Numbered from the stretch's first letter, positions 1 through 64,000 are shown. The stretch is DNA of 64,000 nucleotides from Octopus sinensis (GCF_006345805.1 NC_043020.1:9610001-9674000), one strand, 5' to 3'. The notes: generated by a model not told the origin, from the letters alone. Made by a program: numbers and translations.

Positions 1-9
1 TCATCATCA

Positions 10-44
<35 letters not shown>

Positions 45-66
45 TTTCCCTTCTTTTGTTTTTCAG

Positions 67-114
67 TAAGATCCAGGAAATACGTCTATGAACCAATTGT
101 AGATGCTAATGAAG
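67..114 (+). CDS. SLC37A3: SLC37A3-like internal exon (48 nt; xRSRKYVYEPIVDANE), central cytoplasmic loop
   Basis: Pyrimidine tract + ttttcag acceptor, gaag|gtaacc donor. Ends in phase 1, which joins in frame to exon 13861 (G+AT = Asp). Loop sequence itself is not recognisably conserved. Confidence 0.65.
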
Positions 115-330
115 GTAACCAGATTCATCTCTTCTCATACACACACACAGACACACACACTCACTCACACACACACACACACACACATACGTATACATGT
201 TCTGTCTACCAAATACTGACATCAACTTTCTTGTGACATATTTAGACAGGGAAAGGCAGCGCCTCTGACCTTGAGTTTTTTGCAGGGCTTCAGTGACTGG
301 TCAGAGAGGAAATGAAGAGAAAGAGCTTAC

Positions 331-559
331 TCTTTACTCTTTACTCTTTACTCTTTTACTCGTTTACTTGTTTCAGTCATTTGACTGCGGCCATGCTGGA
401 GCACCGCCTTTAGTCGAGCAAATCGACCCTGGGACTTATTCTTTGTAAGCCCAGTACTTATTCTATCGGTCTCTTTTGCCGAACCGCTAAGTGATGGGGA
501 CGTAAACACACCAGCATCGGTTGTCAAGCAATGCTAGGGGGACAAACACAGACACACAA

Positions 560-602
<43 letters not shown>

Positions 603-763
603 TATGACGGGCTTCTTTCAGTTTCCGTCTACCAAATCCACTCACAAGGCATTGGTCGGCCCGGGGCTATAGTAGAAGACACTTGCCCAAGATGCCACGC
701 AGTGGGACTGAACCCGGAACCATGTGGTTGGTTAGCAAGCTACTTACCACACAGCCACTCCTA
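331..763 (-). mobile_element. tRNA-derived SINE family A (about 420 bp, CORE-like cttgggcaagt, internal TA/TG microsatellite, (AAAGAGT)n tail); about 17 copies, e.g. 2245-2650, 6195-6577, 12070-12482, 32490-32892, 39940-40270, 42380-42757, 46085-46467, 56560-56968, 58318-58722, 61560-62027
   Basis: Pol III A box TGGCTGTGTGG and B box GGTTCAGTCCC; many near-identical copies in both orientations. Confidence 0.9.
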
Positions 764-933
764 AATCTTTATCCACACCATATAGAAAAAATATTTATTT
801 GTTATTTATTTATTTATTGTTTATTTATTTATTGTATATGTACTTAATTGATTTTTAGAATAAGGTTTTTATAGTATATTTATTTTTTCTCGCATAGCAA
901 GTGATTTGAGCTGAGATCGTGTGCTGGAACAAA

Positions 934-1209
934 AACAATTGCAGCGTGGAATGTGTTTGTAAGCCATTTAAGAAACACACAAAAGCCGTTCAATTCACTT
1001 CAACATTTAAGTTTAATTTGTCAAAATATTTTCGTCGCTAAAATCCGCGACCTGTTCACTGACAGCAGCATGGATTTTTGTCAGTGAACAGGTCGCGGAT
1101 TTTAGCGACGAAAATATTTTGACAAATTAAACTTAAATGTTGAAGTGAATCAAACGGCTTTTGTGTGTTTCTTAAATGGCTTATAAACACCTTCCACGCT
1201 GCAATTGTT
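934..1209. repeat. Fold-back inverted repeat, 131-bp arms, 14-nt loop (probable Penelope-like element end)
   Basis: 934-1064 is the near-perfect reverse complement of 1079-1209; PLE assignment is inference from the hammerhead-like fold. Confidence 0.9.
1077..1126 (+). ncRNA. Minimal type-I hammerhead-like fold with G3-C8 core (GUGAACA...GAAA)
   Basis: Stem I tttgtca/tgacaaa, stem II gtcgc/gcgac, palindromic stem III aatatt; mirrored on - in the other arm. Confidence 0.6.
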
Positions 1210-1377
1210 ATTTTTTCTATATGGTGTGAATAAAGTCTTTCACTATTGAATTGCTAATACAGGTTTTTCTCTCAATTATACACATATATGTTGTCAGATT
1301 TGATTTAGAATTGCTAAATTGAATTTTTCCCTGTAAGTTTGGAATTATATTCCTATTATTATTATTATTATTATTAT

Positions 1378-1413
<36 letters not shown>

Positions 1414-1578
1414 ATTAAATTAGAGATAAAACCACTATTAGGCAACTCAAACAGTGATAGTGGTTTTATCTCTAATTTAATTTATATTTATACGGTGAAA
1501 TTTGATTTAATCCTAAATCTAATTTTTCCCTGTAAGTTTGGATATACTCCCTAATATTATATATATATATATATTATA

Positions 1579-1745
1579 CTTTATTTAAAAGCAGCAGAAA
1601 ATTCAACAAAACCTGTTACTCTGAGTTTCACGTTCCCGTTCGTTGGACAGTTTTTGCTAGAATCTAGCAAAAACTGTCCGACAAACGGGAACATGAAACT
1701 CAGAGTAACAGGTTTTGTTGAATTTTTTGCTGCTTTTAAATAAAG
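1579..1745. repeat. Fold-back, 82-bp arms, 3-nt loop; each arm carries a hammerhead-like fold (consensus core CCGACGA...GAAAC)
   Basis: 1579-1660 vs 1664-1745; stem I caaaaactgt/acaggttttg, stem II acg/cgt, GUA triplet. Confidence 0.85.
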
Positions 1746-2200
1746 CATATTACTCTACCACTGGTATTTGAGTACTCTTTTTTCCACCTTGTTTCACATT
1801 TATGTGTTTACTCCGGTATATATATATATATATAATATATATATATATATGTATATGTATATACATATATACTAGTTTTTAAACAATTTCTGTCTACCAA
1901 ATTCATTCGCAAGGCTTTGGTCAACTCAGCGCGACAAGAGAAGACACTTGCTCAAAGTGCTATGCAGTGGGACTGAACCTAAAAACCTGCGGTCACAAAG
2001 CAAACTTCTTAACCACACACCCATGCCTGCGCCCTTGTTGATTGCTTTGAAGTATCTGTTGCACTGTTGTATGTTAAAAGTGTTAAGTTTACTGTACGTC
2101 ATGCTATTGTTTACTGTTACATATTTAGCAGACTTACTGTGTAAGCTTGCTTTGGTCTGCCTCTCTACCTCTCTCTCCTTCCTTTTGCCTTTCTCTGATC

Positions 2201-2233
<33 letters not shown>

Positions 2234-2998
2234 TTTTTTTTTTACTCTTTTTTACTTGTTTCAGTCATTTGACTGTGGCCATGCTGGAGCACCACCTTTA
2301 GTCAAGCAAATCGACCCTAGGACATATTCTTTGTAAGCCTAGTACTTATTCTATCGGTCTCTTTTGCCGAACCGCTAAGTGACGGGGACGTAAACACACC
2401 AGCATCAGTTGTCAAGCAATGCTAGGAGGACAAACACACACACACAAACACATACACACACATACATATATATATATATACATATATACGATGGGCTTCT
2501 TTCAGTTTCCATCTACCAAATCCACTCACAAGGCTTTGGTCGGCCCGAGGTTATAGTAGAAGACACTTGCCCAAGATGCCACGCAGTGGGACTGAACCCT
2601 GAACCATGTGGTCGGTAAACAAGCTACTTACCACACAGCCACTCCTACGCCTTACTTTGCAAATTACTGTATGTGTGTTCAAAACATTTCCAAAATGTTC
2701 ATTTTGTCCCACTACAAGTCTGTGCGAGAGCTTCTGCATGATTCCTAGAACTGCCAGACAAATCATTTTGTCTGATGTGCTAATTATTCTTCCACAACAA
2801 CTACAATAACATAGTAATTAATGATTTCTAATGTAGCAACAGTAAATTATAATAATGTGTAAGTTAAGAACTGTTGCTATAGCGACATAGATTTCTTCAT
2901 CAACTCCTCTCATCACTAAAATATGTTTCTTTCTCTTTTTCCCTTTAACCCTCCGTGTCCTCTTATATATTTATTTGTTTATTTCCTCCTGACATCAG

Positions 2999-3034
2999 AT
3001 GTTATGTCCCCACATTGTTCTTACACTGAGAGTG
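2999..3034 (+). CDS. SLC37A3: Candidate 36-nt phase-1 microexon, copy 1 (DVMSPHCSYTES)
   Basis: tttcctcctgacatcag|ATGTTATGTCCCCACATTGTTCTTACACTGAGAGTG|gtaagt; frame-preserving between exons 67-114 and 13861-13958. Confidence 0.55.
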
Positions 3035-3404
3035 GTAAGTAAAAACCAAGACTAGGGTCCAACCCCTAAATATATTCTTATTTGAATATTGTATTTTGAA
3101 ATCCTTGTTTCGCATGCTTTATTTTTTTTTCTTTGAATGCAATTTTAAAAGAAAAAAAATTGTTTGTTCTAATATCTAGTTAGGTTATCATAATCATCAC
3201 CATCATAGTTATTATCACCAGCATCGTGATCATGATTATCATCATCATCATCATCATCGCATTCTTTTTTTTTTTTATATTCTGTACTTATTTAGTTTGA
3301 ATGGTTTTTCTTCCATATTATTTTTTGCCACTCTGTATGGCAATTTAACAAGAGAATTAACTCTGTGTACAAAAAAATGTATCAAGGTTTACTGTAGAAT
3401 AAAT

Positions 3405-3665
3405 TTTGGCCCCCGTGCCGGTGGCACATAAAAAGTACCATCCGTTCGTGGCCGTTTGCCAGCTCTGTCTGGCACCTGTGCGGGTGGCACGTAAAAAGCA
3501 CCCACTACACTCACGGAGTGGTTGGCGTTAGGAAGGGCATCCAGCCGTAGAAACACTGCCAGATCTGACTGGGCCTGATGAAGCCTTCTGGCTTCACAGA
3601 CCCCAGTTGAACCGTCCAACCCATGCTAGCATGGAAAGCGGACGCTAAACGATGATGATAATGAT
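3405..3665 (+). mobile_element. Non-autonomous retroelement family B ending in (TGA)n; copies near 14860-15160, 15710-15950, 23200-23610, 31925-32135, 39090-39788, 44160-44470, 60195-60580
   Basis: Shared gttggcgttaggaagggcatccag...cggacgttaaacgatgatgat end with a variable number of internal aaaagcaccatccg repeats; no head seen. Confidence 0.8.
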
Positions 3666-5037
3666 GCTGATAAATATAGTTGTTTTGTAGTTATGGCTCA
3701 TATTACATAGAGAGAAAGAGGGTGAGTGTGGAGAGAGAGAGAGAGTATAAGCAAAGGAAAGAGAAGACATGCTTAGTAACTGAAAAAGAACCATATCAAA
3801 CTGTACCTCGTTTCCTCAGTTTTGGTGTGGCCATATCAATTCACTCGTAACCAAACCCCTAATGGAATACGCAGCCTGTGGTTTTGCAGTTAATTTTGAA
3901 AATATTAAAGAACTTTTAGGAATCCAGTAAAGGAACCAACTTTTTTGTTATCAAGTTGGTATTTGCCTCACAAGTTTGACTGCGGGCTGGTGAACCAGAT
4001 GGCTGCACCAGGCTCCTGTCTTGATCTGGCAGAGTTTCTACAGCTGGATGCACTTCCTAATGCCAACCACTCCGAGAGTGTAGTGGGTGCTTTTATGTGC
4101 CACCGGCAAGGGGCCAGTCAGGTGGTACTGGCAACAACCTTTCTTGAATCTTTTTACACATGCCACCGGCACAGGTGCCAGTAAGGTGATGCTGGTAACG
4201 GTCACGCTCAAATGGTCCCTTTTACGTGCCACTAGCATGGAAGCCAGTTTGCTGCTCTGGCAACGATCATGCTTGGTTGGTGCTCTTTAGCACCCTACTA
4301 GCATGGGGCTCAAGTGCTAGTAAGGCGACGCTGGTGTTTCTGATTTAGCTTCAAGGCCAGCAGTTTGAAAGTGGAGTGGGGACTAGATAATTAAAGAGTT
4401 AGTTATAGGATTACTTATTGAATTAATTTACTGATACTGTTTTTGTACATAGGGTAAATGTGTATTTTTCTTGTAGATTGATTAATAATGTTAATGTTTA
4501 ATCCTTCCTAGAATTAAGATCGAATGAATGTGGTGATATCTAAGGTATCTTTGTTCCCAAACAACACTTATTTTAGTGCTGTTGACACCGCTGGATTGAG
4601 TGGTACTGTCCAGGTGTTGAAACCATAGTGATATGCGTGGAGCAGCCGACGATGGAGGTGTATTTGATTGTTGGTATGGCTGTTATTGTTTGTGCAGAAT
4701 ATTTTTATAAGACATCCATTTGATATATATTTTATCAACCCTGAAACGATGCATAGCAAAGTTGCCTACTACAGGATTTGAACTCAGAAGGTAAGAGATT
4801 CAGAAGAAAAACCAATGCTAATTATTCTTCCACAACAACCACAATAACATAGTAAATAATGATTTCTAATGTAACAACGATAAATTACGATAATGTGCAA
4901 GTTAAGAGCTGTTGCTATAGTAACATACATTTCTTCATCACTCCTCCCATCGCTAAAGTATAGTTGCTTATTTGTTTTCCCCTTTAACCTTCTTTACCCT
5001 TTTATATATTTATTTATTTATTTCCTCCTAACATCAG

Positions 5038-5073
5038 ATGTTATGTCCCCACATTGTTCTTACACTGAGAGTG
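5038..5073 (+). CDS. SLC37A3: Candidate 36-nt microexon, copy 2 (identical to copy 1)
   Basis: ctaacatcag|...|gtaagt; exon identical to copy 1 while the flanking intron is clearly diverged. Confidence 0.5.
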
Positions 5074-5739
5074 GTAAGTAAAACCAAAACTAAATTCTAA
5101 CCCCTAAAATATATTATTATTTTGAAATCTTTGTTTCGCATGCTTTGTTTTTCTGTGAATGCAATTTTAAAAGGAAAAATGGTTCGTAGTAAAGATTGTT
5201 TGCCAACATAACATGGCAGTCCTGGTTGAGGACTAATGTTGCTGTAATTTTAGCCCCAGGAGATGTCGTCTCCAGCTGGCTACACGACACAATCTGTGTC
5301 CTTGTATAGATTCCCTTGTTTGAAAATATAAGTACTGTTGCTGAATATCTCACGTTGTGAGATTTTAAAAATAGTAATTTTCAAAAAATGGTTTGTGCTA
5401 ATTTCTAGTTTAACCCTGTAGTGTTTAAACCGGCCAAATCCGGCCCAATATATTCTACATATTTTATATTCAAACTGGTGATATCTAGCCTCTCACTCCT
5501 AACCTACAATGCCATTCTGAAAATAAACAATCACATAATTGAAACCTCAAAACTATAAGATAATGCATGATTAATTCAAAACAATTTGAGTGAAAAATAT
5601 TACATTTAACAGAGTAATCTGAATGCTAAAGGGTTAAGTTACCATAATCATCATCGTCATCGTCATTACCACCAGCACCATCATCATCAGCATCCTCATC
5701 ATCATCATCATCATCCCCATTTTTTTTTTTTTCTTATAT

Positions 5740-6170
5740 TCTGTACTTACTTGGTTTGGATGGGTTTTCTTCCATCTAGTGTTTTGTTCCTCATTGTGGT
5801 CCATCGCCATCTCTTTGAGGAGATTCTGCTTCCTGAAATTAGACGTCACCACTTTATCCAATGCCTTCTGTGGTTTTATTTTTGCAAAGGTTCCTTCCAC
5901 TTTAATTTGTTGTAATTTTTTTGTCCCCACCATCATCATATATCTGTACCACCTCCATAGTCCCTCTTGTACACTACAACTCAACTCATCTATTCTCCAT
6001 CGCTCATGCATGCTGTTACATGACACATCCATTGGAGCATGCTCACCTAATTTCTTTCCTAATCTTCGCACATTTTCCACATTGAATGCCCTTTTTTTTG
6101 ACTACGCAACATCAAACTTCATACACAGGCATCATACACTTTGCCCTTCATACAGTGAAAGAAACTTTGT
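5740..6170 (-). mobile_element. Degenerate RTE-clade LINE 3' region; related remnants at about 3270-3350 and 9228-9430
   Basis: ...LWRWYRYMM...KVEGT...KALDKVVTSNFRKQNL resembles the RTE ORF C-terminus (RLRWYGHVMR...GRPRKTW). Confidence 0.6.
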
Positions 6171-7077
6171 TACCATGTGGGATTTTTTTTTTTTATTTGT
6201 TTCAGTCATTTGACTGCGGCCATGCTGGAGCACCGCCTTTAGTCGAGCAAATCTTATTCTTTGTAAGCCCCCAGTAATTATTCTATTGCTTTTTTTTTGC
6301 CGAACCGCTAAGTGACGGGGACATAAACACACCAGCATCGGTTGTCAAGCAATGCTAAGGGAACAAACACAGACACACACACACACACACACACACTTAT
6401 ATATACATATATACGACAGGCTTCTTTCAGTTTCTGTCTACCAAATCCACTCACAAGGCTTTGGTCGGCCCGGGGCTATAGCAGAAGTCACTTGCCCAAG
6501 ATGCCACACAGTGGGACTGAACCCGGAACCATGTGGCTGGTTAGCAAGCTACTTACCACACAGCTACTCCTGCACCTATAATAAGTTTCTATGACTTTTC
6601 CTCCCCACTTTCTTTCTCAGGCTGCTATGTGTTCCAAACATCCATCACCACTGCTCATTAGGGACCCTAATTAACAGACGATATCAACTACTTGATATCA
6701 TCATCATCATCATCATTTAACGTCCGCTTTCCATGCTAGTTAATTACATATATTCTATCGACCCTAGAAAGAGGAAAAGCAGAGTTGACTTTGGCACGAT
6801 TTGAACTCAGAGAGTAAGATAATCAGAAGAAAAGCCACAAATCATTTTGTCTGATGTGCTAATTATTCTTCCACAACAACTACAATAACATACATAATAA
6901 TGATTTCTAATGTAGCAACATTAAATTATAATAATATGCAAGTTCAGAACTGTTGCTATAGCGACATAGATTTCTTCATCAACTCCTCTCGTCACTAAAA
7001 TATGTTTCTTTCTCTTTTTCCCTTTAACCCTCCGTGTCCTCTCATATATTTATTTGTTTATTTCCTCCTAACATCAG

Positions 7078-7113
7078 ATGTTATGGCCCCACATTGTTCT
7101 TACACTGAGAGTG
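7078..7113 (+). CDS. SLC37A3: Candidate 36-nt microexon, copy 3 (DVMAPHCSYTES)
   Basis: Same splice signals; single TCC>GCC change. Confidence 0.5.
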
Positions 7114-7371
7114 GTAAGTAAAAGCCAAAACTAATCTCTAACCCCTAAAATATATTCTTATTTGAATATTGTATTTTGAAATCCTTGTTTCGCATGCTTT
7201 ATTTTTTTTCTGTGAATGCAATTTTAAAAGAAAAAAAAATGGTTTGTTCTAATTACTGGTTCAAGTTATTGTAATCATCATCTTCATTATTATCATCATC
7301 ATTTTGATGTGGCCATGTCATTTATTTCATATGGCTTATCAATTAATATTTACACACACACACACACACAC

Positions 7372-7419
<48 letters not shown>

Positions 7420-7451
7420 GTGTGATCTCTTGAGCATCTTTCCTTCTCCTT

Positions 7452-7486
7452 GTTTCCAACGAAGAGCTCCGCTCGAAACGTTAAAC
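7452..7486 (+). ncRNA. Degenerate minimal hammerhead-like motif (CCAACGA-A-GAGC tcc GCTC-GAAACGTT)
   Basis: Stem I gttt/aaac, stem II GAGC/GCTC, palindromic ACGT; G5 is A. Confidence 0.45.
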
Positions 7487-7703
7487 CCTCCTTCCCTTCT
7501 TTCCTGAGCGTCAATAATACTTTAATTGTTCCACGTCCTGCGTTGCTGTGTTTTTTTTCTGTGTTTTCTTGTTTGGATTAACTATATATATATATATATA
7601 TACTTATACATATATATATGTGTGTGTGTACATAACCAGTCACCATGCTTGATCGCTAAATCCACAAGTTTTTTATTCTCTCTCTGTTTATTTTCTCTTA
7701 TTC

Positions 7704-7739
7704 CTTTCTGTTGAAGAGCATAGGCTCGAAATATAAAAG
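7704..7739 (+). ncRNA. Degenerate minimal hammerhead-like motif (CTGTTGA-A-GAGC atag GCTC-GAAATATA)
   Basis: Stem I cttt/aaag, stem II GAGC/GCTC; A6 is T. Confidence 0.4.
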
Positions 7740-7880
7740 ACTTTCCCACTTTCCCGAGCATCAGACTAACACACCTGCTGTTGTTCATACACCTGTCTCC
7801 GTCTTTAGTTTTTCTATAAAATTCAACTATATATATTTATATATTTGCACATATCTATATATATATATATTTGTATATTT

Positions 7881-7931
<51 letters not shown>

Positions 7932-8066
7932 TAAATTAGAGATAAAACCACTATTAGGCAAATCAAACAATGAAAAACTTAAGCCAATACATAAAATTAA
8001 TTAATTTATATTATTTTAAATATATATCAAAAGTATTAAAAGTTTAATAAAAGATAATGAGTAAAA

Positions 8067-8135
8067 CACTACGATCGTTTCATGGCTGTCCAATTCGTAA
8101 TAATTCGAGTTATGGTTACAGTCAATCTTCAGGTA
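8067..8135 (-). ncRNA. Minimal hammerhead with canonical core (CUGAAGA...GAAAC GAUC GUA)
   Basis: Stem II TGACTG/CAGCCA, palindromic stem III ACGATCGT, 3-bp stem I TAC/GTG. Confidence 0.6.
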
Positions 8136-8708
8136 ATTGAAATATCTAAAATATAAGCAGAAATATTTAAACAATATTTTTAAGATATAAATAATATAAT
8201 AATTTTACTTATAATAAACTCTATTATCAAACTAGAAACATAGAACTTAACAATTAAGTTTGGATTTATTCCCTAATATTTTATTATTAATTATATATAT
8301 ATTGATTCTGCTCTTATGCATTTATTGAATTGATATGAATGCGTGCATGAAGATAACCCACATATATATACATACACATACTCATACATGTATATATATC
8401 ATTGGACGATTTTGACTGAGGGCTGGTGAACCAGATGGCTGCACCAGGCTCCAAACTTTTTGTCTGATGTACTAATTATTCTTCCACAACAACCACAATA
8501 ACATAGTAATTAATGATTTCTAACGTAGCAACAGTAAATTATGATAATGTGCAAGTTAAGAACTGTTGCTATAGCAACATAGATTTCTTGATCAACTCCT
8601 CTCATCACTAAAATATGTTTCTTTCTCTTTTTCCCTTTCTTTCTCTTTTTCCCTTTAACTCTCCGTGTCCTCTTATATATTTATTTGTTTATTTCCTCCT
8701 AACATCAG

Positions 8709-8744
8709 ATGTTATGTCCCCACATTGTTCTTACACTGAGAGTG
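8709..8744 (+). CDS. SLC37A3: Candidate 36-nt microexon, copy 4 (identical to copy 1)
   Basis: ctaacatcag|...|gtaagt. Confidence 0.5.
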
Positions 8745-9002
8745 GTAAGTAAAAGCCAAAACTAATCTCTAACCCCTAAAATATATTCTTATTTGAATAT
8801 TGTATTTTGAAATCCATGTTTCGCATGTTTTATTTTTTTTCTTCTGTGAATGCAATTTTAAAAGAAAAAATGGTTTGTTCTAATATCTAGTTTAAGTCAT
8901 CATAATCATAATCATCATCACCACAGCAACCATCATCATCAGCATCATGATCCTCAACACCATCATTTTTACATTTTCTTTTATCTTCTGTACTTGGTTT
9001 AA

Positions 9003-9223
9003 CCCTTTCGTTACCAACCCGGCTGAAACCGGCTCTGGCTCTTTAGTACAAATGTCTGGTTTTCAAAAGTTTTGACTTAAAATCTTCCACCAAAGCTTAG
9101 TCACAATTTACATCCCTAACTCTAGCTTAATGATAACGATGTTATTTTACTTAATTCTTTGTTATATTTAAAATAATTGGAAGAAACACTGAGCATCTCA
9201 AAATAAATTCAGTAACGAAAGGG
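9003..9223. mobile_element. piggyBac-like MITE (CCCTTTCGTTAC TIR); relatives near 25358-25975, 41961-42180, 42292-42894
   Basis: TTAA TSD at 8999-9002 and 9224-9227, 12-bp TIR. Confidence 0.85.
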
Positions 9224-9961
9224 TTAAACAGGTTTTCTTCCATCTTGTGTTCTGCCACTCTTTGTGGACCATTGCACAAGGTCATGCATCTTCACAGTTC
9301 CCCATACTCCAACATTATCATTTGATGTTACTTAAAGAGAAACGGTGTGGCTGGGAAGGAAGAATTGTGACCATTCCATACTGTTTGAGATTCATCGTCA
9401 TCAATCTTGAAAGCACCGTGTTATCTTAACACATGTATTGATATTGATTTGTAAAGCATGTTGGGCCTGGTTGGAGGCCCAAGTTTCCAAGTTCTTTTAC
9501 AGGGCTTAGAAAAACTGAAGAACCTCTGCAATAAGTCTGTGAATCAGAGAGGGAAATATGTTGACTAAAATCAGAATTAACTGATCCTCCTTTATTTTCT
9601 TTTACCTATAGCCCGGAACTTTTCCACAATGCCTTGTGTTTATGTATATATATATGTGTGTGTGGAGGCGCAATGGCCCAGTGGTTAGGGCAGTGGACTC
9701 ACGGTTGCAGGATCGCGGTTTTGATTCCCAGACTGGGCGCTGTGAGTGTTTATTGAGTGAAAACACCTAAAGCTCCACGAGGCTCCGGCATGGGGGTGGT
9801 GGCGATCTCTGCTGTACTCTTTCGCTATAACTTTCTCTCACTCTTTCTTCTGTTGGCCTGCTCACTTAGCCAGCGGGGTGGCATCATTTGAAGGCTGAAA
9901 CAATGCGAAGCGCATTGTGACGAGCGATGTGTAGCAACATCTGATAGCCTGGTCGGTCACG

Positions 9962-9999
<38 letters not shown>

Positions 10000-10381
10000 G
10001 CTAGATAGATAGATAGAGAGAGAGATGGACAGACAGACAGCTAGCTATAGATAGACAGATATCCACCCACCCACCAAGTATTGTTCATCCAGTGTTGTAA
10101 GTTTGATATCAGATATGCAACAGTAAATGTAAGGATGATATCAGTGATGTAGATAAAGATATGGTTTTTTAACATTTGGCACAGTGACTAACATTTTGAA
10201 TGAAAGGAAATGGTGACTAAGGTGAGATGTCTGGTGTTTTGCATGCATCTTATTGACCGTTGATTCTGTTCTTTTGCATTCATTGAATTAATATGCATGT
10301 GTGCATGAAGATAACCTACATATATACACCTACTCATACATGTATATATATTTGTACACATATACATACCATACACAAACG

Positions 10382-10414
<33 letters not shown>

Positions 10415-10514
10415 CAAGGGAGATAAATTGAATATTAATTTAATTAATATCAATTTAAAACCAGTAGCCTAGCATACAAAAATCAGAAAAATCAGAGAAA
10501 ATTCTAATACATGT

Positions 10515-10842
10515 GTATATTTTAAGGGCTAAAAACCACTATGTGGACAGCCATATGCTAGAAATAGATCACCTATGATCAAACTACAAAGAAAGAATGT
10601 TCTCTAGAGAAAATTCAGCGGACACCAGAACAATAGGCGGGCAATACAGATGAAAATTATATAAAAATCAAGAATTAATCGCATCTTGATTTTTATATAA
10701 TTTTCATCTGTCTTGCCCGCCTATTGTTTTGATGTCCGCTGAATTTTCTCTAGAGAACATTCTTTCTATGTAGTTTGATCGTAGGTGATTTCTTTCTAGC
10801 ATATGGTTGTCCACATAGTGGTTTTTAGCCCTTAAAATATAC
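10515..10842. repeat. Fold-back, about 159-bp arms, 10-nt loop
   Basis: 10515-10673 reverse-complements 10684-10842 with few mismatches; flanked by (TA)n. Confidence 0.9.
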
Positions 10843-11024
10843 CTATTTATATATATTTAGTCATTCGCATGCATGTGCATGCACAGACGTACGCACACAT
10901 ATACACGTACGTTTACGCACATTTCACATTCAGTATGTGCATGCACACGCACCTACATGTAAATACATGTACACATGTACTGACAAACATGCACGCATTA
11001 CCTATATAACCTATGAGATATATA

Positions 11025-11790
11025 CAGGGTACGGAGAATAAATTGTCGTCTAAATTCCCCGGAAATGAAAATAACACTGACATCTCATTTTAACAGATAT
11101 ATTTACCAAAATTACATAAAAATATCTTGGAATACTAAAGAGTAAATTCATTCAATAAAATCGCCATTGGCTTCGACCATGGCCTCCAGACGACTTTGGA
11201 ATCTCCTGCAACTCTTCTGGACAGTCTCCTTGTTTAAGTTGGTGGATGCTGCCATAATCCTTGCCAAGGAGTTTGTTGGTCTCTCGCTCAACTGCACCCC
11301 ACACATAATAATCAAGGGGGTTGTAGGTTGAGGAGTTAGGGGACCAGATGTAAGGAGTGATGTGATTGCAGAAATTGTCTGACAACCATGACTGGGTTCT
11401 CTTACTTGTGTGGCATGGTACAGAGTCTTGTTGCCAGACATAGGGTCTTCCAGAAACCGTCCTCATGACCCAGGGCAGCACTACCTCTTCCAGGCACTTG
11501 ATGTAGGTCTTTGTGTTGAGTCTGAGGCTGTGTGGGAAGATGAATGGTGGCATAATGTCACCATCACTAGTGATCACTCCAAACACCATGATGTTGACCG
11601 GATGTTTGATTTTTACCACACTCGGTACATGGTTTAGGGACATGCCCTGTCCTCAGATTGACATCCAAACACACTGAAATGTTTGTATTGGACCAAATTT
11701 CTGGCAGAGTGAATTGCATCATGGTGCTGTTTTTCTCACAGACAGTGCCCAACAGACCCTACTATACTGTGTAGTCAACAAAATCAAAAA
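11025..11790 (-). mobile_element. Tc1/mariner DD37D (maT/mori-like) transposase relic with one terminus
   Basis: WQQDSVPCHTSKRTQSWL...NPLDYYVWGAVE with 37 residues between the last two Asp; frameshifted C-terminus; TA|CAGGGT end at 11023-11030. Confidence 0.85.
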
Positions 11791-12668
11791 CAAATGCAAC
11801 GACACCCACAAACATACACTCACACACACACACATATATCTTATATGATGGATTTCGACACAGTGTCCATCTGCCAAATCCAATCACAAAACATTGGCCA
11901 GCCAGAGATTATAAGCTATAATTAGACATTTGCCCAAAGTGCCACACAGTGGGACTGAACCCAAAACCTTGTGATTGCAAAGTGTGTTTATTAACCACAT
12001 AGCCATGCCTGTCAGTCATTACCTGATCTATTTCTATTTTATGTCCCTGTCTTATCGTTAATCTATCTCTTTACTCTTTACTCTTTTACTTGTTTCAGTC
12101 ATTTGACTGTGGCCATGCTGGAGCACTGCCTTTAGTCGAGCAAATCGACCCCCGGGACTTATTCTTTGTAAGCCCAGTACTTATTCTATCGGTCTCTTTG
12201 GCCGAACCGTTAAGTAACGGGGACGTAAACACACCAGCATCGGTTGTCAAGCAATGCTAGGGGGACAAACACAGACACACAAACACATACGCACACATAC
12301 ATATATATACATATATACGACAGGCTTCTTTCAGTTTCCGTCTACCAAATCCACTCACAAGGCATTGGTCGGCCCGGGGCTATAGCAGAAGACACTTGCC
12401 CAAGATGCCTCGCAGTGGGACTGAACCCGGAACCATGTAGTTGGTTAGCAAGCTACTTACCACACAGCCACTCCTGCGCCTATCGTTTATTAAAGTTTTG
12501 GCTAAAACTTATTTTCACCAGCATATGTTGTACAAAATAGACTGAAACTCTAAAATCTATTCTAAAATATGTTACAATATAAAATTATATGACAAATTAT
12601 AATAAATTAAGAGAATTTTATATATTCGTTATGCAAGATTTTTTATGTGAAGTTGTGTGTTGAAACAG

Positions 12669-12938
12669 ATATTGTTGTATTTCGGAATGGTCATTTTGCC
12701 AGTTTAGCCAATAAAAACACACGCACTATATATTTGGTGTTACTTTGCTTCAGTGTTATTTATTTTTTACATTAATCTTAATCTTATTTCGGACAGAGTT
12801 CTTTTGTCACACTCCGAAATAAGATTAAGATTAATGTAAAAAAATAAATAACACTGAAGCAAAGTAACACCAAATATATAGTGCGTGTGTTTTTATTGGC
12901 TAAACTGGCAAAATGACCATTCCTAAATACAACAATAT
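12669..12938. repeat. Fold-back, about 125-bp arms, 19-nt loop
   Basis: 12669-12793 vs 12813-12938. Confidence 0.9.
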
Positions 12939-13389
12939 AATAAAGTATTTTTGAAAAGTCATTTAAATACATGATTTCAAAGGTGATCTCTAGCAAAACG
13001 TCCTTTATCGACCTTGTCTACATTTATATTAATTTGTCATGCTGTTTACCATATTTGATGGCATAAAAGGTGCAAGGGTATATAAGCTCCACGCAGCTCT
13101 GGCAGAAGGAAATGGTGAACTTCTGCTGACTCTTTTGCCACAAATTTCTCTCACTCTTTCCTCCTGTGTCTTGCAGCTCACCTGCGACGGACCGGCGTCC
13201 CGTCCAGGTGGGGAACCTATACGCCAAGGAAACCGGGAAACAGGCTCTTATGAGTCAGGTATGGCTTGAGAAGGAACAAACAAACTCTAACCATTTGGTG
13301 GGGTGAATTGTGTGGCCCTACATAACACTTTGAGGCAGTATTTAGATCATTTCTGAATAGTATGTAGCTTGGTGAAATATTGGTTACTA

Positions 13390-13530
13390 TTAGGTTGTCC
13401 CAAAAGTTCGTAAACACTTGCGAAAATTGAATTTTTACTCGCCAAGTACTAACAAAAACAACAAAAATTATTCCTCAAAATAAAGACCATTATTTTCCAA
13501 GACTTTCTACGAACTTTTGGGACAACCTTA
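13390..13530. mobile_element. 141-bp mariner-type MITE (second copy 34894-35034)
   Basis: TIR TTAGGTTGTCCCAAAAGTTCGTA, TA flanks; two near-identical copies. Confidence 0.85.
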
Positions 13531-13860
13531 TATTAATCATGATATAGTTTAGTCTCCCAGATAAGCTTTATGTACAGGTAGGGAACTTATATGCCAAGGA
13601 AACTGGGAAACCGGCCCTTATGAGCCAGACATAGCTCAAGAAGGAACAAACAATTGTTCTATTGCTGGTGCAACAAAATAGAGCAAAGTCAGCTTTTATT
13701 TATCAGAGGTGGGCCAGATTGGAAAGGCTTTTATGTTGTGCAGGCCAAAGCAGATCAAAAAAACATGAGCCTATAATAAGACAATGCTAAAGAAAAAGCA
13801 GCTTTTTTTTTTTATTTTCTACACACCTCTTGTAATGAAATGTATGTATTATATTTGCAG

Positions 13861-13958
13861 ATCCTCTACTTCCGGAAGAGATTCCTGAAGAAGAGGATGA
13901 AGACAAAGATGAAGCTATAAGATTTTTGGATGCCTTCATGTTGCCTGGGGTTCTTTTG
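13861..13958 (+). CDS. SLC37A3: SLC37A3-like exon (DPLLPEEIPEEEDEDKDEAIRFLDAFMLPGVLL)
   Basis: tttgcag acceptor, ttg|gtgagt donor; AIxFxxAxxLPGV matches the SLC37A family motif. Confidence 0.9.
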
Positions 13959-14173
13959 GTGAGTCTTAATTCGGTACTATTTGACCCTTTAGCAGTCAGG
14001 TTATTCTGTCAAAAATTTAGAAGGTGGATGTCTGTTATCAGTGATGGTATTTTAACAATTTCTCCAAGAGGTCCACATTTCACATTAACATGACTACAGA
14101 AAATGTTTCTATGCCCACCCCCCACCACACTCTCTCTCCCCCTCACACACACACAACATAATCACCATTTAAC

Positions 14174-14391
14174 CCTTTAGTATTTAAACTGGCCATATCC
14201 GGCCAAAATAGTTAATCTGTTTTATGTTCAAACTGACCAGATCCAGGCTCTCACACCTACCCTACAATGTTATTCTACATTAGGTAATTACACCATCAAG
14301 ATCTTGAAGATATGAGATAATGCATAATTAATTCAAATCAATGTGAATCAATAAGCATTGTGTTTGATAGAATAATCTGAACACTAAAGGG
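14174..14391. mobile_element. Second TTAA MITE family (CCCTTTAG TIR); copies also near 5411-5637, 29527-29753, 48295-48523, 53151-53377, 54379-54587
   Basis: ttaa-ccctttag ... ctaaaggg-ttaa, about 220 bp, shared internal sequence. Confidence 0.8.
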
Positions 14392-14523
14392 TTAATGTCT
14401 ATCCTCTGCAGTTATAGATTGTATTAGTTTCCAGAAGAGACTCTGCCTCTAGATCTAAATACTGCCTCATATAATTTTGCTTTCTTTTTTAACATGTTTA
14501 TTTTTTCTGATGTCTTGTTGCAG

Positions 14524-14665
14524 TGTGCCTTTGCGTATGCCTTCCTGAAGCTGGTGAATTACTCTTTCTTCTTTTGGTTACCCCTCTACCTTGACCGCAA
14601 CTTCCACTGGTCAGAGGATACGGCAGACAAGATATCTATCTGGTATGACGTTGGTGGTATTATAG
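14524..14665 (+). CDS. SLC37A3: SLC37A3-like exon (CAFAYAFLKLVNYSFFFWLPLYLDRNFHWSEDTADKISIWYDVGGII)
   Basis: Near-identical to the vertebrate SLC37A3 motif LKLVNYSFFFWLP...ADKLSIWYDVGGIIG; AG/GT boundaries. Confidence 0.97.
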
Positions 14666-16142
14666 GTAAGTTACTAGATTTTAATGAGGCTTTATTGCAT
14701 GTATGTGTGTATGAATGTATGTGTATGTGTGTATAGATAGATAGATAGACAGACAGACATGTATATTCATATAAAGCCTTAAGAGGTGATTTGTAAGCCA
14801 AACTAAAAGGAGAGAAGCTTGTGTGTGTATGAATGTTTGTGTGTGTGTGTGCATGTGTGTTTGTATCATCATCATCATTTAACGTCCGCTTTCCATGCTA
14901 GCATGGGTTGAACGGTTCAACTGGGGTCTGGGAAGCCAGAAGGCTGCACCAGGCCCAGTGTGATCTGGCAGTGTTTCTATGGCTGGATGCCCTTCCTAAC
15001 GCCAACCACTCTGTGAGTGTAGTGGGTGCTTTTTATGTGCCAGACGGGGCTGGCAAACGGCCACGGACGGATGGTGCTCTTTACGTGTCACCGGCACGGA
15101 AGCCAGGCGAGGCTGGCAACGGCCACGAACGGATGGTGCTTTTTACGTGCCACCGGCATGTATGTGAGTATATCCCTCTCTCTCTCTTTCGGAGAGGCAC
15201 TGAGCAGCTATACGCACACATACACACACGGCAGTAACTTCCACCTACCGAATTCAATCACAAAGCTCCGGTCGGCTCGGGGCTATAGAGGAAGACGCCT
15301 ACCCAAAGTGCCACGCAGTGGGATTGAACCCGAAACCATGTAGCTTGGAAGCAAGCTCCCTATATGCCATCAAGGGAAACAGATGTTAAATGATTATGTG
15401 TGTCAGTGTGTGTGTGTATGTATGTGTGTGTGCATGTATGTGTGTGTCTGTGTATGCATGTATCAGATTGTCTAATCATAAAGAAACATTACCGTCACAT
15501 CATACAAGCTGTGATGTCATTTGTTTCTCAACCTTCCTTGACAAGATGAGCATCCCTGACTTTTGAAGCCTGACTCAACACATTTCATTTGACCTTTGTA
15601 AGCATGGGAAGTAGACCAGAAGAAACATTCTTCACAGGATATTTTTTCCAGTGCTCTTATGATTCTTTTGGTCCGAAATTGTAAAGCAGGAATTTGTTCT
15701 GACTGGCTTCTGTGCCGGTGGCACGTAAAAAGCACCAACCGATCGTGGCCACTGCCAGCCTCCCCTGGCACGTAAAAAGCATCCACTACACTCACGGAGT
15801 GGTTGGCGTTAGGAAGGGCGTCCAACTGTAGAAACTCTGTCAGATCAGACTGGAGCCTGGGGCAGCCTCCTGGCTTCTCAGACCCCGGTCGAACCGTCCA
15901 ACCCATGCCAGCATGGAAAACGGACATTAAACAATGATGATGATGATGATCAACCCTAGTGTTTGACTGGTTCTTTATTTTACCAACCCAGGAAGGATGA
16001 AAGACAAAGTTGACTTCGATGGGATTTGAACTCAGAATATAAAGATCCAGAACAAATATAAAAACTTAAGTTTTTGGCATTTAAAAAATTTTTTTACATC
16101 TGTTTCATTTCTTTTATTATTGTTTTGTTCTATCTCTTTCAG

Positions 16143-16168
16143 GTGGAACTGTTGCAGGATATGTATCT
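16143..16168 (+). CDS. SLC37A3: SLC37A3-like 26-nt exon (GGTVAGYVS)
   Basis: ctttcag|...|gtgagt; phases 1 to 0 bridge the flanking exons; matches GGTLQGFISD. Confidence 0.9.
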
Positions 16169-16519
16169 GTGAGTATCACTACTACCGTTGTTGTTTGGCC
16201 TCAGGTCAACCCTGATTAAATAGACCTTGATTTAAAACATTCCAGCCACGATCATCCCTGTAAAGATCTAATTTGTCTAATACTATATTAAACCAGTGTA
16301 ACTTCTCTTTTTCTCAAGACAATATGAGGGTGTATTTTGAGGGAGATTTGACTGCTACTTCTAGTAAATCAAGCAGCCATATAGAGCAATATTTTTCAAC
16401 CCTTTTTTACCTATGGATCCTTTTGATTCCTGTTTTACTCATATGGACCCTCATAACCATTCAGTGCTTAAAAAATTATATTTATATAATTAAAAAAATC
16501 ATTTTATATTTTTATTAGA

Positions 16520-17295
16520 TAGTAGCAGTATTGCCCAGCGTTGCTCGGGTTTGTTTCGACCCTTTAGAATTGGAATTTTTGAAAAGTAAAAATTTTGCAT
16601 TATGTAGCTTGTTATTCTCTTTAAGTGAACATTTTTCTGGTTGAAATACACCGAAAAGTGGCGACACAGCAGTCAAAAAATCATAAAAAATAGGGATTTT
16701 CATAGAAAAAAAAGCAGCTGTTTGATGTAAATAATTCTTGGTATTAACATAGTCTGATTTGAATTTTTTCTTCTACGGAAGGAAAAGCAAGCCTTCTTCT
16801 ATCATACTCTCAATTTTGGTCAACTTGCGCCGCAGGGTCTCGGAGGAGATAGCGTTAGTTGAAGGCTACAAAACCTGCCACACACAGACAACTTTATATA
16901 TATACTAGCAGTATAGCCTGGCATTGCTCGGGTTTGTTTCGACCCTTTAGAATTGGAATTTTTGAAAAGTAAAAATTTTGCATTATGTAGCTTGTTATTC
17001 TCTTTAAGTGAATATTTTTCTGGTTGAAATACACCGAAAAATGGCGACACAGCAGTAAAAAAATCGTAAAAAATAAGGATTTTCATAGAAAAAAAAGCAG
17101 CTGTTTGATGTAAATAATTCTTGGTGTTAACATGGTCTGATTTGAATTTTTTCTTCTACGGAAGGAAGAGCAAGCCTTCTTCTATCATACTCTCAATTTT
17201 GGTCAACTTGCGCCGCAGAGTCTCGGAGGAGATAGTGTTAGTTGAAGGCTACCAAACCTACCATACACAGACAACTTCAGCTTTATATATTTAGA
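16520..17295 (-). mobile_element. Two tandem non-autonomous Helitron copies (about 385 bp each)
   Basis: On -: TC(TATATATAAAG) start, cccgagcaacg hairpin then CTAG end; third copy 48648-49027. Confidence 0.8.
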
Positions 17296-17519
17296 GATTA
17301 TTAGGAATTGCATTTCAAGATTGTTGAAATGTTTTGTGTATTACAGAAGTACAACCAGTTTATTGTATGTTTATTTTAACAAGAAAATCTTATAAGGCCC
17401 CCACAAGGATCATATGAACCCCAGTTTTTTTTATCATTCATCTGTTTTTTTTTTCATTTATTTATATACTTTTGTTATTCTTCTATTTATTTTTGTCTTT
17501 GTATTTTCCAAATGTTCAG

Positions 17520-17595
17520 GATCGTATTGGGAGACGAGGAATCGTAGTTGTACCGATGTTGATTTTCGCTATACCATCTCTTGTTCTCTATTCCT
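17520..17595 (+). CDS. SLC37A3: SLC37A3-like exon (DRIGRRGIVVVPMLIFAIPSLVLYS)
   Basis: ttcag acceptor, t|gtaagt donor; MFS D-R-x-G-R-R motif. Confidence 0.92.
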
Positions 17596-18675
17596 GTAAG
17601 TAATTATTCAATTTATTCACTATTCTTTTATTTTTTTATTTTTTTCTTGTTTCAATCATTTGACTCTGGCCATGCTAAAGCACTGCCTTCAAGGGTTTTT
17701 AGTCAAACAAATCGACCGCATGACATCCTCAGTCATCCAAGACTAGTTATATTACCTGATATGGGGCATTTAGTGTTATTTAATACTTGGCATTGTGTAG
17801 GGATACTATCCTGCAGCAAATAAGAGTGTAAGCAAAACACACACACTATATATATGTGAGGTGTTTAGTAACAGACCATCATAAGCACCAAAGCTTAAAA
17901 ACCAAGAACAATGCAGTCAAAGCTTCACGACTTTCGGAATGTAATATCTTGGCAAGGAATAAAGTCAGGAAGCTGGTTTTAGTCTTAGAGTGACTGTGAA
18001 GACCTCTTCTAATCATTCCACCTTGGTAAAATTATTTATTCATGTATGCATCTGAAAGATGCAACAATAACTGTGTCTTTCTCATTTTGTAGACTATACC
18101 TATTTCTTTATTACCCACAAGGGGCTAAACATAGAGGGGACAAACAAGGACAGACAAAGGTATTAAGTCGATTACATCAACCCCAGTGCGTAACTGGTAC
18201 TCAATCTATCGACCCTGAAAGGATGAAAGGCAAAGTCGACCTTGGCGGAATTTGAGCTCAGAATGCAACGGCAGACGAAATACCGCTAAGCATTTCGCCC
18301 GGCGTGCTAACGGTTCTGCCAGCTCGACGCCTTTTTGTAGACTATACTGGTACTATGAAACAGTGTATCGCATTGCATATTTTAGCCATAATACCTAGAA
18401 AGAAAAAAACATACAGACCCCACCCCCACCCCAGAGGTATTGTTTTTGCTTTAATGCACCAAGGTAAGTATCTTTAAGAGGTAAATTCCATAGTCTTTTC
18501 AAATGGCTAATCATGTGTGCGCGCGCCGCTACTACACACATTGGAAAGCATTGTACAACCAAGCACTAAAGAAGGTCTTTCCTCCTCCATGAAACAAAGC
18601 TGTTCCCGCTGGACGTCAACCCAGTATTTCTAAGCTATGGACCGAGTGATTTATTGTAAGGTTATCTCCCTAGAC

Positions 18676-18876
18676 CAGTGCTTTTCAAACTTTTTGCTGG
18701 AGCGGAACCCCAAGGAAACATTCCACTGGCTCGAGGAACCCCTGTGCAATAATTTAATAGTCTTATGCACACATATCTGCACAGGAGAATTAAAAATTAC
18801 TGTCGATTTTAGCAGTTTTGTAACTTCTTGCGGAACCCCTGGACTGTACTGGCGGAACCCTGGTTGAAAACCACTG
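18676..18876 (+). mobile_element. 201-bp hAT (Charlie-like) MITE
   Basis: CAGTG...CACTG termini, 8-bp TSD CCCTAGAC on both sides. Confidence 0.9.
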
Positions 18877-18949
18877 CCCTAGACAGATTGCCTTCACTGC
18901 AGCTAAGGAGCCCTTTCTACCCCACTGACACAGGTGTTACTGGTTGGAC

Positions 18950-19165
18950 ATTGTTGTAGAGCTGAAAACGAGGCAATTTCTACTCTTCTCCTCTGAAGGC
19001 CATCTGCTCGCGATACCAGAGGGCGCACACTCTCCTACCCTGATGTAATCTCCAGGGATACAGGCATCCAGCAACAGGACCTCCGTAATGCTATGACGGA
19101 CCGTGAAGTCTGGCGTAGCATGGTAAATTCCAATGTCTCGACCACGGTCGAACAATGATGATGAA
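18950..19165 (+). mobile_element. RTE-clade LINE 3' end with (TGA)n tail
   Basis: Conceptual translation ..RGRTLSYPDVISRDTG...AMTDREVWRSMVNS followed by tgatgatga. Confidence 0.65.
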
Positions 19166-19480
19166 TTAAGAGGCAAGTAAGACAAGATAGTAAGATAATA
19201 GCCCATTATCGTTACGATAGTAATGAGGAATATTAGAGAATGAGCCATAACACCTCGAAAAATGATACAGGGACCACACCAAAGTTATTGATTGAGTATG
19301 TGTGCTTACGATGGTGTGTTACTAAACTTTCTGGTCCAAGAATTTGGGTGAGTGAGCGTCATGTCAATAGTGTCAAAGTACAATTTTTTTCAGTTGGATT
19401 TTCGGTCTTATTGCAAGCCTCACCGGTTCTTCCTTCCAACTTTTTCGGATTCTAGACGTCAAGACAAAGAAAATTAAATA

Positions 19481-20270
19481 CTTATTTCTTTATTTAGCCC
19501 ACAAGGGGCTAAACACAGAGGGGACAAACAAGGACATACAAACGGATTAAGTCGATTACATTGACCCCCAGTGTGCAACTGGTACTTTATTTATCGACCC
19601 CGAAAGGATGAAAGGCAAAGTGGACTCGGCAGAATTTGAACTCAGAATGTAAATACAGACAAAATACCTATTTCTTTACTGCCCACAAGGGGCTAAACAC
19701 AGAGGGAACAAACAAACAAGGACATACAAACGGATTAAGTCGATTACATCGCCCCCAGTGTGCAACTGGTACTTAATTTATCGACCCCGAAAGGATGAAA
19801 GGCAAAGTCGACTCGGCAGAATTTGAACTCAGAACGTAGCTGCAGACGAAATACCTATTTCTTTACTACCCACAAGGGGCTAAACACAGAGGGGACAAAC
19901 AAGGACATACAAACATATTAAGTCGATTACATCGACCCCAGTGTGCAACTGGTACTTAATTTATCGACCCCGAAAGGATGAAAGGCAAAGTCGACCTCGG
20001 CGGAATTTGAACTCAGAACGTAACGGCAGATGAAATACCTATTTCTTTACTACCCACAAGGGGCTAAATACAGAGGGGACAAACAAGGACATACAAACGG
20101 ATTAAGTCGATTATATCGACCCCAGTGCGTAACTGGTACTTTATTTATCAACCCCGAAAGGATGAAAGGCAAATTCGACCTCGGCGTAATTTGAACTCAG
20201 AATGTAACGGCAGACGAAATACCGCTGCGCATTCCGTCCGGCGTGCTAACGTTTCTGCCAGCTCGCCGCC
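19481..20270 (-). repeat. Head-to-tail array of four SINE-C bodies (about 184-bp period) with one head
   Basis: caagggg at 19502, 19686, 19871, 20056; junction gacgaaatac|ctatttcttt. Confidence 0.9.
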
Positions 20271-20473
20271 TTGAAAATCAAATACTAACCTCGAAAATGG
20301 CCAGAGTGGCACTTACGACACTCTGTTACTAAACGCATCATGTGTACAACCGATAATATTTACATATGTGTGTCTGTGTGTGTGTGTGTGTGCATGCGTG
20401 TATGCAGCTACATACCTATCTTTCTGCTACAACAAATATTTTAACTGCTATTTCTTGTTTCTACTTTGTCTAG

Positions 20474-20584
20474 ACCTGCCGACCAGTGTCAGTAAAAATA
20501 TGAATGCATTTATCCTGTCGATTTGTGGCTTATTTATTGGCGGTGTTGCTAGTTTGATTAGTGCTGCCATCTCTGCTGATCTAG
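20474..20584 (+). CDS. SLC37A3: SLC37A3-like exon (YLPTSVSKNMNAFILSICGLFIGGVASLISAAISADL)
   Basis: tctag acceptor, g|gtaagt donor; ISAAISADLG family motif. Confidence 0.95.
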
Positions 20585-20616
20585 GTAAGTTAATTAGCAC
20601 TAGTGTACTTTTACCC

Positions 20617-21004
20617 GTGTGGAGGCGCAATGGCCCAGTGGTTAGGGCAGCGGACTCACGGTCGTAGGATCGCGGTTTCGATTCCCAGACCGGGCGTTGT
20701 GAGTGTTTATTGAGCGAAAACACCTAAAGCTCCACGAGGCTCCGGCAGGGGATGGTGGTGATCCCTGCTGTACTCTTTCACCACAACTTTCTCTCACTCT
20801 TACTTCCTGTTTCTGTTGTACCTGTATTTCAAAGGGTCAGCCTTGTCACTCTCTGTGTCACACTGAATATCCCCGAGAACTACGTTAAGGGTACACGTGT
20901 CTGTGGAGTGCTCAACCACTTACACGTTAATTTCACGAGCAGGCTGTTCCGTTGATTCGGATCAACCGGAACCCTCGTCGTCGGAACCGACGGAGTGCTT
21001 CCAA
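20617..21004 (+). mobile_element. tRNA-derived SINE family D, tail type 1 (also 36724-37125 on -, 39266-39652 on -)
   Basis: Head GGAGGCGCAATGGCCCAGTGGTTAGGGC...GTTTCGATTCCC; TSD ACTTTTACC here, and AGGAAGGGCTT at 39255 and 39653. Confidence 0.88.
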
Positions 21005-21089
21005 ACTTTTACCTGTCACCATCACAACCATCATCATCATCTTCATCATCATTTAACATCCACTCTTCCCTGCCTGCATGAGGCAGGTT

Positions 21090-21830
21090 TTCTTATTTCT
21101 TTACTGCCCACAAGGGGCTACACGCGGAGGGGACAAACAAGGACACACAAACGGATTAAGTCGATTATATTGACCCCAGTGTGTAACTGGTACTTAATTT
21201 ATCGACCCCGAAAGGATGAAAGGCAAAGTCGACCTCGGCGGAGTTTGAACTCAGAACGTGAATACAGACAAAATACCTATTTCTTTACTACCCACAAGGG
21301 GCTAAATACAGAGGGGACAAACAAGGACATACAAACGGATTAAGTCGATTATATCGACCCCAGTGCGTAACTGGTACTTAATTTATTGACCCCGAAAGGA
21401 TGAAAGGCAAAGTCGACCTCGGCAGAGTTTGAACTCAGAACGTAAATACAGACAAAATACCTATTTCTTTACTACCCACAAGGGGCTACACGCGGACGGG
21501 ACAAACAAGGACACACAAATGGATTAAGTCGATTATATCGACCCCAGTGCGTAACTGGTACTTAATTTATTGACCCTGAAAGGATTAAAGGCAAAGTCGA
21601 CCTCGGCAGAGTTTGAACTCAGAATGTAAATACAGACAAAATACCTATTTCTTTACTATCCACAAGGGGCTGCACGCGGAGGGGACAAACAAGGACACAC
21701 AAATGGATTAAGTCGATTATATCGACCCCAGTGTGTAACTGGTACTTAATTTATCGACCCCGAAAGGATGAAAGGCAAAGTCGACCTCAGCGGAGTTTGA
21801 ACTCAGAACATAAAGACAGATGAAATACCT
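21090..21830 (-). repeat. Second array of four SINE-C bodies (184-bp period)
   Basis: Units at about 21111, 21295, 21479, 21663. Confidence 0.9.
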
Positions 21831-22100
21831 GTGACTAAGTTTTGGTGTAAGATTTTAATTCAAAACTTACAACTATCATGTTATGTCAAGGCGATGAGAC
21901 ACAAACACACAACCACATACATACACATGTACATGCATTCACACATACACACACACACACAAACATGAAATGAGAGGTGTTCTGGGATGTAATTGTTAAC
22001 ACACCTGATATGTAATAGAAACATGGTTCAAATCTTGCTACTAAACATATTGCTTGTAATTGTGTCTGAATTGACCTTTTTTTTTGTTTTACCTCAACAG

Positions 22101-22195
22101 GACAGCAGAAGACGTTGTCAAAAAACAAGCGGGCTCTTGCAACAGTCACAGGTATCATTGATGGAACAGGTAGTCTCGGTGCAGCTATTGGACAG
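22101..22195 (+). CDS. SLC37A3: SLC37A3-like exon (GQQKTLSKNKRALATVTGIIDGTGSLGAAIGQ)
   Basis: caacag acceptor, cag|gtgag donor; ALATVTGIIDGTGSxGAAxGQ motif. Confidence 0.96.
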
Positions 22196-23054
22196 GTGAG
22201 TGTTGTTTTATTGTTTTGTTGGAATTGTTGTAGAAATTGTTATAGTTTATATAGGCGCAGGAGAGGCTGTGTGGTAAGTAGCTTGCTTACCAACCACATG
22301 GTTCCGGGTTCAGTCCCACTGCGCGGCACCTTGGGCAAGTGTCTTCTACTATAGCTTCGGGCCGACCAATGTCTTGTGAGTGGATTTGGTAGACGGAAAC
22401 TGAAAGAAGCCTATATAGGTGCAGGAGTGGCTGAGTGGTAAGTAGCTTGCTTACCGACCACTTGGTTCCGGGTTCAGTCCCACTGCGCGGCACCTTGGGC
22501 AAGTGTCTTCTTCTATAGCTTCGGGCCGACCAAAGCCTTGTGAGTGGATTTGGTAGACGGAAACTGAAAGAAGCCCATTGTATATATGTATATATATATA
22601 TATGTGTGTCTGTGTTTATCCCGCCAACATCGCTTGACAACTGATGCTGGTGTGTTTACGATTGAATAAGGGTCAATAAAAAAAGTTACTAATCCGAAGT
22701 GGTAGATTGGTGGAACTCATAGAATGTCAGATTGGACACTACAGTATCTGTTCCAGCTCTTTGCATCTTGAATTCAAATCCTGCTATGACCTACTTGGGT
22801 GATAGACCTGACAGTATCACACCACCACCACCAGTTTAACACCACCACCAGGCACTTTGGATGCTGTGAGTGGAGTCCACTCAGTTGCAAGCATTCAGGC
22901 CAGGCTTCTGGTTTGAGAATATTCTACTCTCTCACTCCAACCAGCCACAGAGGTTCCGAAATGGGTCATTTAGAATGGAAAGTTGACGACTTGATAGAAA
23001 CACTATAAAGCCAACTTGTGAACATGACTACATGCTGCCTTATTTAGTCCATAG

Positions 23055-24651
23055 CAGTGTTTCTCAACCAGCTTTTACCTATGGACCCCTTTGATTATTT
23101 TTTCACTCTGGACCCCATAGCTTTTCAATATTCAAAAACTAATTTTAGACATACTTCTTTCAAAATTCCTCTTTTGTTTTTCACGAAATCGAAATCGAAT
23201 TGAACCAGCCAGGACCCCTGGACTGGAGATACGTAAAAAGCACCATCTGACTCGTGGCCGATGCCAGCACCGCCTCGACTGGCTTCCGTGACGGTGACAC
23301 ATAAAAAGCACCATCCAAATCGTGGCTGATGCCAGTGCCGCCTCGACTGGCTTCCGTGCCGGTGGCACCTAAAATGCACTAATCCGACCGTGTCCGTTGC
23401 CAGCCTTGCCTGGCACCTGTGCAGTTGGCACATAAACAGTATCCACTACACTCACGGAGTGGTTGGCGTTAGGAAGGGCATCCAGCTGTAGAAACATTGC
23501 CAGATCAGACTGGAGCCTGGTGCAGCCTTCTGGCTTCCCAGATCCCCGGTCGAACCGTCCAACGCATGCTAGCATGGAGAACGGACGTTAAACGATGATG
23601 ATGATGATGAACTTACGTAGAGAAAGAAACCAAACTGTTTCTTGTTATAAATACAATAAAAATAATAAATGCGCCCTTTTAAAGCCAAACCAGGCTCATG
23701 GGCCCGGTTTCCCGGTTTGTATGGCATATGTGTTACCCAGCTGAGTGAACTGGAGCAACATGAAATGAAGTGTTTTGCTCAAGGACACAATATGTCGCAT
23801 GGTTCAGGAATCGAAACTACAATCTTACGATCATGATGCTGACACCCTAACCACTAAACCACGCGCCTCCACAAATAGAAATTAACTTTTATTAAATTTC
23901 CTGGTGCTTATAACAGAATGATGAAATGAACTTAAATTGTCTAAACAAAAGTATCTAGTACCTTAAAATAAAATGAAATAAAACGTACTTCTCATTTCTA
24001 TATTTGCCATAAAACATAAATAAATACTCCCTTTTAAAGCCTAGCAAGGCTCATGGGCTCAGTTTCCCAGTTTCTATGGTGTATGTGTTCCCCAGCTGGA
24101 GGAACGCCAGTGCATCGCAGCATTACTCATTTTTGCCAGCTGAGTGGACAGGAGCAACATGAAATGAAGTGTTTTGCTCAAGAACACAATTCATTGCCCG
24201 GTCCAGGAATCGAAACCACAATCTTACCATCATGATGCTGACACCCTAACCACTAAGCCATGCACCTCCACAAAAATAAATGCGCCCTTTTAAAGCCTAG
24301 CCAGGCTCATGGGCCCAGTTTCCCGGTTTCTATGGCATATGTGTTCCCCAGCTGGAGGAACGCCAGTGCATCACAGCGTTACTCATTTTTGCCAGCTGAG
24401 TGGACAGGAGCAACATGAAATGAAGTGTTTTGCTCAAGAACACAATTCATTGCCCGGTCCAGGAATCGAAACCACAATCTTACCATCATGATGCTGACAT
24501 CCTAACCACTAAGCCATGCGCCTCCACTGTAATAAACTCATCCAAATCAATATTTTTCATGGACCCTTGAAATGCTACTGCGGATCCCCAATTTTCTATT
24601 TTTCTTGTGTGGATCTCCAGGAGTCACATGGACCCTGGTTAAGAACCACTT
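23055..24651. mobile_element. Old hAT-like MITE interrupted by nested SINEs
   Basis: cagtgtttctcaacc at 23055 and ggttaagaaccact at about 24650; similar 8-mers gtccatag/gtctacag outside. Confidence 0.55.
23670..24528 (-). mobile_element. Three clustered tRNA-CORE-like SINEs (family E)
   Basis: Copies 23670-23872, 24030-24270, 24278-24528; head gtggaggcgc.tggcttagtggttaggg, body cttgagcaaaacacttcatttc. Confidence 0.8.
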
Positions 24652-24790
24652 GTCTACAGTAATTGCTATCCTAATTATGAAACGTTAATTTGGCTACAGT
24701 GCCCCACCCTCTGTTTCCTCATCTCTCCCTTGTTTTCTCACTCACTCACTCACTCACCTCCCTTTATATATCAACTTGTATTTGTTTCAG

Positions 24791-24856
24791 GTTACCCTAC
24801 CTTACATTGAGACCGCATACAACTGGGAATGGGTCTTCTACATGTTTGTGATCATG
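24791..24856 (+). CDS. SLC37A3: SLC37A3-like exon (VTLPYIETAYNWEWVFYMFVIM)
   Basis: tttcag acceptor, atg|gtaagt donor; W-x-W-V-F-Y motif. Confidence 0.93.
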
Positions 24857-25005
24857 GTAAGTTGCTCTTTGACAAGATATACTTCTTCATAGATAAACAC
24901 CACACAACCAAGACATCACCAGACTCTCTCCTCTCCCTGAGGGTACAAAACCTTAAGGTTGCCGCCATCAACGCTGGCATGAGGACAGGTATGTGTGGAG
25001 AGCTG

Positions 25006-25233
25006 GCGGCGAGCTGGCAGACTCGTTAGCACGCCGGGCGAAATGCGTAGCCGTATTTTGTCTGCCGTTACGTTCTGAGTTCAAATTCTGCCGAGGTCGA
25101 CTTTGCCTTTCATTTTTCGGGGTCAATTAAATAAGTACCAGTTACACACTGGGGTCGATATAATTGACTTAGTCCGTTTGTCTGTCCTTGTTTGTCCTCT
25201 CTGTGTTTAGCCCCTTGTGGGTAGTAAAGAAAT
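25006..25233 (+). mobile_element. tRNA-derived SINE family C (Deu/Nin-like central motif), full copy with 15-bp TSD
   Basis: GAGTTCAAATTC B box; gcctttcatcctttcggggtcgataaa-type core; TSD AGGTATGTGTGGAGA at 24987-25001 and 25234-25248. Other copies near 18105-18330, 36480-36718, 51712-51930, 58927-59150. Confidence 0.88.
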
Positions 25234-25372
25234 AGGTATGTGTGGAGAAACTCTAGAGATGTTGTAGCAGACAGGAATAGATGTTTGCTGTGTCACTAGA
25301 GGCAAAATGTGGAAGAACTTTGGTCAAACTCCTCATAAGCAAGGAACAAAGATTTAACCCTTTTGTTATTGT

Positions 25373-25824
25373 TGGTATAGTTCTCTCATGTTCCCTTTCC
25401 TGTATGCCTCCTCTGCCCTTGCACATTCCTCATTCCAGTATTTCTCTTTGTCCTTCCTGGTGGCCTGTTGGAACATTGCATTCAGGCGCCGCACTTCATC
25501 CCTTCTTCTGGTCATCTTTGCTCCTCTTCTCTCTTCTGCTATTGCAATAGTCTCCTCCGAAATCCACTCTGCTGATCGTGCGTAAATTGGCATATTTCGG
25601 TCATATTATGCGGAGAGAATCCCTGGAGAAGGACATCATGCTCGGAATGGTCAGTGGCAAGAGAGGAAGAGGCCGACCAAGAACCCGATGGCTTGACACC
25701 ATCAGGAGTGATACCGGAATGGACATGGCCAATCTGAAAGAAGCGGCCCAGGATAGAACTGACTGGAGGACACTGATCCAACGAGTGACCGAGAGTCGAC
25801 TTCGACTGAGCGGATAGAGAAAGA
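25373..25824. mobile_element. RTE-BovB-like insertion with inverted 5' segment
   Basis: - strand: EWISEETIAIAEERR...YWNEECARAEEAYRKGNMRELY; + strand: LAYFGHIMRRESLEKDIMLG...RGRPRTRWLD...; TSD GTTATTGT at 25365-25372 and 25825-25832. Confidence 0.85.
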
Positions 25825-26104
25825 GTTATTGTATTCATTTTGAGATGCTCTCTATTCCTTTCAATTACTTTAAATATAACAAAGGGTTTAGTAAAATAAC
25901 TTAGTTACCATTAAGCTAGTGTTCAAAACATAAACTATGACTAAGTTTCAGTGGAAGATTTTAATTCAAAACTTCAGTAAGTTTTAATAAGTTGTTCATT
26001 ATATATTTTTTTCCAGTATGTATAAACAATAATCCCAGGGCATTTTTACAGCAAATTTAAGTCAACAAAATACCTTCTGTAGAGAAGATACATGGTTATT
26101 CCAC

Positions 26105-26560
26105 TATATATAAGGGTGGATGGGACTAGCTGGGAAGAAGATGATATGGTAGTGATGGGGTACCAAAGCAAAACCCTCACAGAACAAGAAAAGGGGAAAA
26201 GCCCTCTCAGCTATGTGGGGAGAGTATTTAAGAGAGTAGGGAGGTGACTTTATGCCACTGACAAGAAGAGCAACTTCTATAGAAAAGGTACATAGTTACC
26301 CCCTACATATAATGGTAACTGGGAAGAAGATAACATGGGGTACCAAAGCAAAATCCTTGGATCAAGAAAAGGGGGAAAAGCCCTCTCAGCTATGTGGGGA
26401 AAGTATTTAAGAGAGTAGAGAGGTGACTTTATGCTATTGATAAGCAGAGTATCTTCTATAGAGAAGGTACATGGTTACCCCCTACATATAATGGTGGGTG
26501 GGAGTAGCTGGGAAGAAGATAACATGGGGTACCAAAGCAAAATCCTCATAGAACAAGAGG
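26105..26560. repeat. Diverged tandem repeat, about 180-190 bp, about 2.4 copies
   Basis: taccaaagcaaaa at 26161, 26341, 26530. Confidence 0.8.
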
Positions 26561-26676
26561 GGATGCAGACTGTGGGTTAGTAAGTGGGACATTTATGCAT
26601 GTGTATTTCCATTGATATTTATTTCGATGTACATGAACATCGAAATAAATATCAATGGAAATAGTAGTTCTGATAC

Positions 26677-27440
26677 CTGTGCTGGTGGCACATAAAAAGC
26701 ACCATCCGTACGTGGCCGTTGCCAGCGCCGCCTCAACTGGCTTCTGTGCTGGTGGCACATAAAAAGCACCATCCGTACGTGGCCGTTGCCAGCGCCGCCT
26801 CAACTGGCTTCTGTGCTGGTGGCACATAAAAAGCACCATCCGAACGTGGCCGTTGCCAGCACCGCCTTGGCTGGCTTCTGTGCCGGTGGCACATAAAAAG
26901 CACCATCCGTACGTGGCCGTTGCCAGCGCCGCCTCAACTGGCTTCTGTGCTGATGGCACATAAAAAGCACCATCCGAACGTGGCCGTTGCCAGCACCGCC
27001 TTGGCTGGCTTCTGTGCCGGTGGCACATAAAAAGCACCATCCGTACGTGGCCGTTGCCAGCACCGCCTCAACTGGCTTCTGTGCCGGTGGCACATAAAAA
27101 GCACCATCCGTACGTGGCCGTTGCCAGCACCGCCTTGGCTGGCTTCTGTGCCGGTGGCACATAAAAAGCACCATCCGAACGTGGCCGTTGCCAGCGCCAC
27201 CTCCACTGGCTTCTGTGCCGGTGGCACATAAAAAGCACCATCCGAACGTGGCTGTTGCCAGCACCGCCTCAACTGGCTTCTGTGCCGGTGGCACATAAAA
27301 AGCATCATCCGCACGTGGCCGTTGCCAGCGCTGCCTCAACTGGCTTCTGTGCTGGTGGCACGTTAAAAGCTCCAACCGATCGTGGCCGATGCCGGGCCCC
27401 CCCTGGCACCTGTGCAGGTGGCACGTAAAAAGCACCCACT
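26677..27440 (+). repeat. 67-bp minisatellite, 11 units, continuous with a family-B element ending at about 27607
   Basis: gcaccatccg recurs at exact 67-bp steps from 26699 to 27369. Confidence 0.92.
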
Positions 27441-27804
27441 ACACTCGCGGAGTGGTTGGCGTTAGGAAGGGCATCCAGCTGTAGAAACTCTGCCAGATCA
27501 AGATTGGAGCCTGGTGCAGCCCCTGGCTTCCCAGATCCCGGTCGAACAGTCCAACCCGTGTTAGCGTGGAAAACGGACGTTAAACGATGATGATGATGAT
27601 GATGATGAGAGGAGAGTACTACATGGTTAGTCATGGTTAGTCATGGAAAGAGAGGTAAATATACAAAGTGATAAATAGGATTGGAGTTGTGACTTGATGA
27701 GAAATATTAGTTTGGGACAAGAAGGTTAGAGAGATAAGAGTGGCTCAGGGGTGTTAGTTCAGGAAATAGTGGCTAGAACAATCCTGTGAGAATTTTATTT
27801 ATTA

Positions 27805-28760
27805 TTTTAGTCAAGTTAAGTTAAGTTAAGTTAATTTTTTGGCTCAAAAAGCAAAAAGCAAGGCCATGTAGGGGGACATGGAGTTATGTACAGGGAGGGT
27901 GTTCATGCAAAGAGTTCAGGCCATTTCTGGTCAAGAGAGACTTTGAACCGAGCAGTCGTCAGCATCTTCACTATCTCGTCCGGCAGCTTATTCCACGGAT
28001 CCGCAACCTGGACGGAGAAAGCCCCTCTCCTTCGATTTACGTACAGGGAGGGTGTTCATGCAAAGAGTTCAGGCCATTTCTGGTCAAGAGAGACTTTGAA
28101 CCGAGCAGTCGTCGGCATCTTCACTATCTCGTCCGGCAGCTTATTCCACGGATCCGCAACCCGGTCGGAGAAAGCCCCTCTCCTTCGATTTACGTACAGG
28201 GAGGGTGTTCATGCAAAGAGTTCAGGCCATTTCTGGTCAAGAGAGACTTTGAACCGAGCGGTCGTCGGCATCTTCACTATCTCGTCCGGCAGCTTATTCC
28301 ACAGATCCGCAACCCGGACGGAGAAAGCCCCTCTCCTTCGATTTACGTACAGGGAAGGTGTTCACACAAAGAGTTCAGGCCATTTCTGGTCAAGAGAGAC
28401 TTTGGACCGAGCGGTCATCAGCATCTTCACTATCTCGTCCAGCAGCTTATTCCACGGATCCGCAACCCGGACGGAGAAAGCCCCTCTCCTCCGATTTACG
28501 TACAGGGAGGGTGTTCATGCAAAGAGTTCAGGCCATTTCTGGTCCAGAGAGACTTTGAACCGAGCAGTCGTCGGCATCTTCACTATCTCGTCCGGCAGCT
28601 TATTCCACGGATCCGCAACCCGGACGGTGAAAACCCCTCTCCTTCGATTGAGATGAAATCGTCGCAGATAGAGCTTTTCGGAGTGATCCCGCAGCCGACG
28701 CTCTGGAGCAGGAGTGAATGTAATCCCCTTAATTTGAAACCAGTTTGATAAGTGCCAATC
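27805..28760 (-). mobile_element. CR1/L2-clade LINE 3' end with five tandem 153-bp units and (TAACT)n tail
   Basis: FTVRVADPWNKLPDEIV RT C-terminus; units start at 27888, 28041, 28194, 28347, 28500. Confidence 0.9.
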
Positions 28761-28870
28761 CATGGAATTTGTAGGTTTTAAGTCATTCTATAAATTTTGC
28801 CAAGTAAATTTTTTAAAAATTTGTCTTAAATATGCCCAGTATTTCATTTTTATTTTGTCATATTTTGCAG

Positions 28871-29050
28871 ACTGTACTCACGATCGCTTGCCTAATGCCA
28901 ATGTTTATCCGAGACGCAAGAGAAACCTTGCCGTGTTGTAAACGACGCAATAACACAGATGCTGAAGTATCCGTAGACCCTCCGGTTCGTGAGAGACAAA
29001 ACACTGCCCCTTACAGTGATCCTCCACCCTCATACGATGAAATTTCATGA
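28871..29050 (+). CDS. SLC37A3: SLC37A3-like terminal coding exon (TVLTIACLMPMFIRDARETLPCC...SDPPPSYDEIS*)
   Basis: tttgcag acceptor, phase 0; last TM helix then cytosolic tail to TGA; AATAAA at about 29090. Confidence 0.9.
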   Translation, partial: TVLTIACLMPMFIRDARETLPCCKRRNNTDAEVSVDPPVRERQNTAPYSDPPPSYDEIS

Positions 29051-29456
29051 AAAGAAATATGGAAACAAAAAACTCAAAAAAAAAAATGAAATAAAAAAAC
29101 CCAGCTGCTCAGAAAAAAGGAAAAAGGACAATTACAAACCCACAACGTGAAAATGACTATATATTTTGAATTGCAAAGAAAATTTCTGAAGACAAACAAC
29201 GTCTGTCACAAAGATAAATAGATTGGGAAAAAAACACAACGAAATATCAAAATATTAATCATATCTATTGGGGAAAGAGAAAAAGAGCAAACATATATTA
29301 GCTCAATCCATGGAGAAGATACAAGGTTCTAAATGTGACCTTGTTTTCATAATGTGTGTGTGTGTATGTGTATCAATTTATATCTATACCTCTATGTGTA
29401 TGTATATGTTTGTGCATATATATATATATATATATGTATATGTATATGTATGTATA

Positions 29457-29520
<64 letters not shown>

Positions 29521-29775
29521 GTACGTTTAACCCTTTAGTGTTCAGATTATTTAATCAAACATAATGCCTATTGATTCCCATTGATTTGAATTAATCATGC
29601 ATTATCTCATATCTTCAAGATCTTGATGGTGTAATTACTTAATGTAGAATAACATTGTTGGGTAGGTGTGAGAGCCTGGATCTGGTCAGTTTGAACATAA
29701 AACAGATTAACTATTTTGGCCAGATATGGCTGGTTTAAACACTAAAGGGTTAAATGACCATTCCGAAATATAACA

Positions 29776-29809
<34 letters not shown>

Positions 29810-30308
29810 GTATATATATATACATATACATATATATGAATATAGATATGGGTTAACTCACACATGCAAATGCATATACAAAGAATGGAGGGATATTGTC
29901 CATCATGCAGGAAAAAAAATACATTTTCATTACTAATATATGCATGTGTGTGTGTACATATATATATATGTATGTATATCAATGTAATGTATTTGTACAA
30001 ATGTATATATGTAAATAATGTCAGTATATGTACATAAATGTGTTTGTGTGTGTATATATATACATACATGTATATATGTATATATATGTGTATGTGTATA
30101 TATATATATATATAGTCAAAATGAGGGTGTAAAAATTGAATATTAATTTAATAACATCAATTTAACACCAGTGGTTTAGCACATAAAAAAACTGAGATTC
30201 AGTAAATATTATTAATACACAAATATGAGAGTGAATCCACTATGCGGACGCTCTTACGCTGAGCGTCCACATAGTGGATTCTCTCTCATATTTGTATGTA
30301 TATATATG

Positions 30309-30345
<37 letters not shown>

Positions 30346-30354
30346 GTATATATG

Positions 30355-30386
<32 letters not shown>

Positions 30387-30460
30387 TATATGTTATATAT
30401 ATATGTATATATAATCTAAATAATAAGACAAAGAAATACTTTAACACACCTTTAATGACC

Positions 30461-30551
30461 AGTTACAATTGTTTCGATACCAACTCTGTTTGCAATGCCA
30501 GTTTACATAATATTTACCGTTTTTGACATTAGAGTGGCACTTCATCAGGTT
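30461..30551 (-). ncRNA. Hammerhead-like motif with canonical core (CUGAUGA...GAAAC AAUU GUA)
   Basis: Stem II GTGCCA-CTCT/AGAG-T-TGGTAT with a long loop, palindromic stem III ACAATTGT; stem I poor. Confidence 0.5.
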
Positions 30552-30581
30552 TGCATCAAAGGTACACTCTCACATTGTGCC

Positions 30582-30614
<33 letters not shown>

Positions 30615-31010
30615 CAAATTGAGATAGGGGTTGTAAATGCAACCCTCTATGGGATAACGTATATCCAATATACTGCTAGTGAAGTACCCAACAAAGTTAA
30701 CACATAAATGTTAAGAATTGCGATGCAATCAATTCATTTACTGTATTATATGGGCAAAGGTAAAATGATTTACCACAAATTACTAATACAAGATAAGAAA
30801 ATGGAGAAATACATCTAAATCAAATATCAATTACCAGATAATACTCAATCACATACTTTATTAAACCACCACATAAGAGACTGTAGGGTTAAATATAAAA
30901 AGCAGAATAAATCAGTGTACATAAAGGAATGTACATAAAAAAGTGTACATAAAAGAGTAATGTTGTATAATAAGTAGAATACATATAAAAGAGAATATAA
31001 ATACAAGTAA

Positions 31011-31048
<38 letters not shown>

Positions 31049-31053
<5 letters not shown>

Positions 31054-31382
31054 GGAAATGAAGAAAATGCTGACAAAATAATTTAAGTAAGGAGAGTGTA
31101 TTTAATTAGGTGAAAGTTCTTTTTACCGGTTGCGCATTTGTTATGCTTATCAAAAGATATTTTTTAAGAGAGATAGAGTTCCTTTCTGATAGATTTTTTT
31201 CTCTTATCTTTCTCTTATCCAGATAAGAGAAAAAATCTATCAGAAAGGAACTCTATCTCTCTTAAAATAATATCTTTTGATAAACATAACAAATGCGCAA
31301 CCGGTAAAAATAACTTTCACCTAATTAAACACACTCTCCCTTACTTAAATTATTTTGTCAGCATTTTCTTCATTTCCTTTTT
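31049..31382. repeat. Fold-back, about 160-bp arms, 11-nt loop
   Basis: 31049-31209 vs 31221-31382; left end abuts (TA)n. Confidence 0.9.
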
Positions 31383-33080
31383 TTATATATCACAACTCGT
31401 GTTCCACATCTCTTTTTTAAATATATATATATTTACTCTTCAGAGTAAACTTATAATGAAGAAACTCAGCCAAAGACAAACAACGAAGAGTCTTAAGTTC
31501 ATAATTTTATCAAACTACGATTTTCCATTTTCTGACTCATAATGAAGATGTAAATAGTTTTTGAATGGGAATTTATAAAATTTGGAAATTTCTTATTAAT
31601 TTTTGGAAACATTTACAAAATTCTTGTACAGTTTTTTAAAAATTTTATATCATTTTTTTTTCTTCCTTATCATCCTTTCAGGGTTGATAAAATAAGCACC
31701 AGTTGTGCACTAGGGTCGATATAATCAACTAGGTCCCTCCTATCAAATTTCAGGCCCTGTACCTATAGTAGAAAGGACTGCTGCTGTTGTTGTTGTTGTT
31801 AAGGTGGTGAACTGGTTGAATTGTTTAAGCATCGGAAAAAGTGCTTTGCAGTACTTTTTCTGGCTCTTTACATTCCGAGTTCAAATCCTAATGAAGTCAA
31901 TTTTGCCTTTCATCCTTTGAAGATCATCATCATCATCATCTTCATTTAACGTCCGCTTTCCATGCTAGCATGGGTTGAATGATTTGACTGAGGACTGGCG
32001 AACCAGATGGCTACACCAGGTTCCAATCTGATCTGGCAGAGTTTCTACAACTGGATGCCCTTCCTAATGCCAACCACTCAGAGAGTGTAGTGGGTGCTTT
32101 TTACGTGCCACCGGCATGAGGGCCAGTCAGGCGGTACATAAAAATAAAGTACTTGTCAAATATTGGGGGTCAATGGTATCAAGTAATCCCCTCCACTTTA
32201 GTATAAAAAGGTAGCAAGCTATTAGAATCTAGAATTACTAGAGTATCCAACAAAATGGATCTCTTTTCGTTCTGGTTTCAAATTGTACTGAGAGCATAAG
32301 TGATCTATTTCTAGCATATTGGATGTCCACTTAGTGGTCATCTCTTTTTATACGCATGTAATACAATTTTCCTGAATTTTCAAATTTTTCTATATGCTAG
32401 GCTACCGGTTTTAAATTGATGTTAATTAAATTAATATTCAATTTATCACCCTCGTTATTTAAATTTTATATATATATATATATATATATAGGCGCAGGAG
32501 TGGCTGTGTGGTAAGTAGCTTGCTAACCAACCACATGGTTCCGGGTTCAGTACCACTGCGTGGCATCTTGGGCAAGTGTCTTCTGCTATAGCCCCGGGCC
32601 GACCAATGCCTTGTGAGTGGATTTGGTAGACGGAAACTGAAAGAAGCCTGTCGTATATATGTATATATATGTGTGTGTGTGTGTGTGTTTCTATGTCTGT
32701 GTTTGTCCCCCTAGCATTGCTTGACAACCGATGCTGGTGTGTTTACGTCCCCCATCACTTAGTGGTTCGGCAAAAGAGACCGATAGAATAAGTACTGGGC
32801 TTACAAAAGAATAAGTCCCGGGATCGAATTGCTCGATTAAAGGCGGTGCTCCAGCATGGCCGCAGTTAAATGACTGAAACAAGTAAAAGAGTATATATAT
32901 ATATATAAAACCCATGCTAGCATGGAAAACGGACGTTAAGTATATATATATATATATATATAAACAACGGTTAAATTCATAAACAATACCGTTAAAGGTA
33001 TTCTTTAATATGCTGGCCATTGATGAAATTTTTTTCAAGAAAATTTTTTTTTTTTCGAAAAGAATTTTATCCTCACATTT

Positions 33081-33116
<36 letters not shown>

Positions 33117-34005
33117 TGTATGTACATAATGAGAGAAGTTATATTACAAGGTTTATTTTGTAAATATTTTGGGATAACATTCCATCCACTGAACTATTCA
33201 CCATCATGACAATTTTTTTTAATTCCATAGTTTCATACACAGACTCACACACACACACACACACACACATAATTGGTTCATTAAATTCCATTTTTTGAAC
33301 ATTTATTCAATAACAGCAAAAAAAAACAAAAACATTACTACACCATCGCCATAAAAAAAATCATTAAAGATTCATTCCAATGCTTGAAGCTTTTATTATT
33401 ATTATTATAATTAGTAGGGTGGCAAGCTGGCAGAATCATTAGCACACTGGGTGAAGTGCTTAGCAGTATTTTGTCTGCTGCTATGTTCTGAGTTCAAATT
33501 CCGCTGAGGTCGACTTTACCTTTTATCCTTTCGAGGTCAATGAAATAAGTACCGGTTATGCACTGGGGCCGATGTAATCAACTTAAGCTCCTTCCCCCCC
33601 AAATTTTCCAGGCCTTGTGCCTAGAATAGAAATAATAATTATTATTCCATATTATTCCATTCATCCATTTGTGGCCGATAAAATAAGTACCAGTTGACTA
33701 CTGGGGATTGATGTAATCAACTTACCCCACCTCCTCTGAAATTGCCGGCCTTGTGCCAAAATATGAAACCATTAATATTATTATTATTTAAGGCAGTGAG
33801 CTGGCAGAATCATTAGCATGCTCGGCAAAATACTTAATGGCATTTCATCTGTCTTTACATTCTGGGTTCAAATTCTGCCAAGGTCAACTTTGCCTTCCAT
33901 CCTTTTTGAGGTTGATAAATTAAGTACCAGTGAAACACTGGGGTCAATATAATCGATTAGTCCCCTTTCCCCAAAATTTCTGGCCTCCTGCCCTTAGTAG
34001 AAAGG

Positions 34006-34039
<34 letters not shown>

Positions 34040-34423
34040 TATGTTTGACTTTTGCTTTATATTTGTACAAGTTGGCTCCAAGTCTCACCCAGAGACTTCA
34101 AGAGACAACAGGTTGGAAGTTCACGTTGTTGTTATGCCTAGTGTGCCATATATTTGGTTTTTTTTTTGGTGTTGTACTAGTGAATGTCCAAAAAAAAAAA
34201 AAACGAAAATTATGTTTGTTTTAAACCCTGAGATTATTATTATTATATTATTATTATTGTTCAGTAGTTTTATTTTTATAGCGTGCTTTCACTTCACTTC
34301 ACTACCGAACGCAGCTCTGTGTGCCTTGGGTATGTGCTGTGATTTGTTGTGATGCTCTGATGGTTATTGTATGGAAAGTGTTCTGCGTAGGATGTGTGCA
34401 GTGCCTAGTAGTGCAATTTTCTG

Positions 34424-34459
<36 letters not shown>

Positions 34460-37440
34460 TACCAGTAGAGCACTGGGTTTTACACAATTGACTAGCTCCC
34501 ATCACAACCAAATTTCATGCCTTATTATAAATGTTATTGTTATTAAGGTGATGAGCTGGAAGAATGGTTAGTAGGTTGGACAAAATGCTTAGTGGCATTT
34601 CACCTGACCCTACATTCTGAGTTCAAATTGTGCTAAAGTCGACCTTTACCTTTTATCTTTTTTGGAGGTCAATAAAATAGGTACTGGTCAAGTATTGAGG
34701 TTGATGTAATTAATTAAAGCCCTTCCCCAGGCCCTGTGGCTATATTAGAAAGACATTTTATTTTTATCATAAGGATTTGAACTTAGAATGTTAAGAGTTA
34801 TAGTTTTTGGTTACAGCTCCCTACATTCCGGGTCCAAATTGTGGTGAGGTCAGTTTGACCATGACCTTTCATCCTTCTGTGGTCAATGAAATATTAGGTT
34901 GTCCCAAAAGTTCGTAAACACTTGCGAATATTGAATTTTTACTCGCCAAGTACTAACAAAAACAACAAAAATTATTCCTCAAAATAAAGACCATTATTTT
35001 CCAAGACTTTCTATGAACTTTTGGGACAACCTTATATATACTAGTCGTATTCTTGGGTCAGTATAACTGACTAAATCCCTTAATCCCAAATTTACTTCCC
35101 TTGTGACTGTTTTTTTAATAAACAATGACATCCATTTCTTTGATATATTTTTTCAACTGCTGTGAGATATTAATTAAAGACTCAAAACCAGGATGTTATA
35201 TAAACTTTACTGTAAATATACTGTATGAATATAAAAAACATTTTTTTTCTTAAAATCTGTGTTTGGCTCAATTTTATTTTTTCATCATTCTTTTACTTGT
35301 TTCAGTTATTTGACAACAGATGCTGGTGTGTTTACGTCCCCGTAACTTAGCGGTTCGGCAAAAGAGACCTATTTCTTTATTACCCACAAGGGGCTAAACA
35401 TAGAGGGGACAAACATGGACAGACATAGGTATTAAGTCGATTATATCGACCCCAGTGCTTAACTGGTACTTAATTTATCGACCCCGAAAGGATGAAAGGC
35501 AGGAGGCCAGAAATTTTGGGGAAAGGGGACTAATCGATTATATTGACCCCAGTGTTTCACTGGTACTTAATTTATCAACCTCAAAAAGGATGGAAGGCAA
35601 AGTTGACCATGGCAGAATTTGAGCCCAGAATGTAAAGACAGATGAAATTTTATTTTTTCATCATTTTTTTACTTGTTTCAGTCATTTGACAACAGATGCT
35701 GGTGTGTTTACGTCCCCGTAACTTAGCGGTTCGGCAAAAGAGACCTATTTCTTTATTACCCACAAGGGGCTAAACATAGAGGGGACAAACATGGACAGAC
35801 ATAGGTATGAAGTCGATTATATCGACCCCAGTGCTTAACTGGTACTTAATTTATCGACCCCGAAAGGATGAAAGGCAAAGTCGACCTCGGCGGAATTTGA
35901 ACTCACAAAGTAACGGCAGACGAAATACCGCTAAGCATTTCGCCCGACGTGCTAACAATTCTGCTAGCTCGCCGGTTCGGCAAAAGAGACCGATAGATTA
36001 AGTACTAGGCTTACAAAGAATAAGTCCTGGGGTCGATTTGCTCGACTAAAGGCAGTGCTCCAGCATGGCTACAGTGAAATGACTGAAACAAGTAAAAGAG
36101 TAAAAGAGAGTATGCATACAAACAAGTCATTTTTCCTGTTAGTTCTTTTGAAATATTTTTGCTATGTATTTTTATACAAGAAAACAGTTTGTTTTAGAGT
36201 TATCTGTGTCCCAGGAAGAGAAGAGGTTCAAAAGAATAAGGGGTCAAAGAACCAAAAGTTCTGATAAGACTGTTGCAGGAATTACTGGAGAACTAAGTGC
36301 TTCCCACTGGAGGTGGGCAGTCAAGGATTTCCCTTAAAACTTTGGGTAATAGATGAGTGAGCAGAAAAGCCATCAAGAAGAACACAGACATTGCGGAGGA
36401 TGTGGGTGGCTACGATTAAAACAGAAGTAACAGGTGTAGAGTCAGTAGAATGCCACCTGGGTACTGTCAACAAGAAATATCTTTTCTTTACTACCCACAA
36501 GGGGCTAAACATAGAGGGGACAAACAAGGACAAGGACAGACAAACGGATTAAGTCGATTACATCGATCCCAGTACGTAACTGGTACTTAATTTATCGACC
36601 CCAAAAGGATGAAAGGCAAAGTTGACCTCGGCGGAATTTGAACTCAGAACGTAATGGCAGACGAAATACGGCTACGCATTTCGCCTGGCGTGCTAACTGT
36701 TCTGCTAGCTCGCCGCCTAACTAGAAATATCACTGGTGTGTGGAAGCACTCCGTCGGTTACGACGATGAGGGTTCCGGTTAATCGGATCAACGGAACAGC
36801 CTGCTCGTGAAATTAACGTGTAAGTGGCTGAGCACTCCACAGACACGTGTACCCTTAACATAGTTCTCAGGGGATATTCAGCGTGACACAGAGAGTGACA
36901 AGGCCGGCCCTTTGAAATACAGGTACAACAGAAACAGGAAGTAAGAGTGAGAGAAAGCTGTGGTGAATGAGTACAGCAGGGATCACCACCATCCCCTGCC
37001 AGAGCCTCGTGGAGCCTTCAGGTGTTTTCGCTCAATAAACACTCACAACGCCCGGTCTGGGAATCGAAACCGCAATCCTACGACCGCGAGTCCACTGCCC
37101 TAACCACTGGGCCATTGCGCCTCCACATGAAGCATGTAACAATGAGCTGTCACACTAACGATAAACAGCTAAGTCACTGTTACTATATAATATCTGTTGG
37201 GACCGTTCTGTGATGATGCTGCAGAACAGTATGAGTGCTGGAGACTGGTAACACTACCAAAGTTACCTCTGAGTTGCTGAAGCAGAAATATCATTATAGC
37301 AAATATTCTGCTCAATACCACAGATTTGCTTGACCTTAACTACTTGACCATGTCCCTTAGTGGCTGACAATACGTGCTTCTCTGATCATGAGCAGAAGTA
37401 GTTGGGAAGTATTATAGCTATATAATACACCTTTTCAAAC

Positions 37441-38149
37441 TCTACCCATCTAACACCCGTGGACATATTTACAAAGTCAGAAAACAGCACAACTCCCATG
37501 ACTTCAGGAAACATTTTTTCATGCTGAGAGTTGCTGAAGCATGGAACAAACTGCCGGCATCAGTTGTTAGTTGTCGGAGCACTGCATCCTTCAAAACTTC
37601 CATGCTTTCTGAGATTCACCAACACTACACCTGATTTTCTCCCCTCCTTACACACACAAGCATGTATCTGACTCATACATTGTTCGCTTTCCAGACATTT
37701 CTACATTACTGCATGTATTTTATATGCACTTTCTGACAAGTTGTGGTGCACCTGAGCACTGTATACAATAATTTCATTATTATTATTATTTAAAAACTCC
37801 ACCCGTCTAACACCCGTGGACATATTTACAAAGTCAGAAAACAGCACAACTCCCATGACTTCAGGAAACATTTTTTCATGCTGAGAGTTGCTGAGGCATG
37901 GAACAAACTGCCGGCATCAGTTGTTAGTTGTCGGAGCACTGCATCCTTCAAAACTTCCATGCTTTCTGAGATTCGCCAACTCTACACCTGATTTTCTCCC
38001 CTCCATACACACGCAAGCATGTATCTGTCTCATACATTGTTCGCTTTCCAGGCATTTTTACATTACTGCATGTACTTTATATGCACTTTCTGACAAGTTG
38101 TGGTGCACCTGAGCACTGTATACAATAATTTCATTATTATTATTATTAT
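37441..38149 (+). mobile_element. Two tandem 357-bp CR1/L2-clade 3' ends with (ATT)n tails; third copy at about 47655-48020
   Basis: NTRGHIYKV...FFMLRVAEAWNKLPASVV motif. Confidence 0.88.
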
Positions 38150-40563
38150 ATGTTGAGAGGGATTGTTTGGAGTTTGAATAAATGAAACAAAAGTTAAGTT
38201 TGAAGGAAATATTTGCCATTTTTCAGACTTTCTAGGGGTAAGCAAAGGGATTAACAGTTGTTACACAAGTGTAATATAGGCGCAGGAGTGGCTGTGTGGT
38301 AAGTAGCTTGCTAACTAACCACATGGTTCCGGGTTCAGTCCCACTGCGTGGCATCTTGGGCAAGTGTCTTCTGCTATAGCCCCCGGGCCGACCAATGCCT
38401 TGTGAGTGGATTTGGTAAACAGAAACTGAAAGAAGCCTATATAGGCGCAGGAGTGGCTGTGTGGTAAGTAGCTTGCTAACCAACCACATGGTTCCGGGTT
38501 CAGTCCAACTGCGTGGCATCTTGGGCAAGTGTCTTCTGCTATAGCCCCCGGGCCGACCAATGCCTTGTGAGTGGATTTGGTAGATGGAAACTGAAAGAAG
38601 CCCGTCGTATATATGTATATATATATGTGTGTGTGTGTGGGGGTGGGTTTGTGTGTCTGTGTTTGTCCCCCTAGCATTGCTTGACAACCGATGCTGGTGT
38701 GTTTACGTCCCCGTAACTTAGCGGTTCGGCAAAAGAGAACCGATAGAATAAGTACTTGGCTTACAAGAATAAGTCCCGGGGTCGATTTGCTCGACTAAAG
38801 GTGGTGCTCCAGCATGGCCGCAGTCAAATGACTGAAACAAGTAAAAGAGTAAAAGAGAGAGCCAGATATTGTAGTTGAGATACCCCTGCCGGTGACACGT
38901 TGGGCCTCACAGAGGTAATGACAAAAGACCGAGAACTCTGAGATATGCTGTGACTGCGAAGACCTGACAAATGAAGTGAGTTCATGACTTGCTGTGCTTA
39001 CCTTGGATCGTAGGGTGACCTGCTGTGCTTGAGGAGACCTATTGAGTGAAGTACATCCACATCAAAATAAAAATCAAATGGAAATTGTAGTTGTGATACC
39101 CGTGCCACGTAAAAAGCACCATCCGAACATGGCCAATGCCAGCGCTGCCTTGACTGGCGTCGGTGCCAGTGACAAGTAGAAAGCACCAACCGATTGTGGT
39201 CGTTGCCGGTGGCACGTAAAAAGCACCCACTACACTCACGGAGTAGTTGGCGTTAGGAAGGGCTTGGATGGAAGCACTCCGTCGGTTACGACGACGAGGG
39301 TTCTGGTTGATCCGAATCAACGGAACAGCCTGCTCGTGAAATTAACGTGTAATTGGCTGAGCACTCCAAAGACACGTGTACCCTTAACGTAGTTCTCGGG
39401 GATATTCAGCGTGACACAGAGAGTGACAAGGCCGGCCCTTTGAAATACAGGTACAACAGAAACAGGAAGAAAGAGTGAGAGAAAGTAGTAGGGAAAGAGT
39501 ACAGCAGGGATCACCACCATCCCCTGCCGGAGCCTCGTGGAGCTTTTAGGTGTTTTCGCTCAATAAACACTCACAACGCCCGGTCTGAGAATGGAAACCG
39601 CGATCCTATGACCGCGAGTCCGCTGCCCTAACCACTGGGCCATTGTGCCTCCAGGAAGGGCTTCCAGCTATAGGAACACTGCCAGATCAGACTGGAGCCT
39701 GGTGCAGCCTCCTGGCTTCCCAGACCCAGGTCGAACCGTCCAACCCATGCTAGCATGGAAAACGGACTTTAAACGATGATGATGATGAAGAATATAACGT
39801 ATTCATTGTATTGCGCCTTCCGAATACTCGACCAGTCAAACTTTCCAGGGTTGTTAAGAATTATTCTCGCTTGAATAAGATTGTTGATTAATATATATTA
39901 ATATTGTTATATTTGGGGACTCTCTCTTTTACTTTCTTTTAGTTGTTTCAGTCATTTGACTGCGGCCATGCTGGAGCACCGCCTTTAGTTGAGCAAATCG
40001 ACCCCGGGACTTATTCTTTGTAAGCCCAGTACTTATTCTATCGGTCACTCTTTTGCCGAACCGCTAGAGACGGGGACGCAAACACAGTCAAGCAATGCTA
40101 GAGGGACAAACACAGACACACAAATACATACACACACATACATACATATATATATATACATATATACGACAGCTTCTTTCAGTTTCCGTTTACCAAATCC
40201 ACTCACAAGGCATTGGTCGGCCCGGGGCTATAGCAGAAGACACTTGCCCACACAGCCACTCCTGCGCCTGTATTGTCCTGTCTAAACTTTTTTAAGGCTA
40301 TGGATTAAAACATTGGTCAAGAATGGAAGGGGTTCTTAAATATATTATTGTTAGTTATTTTTAACTTCAGTCACCGGTATTATTACAAGTCAGGGAAAAA
40401 TTGTCAGCGACACCGCCAGCTTAGTAGTCTCTTCATAACAAACTCCTCGAGTTCTGATATTTAAAACAGAATCTCATGATGTACGAAGCAAAAATCAACT
40501 AAATCGTAACAGATCGCACTCACAGGTATTTCTCACCTTTTAAAGCAATCACCGAGAATTGAT

Positions 40564-41814
40564 ATGGAGGATGTTAATTGCTTGGACGTTTCTAACGCAC
40601 CTGTTTTTCACGATGTGAATTTAATTGCAGGGAAATACGCGGACGAGGAATCCTCATCTGGTGACACGTTTACTAAACAAACGTCATCGCGCAAAAATAT
40701 TCCTGAACATCGTTGCGAGATTTGCAAGAAGACGTTCTCTTCGGAGCACGAAGTCGTCGCGCACAGAGAAAAACACAAGGAGAAACCCTACCACTGTGAG
40801 ATATGTGGAAAATATTTCGTGTGCAACAGTCATTTTACAAACCACAAGAGGGTACACACGGGGGAAAAACCGTTCCACTGTGAAATATGCGGGAAGTCTT
40901 TCACCCAGAATTACCATCTTGTGGTCCACGTTCGGAGTCACACGGGAGAAAAACCTTACCATTGCCAAGTGTGTGGAAAATCTTTTGTGGATAACAGCAA
41001 TTTAACAAGGCATAAACGAATTCACACGGGGGAAAATCCATTTCATTGCGATATATGCGGAAAATCGTTCTCGGATAATTCTAATATCATCGTTCACAAA
41101 CGTAGGCATACGGGAGAACAGCCCTATCACTGTGAAATCTGCGGGAAATCTTTCGTAAATAACAGCGATTTGAAAAGCCATGAACGGGTCCACAGCGGGG
41201 AGAAACCGTATCAGTGTGAAATATGTGGAAAATCCTTCTCTGGAAATTCCCAACTGGTGATCCACAAACGTAGTCATACGGGCGAAAAACCGTTTCGGTG
41301 TGAGGTATGTGAAAGATCGTTTCTCACTAACGGCTTGTTGAAAGCTCACCTGAAAATACACTCCGGGGAGAAGCCTCACCACTGTGAGATATGCGGGAAA
41401 TCTTTTCTGAAAAACCACGATTTGAAACGTCACAGGCAGATCCATACCGGGGAAAAACCGTACCACTGCGAAGTTTGTGGCAAGTCCTTTTGTCAGAATT
41501 CGGCCCTTACGCTCCACATGCAAATTCACACGGGAGAAAAATCTCATCTGTGTGAGATGTGTGGCAAGTCTTTCTCCCGGAATTCCGACCTTATAAGCCA
41601 CAAACGTAGACACACTGGGGAAAAGCCCTGCCCCTGTGAAATATGCGGTAAATCTTTTGTTAATAATAGCGATTTGAACATGCACAAACGGGTCCATACT
41701 GGAGAAAAGCCCTACTGTTGTGGGATATGTGATAAATCGTTTATCACAAGAACTCTCTTAAAAAGGCATGAACTGATACACTCTAGGGGGAAGTCTTTGA
41801 GATATAAAACATGA
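40564..41814 (+). CDS. Intronless C2H2 zinc-finger protein, 416 aa, 13 tandem fingers
   Basis: 13 CxxC-x12-HxxxH units, mostly with TGEKP-type linkers; short acidic N-terminus with no recognisable KRAB/BTB/SCAN domain; uninterrupted ORF. Confidence 0.95.
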   Translation: MEDVNCLDVSNAPVFHDVNLIAGKYADEESSSGDTFTKQTSSRKNIPEHRCEICKKTFSSEHEVVAHREKHKEKPYHCEICGKYFVCNSHFTNHKRVHTGEKPFHCEICGKSFTQNYHLVVHVRSHTGEKPYHCQVCGKSFVDNSNLTRHKRIHTGENPFHCDICGKSFSDNSNIIVHKRRHTGEQPYHCEICGKSFVNNSDLKSHERVHSGEKPYQCEICGKSFSGNSQLVIHKRSHTGEKPFRCEVCERSFLTNGLLKAHLKIHSGEKPHHCEICGKSFLKNHDLKRHRQIHTGEKPYHCEVCGKSFCQNSALTLHMQIHTGEKSHLCEMCGKSFSRNSDLISHKRRHTGEKPCPCEICGKSFVNNSDLNMHKRVHTGEKPYCCGICDKSFITRTLLKRHELIHSRGKSLRYKT

Positions 41815-41852
41815 GAATTCCTTGTGCAAATATAAACTTAAAGTCTACAACG

Positions 41853-42898
41853 AATATCCGTTGGAAAACATCTATTGTGATAAAATATACTCAAAATAAT
41901 TCTAATTAAATTCTTGTCTTGTAGTCTTAATTTCATTTTGAGAGAAGTCTTTTCACTTAACTCTTTCGTTAACATATTTATTTTGAGATGCTCTGTGTTT
42001 CTTTCAATTATTTTAGATATAACAAAGAATTTAGAAAAATAACTTAGTTACCATTAAGCTAGTGTTAGTAATGTAAATTGTGACTAAAGTTTGGTGGAAA
42101 ATTTTAATTCAAAACTTAAGAAAGCAAGACGTTTGTACTACAGAGCCAGAGGCGGTTTCGGCCGGGTTGGTAATGAAAGGATTAAATATCCGTTGGAAAA
42201 CATCTATTGTGATAAAATACACTCAAAATAATTCTAATTAAGTTCTTGTCTTGTAGTCTTAATTTCATTTTGAGAGAAGTCTTTTCACTTAACCCTTTCA
42301 TTAACATATTTATTTTGAGATGCTCTGTGTTTCTTTCAATTATTTTAGATATAACGAAGAATTTAGAAAAATAACTTAGTGGCTGTGTGGTAAGTAGCTT
42401 GCTAACCAACCACATGGTTCCGGGTTCAGTTCCACTGTGTGGCATCTTGGGCAAGTGTCTTCTGCTATAGCCCCGGGCTGACCAATGCCTTGTGAGTGGA
42501 TTTGGTAGACGGAAACTGAAAGAAGCCTGTCGTATATATGTATATATATATATGTGTGTGTGTCTGTGTTTGTCCCCCTAGCATTGCTTGACAACCAATG
42601 CTGGTGTGTTTATGTCCCCGTCACTTAGCGGTTCGGCAAAAGAGACCGATAGAATAAGTACTGGGCTTACAAAGAATAAGTCCCAGGGTCGATTTGCTCG
42701 ACTAAAGGCGGTGCTCCAGCATGGCCGCAGTCAAATGACTGAAACAAGTAAAAGAGAGTTACCATTAAGCTAGTGTTAGTAATGTAAATTGTGACAAAAG
42801 TTTGGTGGAAAATTTTAATTCAAAACTGAAGAAAGCCAAGACATTTGTACTACAGAGCCAGAGGCGGTTTCGGCCGGGTTGGTAATGAAAGGGTTAAA
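41853..42898 (+). repeat. Local about 330-bp tandem duplication downstream of the ZNF; second copy split by a SINE-A
   Basis: aatatccgttggaaaacatc...MITE repeated at 41853 and 42184; SINE at 42380-42757. Confidence 0.85.
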
Positions 42899-43955
42899 TA
42901 TCAAGGAAATCCTTGTTTGTGAATTATAAACTTATAGTTTATAAATGAAGATGCACTGGACAGAAGAACTATATCAATATGAAATATATTATGGTGAATC
43001 ATTCTCCGAGCTCGAGTCTTGTAATTCGCATATACTGTGCTGGGAACATAAATTGTGATTAAAGTCTGGTGGAAGTGGAAGATTTTAATTCAAAATTTAT
43101 GAAAACAAGACATTTGTACTCAGAGCCAGAGCCGGTTTCAGCCAGGTTGGTAACAAAAGGGTTAAATTTACCAATTGTCTAGTTTCAAATTAATGGTTGA
43201 TGACAAAAAGAAAATATATTTTATTCATTTTCCTGCTACAAATATTCACTTACATGGCTGTGTTTAATAAGCTTGCTCCTCAATCACATGGTTTTTAGAT
43301 TCAGGGGTTCCATTGTGTGGCACTTTAGGCAAGTATCTTCTATAGCCCTGAGCTACAATAAAATTTCATGAAATACAATAAATAATGACTAATGTATTTT
43401 CAATATCCTTTTCAGATCTCTTCTTTGTCATTTCATTTGAAAATGAATGATTTCAGTCACTTTTTAAGCCCACTCTTTCCATATTAAACAAATGATGTGC
43501 AATATCACTTTGGGATTGTGTGTGAGTGTGTATGTATATATATATATATATATATATATACATACATATGTGAGTATATATATATATATATATATATATA
43601 CAATCAACCAATAAGGGTGAGAAATTTTTATACTAATTTAATAGTACATCCATTTAACACCTAGTGGCTTAGTGCATATAAAACCCGGATTTTCATACAT
43701 ATATATATATATATATTGGAAGGTTTGGAGATGATGTACAGGTATTATATATTAGAAGAAATGAGGTACTCAGAAAATCGGATGGTTTATATTTACAGAT
43801 ATTTATTTATATATTACATTTTTTATATATCATATAACTTAGATCATGTATTAGCGCTTTCTCCCATTCTAGTGGGGTTTTCAAATCAATATATATATAT
43901 ATATATATATGTATGTATATATATATGTATGTATATATATATATATATACATATA

Positions 43956-44025
43956 TAATCAAAATAAGCAACAAGGATATCCAGACTGCATTCCCTCTGG
44001 ATATCCTTGTTGCTTATTTTGATTA
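43956..44025. repeat. Perfect 30-bp-arm hairpin next to (TA)n
   Basis: taatcaaaataagcaacaaggatatccaga / reverse complement, 10-nt loop. Confidence 0.85.
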
Positions 44026-45094
44026 AAATCACCCCATTTTGAATTATATGGATAATACCATACTAAATTCTGGTGCCTTTAACTTAAGTACCATATTCAA
44101 CTGAATCTAAACTTATATATATATATATTGAAGTCGATCAACATCAATTGAAATTGCAGCTGTGATACCAGTGCCGGTGGCACGTAAGCGAACCATCCGA
44201 TCGTGGCCGTTGCCAGCCTCGCTTGACCCCCGTGCCAGTGGCACGTAAAAAGCACCATCCGACCGTGGCCGTTTGCCAGCCCCGTCTGGCACGTAAAAAG
44301 CACCCACTACACTCACAGAGTGTTTGGCATTAGGAAGGGCATCCAGCCGTAGAAACATTGCCAGATCAGACTGGAGCCTGGTGCAGCCTCCTGGCTTCCC
44401 AGACCCCAGTTGAACCGTCTAACCCATGCTAGCATGGAAAGCGGATGCTAAATGATGATGATGATGATGATATATATATAATTTTATTGAAGCTGAGAAG
44501 CCTTTACAAATTGTATTTAGAACAATGCAATAACACTAAAGCATTGTTCTAAGTACTCACCTGTCTGATTATCAATTACCTGATGCTCTGAGTAACAGTT
44601 TGGGAAGCTTTTCAGTTTCAATAACACGACTTTGCTCTACCTTTGGTATTCAAGTCCTGTTTTTTTCCACCTCTGTGCATGTAATCTTTCATTAACTTTA
44701 CAGGTAATGATGTTACTGTAAATTACATTAAAATGACAAGAGTTCACAATTCCTATAAATTAATTTAATTTTTATCAGTATTTGAGAAATTTGTGTCACC
44801 GCCTTATACTTTGAAAAAATATTTGATTAAAAATAGGTAAAATTTAGTAAAAACAATAATTTATTCCATACATCAAAATATTTTTGACTTTTAAATTCTT
44901 GGATTCATAGCTTTTATGCATTTAACATTTCATATAATCTTAGTTTTATTGAATAAAAGCATTATTGAAAGTCTTCACAGCATTAACAAATAGAAATCCA
45001 AATCTTTAGTTAATCCATTTATAGTTCTGAAAGCAACAATGGCTTGAAGTTTTGTCTATGTTTGTAAAGCTCTGTTACTTTCCGGTAACAACAT

Positions 45095-45790
45095 ATATCT
45101 ATCTATCCATCTATCCGCTCAGTTGAAGTCGACTCTCGGTCACTCGTTGGATCAGTGTCCTCCAGTCAGTTCTATCCTGGGCCACTTCTTTCAGACTGGC
45201 TATGTCCATTCCGGTATCACTCTTGATGGTGTCAAGCCAGCGGTTTCTTGGTCGGCCTCTTCCTCTCTTGCCACTGACCATTCCGAGCATGATGTCCTTC
45301 TCCAGGGATTTTCTCCGCATAATATGACCGAAATATGCCAATCTATGCTTGGTGATCCTAGCTTCTAGCGACATTTTCGGCCTGATCTGCTTAAGATATA
45401 TATATATATATATTCGATCAGTCGAAGTCGACTCTTGGTCACTCGTTGGGTCAGTGTCCTCCAATCAGTTCTATCCTGGGCCGCTTCTTTCAGATTGGCT
45501 ATGTCCACTCTGGTATCACTCTTGATGGTGTCAAGCCAGCGGGTTCTTGGTCGGCCTCTTCCTCTCTTGCCACTGACCATTCCGAGTATGATGTCCTTCT
45601 CCAGGGATTTTCTCCGCATAATATGACCGAAATATGCCAATCTATGCTTGGTGATCCTAGCTTCTAGCTACATTTTCGGCTTTATCTGCTTAAGAACTTC
45701 TCCATTGGTGAGCCTCGCTGTCCATGGAATCCGTAAAAGTCTTCTCCAACACCAAAGCTCGAATGCATTAATTCTCTTCTGGTCAGCTTT
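45095..45790 (-). mobile_element. Two tandem RTE-BovB-like 3' ends
   Basis: RINAFELWCWRRLLRIPWTAR... and duplicated LEARITKHRLAYFGHIMRR...QRVT.SRL blocks separated by (TA)n. Confidence 0.88.
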
Positions 45791-46535
45791 CTTTAGTGTC
45801 CAGTATACTTTTCTTACTCTCTCAAATGTATCAAGTGAGTAGAGGCTTTCTGAGACTGGTTATGTTGATACAGTTGATGTCCAGTTTGAACTCCCATAGA
45901 GGGAGCAGCTCAGCTGACAATCCGACTTGCAACACATTACAAAAACATAAAGATATCGGTTGTGATTGCGCCAAGCTCAGCATTGAATGGACAGTCCTAT
46001 GACTGAACATGTTCCAGGCATGACCATCCCATCTGTCTCTCAAGTACACATGAACACACAGCTATCTATCTATATACACTTTTTTTTTACTCGTTTCAGT
46101 CCTTTGACTGCAGCCATGCTGGAGCACCGCCTTTAGTCGAGCAAATCGACCCCGGGACTTATTCTTTGTAAGCCCAGTACTTATTCTATCGGTCTCTTTT
46201 TCCCGAACCGCTAAGTGACGGGGACGTAAACACACCAGCATCGGTTGTCAAGCAATGCTAGGGGGACAAACACAGACACACAAACATATATATATATATA
46301 CATATATATGACAGGCTTCTTTCAGTTTCCGTCTACCAAATCCACTCACAAGGCATTGGTCGGCCTGGGGCTATAGCAGCAGACACTTGCCCAAGATGCC
46401 ACGCAGTGGGACTGAACCTGGAACCATGTGGTTGGTTAGGAAGCTACTTACCACACAGCCACTCCAGCTATCTATCCACAGTGTCTCTTCCTTTATGAGA
46501 TGGTAGTAGGGTTTGAGGGAAATTTAGCACTTTAA

Positions 46536-47599
46536 CCCTTTCGTTACTATATTTCTGACCAAAATACACCCCTCACGAGTTTCAATTAAATTCTAAAATA
46601 ATCATGAATCTAGGCTTGTTTCATTAAATAACTGTAACTTTTTTACTTATCAACATATTAATGTGATATTTGGAACATAATTAAAGAAAGGGTTCTTAAT
46701 CAATTCTATTGCATAACTTTTGTCTCAAAGTGACTTTAATTACAGGTAAATTGAGCAAAAGGTAAAAATATTAAAATTTTGTTTAAACATCACCATAGAA
46801 AATGAATCATCAGCTAATATTCAAATGGGTATGCAACAAAATTTTGATAAAGAAGAATTGTGCACATCACTATATCATCAGTTGAATTTAATGCACAACA
46901 GGTGTACCATAAAGGTGGAATAAACTGAAATGCTGGAATCCACCCTAAGTTTGACCGAACTAAAGAAATTGGTCAAAAAATAATATACGGCCCTGGTTAT
47001 GGTATGGAAGTGATAAATTCCAGACCACATCGTTCCCTAGGCCATGCTGACTAACATTAGTTTCCCTGTATAAAAACTAAATTCACGCAGTACCCAGTAT
47101 TTGCTTCACAAATTTTCCGAAATTTGAACCCCCATTTTGTGCTTGTTTACATTCTGCGTAAGTTTGTTTCCGCATTGATCGTTTCAAACAATAACTTCCA
47201 GACCACATCATACCCTAAGCCATGCTGACTAACATTAGTTTCCCTGTATAAAAACTAAATCCACAACAGTACCCAGTATTTGTTTCACAAATTTTCCAAT
47301 TCAGAATCAATGCTTGATAACATGAAACTCCTATCCATTTTCAAAGTTGAAGAAAAACCGATGCTGAAAAAAATGTGGAAAAAAATCTCCCAAAATTCAG
47401 GGAATTAAAATTACACGTCGATCTTTGTACAAAACTGTAGATGAACTGTTTACAAAGCATAATCACATGTTTTCACAAATGTACTAAAGAGATTTGCTCT
47501 GACATTCTCATTTAAATATGAATAGGTAAATTTGGGCGGTTTGGTCACATTAACCAAAATTTTTTTCGGGTGGCTTTGGGCGGTTTGGTAACGAAAGGG
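46536..47599. mobile_element. 1064-bp non-autonomous piggyBac-like element
   Basis: TTAA|CCCTTTCGTTAC ... GTAACGAAAGGG|TTAA; subterminal tttgggcggtttgg repeats; internal about 100-bp duplication; no transposase ORF. Confidence 0.85.
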
Positions 47600-48647
47600 T
47601 TAAGCAGATTGAGTGACTAAGGAGAAGATAACTAATGAGTCAAAGTCTGGTGGTGGTTTATTAATGGCATGTGTACTCCACCTGTCTAACACCCATGGAC
47701 ATATTTACAAAGTCAGAAAACAGCACAGCTCCCATGACTTTAGGAAAAGTTTTTTCACACTGAGAGTTGCTGAAGCATGGAACAAACTGCCGGCATCAGT
47801 TGTTAGTTGTCGGAGCACTGCATCCTTCAAAACTTCCATGCTTCCTGAGATTCGCCAACACTACACCTGATTTTCCCACCTCCATACACACACAAGCATG
47901 TATCTGACTCATACACTGTTCACTTTCCAGACATTTGTACATTACTGCAGATGCTTTATACGTACTTTTGACAAGTTGTGGTGCACCTGAGCACTGTATA
48001 CAATAATTTCATTATTATTATGACAGGAAGAAAACAAAACTAACAAAAACGATGCTAAAAGTTTTCAGCATTTAACTAAAACAATTCCTAAATGAGAAAT
48101 GAGCCCTGCAAAGTGGGATGGCTGCTGCAGAGAGCGTCACAGGGGTCATTCTCTGCAGCAACACCACTGAAGTCCTGTCCATGGGGTGTGGCTGAACATG
48201 CCATTTGTTCTGGGGTGTACAATGTTACTCCCTCCCCCCTTCTTCTGCTGTTTAATATCCCCCTACACTTACTTTTTCTTTGTTCCCTAGTGATTAACCC
48301 TTTAGTGTTTAAACTGGTCAAATCCAGCCCAATATATTCTACATATTTTATATTCAAACTGGCCATATTTAGCCTCTCACACCAAACCTACATTGACATT
48401 CTAAAAATAAATGATCACATCATTGAAACCTCAAAGCTATAAGGTAATGCATGATTAATTCAAAACAATTTGAGTGGGAAAGTATTAGATTTAACAGAGT
48501 AATCTGAACACTAAAGGGTTAAACTATAATTTGATCTTTATGTAAACAAAGCTGTATGAAACTAGTCACAAATTTTCATAGAGAATGTAATTTTTAAGGG
48601 AGAAAAAATTTTGATAACATATACAGAAATTGTTTATATATAAATAT

Positions 48648-49027
48648 ACTAGCAGTATTGCCTGGCATTGCTCAGGTTTGTTTTCGACTCTTTAGAATTG
48701 GAATTTTTGAAAAGTAAAAATTTTGCATTATGTAGCTTGTTATTCTCTTTAAGTGAATATTTTTCTGGTTGAAATACACTGAAAAATGGCAACACAGCAG
48801 TAAAAAAAATCGTTTAAAAATAGGGATTTTCATAGAAAAAAAGCACCCTTTTGATGTAAATAATTTTTGGTCTTAACATGGTCCGATTTGAATTTTATCT
48901 TCTACGGAATGAAGAGCAAGCCTTCTTCTATCATACTCTCAATTTTGGTCAACTTGCGCCGCAGGAGATAGTGTTAGTTGAAGGTTACCAAACCTGCCAT
49001 ACACAGACAACTTCAGCTTTATATATA
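48648..49027 (-). mobile_element. Non-autonomous Helitron, family 1
   Basis: Same sequence as the 16904-17295 copy. Confidence 0.8.
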
Positions 49028-49537
49028 TCTATATATATAAAACTGTAGTTGTGTGAGTGTCTGTCCCCTTCGATTTAGATTCCTAACTACTCCCACATTT
49101 TGCGGTGCATTTTAACCAAATTCGGGTATCTTATAGTCGTGATTCATATCGAGCCCGTCTGAGTATTAGCGCGCGTCTACGATGAGTCTACGATTTTAAA
49201 AATAATTTAACATCATTTTTTATTCCATTTTAATGCATAATTTTTCGTGTGTTGATGGCGGCGGAGTTGGCGTCCATGGTCACACCTGCACCTGTTTGCT
49301 TCTCCCCCTTCTTCCCTCCCTCGTGAAGCTGTGGGGAAGGGAGTGTAAGGAAATCAACGTCGTAAAGCGTTGTCAAGGAGACCAGCGTTCTTTTAGAACG
49401 ACTTCATGGCTTGAAGACACCAAAACAGAAATGGCTAAGAAAGCCCGAATTGGCATCTATAAGGGAAGTAACTCTCTAAAAATGCTTATATAGTTATTTC
49501 CCTTACAAACCCGAGCAACGCCGGGCGATACTGCTAG
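49028..49537 (+). mobile_element. Non-autonomous Helitron, family 2
   Basis: TCTATATATATAAAAC ... cccgagcaacgccggg-cgatactg-CTAG|T. Confidence 0.85.
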
Positions 49538-50644
49538 TAGATATATAAAAAAAATAATAATAAAGATGAAACAAGTAGATAATTTGGGTATTACTACGTG
49601 TGTCTGTAGCAAAGATTTATTATTATTATTATTAACATACTGCATCATACACCTTGGCATGTAATAACATTTAAGATTACATAAGATTATGCAATGACAT
49701 GTTGATGTAACTTTGCCACATCGTCAGGTAACATTCTGAGGCTATTTAGGTGATATGGTAGCATATGTATATATGAAAAATACCAGACTCAGCATTCTTA
49801 ACCATTTTCATTATATATATGAAGACAAGTTGATAGCTTTTTGTGGTGAATTTTGTTATTATTGAAATATGATATGATTTTGATAATTTTTTTTAATGAC
49901 TACGATGTTATAATCACAACACAATTTCAGATTAAGTCAACATAGGCAAATAAGAACAAAAGAAAAATATATACACATGTATATATATATATATATATAG
50001 TTGCTTCCCAACCATAGATTCAGGTTCAGTCCCACTATATGATATTCTGGAAACAAAGACACCGTATGGACAAGCCTTTCATTTGTGAAGATCACACAGA
50101 CCTGGACCATGCTTTTACAGTGGACTGCAAGCAGACCCTGTTAATACAGCCATTGTCTACAATCAGGAGCAAAATGTGTAGATGAGGGAAATACAATCCA
50201 TTCACATGAACACACACAGCTATCTATCTATATACACTTTTTTTTTTTACTCGTTTCAGTCCTTTGACTGCGGCCATGCTGGAGCACCGCCTTTAGTCGA
50301 CCAAATCGACCCCAGGACTTATTCTTTGTAAGCCCAGTATTTATTCTATCGTTCTTCTCTTTTTGCCGAACCGCTAAGTTATGGGGACGTAAGCACATAA
50401 GCATAGGTTGTCAAGCGATATTGGGGGACAACAGAGACACTCAAACATATACACACACATACATATATATATATATATATCAGCCGAAATTGCGAGGATG
50501 ATCCGGTTCTTGACCGAAGATTGAAGGCTTCGAATGTCCCGTCCGTGTTTTTTGTATCATCTTCTAAATGTTATGTGTTGTCCCAGTTTGTATTTATATA
50601 TATATGATGATATATATATATCATATATATATATATATGATGAT

Positions 50645-50796
50645 GATATAGCGGTGTATGTATCTTCTCTCTCTTATATGTATGTATATATATATATATA
50701 TATATAGCGGCGTACGTATCCTCTCTCTCTTATATGTATGTATATATATATATATATATAGAGTGGCGTATGTACCCTCTCTCTCTTATATGTATG

Positions 50797-50833
<37 letters not shown>

Positions 50834-50925
50834 CGGTGTACGTATCCTCTCTCTCTTATATGTGTATATATATATAGCGGCATATGTACCCTCTCTCTCT
50901 TATATGTATATATATATATATATGT
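50645..50925. repeat. Compound minisatellite: gcgg.gta.gta.cctctctctcttatatgt + (TA)n, five units
   Basis: Direct inspection. Confidence 0.8.
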
Positions 50926-52748
50926 ACATGACAGTCTTTCAGTTTCCATCTACCAAGTCCACTCAAGGCTTTGGTCGACTCAGGGCTGTAGTAGAAGACT
51001 ATTGCCCAATGTGCTATGCAGTAAGATTAAACACAAAACTGTGTTTGGAAAGCAAATTTAACAATGATATATATATATATATATATATATCTTGTATGGT
51101 TAGATGTATGACTACTGTATGAGTTAGAGCTCCATGTAGATTAATCATTATCCAGTTGGCCGCCAGCATAATAGCGGTTAGTTGACCACTGTACTTAGTA
51201 GTGTAACTAATTGTGATACACAGAGCACATGTAGGGAAAAATTATGATAAACACAAGTATAAATTATTAGTTTCTACATACGTTTCAATATTGCAGTTAC
51301 TTAGAATTCTGCATGAGATGCTCTTACTACAAAGGATTACTAGGAGGGATACTTTATCATGTCTAACTATAGATATTAGAGTTCTGTAACAGAATGCAAT
51401 AAAGTGTTTCCTTGGTGATCCATCGCAGTTAGTAATCTTAATACACTTGGAACATCCAATGTTGAGTTCCTAATAAATGTAATGAGTTAAACATAGGTAG
51501 GAGCTAATAATCTATAATTGTGTTTATTGTAATCCCACCTCTACACATCTGATGTTGGGCTCAGTTCCACTGCATGGCACCTTGGGCATGTGTCTTCTAC
51601 TATAGCCCAGAGCCGACCAAAGCCTTGTGAGTGGAAACCGAAAGAAGCCCATTGTGCAGGTGTGTGTGTGTACCCTTTCTTGAAGTCATGTGATGACTAA
51701 ACAAGCATTACCTATTTCTTTACTACCCACAAGGGGCTAAACACAGAGGGGACAGGACAGACAAACGGATTAAGTCGATTACATCGACCCCCAGTGCGTA
51801 ACTGGTACTTATTTAATCGACCCCGAAAGGATGAAAGGCAAAGTCGACCTCGGCGGAATTTGAACTCAGAACGTAACGGCAGACGAAATACTGCTAAGCA
51901 TTTCGCCCGGCGTGCTAACGTTTCTGCGAGCTTGCAAGCATTACCACCACACAAACGATGCTGTTCGTTATCAGTCTTCCCTGAAAAACATGTCTGGCCA
52001 AGGGGAAAATATCACCTTGCTAAGAAGCAGGCGAGAGTTGGCAACACGGAGGGCACCTAGCCATTCCATGTGACCGATGCAAGCATGGAAAAATGGACAT
52101 TAAAAATGATGATGATGATGATGATAATGATGATGATGATGATATTCAATGCAGTAAAGAATTAGTAAAGAATATTCCCGAAAATTGTCTGGAATTTAAA
52201 AATTATTGTAATAAATTATAAAAGCAATTTAGTTGCACACAGCTTTGGTGGTATTTAATAAAATTGGTTCCGAATTTTGGCACAAGACCAGCAATCTCAG
52301 GAGAGCAGGGTAAGTTAATTACATTGACCCCAGTGCTCAACTGGTACTTATTTTACTGACCCCCGAAAGAATGAAAGGTAAAGTCGATCTCAGCAGAATT
52401 TAAACTCAGAATGTAAAGATGGATGACATACCACTAAGCTTTTTGCCCAGCATGCTAACGATTCTGCCAGTGTGCTGCCTTGTAGGTATATAATATTATC
52501 ATCATTACCTCCTCAATTTTTTTCTTATGCTACAATATAATTTCTTTCCCAAACCAATTTCCGGTAACTTTGGTAAGTATTGTGTGTCTGTGTTTGTAAT
52601 ATGATGAGGAATCTTTCACTAAACAATGACATACAAACACCAATTTGGTATTCTTTATCTTCAATAGTTTCATGCAAAACATATCTTACAGTATTTTGTT
52701 TTGGGATTTGGTTTGCAAGATTCTTTATATGATTTCGTGTGTTGAAGC

Positions 52749-52949
52749 ATATTCTGTTGTGTCTGGGGAGAGTCATTTTCTTTTCGTGCCTTATAATGTA
52801 ACACACTCAAGACTATTGAAAATGTTGCAAGACGCAACGAAAATTTTAGGAAAATAAAAATAAGAAAAAAGTGGAAATTTTACCGGTGAGTGTGTTACAT
52901 TATAAGGCACAAAAATAAAAATGAATCTTCCCCAGATACAACAGAATAT
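52749..52949. repeat. Inverted repeat, about 61-bp arms, about 77-nt spacer
   Basis: 52749-52809 vs 52887-52949. Confidence 0.8.
52813..52849 (+). ncRNA. Minimal hammerhead-like fold with U3-A8 core (UUGAAAA...GAAA)
   Basis: Stem I cta/tag, stem II gttgc/gcaac, palindromic aatt; lies in the spacer of the inverted repeat 52749-52949. Confidence 0.5.
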
Positions 52950-54701
52950 CTTACAGTGCTTTGTGTATGTGAGTGCAAGACTAGAAGGAATGCCAGAACT
53001 ACTGACACTTGATAGAACGGAGAGTTAATGTTGAATGTAAAATGAAAACAATGACATTTTCTCATACCAGCTGCACACAAAAGCATTTATATTGATTACT
53101 CTTTACAATGGATCAATGCATTAGCACACACATATACACCAACCACTATTAACCCTTTAGCATTTAAACCGGCCATATCCGGCCAAAAGTATTCTACCTG
53201 TTTTATGTTCAAACTGGCCAGATCTGGTCTCTCACACCAGCCCTAGAATATCATTTTAAAAATTAACAGCTACCTCATCGAAATCTCATAGCTACAAGAT
53301 AATGCCTGATTAGTTCAAGGCAATGTGGATAAAAAAGGATTAATTTTGGCAGAATAATGTGAACACTAAAGGGTTAAATATACATATTTATGTGTATGTG
53401 TATAAGTACATATATGTGTGTGTGTGTGTGTGTGTATATACTCCCTTTGGTGCGTTCATGTACACATATACACACAAATTACTTTTTGCTCATACACACA
53501 CACACACACACGTGTATGTGTGCAAGTGTACTCCCTTTGATGAAGTTATACACACATCACTTATTCTGATTAAGGTAGAAACACATGATCCTTTCATATA
53601 CAACCCAATCTGAAACACAGAATCCTGACTCAATGCAGAATACAACCTCACACACGCCCATTTTACTTCCTTACATCAACAATCTTGAAGCACATATACA
53701 TGAACCAATGAATACCTATTTCTTTATTGCCCACAAGGGGCTAAACACAGAGGGGACAAACAAGGACAGACATAGGTATTAAGTCGATTATATTTTTTTT
53801 TCTGTCGTTTCAGCTCAGAGCTGTGGCCATGCTGTTGCACCGCCGTTAAAATGTAAACACAAGCGAAAATATATTTCTTTACTACCCACAAGGGGCGAGA
53901 GACAGAGGACAAACAAGGACAGACAAATGGATTAAATCGATTATATCGACCCCAGTGCCTAACTGGTACTTATTTAATCGACCCCGAAAGGATGAAAGGC
54001 AAAGTCAACCTTGGCAGAATTTGAACTCAGAACGTAGCGGCAGACGAAATACCTATTTCTTTACTACCCACAAGGAGCTAAACACAGAGGGGACAAACAA
54101 GGACAGACATAGGTATTAAGTCGATTACATCGACCCTAGTGCGTAACTGGTACTTAATTTATTGACCCCGAAAGGACGAAAGGCAAAGTCGACCTCGGCG
54201 GAATTTGAACTCAGAACGTAACGGCAGACGAAATACCGCTAAGCATTTCAACTGGCATGCTAACGTTTCTGCCAGCTCGCCACATGGTTCAATGTGACAT
54301 AAGCACACACACACACACACTAATCTTTCCTGTAGAGTCACACATATATACACACACAGTTTTTCATTTTCATGTTTAACCCATTAGCATTCAAACCGGT
54401 CATGTCCAGCTCAAATAAGTTTTATGTTTAAACTGACCAGATCTGGCCTGACATCATCTACCCGACGATGTCCTTCTTAAAATAAACAAAATCACATCAA
54501 AATCTTGAAGCTGCTTGATTAATTAAAAGCAATGTGAATAAATAAGCAATACATTTGACTGAGTAATCTGAATGTTAAAGGATTAATATTTAAGACACAC
54601 AAATAATACTTCCATATTATGGATCACACATGGTTCAATGTGTGATACAAGGGGTGATATAAGCACACACACACACGCACAGACTAACCTTTTCCTTAGA
54701 T

Positions 54702-55253
54702 CAGTGGTTTTCAACCAGGGTTCCGCCAGTACAGTCCAGGGGTTCCACAAGAAGTTACAAAACTGCTAGAATCGGCAGTAATTTTTAATTCTCCTGTGCA
54801 GATATGTGTGCATAAGACTATTAAAATATTGCACAGGGGTTCCTCGAGCCAGTGGAATGTTTCCTTGGGGTTCTGCTCCAGCAAAAAGTTTGAAAAACAC
54901 TGCTCTAGATAATGTATTTCTATATATTCAATGGCAGTGTTGTGACCGGAATATAACCATAGGTCAGGCATGACCATGAATTACATATCAGTGACAAAGG
55001 ATCCATTTAATCTTTGTAGAAAGGATAGCAAGGTGTTTCGGACACTCTAGATCAGTGGTTTTCAACCAGGGTTCTGCCAGTACAGTCCAGGGGTTCCACA
55101 AGAAGTCACAAAACTGCTAAAATCGGCAGTAATTTTTAATTCTCCTGTGCAGATATGTGTGCACAAGACTATTAAATTATTGCACAGGGGTTCCTCGAGC
55201 CAGTGGAATGTTTCCTTGGGGTTCCGCTCCAGCAAAAAGGTTGAAAAGCACTG
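54702..55253 (-). mobile_element. Composite hAT: two copies of the 201-bp MITE around a 150-bp spacer
   Basis: Outer 8-mer CCTTAGAT (54694-54701, 55254-55261); inner 8-mer CTCTAGAT (54903-54910, 55045-55052). Confidence 0.85.
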
Positions 55254-55728
55254 CCTTAGATGGATCAATGAAAAGTACCCTTTCACACATACACACACAC
55301 AATTTTGACGATTAATAGGTAACATACATAATACACACACAGAAACACTGTACATTCTTATTAAAACTCATTACAAAATACATACATACATACATACACA
55401 TACTTTCACAACTGCACAAACATACACAGCCCTTAATAAGGCATTGTTTAGAACACGCAGACGCTTCTCTATTTCTAAGGCACAATATAGACCACATACA
55501 CATATACATACACTCTCTAATCATATATACACAAACAGAGATTCACTCATTTAATAGATAAAAGTAGAAAATATAGAATGAAAGGCAGGGATAGACAGTC
55601 CCTGACTCTTCTTCTGCAATGGATGTATGCCGAAAATTGAATATAATGGAGACATTGCTGTGGTGACAGAAGACAGAGTAAATAATAATAATAATAATGA
55701 TAATAATAATACTCTGTGTTCATCAGTC

Positions 55729-55818
55729 TCAGTATGTAGGCCCCTCATCAACATCATCATCATCGTCATCACCATAATCTTCCCCATTATCAAAGTAGTT
55801 CAAATTGTAGTCATTGTC
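55729..55818 (-). CDS. POLR3G: RPC7 terminal exon (DNDYNLNYFDNGEDYGDDDDDDVDEGPTY*)
   Basis: DY-x-x-x-YFDNGED motif and terminal Tyr as in POLR3G/GL; tttgcag acceptor. Confidence 0.94.
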   Translation of the reverse strand, partial: DNDYNLNYFDNGEDYGDDDDDDVDEGPTY

Positions 55819-56398
55819 CTGCAAAAAAAGAAAAGAAAAAGAAAATAAAATCATCATTATTTAGCAAGTGTCTTCTGCTATAGCCTCGGGCCGACCTAAG
55901 CCTTGTGAGTGGATTTGGTAGACGGAAACTGAAAGAAACCCGTCGTATATATATATGTATATGTGTGTGTGTGTTTGTGTGTCAGTATTTGTCCTCCTAG
56001 CATTGCTTGACAACCGATGCTGGTATGTTTACGTCCCCGTCACTTAGCGGTTTGGCAAAAGAGACCGATAGAATAAGTACTGGGCTTACAAAAAGAATAA
56101 GTCCCAGTGTCGAGTTGCTCGATTAAAGGCGGTGGTGCTCCAGCATGGCCGCAGTCAAATGACACTGAAACAAGTATAAAAGAGTAAAAAGAGAGAGAAA
56201 CCTCTTCCTCCTCAAATCCTATCTTATCTTAAAAAAAAAACAAAAAAAAAACGAAACTGTGGTGGTCATGGCTGGAACACACCACACCGGGTCACAGATC
56301 TACAAGATCAGTGTTGACCTGGTTCTAAACAACAACTTGGTCCCTTCTATGGTCAAATGTGTGCTGGCTACAAAATAAAACCAAGAACAATAGTTTAC

Positions 56399-56503
56399 CT
56401 CTTCTTCCTCTTCTTCCTCATAGTACTCTTCCAGCTCATTCTCTTCTCCTTCGTTTTCTTCCGTTTCATTCTCATCAGGATTCACATCTTTCTTCTCCAA
56501 ACT
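56399..56503 (-). CDS. POLR3G: RPC7 acidic exon (SLEKKDVNPDENETEENEGEENELEEYYEEEEEEE)
   Basis: ttttcag acceptor, gag|gtaaac donor; acidic tract typical of RPC7. Confidence 0.9.
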
Positions 56504-57219
56504 CTGAAAATATTAATTAATCAAATTACTTAAAAGAAACAAAAAAAAAATTAACGTGGGAGGCATGGCTGTGTGGTAAGTAGCTTGCAAACCAACCACA
56601 TGGTTCCGGGTTCAGTCCCACTGCGTGGCATCTTGGGCAAGTGTCTTCTGCTATAGCCCCGGGCCGACCAATGCCTTGTGAGTGGATTTGGTAGACGGAA
56701 ACTGAAAGAAGCCTGTCGTATATATGTATATATATATATAAGTGTGTGTGTATATGTTTGTGTGTCTGTGTTTGTCCCCCTAGCATTGCTTGACAACCGA
56801 TGTTGGTGTGTTTATGTCCCCGTCACTTAGCGGTTCGGCAAAAGAGACTGATAGAATAAGTACTAGGCTTACAAAGAATAAGTCCCGGGGTCGATTTGCT
56901 CGACTAAAGGCGGTGCTCCAGCATGGCCGCAGTCAAAATGACTGAAACAAGTAAAAGAGTAAAAGAGAAAAGAGTAGGAGGCATGGCTGTGTGGTTAAGA
57001 AGCTTGCTTTGCAACCATGTGGTTTTGGGTTCAGTCCCACTGTGCAGCATTTTGGGTAAGTGTCTTCTATAATTATAGCCCTGGGCCAAGTTTGGTGGAT
57101 GGATGATACTGTGTGGAATCTAGACAGACACACATACAATGCCACACATATAGGGTCTGACATGTACACGATGTCACATACAGAGACACATACAATGTAT
57201 AGAGTCTCACACACATACA

Positions 57220-57632
57220 CTTACACAATGTGACATGCACACACACACACACAGTGGCACAATGTCACACACATACACACACACAGAATGGTACAATTCC
57301 ACACAGAGTGACATGATGCCACACACACACACAGTGGCACATCACACAGACACAGCGACCCAATTCCAAACACAGTGGCAAAATTCCACACACATAAACA
57401 GAGTGGCACAATGCCAAACACACAGAGTGACCCAGTGCCACACATATAGAGTGACCCAATGCCACACACACTGTGACTTAATGCCACACATACACTGGCA
57501 TAATGTCTCACACACACACACACACACACACAGACTGACCCAATGCCCCCCCCCCCCCACAGAGTGACCCAGTGCCACACACACAGTGACTTAATGCCAC
57601 ACAGACTAGCATAATGTCTCACACACACACAT
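57220..57632. repeat. CA-rich degenerate minisatellite abutting the POLR3G exon donor
   Basis: Recurring cacacagagtgaccca.tgccaca units. Confidence 0.75.
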
Positions 57633-57634
57633 AC

Positions 57635-57756
57635 CTCCAAAGTCTTCAGAACCTCAGCAGCCTCAGCTTTGGTCGGAACATTTGGTTTCGGGGTGAACCT
57701 GACTTTCTTCAGTTTCTTCTTCAGTGTTTTGAGTTCAGGCGGAAGACGATCCCAAT
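57635..57756 (-). CDS. POLR3G: RPC7 exon (DWDRLPPELKTLKKKLKKVRFTPKPNVPTKAEAAEVLKTLE)
   Basis: DWxRLPxEL motif; tttag acceptor, gag|gtatgt donor; phases fit. Confidence 0.92.
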
Positions 57757-57803
57757 CTAAAAGTCAAACACAGAAATACATTACATATTGTGAGTGTATA
57801 TAA

Positions 57804-58198
57804 TCTTTATATATAAAAGTAAGGTTGTGTGTCTGTATCCTACGATTTAGATTCCTAACTACTCCCACATTTTGCGGTGCAGTTTAACCAAAACCGGGTA
57901 TCTTATAGTCGTGATTCATATCGAACCCTTCTGGGTATTAGCACGCGTCTACGATGAGTCTACGATTTTAAAAATAATTTACCATCATTTTTTCCCATTT
58001 TAATGCATATTTTTTTAAATATAAGGGAAGTAACTCTCTAAAAATGTCTACGATGAGTCAACGATTTAAAAAAAAATTTACCATCATATTTTTTCCATTT
58101 TTAATGCATTTTTTTGCTATTTTTTGGCTATAACTCTCTAAAAATGCTTTATAGTTATTTCCCTTACAAACCCGAGCAACGCCGGGCGATACTGCTAG
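57804..58198 (+). mobile_element. Non-autonomous Helitron, family 2
   Basis: A|TC ... hairpin CTAG|T; shares internal blocks with 49028-49537. Confidence 0.85.
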
Positions 58199-59260
58199 TT
58201 ATATATACAGCAATTTACATTATATGCCAGGAATAATTACCACTATACAGCAATACATATATAACAAGAGTGTGTATCATTATCACAGTCTAAAATCTAT
58301 ACACAGAAATAATTTATATAGGTGCAGGAGTGGCTGCGTGGTAAGTAGCTTGATAACCAACCACATGGTTCTGGGTTCAGTCCCACTGCGTGGCATCTTG
58401 GGCAAGTGTCTTCTGCTATAGCCCCGGGCCGACCAATGCCTTGTGAGTGGATTTGGTAGACGGAAACTGAAAGAAGCCTGTCGTATATATGTGTATATAT
58501 ATATATATATATATGTTTGTGTGTCTGTGTTTGTCCCCCTAGCATTGCTTGACAACCGATGCTGGTGTGTTTACGTCCCCGTCACTTAGCGGTTCGGCAA
58601 AAGAGACCGATAGAACAAGTACTGGGCTTACAAAGAATAAGTCCCGGGGTCGATTTGCTCGACTAAAGGCGGTGCTCCAGCATGGCCGCAGTCAAATGAC
58701 TGAAACAAGTAAAAGAGTAAAAAAGAATATCATAGGTGTAGGCATGGCTGTATGGTTAGAAGGCTTGCTTCTCAACCAAATGGTTTCTGGTTGAGTTTCA
58801 GTGAATGACACCTTGGGCAAGTATCTTCTGTAATAGCCTTGGGCTGACCGAAACCTTGTGATTGAATTTGGTAGATGAAAGTTCCTGTTGTGTGTGTACA
58901 TGTGTGTGAAAGTGCCTGTGCCTCCTTATTTCTTTACTACCCACAAGGGGCTAAACATAGAGGGGACAAACAAGGACAGACAAACGGATTAAGTTGATTA
59001 CATCGACCCCCAGTGCCTAACTGGTACTTAATTTATCGACTCCGAAAGGATGAAAGGCAAAGTCAACCTCGGCGGAATTTGAACTCAGAATGTAACGGCA
59101 GACGAAATACGGCTACGCATTTCGCCCGGCGTGCTAACGATTCTGCCTCCTAACAGAGCTGAAGAAGTGTATATAATTATATATACAATAATATACATTA
59201 TATATCAGGAGTATTTATTATTATACTGCTAAACACACACATACACATATATATATATAT

Positions 59261-59550
59261 GTGGAGGCACAATGGCCCAGTGGTTAGGGCAGCGGACTCG
59301 TGGTTTCGATTCCCAGACTGGGCGTTGTGAGTGTTTATCGAGCGAAAACACCTAAAGCTCCACGAGGCTCCAGCAGGGGGTGGTGGTGGCGATCCCTGCT
59401 GTACTCTTTCACCACAACTTTCTCTCACTCTTTCTTCTGTTGGCCTGCTCGCTTAGCCAGCGGGGTGGCGTCATTTGAAGGCTAAAACAATGCGAAGCGC
59501 ATTGTGACCAGCGATATGTATCAACATCTGATAGCCTGGTCGGTCACAGT
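59261..59550 (+). mobile_element. SINE family D, tail type 2 (also 9662-9966)
   Basis: Same head/body, then gttggcctgctcgcttagccagcgggg...ggtcggtcac tail. Confidence 0.85.
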
Positions 59551-59882
59551 GATCACAGTGATATATATATATCAGAAGTGTATACTATTATCACAGTTAT
59601 GCATTATATATCATAATTTAATGTCTATGTTCCATATTGGCATGGGCCGGATGGTTTAAAAGGATCTGATGGGTCCAAGAACTGCATAGTGCTCTAGTGT
59701 CTGTTTGACATGGTTTTTGAAGGCTAGATGCCCTTCTGAACACCAAGCACTTTACAATATGTACTGAGTGGTTTCCAAGTGCCACCAGCACAAGTGAGGT
59801 TGCCTTGCAGCTTGCAAGACCATGAACGTTGAGTGGGGATAGGTAGCTTTATGCTAGAAGCATAATATGAAGCATAATATAT

Positions 59883-60180
59883 GTGGAGGCACATGGCCTA
59901 GTGGTTAGAGCAGCAGACTCGCGGTCGAGTGATTGCGGGTTCGAATCTCAGACCGGGTGATGCGTGTGTGTATGAGCGAAAACACCTAAGCTCCACGCGG
60001 CTCTGGCAGAAGGTAATGGTGAACTTCTGCTGACTCTTTCGCCACAACTTTCTCTCGCTCTTTCCTCCTGCATCTTGCAGCTCACCTGCGACGGACCGGC
60101 GTCCCGTCAAGGTGGGTAACCTATATGCCAAGGAAACGGGCCTTTATGAGACAGGCATGGTTCGAGAAGGAACAAACAAT
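59883..60180 (+). mobile_element. SINE family D, tail type 3 with V-domain-like motif (also 13085-13280)
   Basis: Same body, then cctgcgacggaccggcgtcccgtc...gccaaggaaaccggg tail. Confidence 0.8.
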
Positions 60181-60721
60181 AATATGAAGGGCGTACATCA
60201 TCATCATCATCGTTTAACGTCCGTTCTCCATGCTAGCATGGGTTGGACGGTGCGACCGGGGATCTGGGAAGCCGGAAGGCTGCACCAGGTTCCAGTCAGA
60301 TCTGGCAGTGTTTCTATGGCTGGATGCCTTTCCTAACGCCAACCACTCCGTGAGTGTAGTGGGTGCTTTTTACGTGCCAGACAGGGCTGGCAACGGCCAC
60401 GGTTGGATGGTGCTTTTTACGTGCCACCCGCACAGGTGCTAGATGGAGCTGGTAAACGGCCACAAACGGATGGTGCTTTTTACGTGCCACCGGCACGGGG
60501 GCCAGGCGAGGCTGGCAACAGCCACGATCGGATGGTGCTTTTTATGTGTCACCGGCACAGGGGCCAGGCGAGGCTGGCAACATTATTTACATTCGACGAA
60601 TATTTGTCCTCATCTTGTTTGTTGTTAACACGTTTCAGCTGATATACTCTTCAACCGTCATTAGGCGTCTTGGGGAAATTTCAAACCTAGGTTCTTATTC
60701 CTAAGGTATTTTTCCATATTA

Positions 60722-61085
60722 TCTCTCTCTATATAAACGGCAGTTTGTCTGTCTGCGTGACTGTCAGGTTGTACCCTCACCCTGACCACGGCTTTCAACC
60801 GATTCTGATGAAACTTGACACACACATAGCCCAATGTCATAATTCAAAACTAACGCAGCGAAAATTTTGAAAAGTTCCCCCAGTTCTGAAAAAAATCGAT
60901 AAATTCGACATGGGGTCGAGAATCAGAAACACAAACCGCAGACTGTCTATGGGACGCAACTCGACCTTTTTAACTAAAAAAAAATTTACCATCATTTTTT
61001 TGCTACTTTTTGGCTATAACTCTCTAAAAATGCTTTTATAGTTATTTCCCTTACAAACCCGAGCAACCCTGGGCGATACTGCTAG
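60722..61085 (+). mobile_element. Non-autonomous Helitron, different internal sequence, same 3' end
   Basis: TC start, gttatttcccttacaaacccgagcaac...CTAG|T end. Confidence 0.75.
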
Positions 61086-61291
61086 TTATCATTATAATTA
61101 TTATAATTATTATTCAGGTCACTGCCAGGAATCGAACAAGTAGACAAGTAGACAAAATTTAAATTTCAAACCTGGGTTCTTATTCCTAAGGTATTTTTCG
61201 ATATTATTATTATTATAATTATTATCATTATTATTAGGTCATTGCCTGGAATCGAACAAGTAGACAAGTATACAAAATTTAAAGATCAAAC

Positions 61292-61487
61292 CTGGTTGAA
61301 AACAGCTGTTCCCATCATTTCCACTGTTTTGGTATTTATCTGAATATCGGTGAATGTCTTTCTTCTTCTCAGTTACTTTCAGGTAAAACGGTGATTCCCG
61401 GATGGTTCCTCGGAATTCTTGTTTCAATGCAAGCATGTAATCATACTCCTCTCCTTGCAGTAAAGGTACAGCTTTCAATTCCAATGG
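61292..61487 (-). CDS. POLR3G: RPC7 exon (PLELKAVPLLQGEEYDYMLALKQEFRGTIRESPFYL...DIHRYSDKYQ...FQP)
   Basis: YMLALKQE and RYSDKYQ motifs of POLR3G/GL; attag acceptor, cag|gtttga donor. Confidence 0.93.
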
Positions 61488-63403
61488 CTAATGGTTATAA
61501 AAAAAAAAAAAGTACATATTTTTCTTTTCATATGTGAAGTAAATAGGATTACATTTCTGAACTCTTACTCTTTACTCTTTTACTTGTTTCAGTCATCTGA
61601 CTGCGGCCATGCTGGAGCGCCGCCTTTAGTCGAGCAAATCGACCCCAGGACTTATTCTTTGTAAGCCCAGTACTTATTCTATCGGTCTCTTTTGCCGAAC
61701 CGCTAAGTGACGGGGACGTAAACACACCAGCATCGGTTGTCAAGCAATGCTAGGGGGACAAACACAGACACATAAACACACACACACATACACATATATA
61801 TATATATATATATATATACGACAGGCTTCTTTCAGTTTCCGTCTACCAAATCCACTCACAAGGCTTTGGTCGGCCCGAGGGCTATAGCAGAAGACACTTG
61901 CCCAAGATGCCACGCAGTGGGACTGAACCCGGAACCATGTTGTTTTATTATTACCCACAAGGGGCGAGAACCCGGAACCATGTGGTTGGTTAGCAAGCTA
62001 CTTACCACACAGCCACTCCTGCGCCTATGTTTCTTTTCATATGTGAAGTAAATAGGATTACATTCCTGAACAAAGTTTTCTTTTTAAAATTGGCCAACTA
62101 CATGCTCTTTTACTTGTTTCAGTCATTTGACTGTGGCCATGCTGGAGCACCGCCTTTAGTCGAGCAAATCGACCCCAGGACTTATTCTTTGTAAGCCCAG
62201 TACTTGTTCTATCGGTCACTTTTACCGAACTGCTAAGTTACAGGGACGTAAACACACCAGCATTGGTTGCCAAGCGATGTTGGGGGGACAACCACAGACA
62301 CACAAGCACATATAAACACACACATATATATATACAACGGGCTTCTTTCAGTTTCCGTCTACCAAATCCACTCACAAGGCTTTGGTCGGCCCGAGGCTAT
62401 AGTAAAAGACACTTGCCCAAGGTGCCATGCAGTGGGACTGAACCCGACCAAAGCTTTGTGAGTGGATTTGGTAGACAAACTGAAAGAAGCCTGTCATGTC
62501 TGTGTGTATATATATATATATATATATATGGCGATCCTTCGGTATAGGTACACACGTGACTTTGTTTACATTTCCGAAGATAAGAGAAACCCTTTTCTCC
62601 CACCCCTAACCCTAATCTCCCATATATAAAAAAAAAAACACTTTCTTGAAATGTATCCGGTACTTACTATGTATGTGTGTATTTAATATATATGTATGCG
62701 GGTTTTCCTACCACCGCTTGACAACCGGTGCAGGTGCGCTTACGTCCCTGTACCTAAGTAGTTCGGCAAAACACCGATAGAATAAGTACCAGGTTTTTTA
62801 TATATATAAAAAAAAAAATTACTGGGGTCGATTCAAAAGTTCTTTAATGCGGTGCCCCAGCATGGCCGCAACCTAATGACTGAATCACTGTGAATGTTCT
62901 GTGGTGTATTTTGACATTAAAAAGCACACCTGAGAACTTTTGCAGACATTCCGAGGTTCCACACGTGTAGTGGGTAAATAACACTTGACGAGCCAATGAA
63001 GAATTCCGTGATTGAAAGGACTAATTAAACGGATTTCATTATCGTTTTATAGCATATTACATTTTATGGACAAGATACGAGACTTTAAAATTCGGGATTC
63101 CACACGCGTAGTGTAAATAATACTTTATAAGGGTACTATTTAAGAAGGGTGGTCACGGTGCGAGCACTCGCGTATCCGCGCTAGCTAGTCGTGACTAGTC
63201 GATCCTTACTTTGTGTTTTTGGGCGATCCTTCAGCATAGGCACCATAAGTGGCTTTGTTTACATTTCTGAAGATAACAGAAACCCTTTTCTCCCAACCCT
63301 AACTCCCCATATATATAAAAAAAAACCCACTTTGTTGAAATGTATCCGGTACTTCCGGTACCTATACCGAAGTTACGCCAAAAAGGCATTCTTTCGTTAG
63401 AAG

Positions 63404-63758
63404 CAACAAACCATGAAACAGTTTAATTAGTTTTAGTGACGGGGGTCTAATTATGGGCTCCTTCGTTGGCTCATAAAGGGTACTATTTAAGAAGAGTGGT
63501 CCCGGTGCGCGCACTCGCGCTAGCTAGTCTTGACTAGTCGATCCTAACGTCAAAAAAATTTTTAATTTGTGTAAAAAAATTACTTGTGTTTATTTACTTT
63601 GTTAGGTAGTCGTTGTAGGATCGACTAGTCAAGACTAGCTAGCGCGAGTGCGCGCACCGGGACCACTCTTCTTAAATAGTACCCTTTATGAGCCAACGAA
63701 GGAGCCCATAATTAGACCCCCGACACTAAAACTAATTAAACTGTTTCATGGTTTGTTG
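63404..63758. repeat. Inverted repeat, 143-bp arms, 69-nt spacer, in the POLR3G intron
   Basis: 63404-63546 vs 63616-63758, near perfect; partial third copy at about 63128-63205. Confidence 0.9.
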
Positions 63759-63893
63759 TATTATGTTAAAAACTGCCGTTCAAACCGAAAAGATCCCATG
63801 ATGTTTTAAGTATCTTAATTCATTCATTTTGGTTTGCCGGCTTCCTATGAATTTAACTTGAATGTTAACAGAAACAAGTGTTATAATACTTAC

Positions 63894-64000
63894 GGGGAAC
63901 AAAGGGGGTGGCTGGTGAATTGGCTGAGGGAGAGCATCACCTCTGTTAAAGCCTAAAATACCAATATTAAACGACGCACCACCACGGCCCCTTCCTCGAC
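63894..64000 (-). CDS. POLR3G: RPC7 (POLR3G/POLR3GL-like) first visible coding exon (RGRGRGGASFNIGILGFNRGDALPQPIHQPPPLFP); start codon lies beyond the window
   Basis: N-terminal RG repeat and PPPLFP motif of RPC7; donor ccc|gtaagt on -. Confidence 0.9.

What the first reader, a model, noticed from the sequence alone, without database searches (positions are those of the whole stretch)
2999..8744. Four tandem copies of a frame-preserving 36-nt microexon in one SLC37A3 intron
Seen: an about 450-bp block recurs at about 2760-3200, 4815-5180, 6840-7290 and 8455-8900. Each contains a pyrimidine tract, a branch-like ctaac/ctgac, AG, 36 nt, and GTAAGT. The 36-mers (2999, 5038, 7078, 8709) differ by one base in total, while the flanks of copies 1 and 2 differ at roughly 10-20% of sites by eye and have collected different TE insertions. 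Phase 1-1 matches exons 67-114 and 13861, so 0-4 copies of DVM(S/A)PHCSYTES could be spliced into the central cytosolic loop. Inference: a selected exon array, either mutually exclusive, cumulative or redundant. The first two spacings are oddly similar (2039, 2040, then 1631 bp).
Basis: partly seen in the sequence, partly recalled or inferred. Interest (0 to 1): 0.82.

Follow-up and report, generated by a model that had tools for sequence, protein, structure and literature searches.

The report
Four duplicated candidate microexons in SLC37 intron
One intron of a sugar-phosphate-transporter-like gene (SLC37 family) holds four tandem copies of a 36-base, frame-preserving, exon-like element that has stayed almost identical while its surroundings diverged; it is a good but RNA-unverified candidate for a duplicated cassette microexon, which is a known kind of gene evolution.

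Summary
The 36-mer occurs four times on the + strand (2999, 5038, 7078, 8709) and nowhere else in the window, with one substitution in total. Each copy has a pyrimidine tract-AG before it and GTAAGT after it, inside a duplicated unit of about 0.5-0.7 kb.

The host gene is an SLC37-family MFS transporter and looks SLC37A3-like. The intron lies in the central cytosolic loop. Phase 1-1 fits both flanking exons, so 0-4 copies of DVM(S/A)PHCSYTES stay in frame.

A 67-column stretch (3' splice region, exon, 5' splice site) has 2 variable columns (3%), against 33% in the adjacent flanks. The most diverged copy has 0/67 differences there, against 13-19% beside it.

The first 60-150 bp of each unit is the tail of a dispersed SINE-like repeat; the exon part is not. 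The spacers are unrelated insertions, so the 2039/2040 spacing is coincidence.

Nothing supports mutually exclusive use: introns are long, length is 3n, splice sites are of one type, and no docking site was found. No structured RNA was found.

No transcript or cross-species data could be reached, so expression is untested, and patchy gene conversion remains a rival. Verdict: a plausible duplicated cassette microexon, a new member of a known kind, of moderate interest.

The parts
67..114 (+). Upstream coding exon (48 nt, ..RSRKYVYEPIVDANE + 1 base). It ends in phase 1.
   Evidence: The sequence reads cag|TAAG...GAAG|gtaacc and is open in one frame only. The alignment to vertebrate SLC37A3-like loops runs through this exon.
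2758..3352 (+). Duplicated unit, copy 1. Its upstream end is truncated by a SINE-like insertion at 2233-2652.
   Evidence: Self-BLAST gives 92% identity to C3, 86% to C4 and 85% to C2.
2999..3034 (+). Candidate microexon copy 1 (36 nt, phase 1-1, (D)VMSPHCSYTES).
   Evidence: The AG-free zone upstream is 106 nt and the donor is GTAAGT.
4725..5179 (+). Duplicated unit, copy 2, the most diverged. 4725-4815 is the tail of a dispersed SINE-like repeat. The unit continues at 5633-5799 after a 453-bp insertion at 5180-5632.
5038..5073 (+). Candidate microexon copy 2, identical to copy 1.
   Evidence: C2 has 0/67 differences from the majority across the 3' splice region, exon and 5' splice site, against 19% upstream and 13% downstream.
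6748..7308 (+). Duplicated unit, copy 3. The stretch from 6748 to about 6900 is the SINE-like tail and its A/C-rich end.
7078..7113 (+). Candidate microexon copy 3, with T>G at 7086 (TCC>GCC, Ser>Ala).
8458..8995 (+). Duplicated unit, copy 4. It has an 18-bp internal duplication in the pyrimidine tract. The unit resumes at 9224-9280 after an inserted repeat.
8709..8744 (+). Candidate microexon copy 4, identical to copy 1.
3112..3116 (+). GCATG (RBFOX-type core) 78 nt downstream of copy 1. The same motif is kept at 5138-5142, 7192-7196 and 8823-8827.
   Evidence: Read from the sequence and from invariant columns in alignment A1. It is a weak clue only.
13861..13958 (+). Downstream coding exon (98 nt; (D)PLLPEEIPEEEDEDKDEAIRFLDAFMLPGVLL). 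It starts in phase 1 and leads into TM7.
   Evidence: Homology to SLC37A2 (9ucm) and a rice SLC37-like protein (23ic) starts here.
14524..14665 (+). Next coding exon (CAFAYAFLKLVNYSFFFWLPLYLDRNFHWSEDTADKISIWYDVGGIIG).
16143..16168 (+). A 26-nt obligatory microexon of the same gene ((G)GTVAGYVS). It is needed to keep the frame between exons 14524-14665 and 17520-17595.
   Evidence: Splice-aware scan. It matches the vertebrate sequence GGTIQGLIS.
17520..17595 (+). Coding exon (DRIGRRGIVVVPMLIFAIPSLVLYS).
20474..20584 (+). Coding exon (..LPTSVSKNMNAFILSICGLFIGGVASLISAAISADLG).

Best explanation
An intronic segment of about 0.7 kb was duplicated in tandem to four copies. It consisted of the tail of an old SINE-like element, about 180 bp of unique sequence, a symmetric 36-nt cassette microexon with strong splice signals, and about 250 bp downstream. 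The segment lies in the intron that splits the central cytosolic loop (TM6-TM7) of an SLC37A3-like transporter gene. After the duplications, unrelated repeats inserted independently into each spacer and stretched the units to 1.6-2.0 kb.

All four copies kept an intact pyrimidine tract-AG, the 36-nt open phase-1 reading frame and a GTAAGT donor. Each is therefore most likely an independently recognisable cassette exon. Because the length is 3n and all phases match, transcripts can carry any number from 0 to 4 of the 12-residue unit DVM(S/A)PHCSYTES between ...VDANE and DPLLPEE....

Shown here: the anatomy, the frame compatibility, the exon-centred conservation, the SINE origin of the 5' part and the independent insertions. 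Inferred: that the copies are actually spliced, and that inclusion is cumulative or independent rather than one-of-four.
For: - Four copies with one substitution in total, and none elsewhere in the window.
- The architecture [>=75% pyrimidines]-AG-(3n, 9-51 nt)-GTAAGT occurs in the whole 64 kb only at these four sites, plus once on the minus strand. It is therefore rare, and it coincides with the conserved core.
- Only 36-column windows that overlap the exon have <=1 variable column; the mean is 9.
- Across the 67 columns covering 21 nt of the 3' splice region, the exon and 10 nt of the donor, 2 columns vary (3%), against 33% on both sides.
- The oldest copy, C2, has 0/67 differences there, against 19% and 13% in its flanks. 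The permutation P for a run that long is 5e-5 (7e-4 without gap columns).
- No indel touches the core, while the flanks carry several.
- The AG-free zones upstream are 72-124 nt, as long as or longer than those of the gene's real exons (57-93 nt), and the donors are as strong.
- The frames of both neighbouring exons are independently fixed and match phase 1-1.
- The same gene already depends on a 26-nt obligatory microexon.
- The exon-bearing part of the unit matches nothing else in the window.
- Independent insertions in every spacer, and one inside unit 2, show that the duplications are old relative to repeat activity.
Against: - There is no RNA or protein evidence. The protein collection holds no cephalopod sequence with these words, and a metagenome scan found nothing.
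- There is no orthologous comparison.
- With a single substitution, and that one non-synonymous, no coding-type test is possible; 2 of the 3 frames of the 36-mer are open.
- Divergence along the unit is patchy. The SINE-derived columns 46-104 are also only 5% diverged in C2.
- Sequence similarities disagree on the two sides of the exon: C1 is nearest to C4 and C3 upstream, while C3 equals C4 downstream, and three sites are shared by C2 and C4. Conversion or unequal crossing-over has therefore acted, and could explain part of the identity.
- There is no UGC motif just upstream of the AG, as is typical of SRRM4-dependent neural microexons (sequence).
- Vertebrate loops are about as long as the skipped form (28 against 26 residues).
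Confidence: 0.6

Rival explanations
1. The copies are unexpressed pseudo-exons. On this reading an exon-like sequence sits in a tandemly duplicated intronic segment by chance, or as a relic of a former exon. Its near-identity reflects short-tract gene conversion or unequal crossing-over between copies, not selection on a coding exon.
For: Such an architecture occurs about once per 64-128 kb by chance (one unrelated case on the minus strand). Divergence is patchy, with a second low-divergence patch in SINE-derived sequence. Site patterns are discordant upstream and downstream. The only substitution is non-synonymous. No transcript evidence exists.
Against: The conserved tract is centred exactly on AG-36-GTAAGT and ends within 10-21 nt of the splice sites. 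Under the conversion model that placement is unexplained. Four strong, frame-preserving exon mimics on the sense strand of a coding intron would be expected to be spliced at least sometimes. C2 has kept all signals despite 13-19% flank divergence.
Confidence: 0.22
2. The copies form a mutually exclusive exon cluster, in which exactly one of the four is included per transcript, as in classical tandem-duplicated exon arrays.
For: The copies have equal length and phase and share a tandem-duplication origin. These are the usual hallmarks of such clusters (PMC9013439, PMC6071210). Duplication of one arm of an intronic stem could create competing structures (PMC6071210).
Against: - Introns between copies are 1.6-2.0 kb, so there is no steric block.
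- All splice sites are the same GT-AG type.
- 36 is a multiple of 3, so double inclusion causes no frameshift or NMD.
- Complementary 11-mers between the four copies and the rest of the intron are not enriched: 16 observed, 13 in the reversed control, 10.4 +/- 3.5 in shuffles. The best duplexes involve dispersed SINE copies.
- Three copies encode the same peptide, so exclusivity would create almost no diversity.
Confidence: 0.07
3. The conserved core is a non-coding functional element repeated in the intron, such as a small RNA gene, a structured RNA or a protein-binding regulatory site, and not an exon.
For: Tandem intronic arrays of small RNA genes are known in animals (general knowledge). 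Other parts of the unit are also moderately conserved.
Against: Rfam gave no match inside any block at E<=1; all hits lie in TA/CA microsatellites. Folding about 115 nt around the core gives z-scores of -0.3 to +0.6 on either strand, so no stable hairpin exists. No C/D- or H/ACA-type model matched.
Confidence: 0.05
4. The array is an assembly artefact, produced by a falsely expanded repeat or by haplotypes laid out in tandem.
For: Tandem repeats of about 2 kb are sometimes mis-assembled. Two spacings differ by only 1 bp.
Against: The copies differ by 4-18% and by indels, and each spacer carries different repeat insertions. That is far more than haplotype-level difference and is not what a duplicated-read artefact gives.
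Confidence: 0.02

Closest known systems
[quoted passage not shown]
   Same: Adjacent homologous exons of equal length and phase lie within one gene. They were created by duplication of a segment that includes flanking intron, and the exon is more conserved than the intron.
   Different: The known functional cases are mostly diverged pairs used in a mutually exclusive way to swap a protein segment. Here there are four copies, they are almost identical, they are only 36 nt long, and nothing enforces exclusivity.
Cassette microexons (<=51 nt, usually 3n) in loops and disordered regions of animal proteins, often neural and regulated by SRRM4/eMIC, RBFOX and PTBP1 (general knowledge; microexons in a data set that includes Octopus bimaculoides are analysed in bioRxiv 10.64898/2026.09.05.749416)
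   Same: The element is 36 nt and symmetric. It has strong splice sites, a long pyrimidine-rich AG-free zone and a conserved GCAUG 65-82 nt downstream. It inserts into a cytosolic loop.
   Different: There is no UGC motif next to the 3' splice site. The tandem four-fold repetition is not a usual feature. Tissue regulation is unknown.
Schistosoma micro-exon genes (MEGs; bioRxiv 10.1101/2023.06.21.545858)
   Same: These also have runs of short symmetric exons separated by long introns, so that skipping any subset keeps the frame and yields length variants.
   Different: MEGs are secreted-protein genes built almost wholly of different microexons. Here a single microexon is repeated inside an otherwise ordinary transporter gene.
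Competing-RNA-structure (docking/selector) exon clusters such as Dscam exon 6, 14-3-3zeta and MRP (PMC6071210, PMC1431710)
   Same: Both are tandem arrays in which each unit carries an exon plus conserved adjacent intron.
   Different: No docking sequence complementary to all four units was found, and the exons do not differ.

Membership tests
Cassette microexon | Length <=51 nt and a multiple of three | tested here: met
   36 nt in all four copies.
Cassette microexon | Canonical 3' splice site (pyrimidine tract, AG) and 5' splice site (GT) | tested here: met
   Pyrimidine fraction >=0.75, an AG-free zone of 72-124 nt, and a GTG|GTAAGT donor in all four copies.
Cassette microexon | In frame with both neighbouring exons, without a stop | tested here: met
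   Phase 1-1. The translation is DVM(S/A)PHCSYTES, and the neighbours' frames are fixed by a unique ORF and by homology.
Cassette microexon | Found in spliced mRNA | not testable with these tools
   No cephalopod transcript or protein was reachable.
Cassette microexon | Exon and splice sites more conserved than the surrounding intron | tested here: met
   This was tested between paralogous copies only: 3% variable columns in the core against 33% in the flanks, and C2 has 0/67 differences, P 5e-5. Conversion is not excluded, and orthologues were not testable.
Tandem exon duplication | Two or more adjacent homologous exons in one gene, with homology extending into the flanking intron | tested here: met
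   Four units with 80-92% pairwise identity over 380-550 bp; alignment A1.
Mutually exclusive exon cluster | Exons homologous but diverged, giving alternative protein segments | tested here: not met
   Three copies are identical and one differs by a single residue.
Mutually exclusive exon cluster | A mechanism that forbids joint inclusion: an intron too short to splice, U2/U12 incompatibility, or frameshift/NMD | tested here: not met
   Introns are 1.6-2.0 kb, all splice sites are the same GT-AG type, and the length is 3n.
Mutually exclusive exon cluster | A docking site complementary to a selector sequence in every unit | tested here: inconclusive
   There is no enrichment of shared complementary 11-mers (16 observed, 13 in the reversed control, 10.4 +/- 3.5 in shuffles). 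Weak or long-range pairings cannot be ruled out.
SLC37 (sugar-phosphate/phosphate exchanger) family, MFS superfamily | Sequence homology to SLC37/GlpT-type MFS transporters across TM7-TM10 | tested here: met
   SLC37A2 (9ucm) E 6.5e-26, rice SLC37-like protein (23ic) E 1.8e-26, GlpT (1pw4) E 3.5e-7; Pfam MFS_1 at 54 bits against a cut-off of 33.
SLC37A3 orthologue specifically | Closer to SLC37A3 than to SLC37A1, A2 or A4 | tested here: inconclusive
   The best hits are unnamed vertebrate fragments, 70% identical over the exon, that carry KLVNYSFFFWLP. I recognise these as SLC37A3-type from memory. No named SLC37A3 reference was available, and SLC37A2 has KLVSYTFLYWLP.
   Within the 64 kb, the first 60-150 bp is a SINE-like tail with more than 25 copies, but the rest, including the exon, matches only the other three units. 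The whole genome was not available.
SRRM4/eMIC-type neural microexon | UGC motif between the pyrimidine tract and the AG | tested here: not met
   There is no TGC in the last 40 nt before any copy (sequence).

The most novel reading that the evidence does not exclude
The array could act as a copy-number 'dial' for the transporter's central cytosolic loop. Transcripts with 0, 1, 2, 3 or 4 identical 12-residue modules would be made in a regulated way, each module adding an SP site, CK2-type S/T-x-x-E/D sites and a cysteine.

Inclusion of at least one module would also create a canonical acidic dileucine sorting signal at the junction with the next exon. That junction reads ...T-E-S|D-P-L-L, which fits [DE]XXXL[LI] with Pro at -1, as in tyrosinase and LIMP-II (from memory). 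The skipped form reads N-E|D-P-L-L and lacks the acidic residue at -4. This could switch the protein between endolysosomal and other membranes. It would be relevant because mammalian SLC37A3 acts at lysosomes together with ATRAID (PMC6021172). The motif reading is my inference from the sequence and was not tested.
Probability: 0.1. Interest if true: 0.65.

Novelty: new member of a known kind. Interest (0 to 1): 0.4.

Why it matters
If the copies are spliced, this would be a clean natural example of a microexon multiplied in tandem and kept nearly identical. The result would be length variants of a transporter loop rather than alternative sequences. That use of exon duplication differs from the classical mutually exclusive pairs.

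It is directly testable with existing octopus RNA-seq and a simple RT-PCR ladder in 36-nt steps. It would also flag a regulatory loop in SLC37A3, a poorly understood lysosomal/ER transporter.

If the copies are not spliced, the case shows how gene conversion in tandem intronic repeats can mimic exon-like conservation.

Tried and rejected
- **Protein searches.** A search with the loop peptide, microexon included, found no candidate at all. A longer query found only vertebrate and other fragments, at most 81% identical over one exon and none from a cephalopod. No isoform evidence could be obtained, so I did not spend the third search or the representative search.
- **Metagenome scan.** An exact scan with a 32-mer from the exon and donor gave 0 hits.
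- **RNA families and folding.** The Rfam scan of 2600-9100 at E<=1 hit only microsatellite-driven miRNA and snoRNA models outside the blocks. Folding the core gave no stable structure. The RNA-gene idea was rejected.
- **Docking/selector search.** I used duplex folding and shared complementary 11-mers with controls. There was no signal, and the best duplexes involve dispersed SINE copies.
- **Homology of the microexon peptide to vertebrate loops.** BLASTP aligns VMSPHCSYTES with 'LCDEYSIQQRD' and 'VEVCGRTHQSV', but the region is low-complexity and the vertebrate loop length matches the skipped form. I judged this uninformative.
- **The equal 2039/2040 spacing.** I asked whether it reflects a real periodic unit. 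It does not: the spacers share no homology beyond the tail of the unit, and they contain different repeats.
- **Literature.** No paper links SLC37A3 with microexons, and the papers mentioning both octopus and microexons do not mention SLC37A3.

Full report
**1. Observation**

The 36-mer ATGTTATGTCCCCACATTGTTCTTACACTGAGAGTG occurs on the + strand at 2999, 5038, 7078 and 8709. The only difference is T>G at 7086. No further match exists in the 64-kb window, even with three mismatches, and none is expected by chance. GTAAGT follows each copy directly, and a pyrimidine-rich tract ending in AG precedes each. Start-to-start spacings are 2039, 2040 and 1631.

Self-BLAST defines the four homologous units:
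- C1: 2758-3289, with tail homology to about 3352.
- C2: 4725/4816-5179, resuming at 5633-5799 after a 453-bp insertion.
- C3: 6748/6837-7308.
- C4: 8458-8995, resuming at 9224-9280.

Pairwise identity over 380-550 bp is 80-92%.

**2. Host gene**

I reconstructed the exons around the array. Their coordinates are in the parts list; they come. They include a 26-nt obligatory microexon at 16143-16168 that encodes (G)GTVAGYVS and is needed to keep the frame.

The joined translation matches several transporters:
- human SLC37A2 (9ucm), E 6.5e-26
- a rice SLC37-like protein (23ic), E 1.8e-26
- E. coli GlpT (1pw4), E 3.5e-7

It also passes Pfam MFS_1. The closest sequences in the large protein collection are unnamed vertebrate fragments with the string KLVNYSFFFWLP. 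I recognise these from memory as SLC37A3-type. The family is therefore tested; the A3 assignment is likely but not formally tested.

The alignment to SLC37A2 begins at AIRFLDAF (residue 283, at the start of TM7). The array intron therefore splits the central cytosolic loop about 30 residues before TM7.

**3. Frame**

Exon 67-114 is open in only one frame and ends with one base of a codon (G). The frame of exon 13861 is fixed by homology, and it begins with AT, which completes GAT (Asp). The 36-mer also begins with AT and ends with G. Any number of copies therefore keeps the frame and adds DVM(S/A)PHCSYTES per copy. Two of the three frames of the 36-mer are open, so this alone is weak evidence.

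**4. How exon-like the element is**

I scanned both strands of the window for this pattern: >=75% pyrimidines in 20 nt, then AG, then 9-51 nt in multiples of three, then GTAAGT. The scan returns only the four copies, plus one unrelated site on the minus strand. The architecture is therefore rare, roughly one independent case per 64-128 kb, but not impossible by chance.

Each copy has an AG-free zone of 72-124 nt upstream. The gene's real exons have 57-93 nt. More distal yUnAy motifs are more plausible branch sites, for example the conserved TTAAC at -51. A GCATG is retained 65-82 nt downstream of every copy. No TGC lies next to the 3' splice site.

**5. Conservation**

In alignment A1, 66 of 382 ungapped core columns vary. 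Only 36-column windows that overlap the exon have <=1 variable column; the mean is 9.

| Alignment columns | Content | Columns variable in any copy | C2 vs majority of the other three |
|---|---|---|---|
| 46-104 | SINE-derived patch | 14% | 5% |
| 105-264 | upstream flank | 33% | 19% |
| 265-331 | 21 nt before the AG, exon, 10 nt of donor | 3% (2 of 67) | 0% (0 of 67) |
| 332-470 | downstream flank | 33% | 13% |

Shuffling C2's differences gives a run as long as 67 in 5e-5 of trials. Leaving out gap columns, a 77-column run gives 7e-4. The conserved stretch thus coincides with the one exon-like architecture of the region. That agreement is the main argument for a real exon.

**6. Caveats on 'selection'**

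Divergence is patchy, as the low-divergence SINE-derived patch in the table shows. Relationships also differ on the two sides of the exon:
- Upstream, C1 is closest to C4 (4.1%) and C3 (5.1%).
- Downstream, C3 and C4 are closest (3.8%).
- Three upstream sites are shared by C2 and C4 only.

Recombination between copies has therefore happened, and short conversion tracts could have contributed to the identity of the core. With a single substitution, and that one non-synonymous, no synonymous/non-synonymous test is possible.

**7. Origin of the unit**

The 5' 60-150 bp of the unit is the 3' tail of a dispersed SINE-like repeat. This is clearest in C2 (4725-4815) and in C3 (6748 to about 6900). 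The repeat has more than 25 copies in the window, and those copies end at ...GCTAACGATTCTGCCAGCTCGCCGCCTT and then diverge into unrelated flanks.

The rest of the unit, including the exon, matches only the other three units. The spacers share nothing beyond a short unit tail (3292-3352, 5751-5799, 9224-9280) and hold different repeats. Unit 1 has repeats at 3407-3666 and 3979-4289. Unit 2 has them at 5409-5637 and 6183-6583, plus an insertion inside the unit itself.

The ancestral unit was therefore about 0.7 kb. The duplications postdate the SINE and predate many later insertions. The 2039/2040 spacing is a coincidence of unrelated insertions.

**8. Alternatives tested**

Rfam finds nothing inside the blocks. 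The core does not fold better than shuffles on either strand. This argues against a small-RNA or structured-RNA element.

For mutually exclusive use, none of the known mechanisms fits:
- The introns between copies are 1.6-2.0 kb.
- All splice sites are of the same type.
- The length is 3n.
- Sequences outside the array that could pair with the same segment of all four units are not enriched: 16 observed, 13 in a reversed control, 10.4 +/- 3.5 in shuffles.
- The best duplexes involve dispersed SINE copies.

An assembly artefact is unlikely, given 4-18% divergence and different insertions in each unit.

**9. What could not be tested**

No cephalopod transcript, protein or genome was reachable. 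No paper connects SLC37A3 with microexons. Octopus bimaculoides tissue RNA-seq exists and is used for splicing studies, so the decisive test is easy for someone with access to the data.

**10. Likely mechanism**

The most likely reading (about 0.6) is four independently spliceable cassette microexons produced by tandem segmental duplication. These would give loop-length variants with 0-4 copies of a Ser/Thr/Cys-containing 12-mer.

One inference from the sequence alone concerns the junction of any last included copy with exon 13861. It reads E-S-D-P-L-L, which fits the acidic dileucine signal [DE]XXXL[LI]. The skipped junction reads N-E-D-P-L-L and does not fit. Mammalian SLC37A3 works at lysosomes with ATRAID (PMC6021172). 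This idea is speculative and untested.

**11. Comparison with known systems and verdict**

Tandem exon duplication is common in animal genes; about 10% is the figure reported in PMC9013439. Microexons in cytosolic loops are also a known class. Four near-identical copies of a microexon without any exclusivity mechanism is an unusual configuration, but not a new principle. I rate it as a new member of a known kind, with interest about 0.4. That score could rise if variable-copy inclusion or the sorting-signal switch were shown.

Noticed in passing
window 16143-16168 (+): A 26-nt obligatory microexon of the same gene, encoding (G)GTVAGYVS. It is required to keep the frame between exons 14524-14665 and 17520-17595 and corresponds to vertebrate GGTIQGLIS. 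It would be easy for gene predictors to miss.
   Followed up: partly
window 342-763, 2233-2652, 6183-6583, 12066-12483 and more than 20 other places: An abundant SINE-like repeat of about 400 bp (starting ...TTTCAGTCATTTGACTGCGGCCATGCTGGAGCACC...) with an internal CA/TA microsatellite. Three to four copies lie in the array intron alone.
   Followed up: partly
window 4725-4815, 6748-6900, 18194-18321, 35836-35962, 36577-36703, 54144-54274 and others: A second dispersed SINE-like family (...GGATGAAAGGCAAAGTCGACCTCGGCGGAATTTGAACTCAGAACGTAA...GTGCTAACGATTCTGCCAGCTCGCCGCCTT). Its decayed tail forms the 5' end of every duplicated unit.
   Followed up: yes
window 928-1215 and 1572-1752: Two near-perfect foldback palindromes, probably MITE-like elements. 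One has 137-nt arms that are 96% complementary with a 14-nt loop. The other has 90-nt arms that are 93% complementary with a 1-nt loop.
   Followed up: partly
window 27884-28649: A tandem array of five 153-bp units, 95% identical, that keeps one long open frame on the + strand (repeating ...YREGVHAKSSGHFWSRETLNRAVVGIFTISSGSLFHGSATRTEKAPLLRFT...). Its nature is unknown; it may be a minisatellite or part of a repeat element.
   Followed up: no
window 3112-3116, 5138-5142, 7192-7196, 8823-8827: A GCATG (RBFOX-type core) is kept in all four units 65-82 nt downstream of the candidate microexon, inside a locally conserved stretch (TTGTTTCGCATG).
   Followed up: partly
window 3179-3260, 5633-5715, 7265-7300, 8885-8960: Each unit ends in an (ATC)n-type microsatellite of different length. 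This could have favoured unequal crossing-over between units.
   Followed up: no
window 8612-8650: Copy 4 carries an 18-bp internal tandem duplication (TTTCTTTCTCTTTTTCCC) inside its pyrimidine tract. This lengthens its AG-free zone to 124 nt without touching the splice site.
   Followed up: partly
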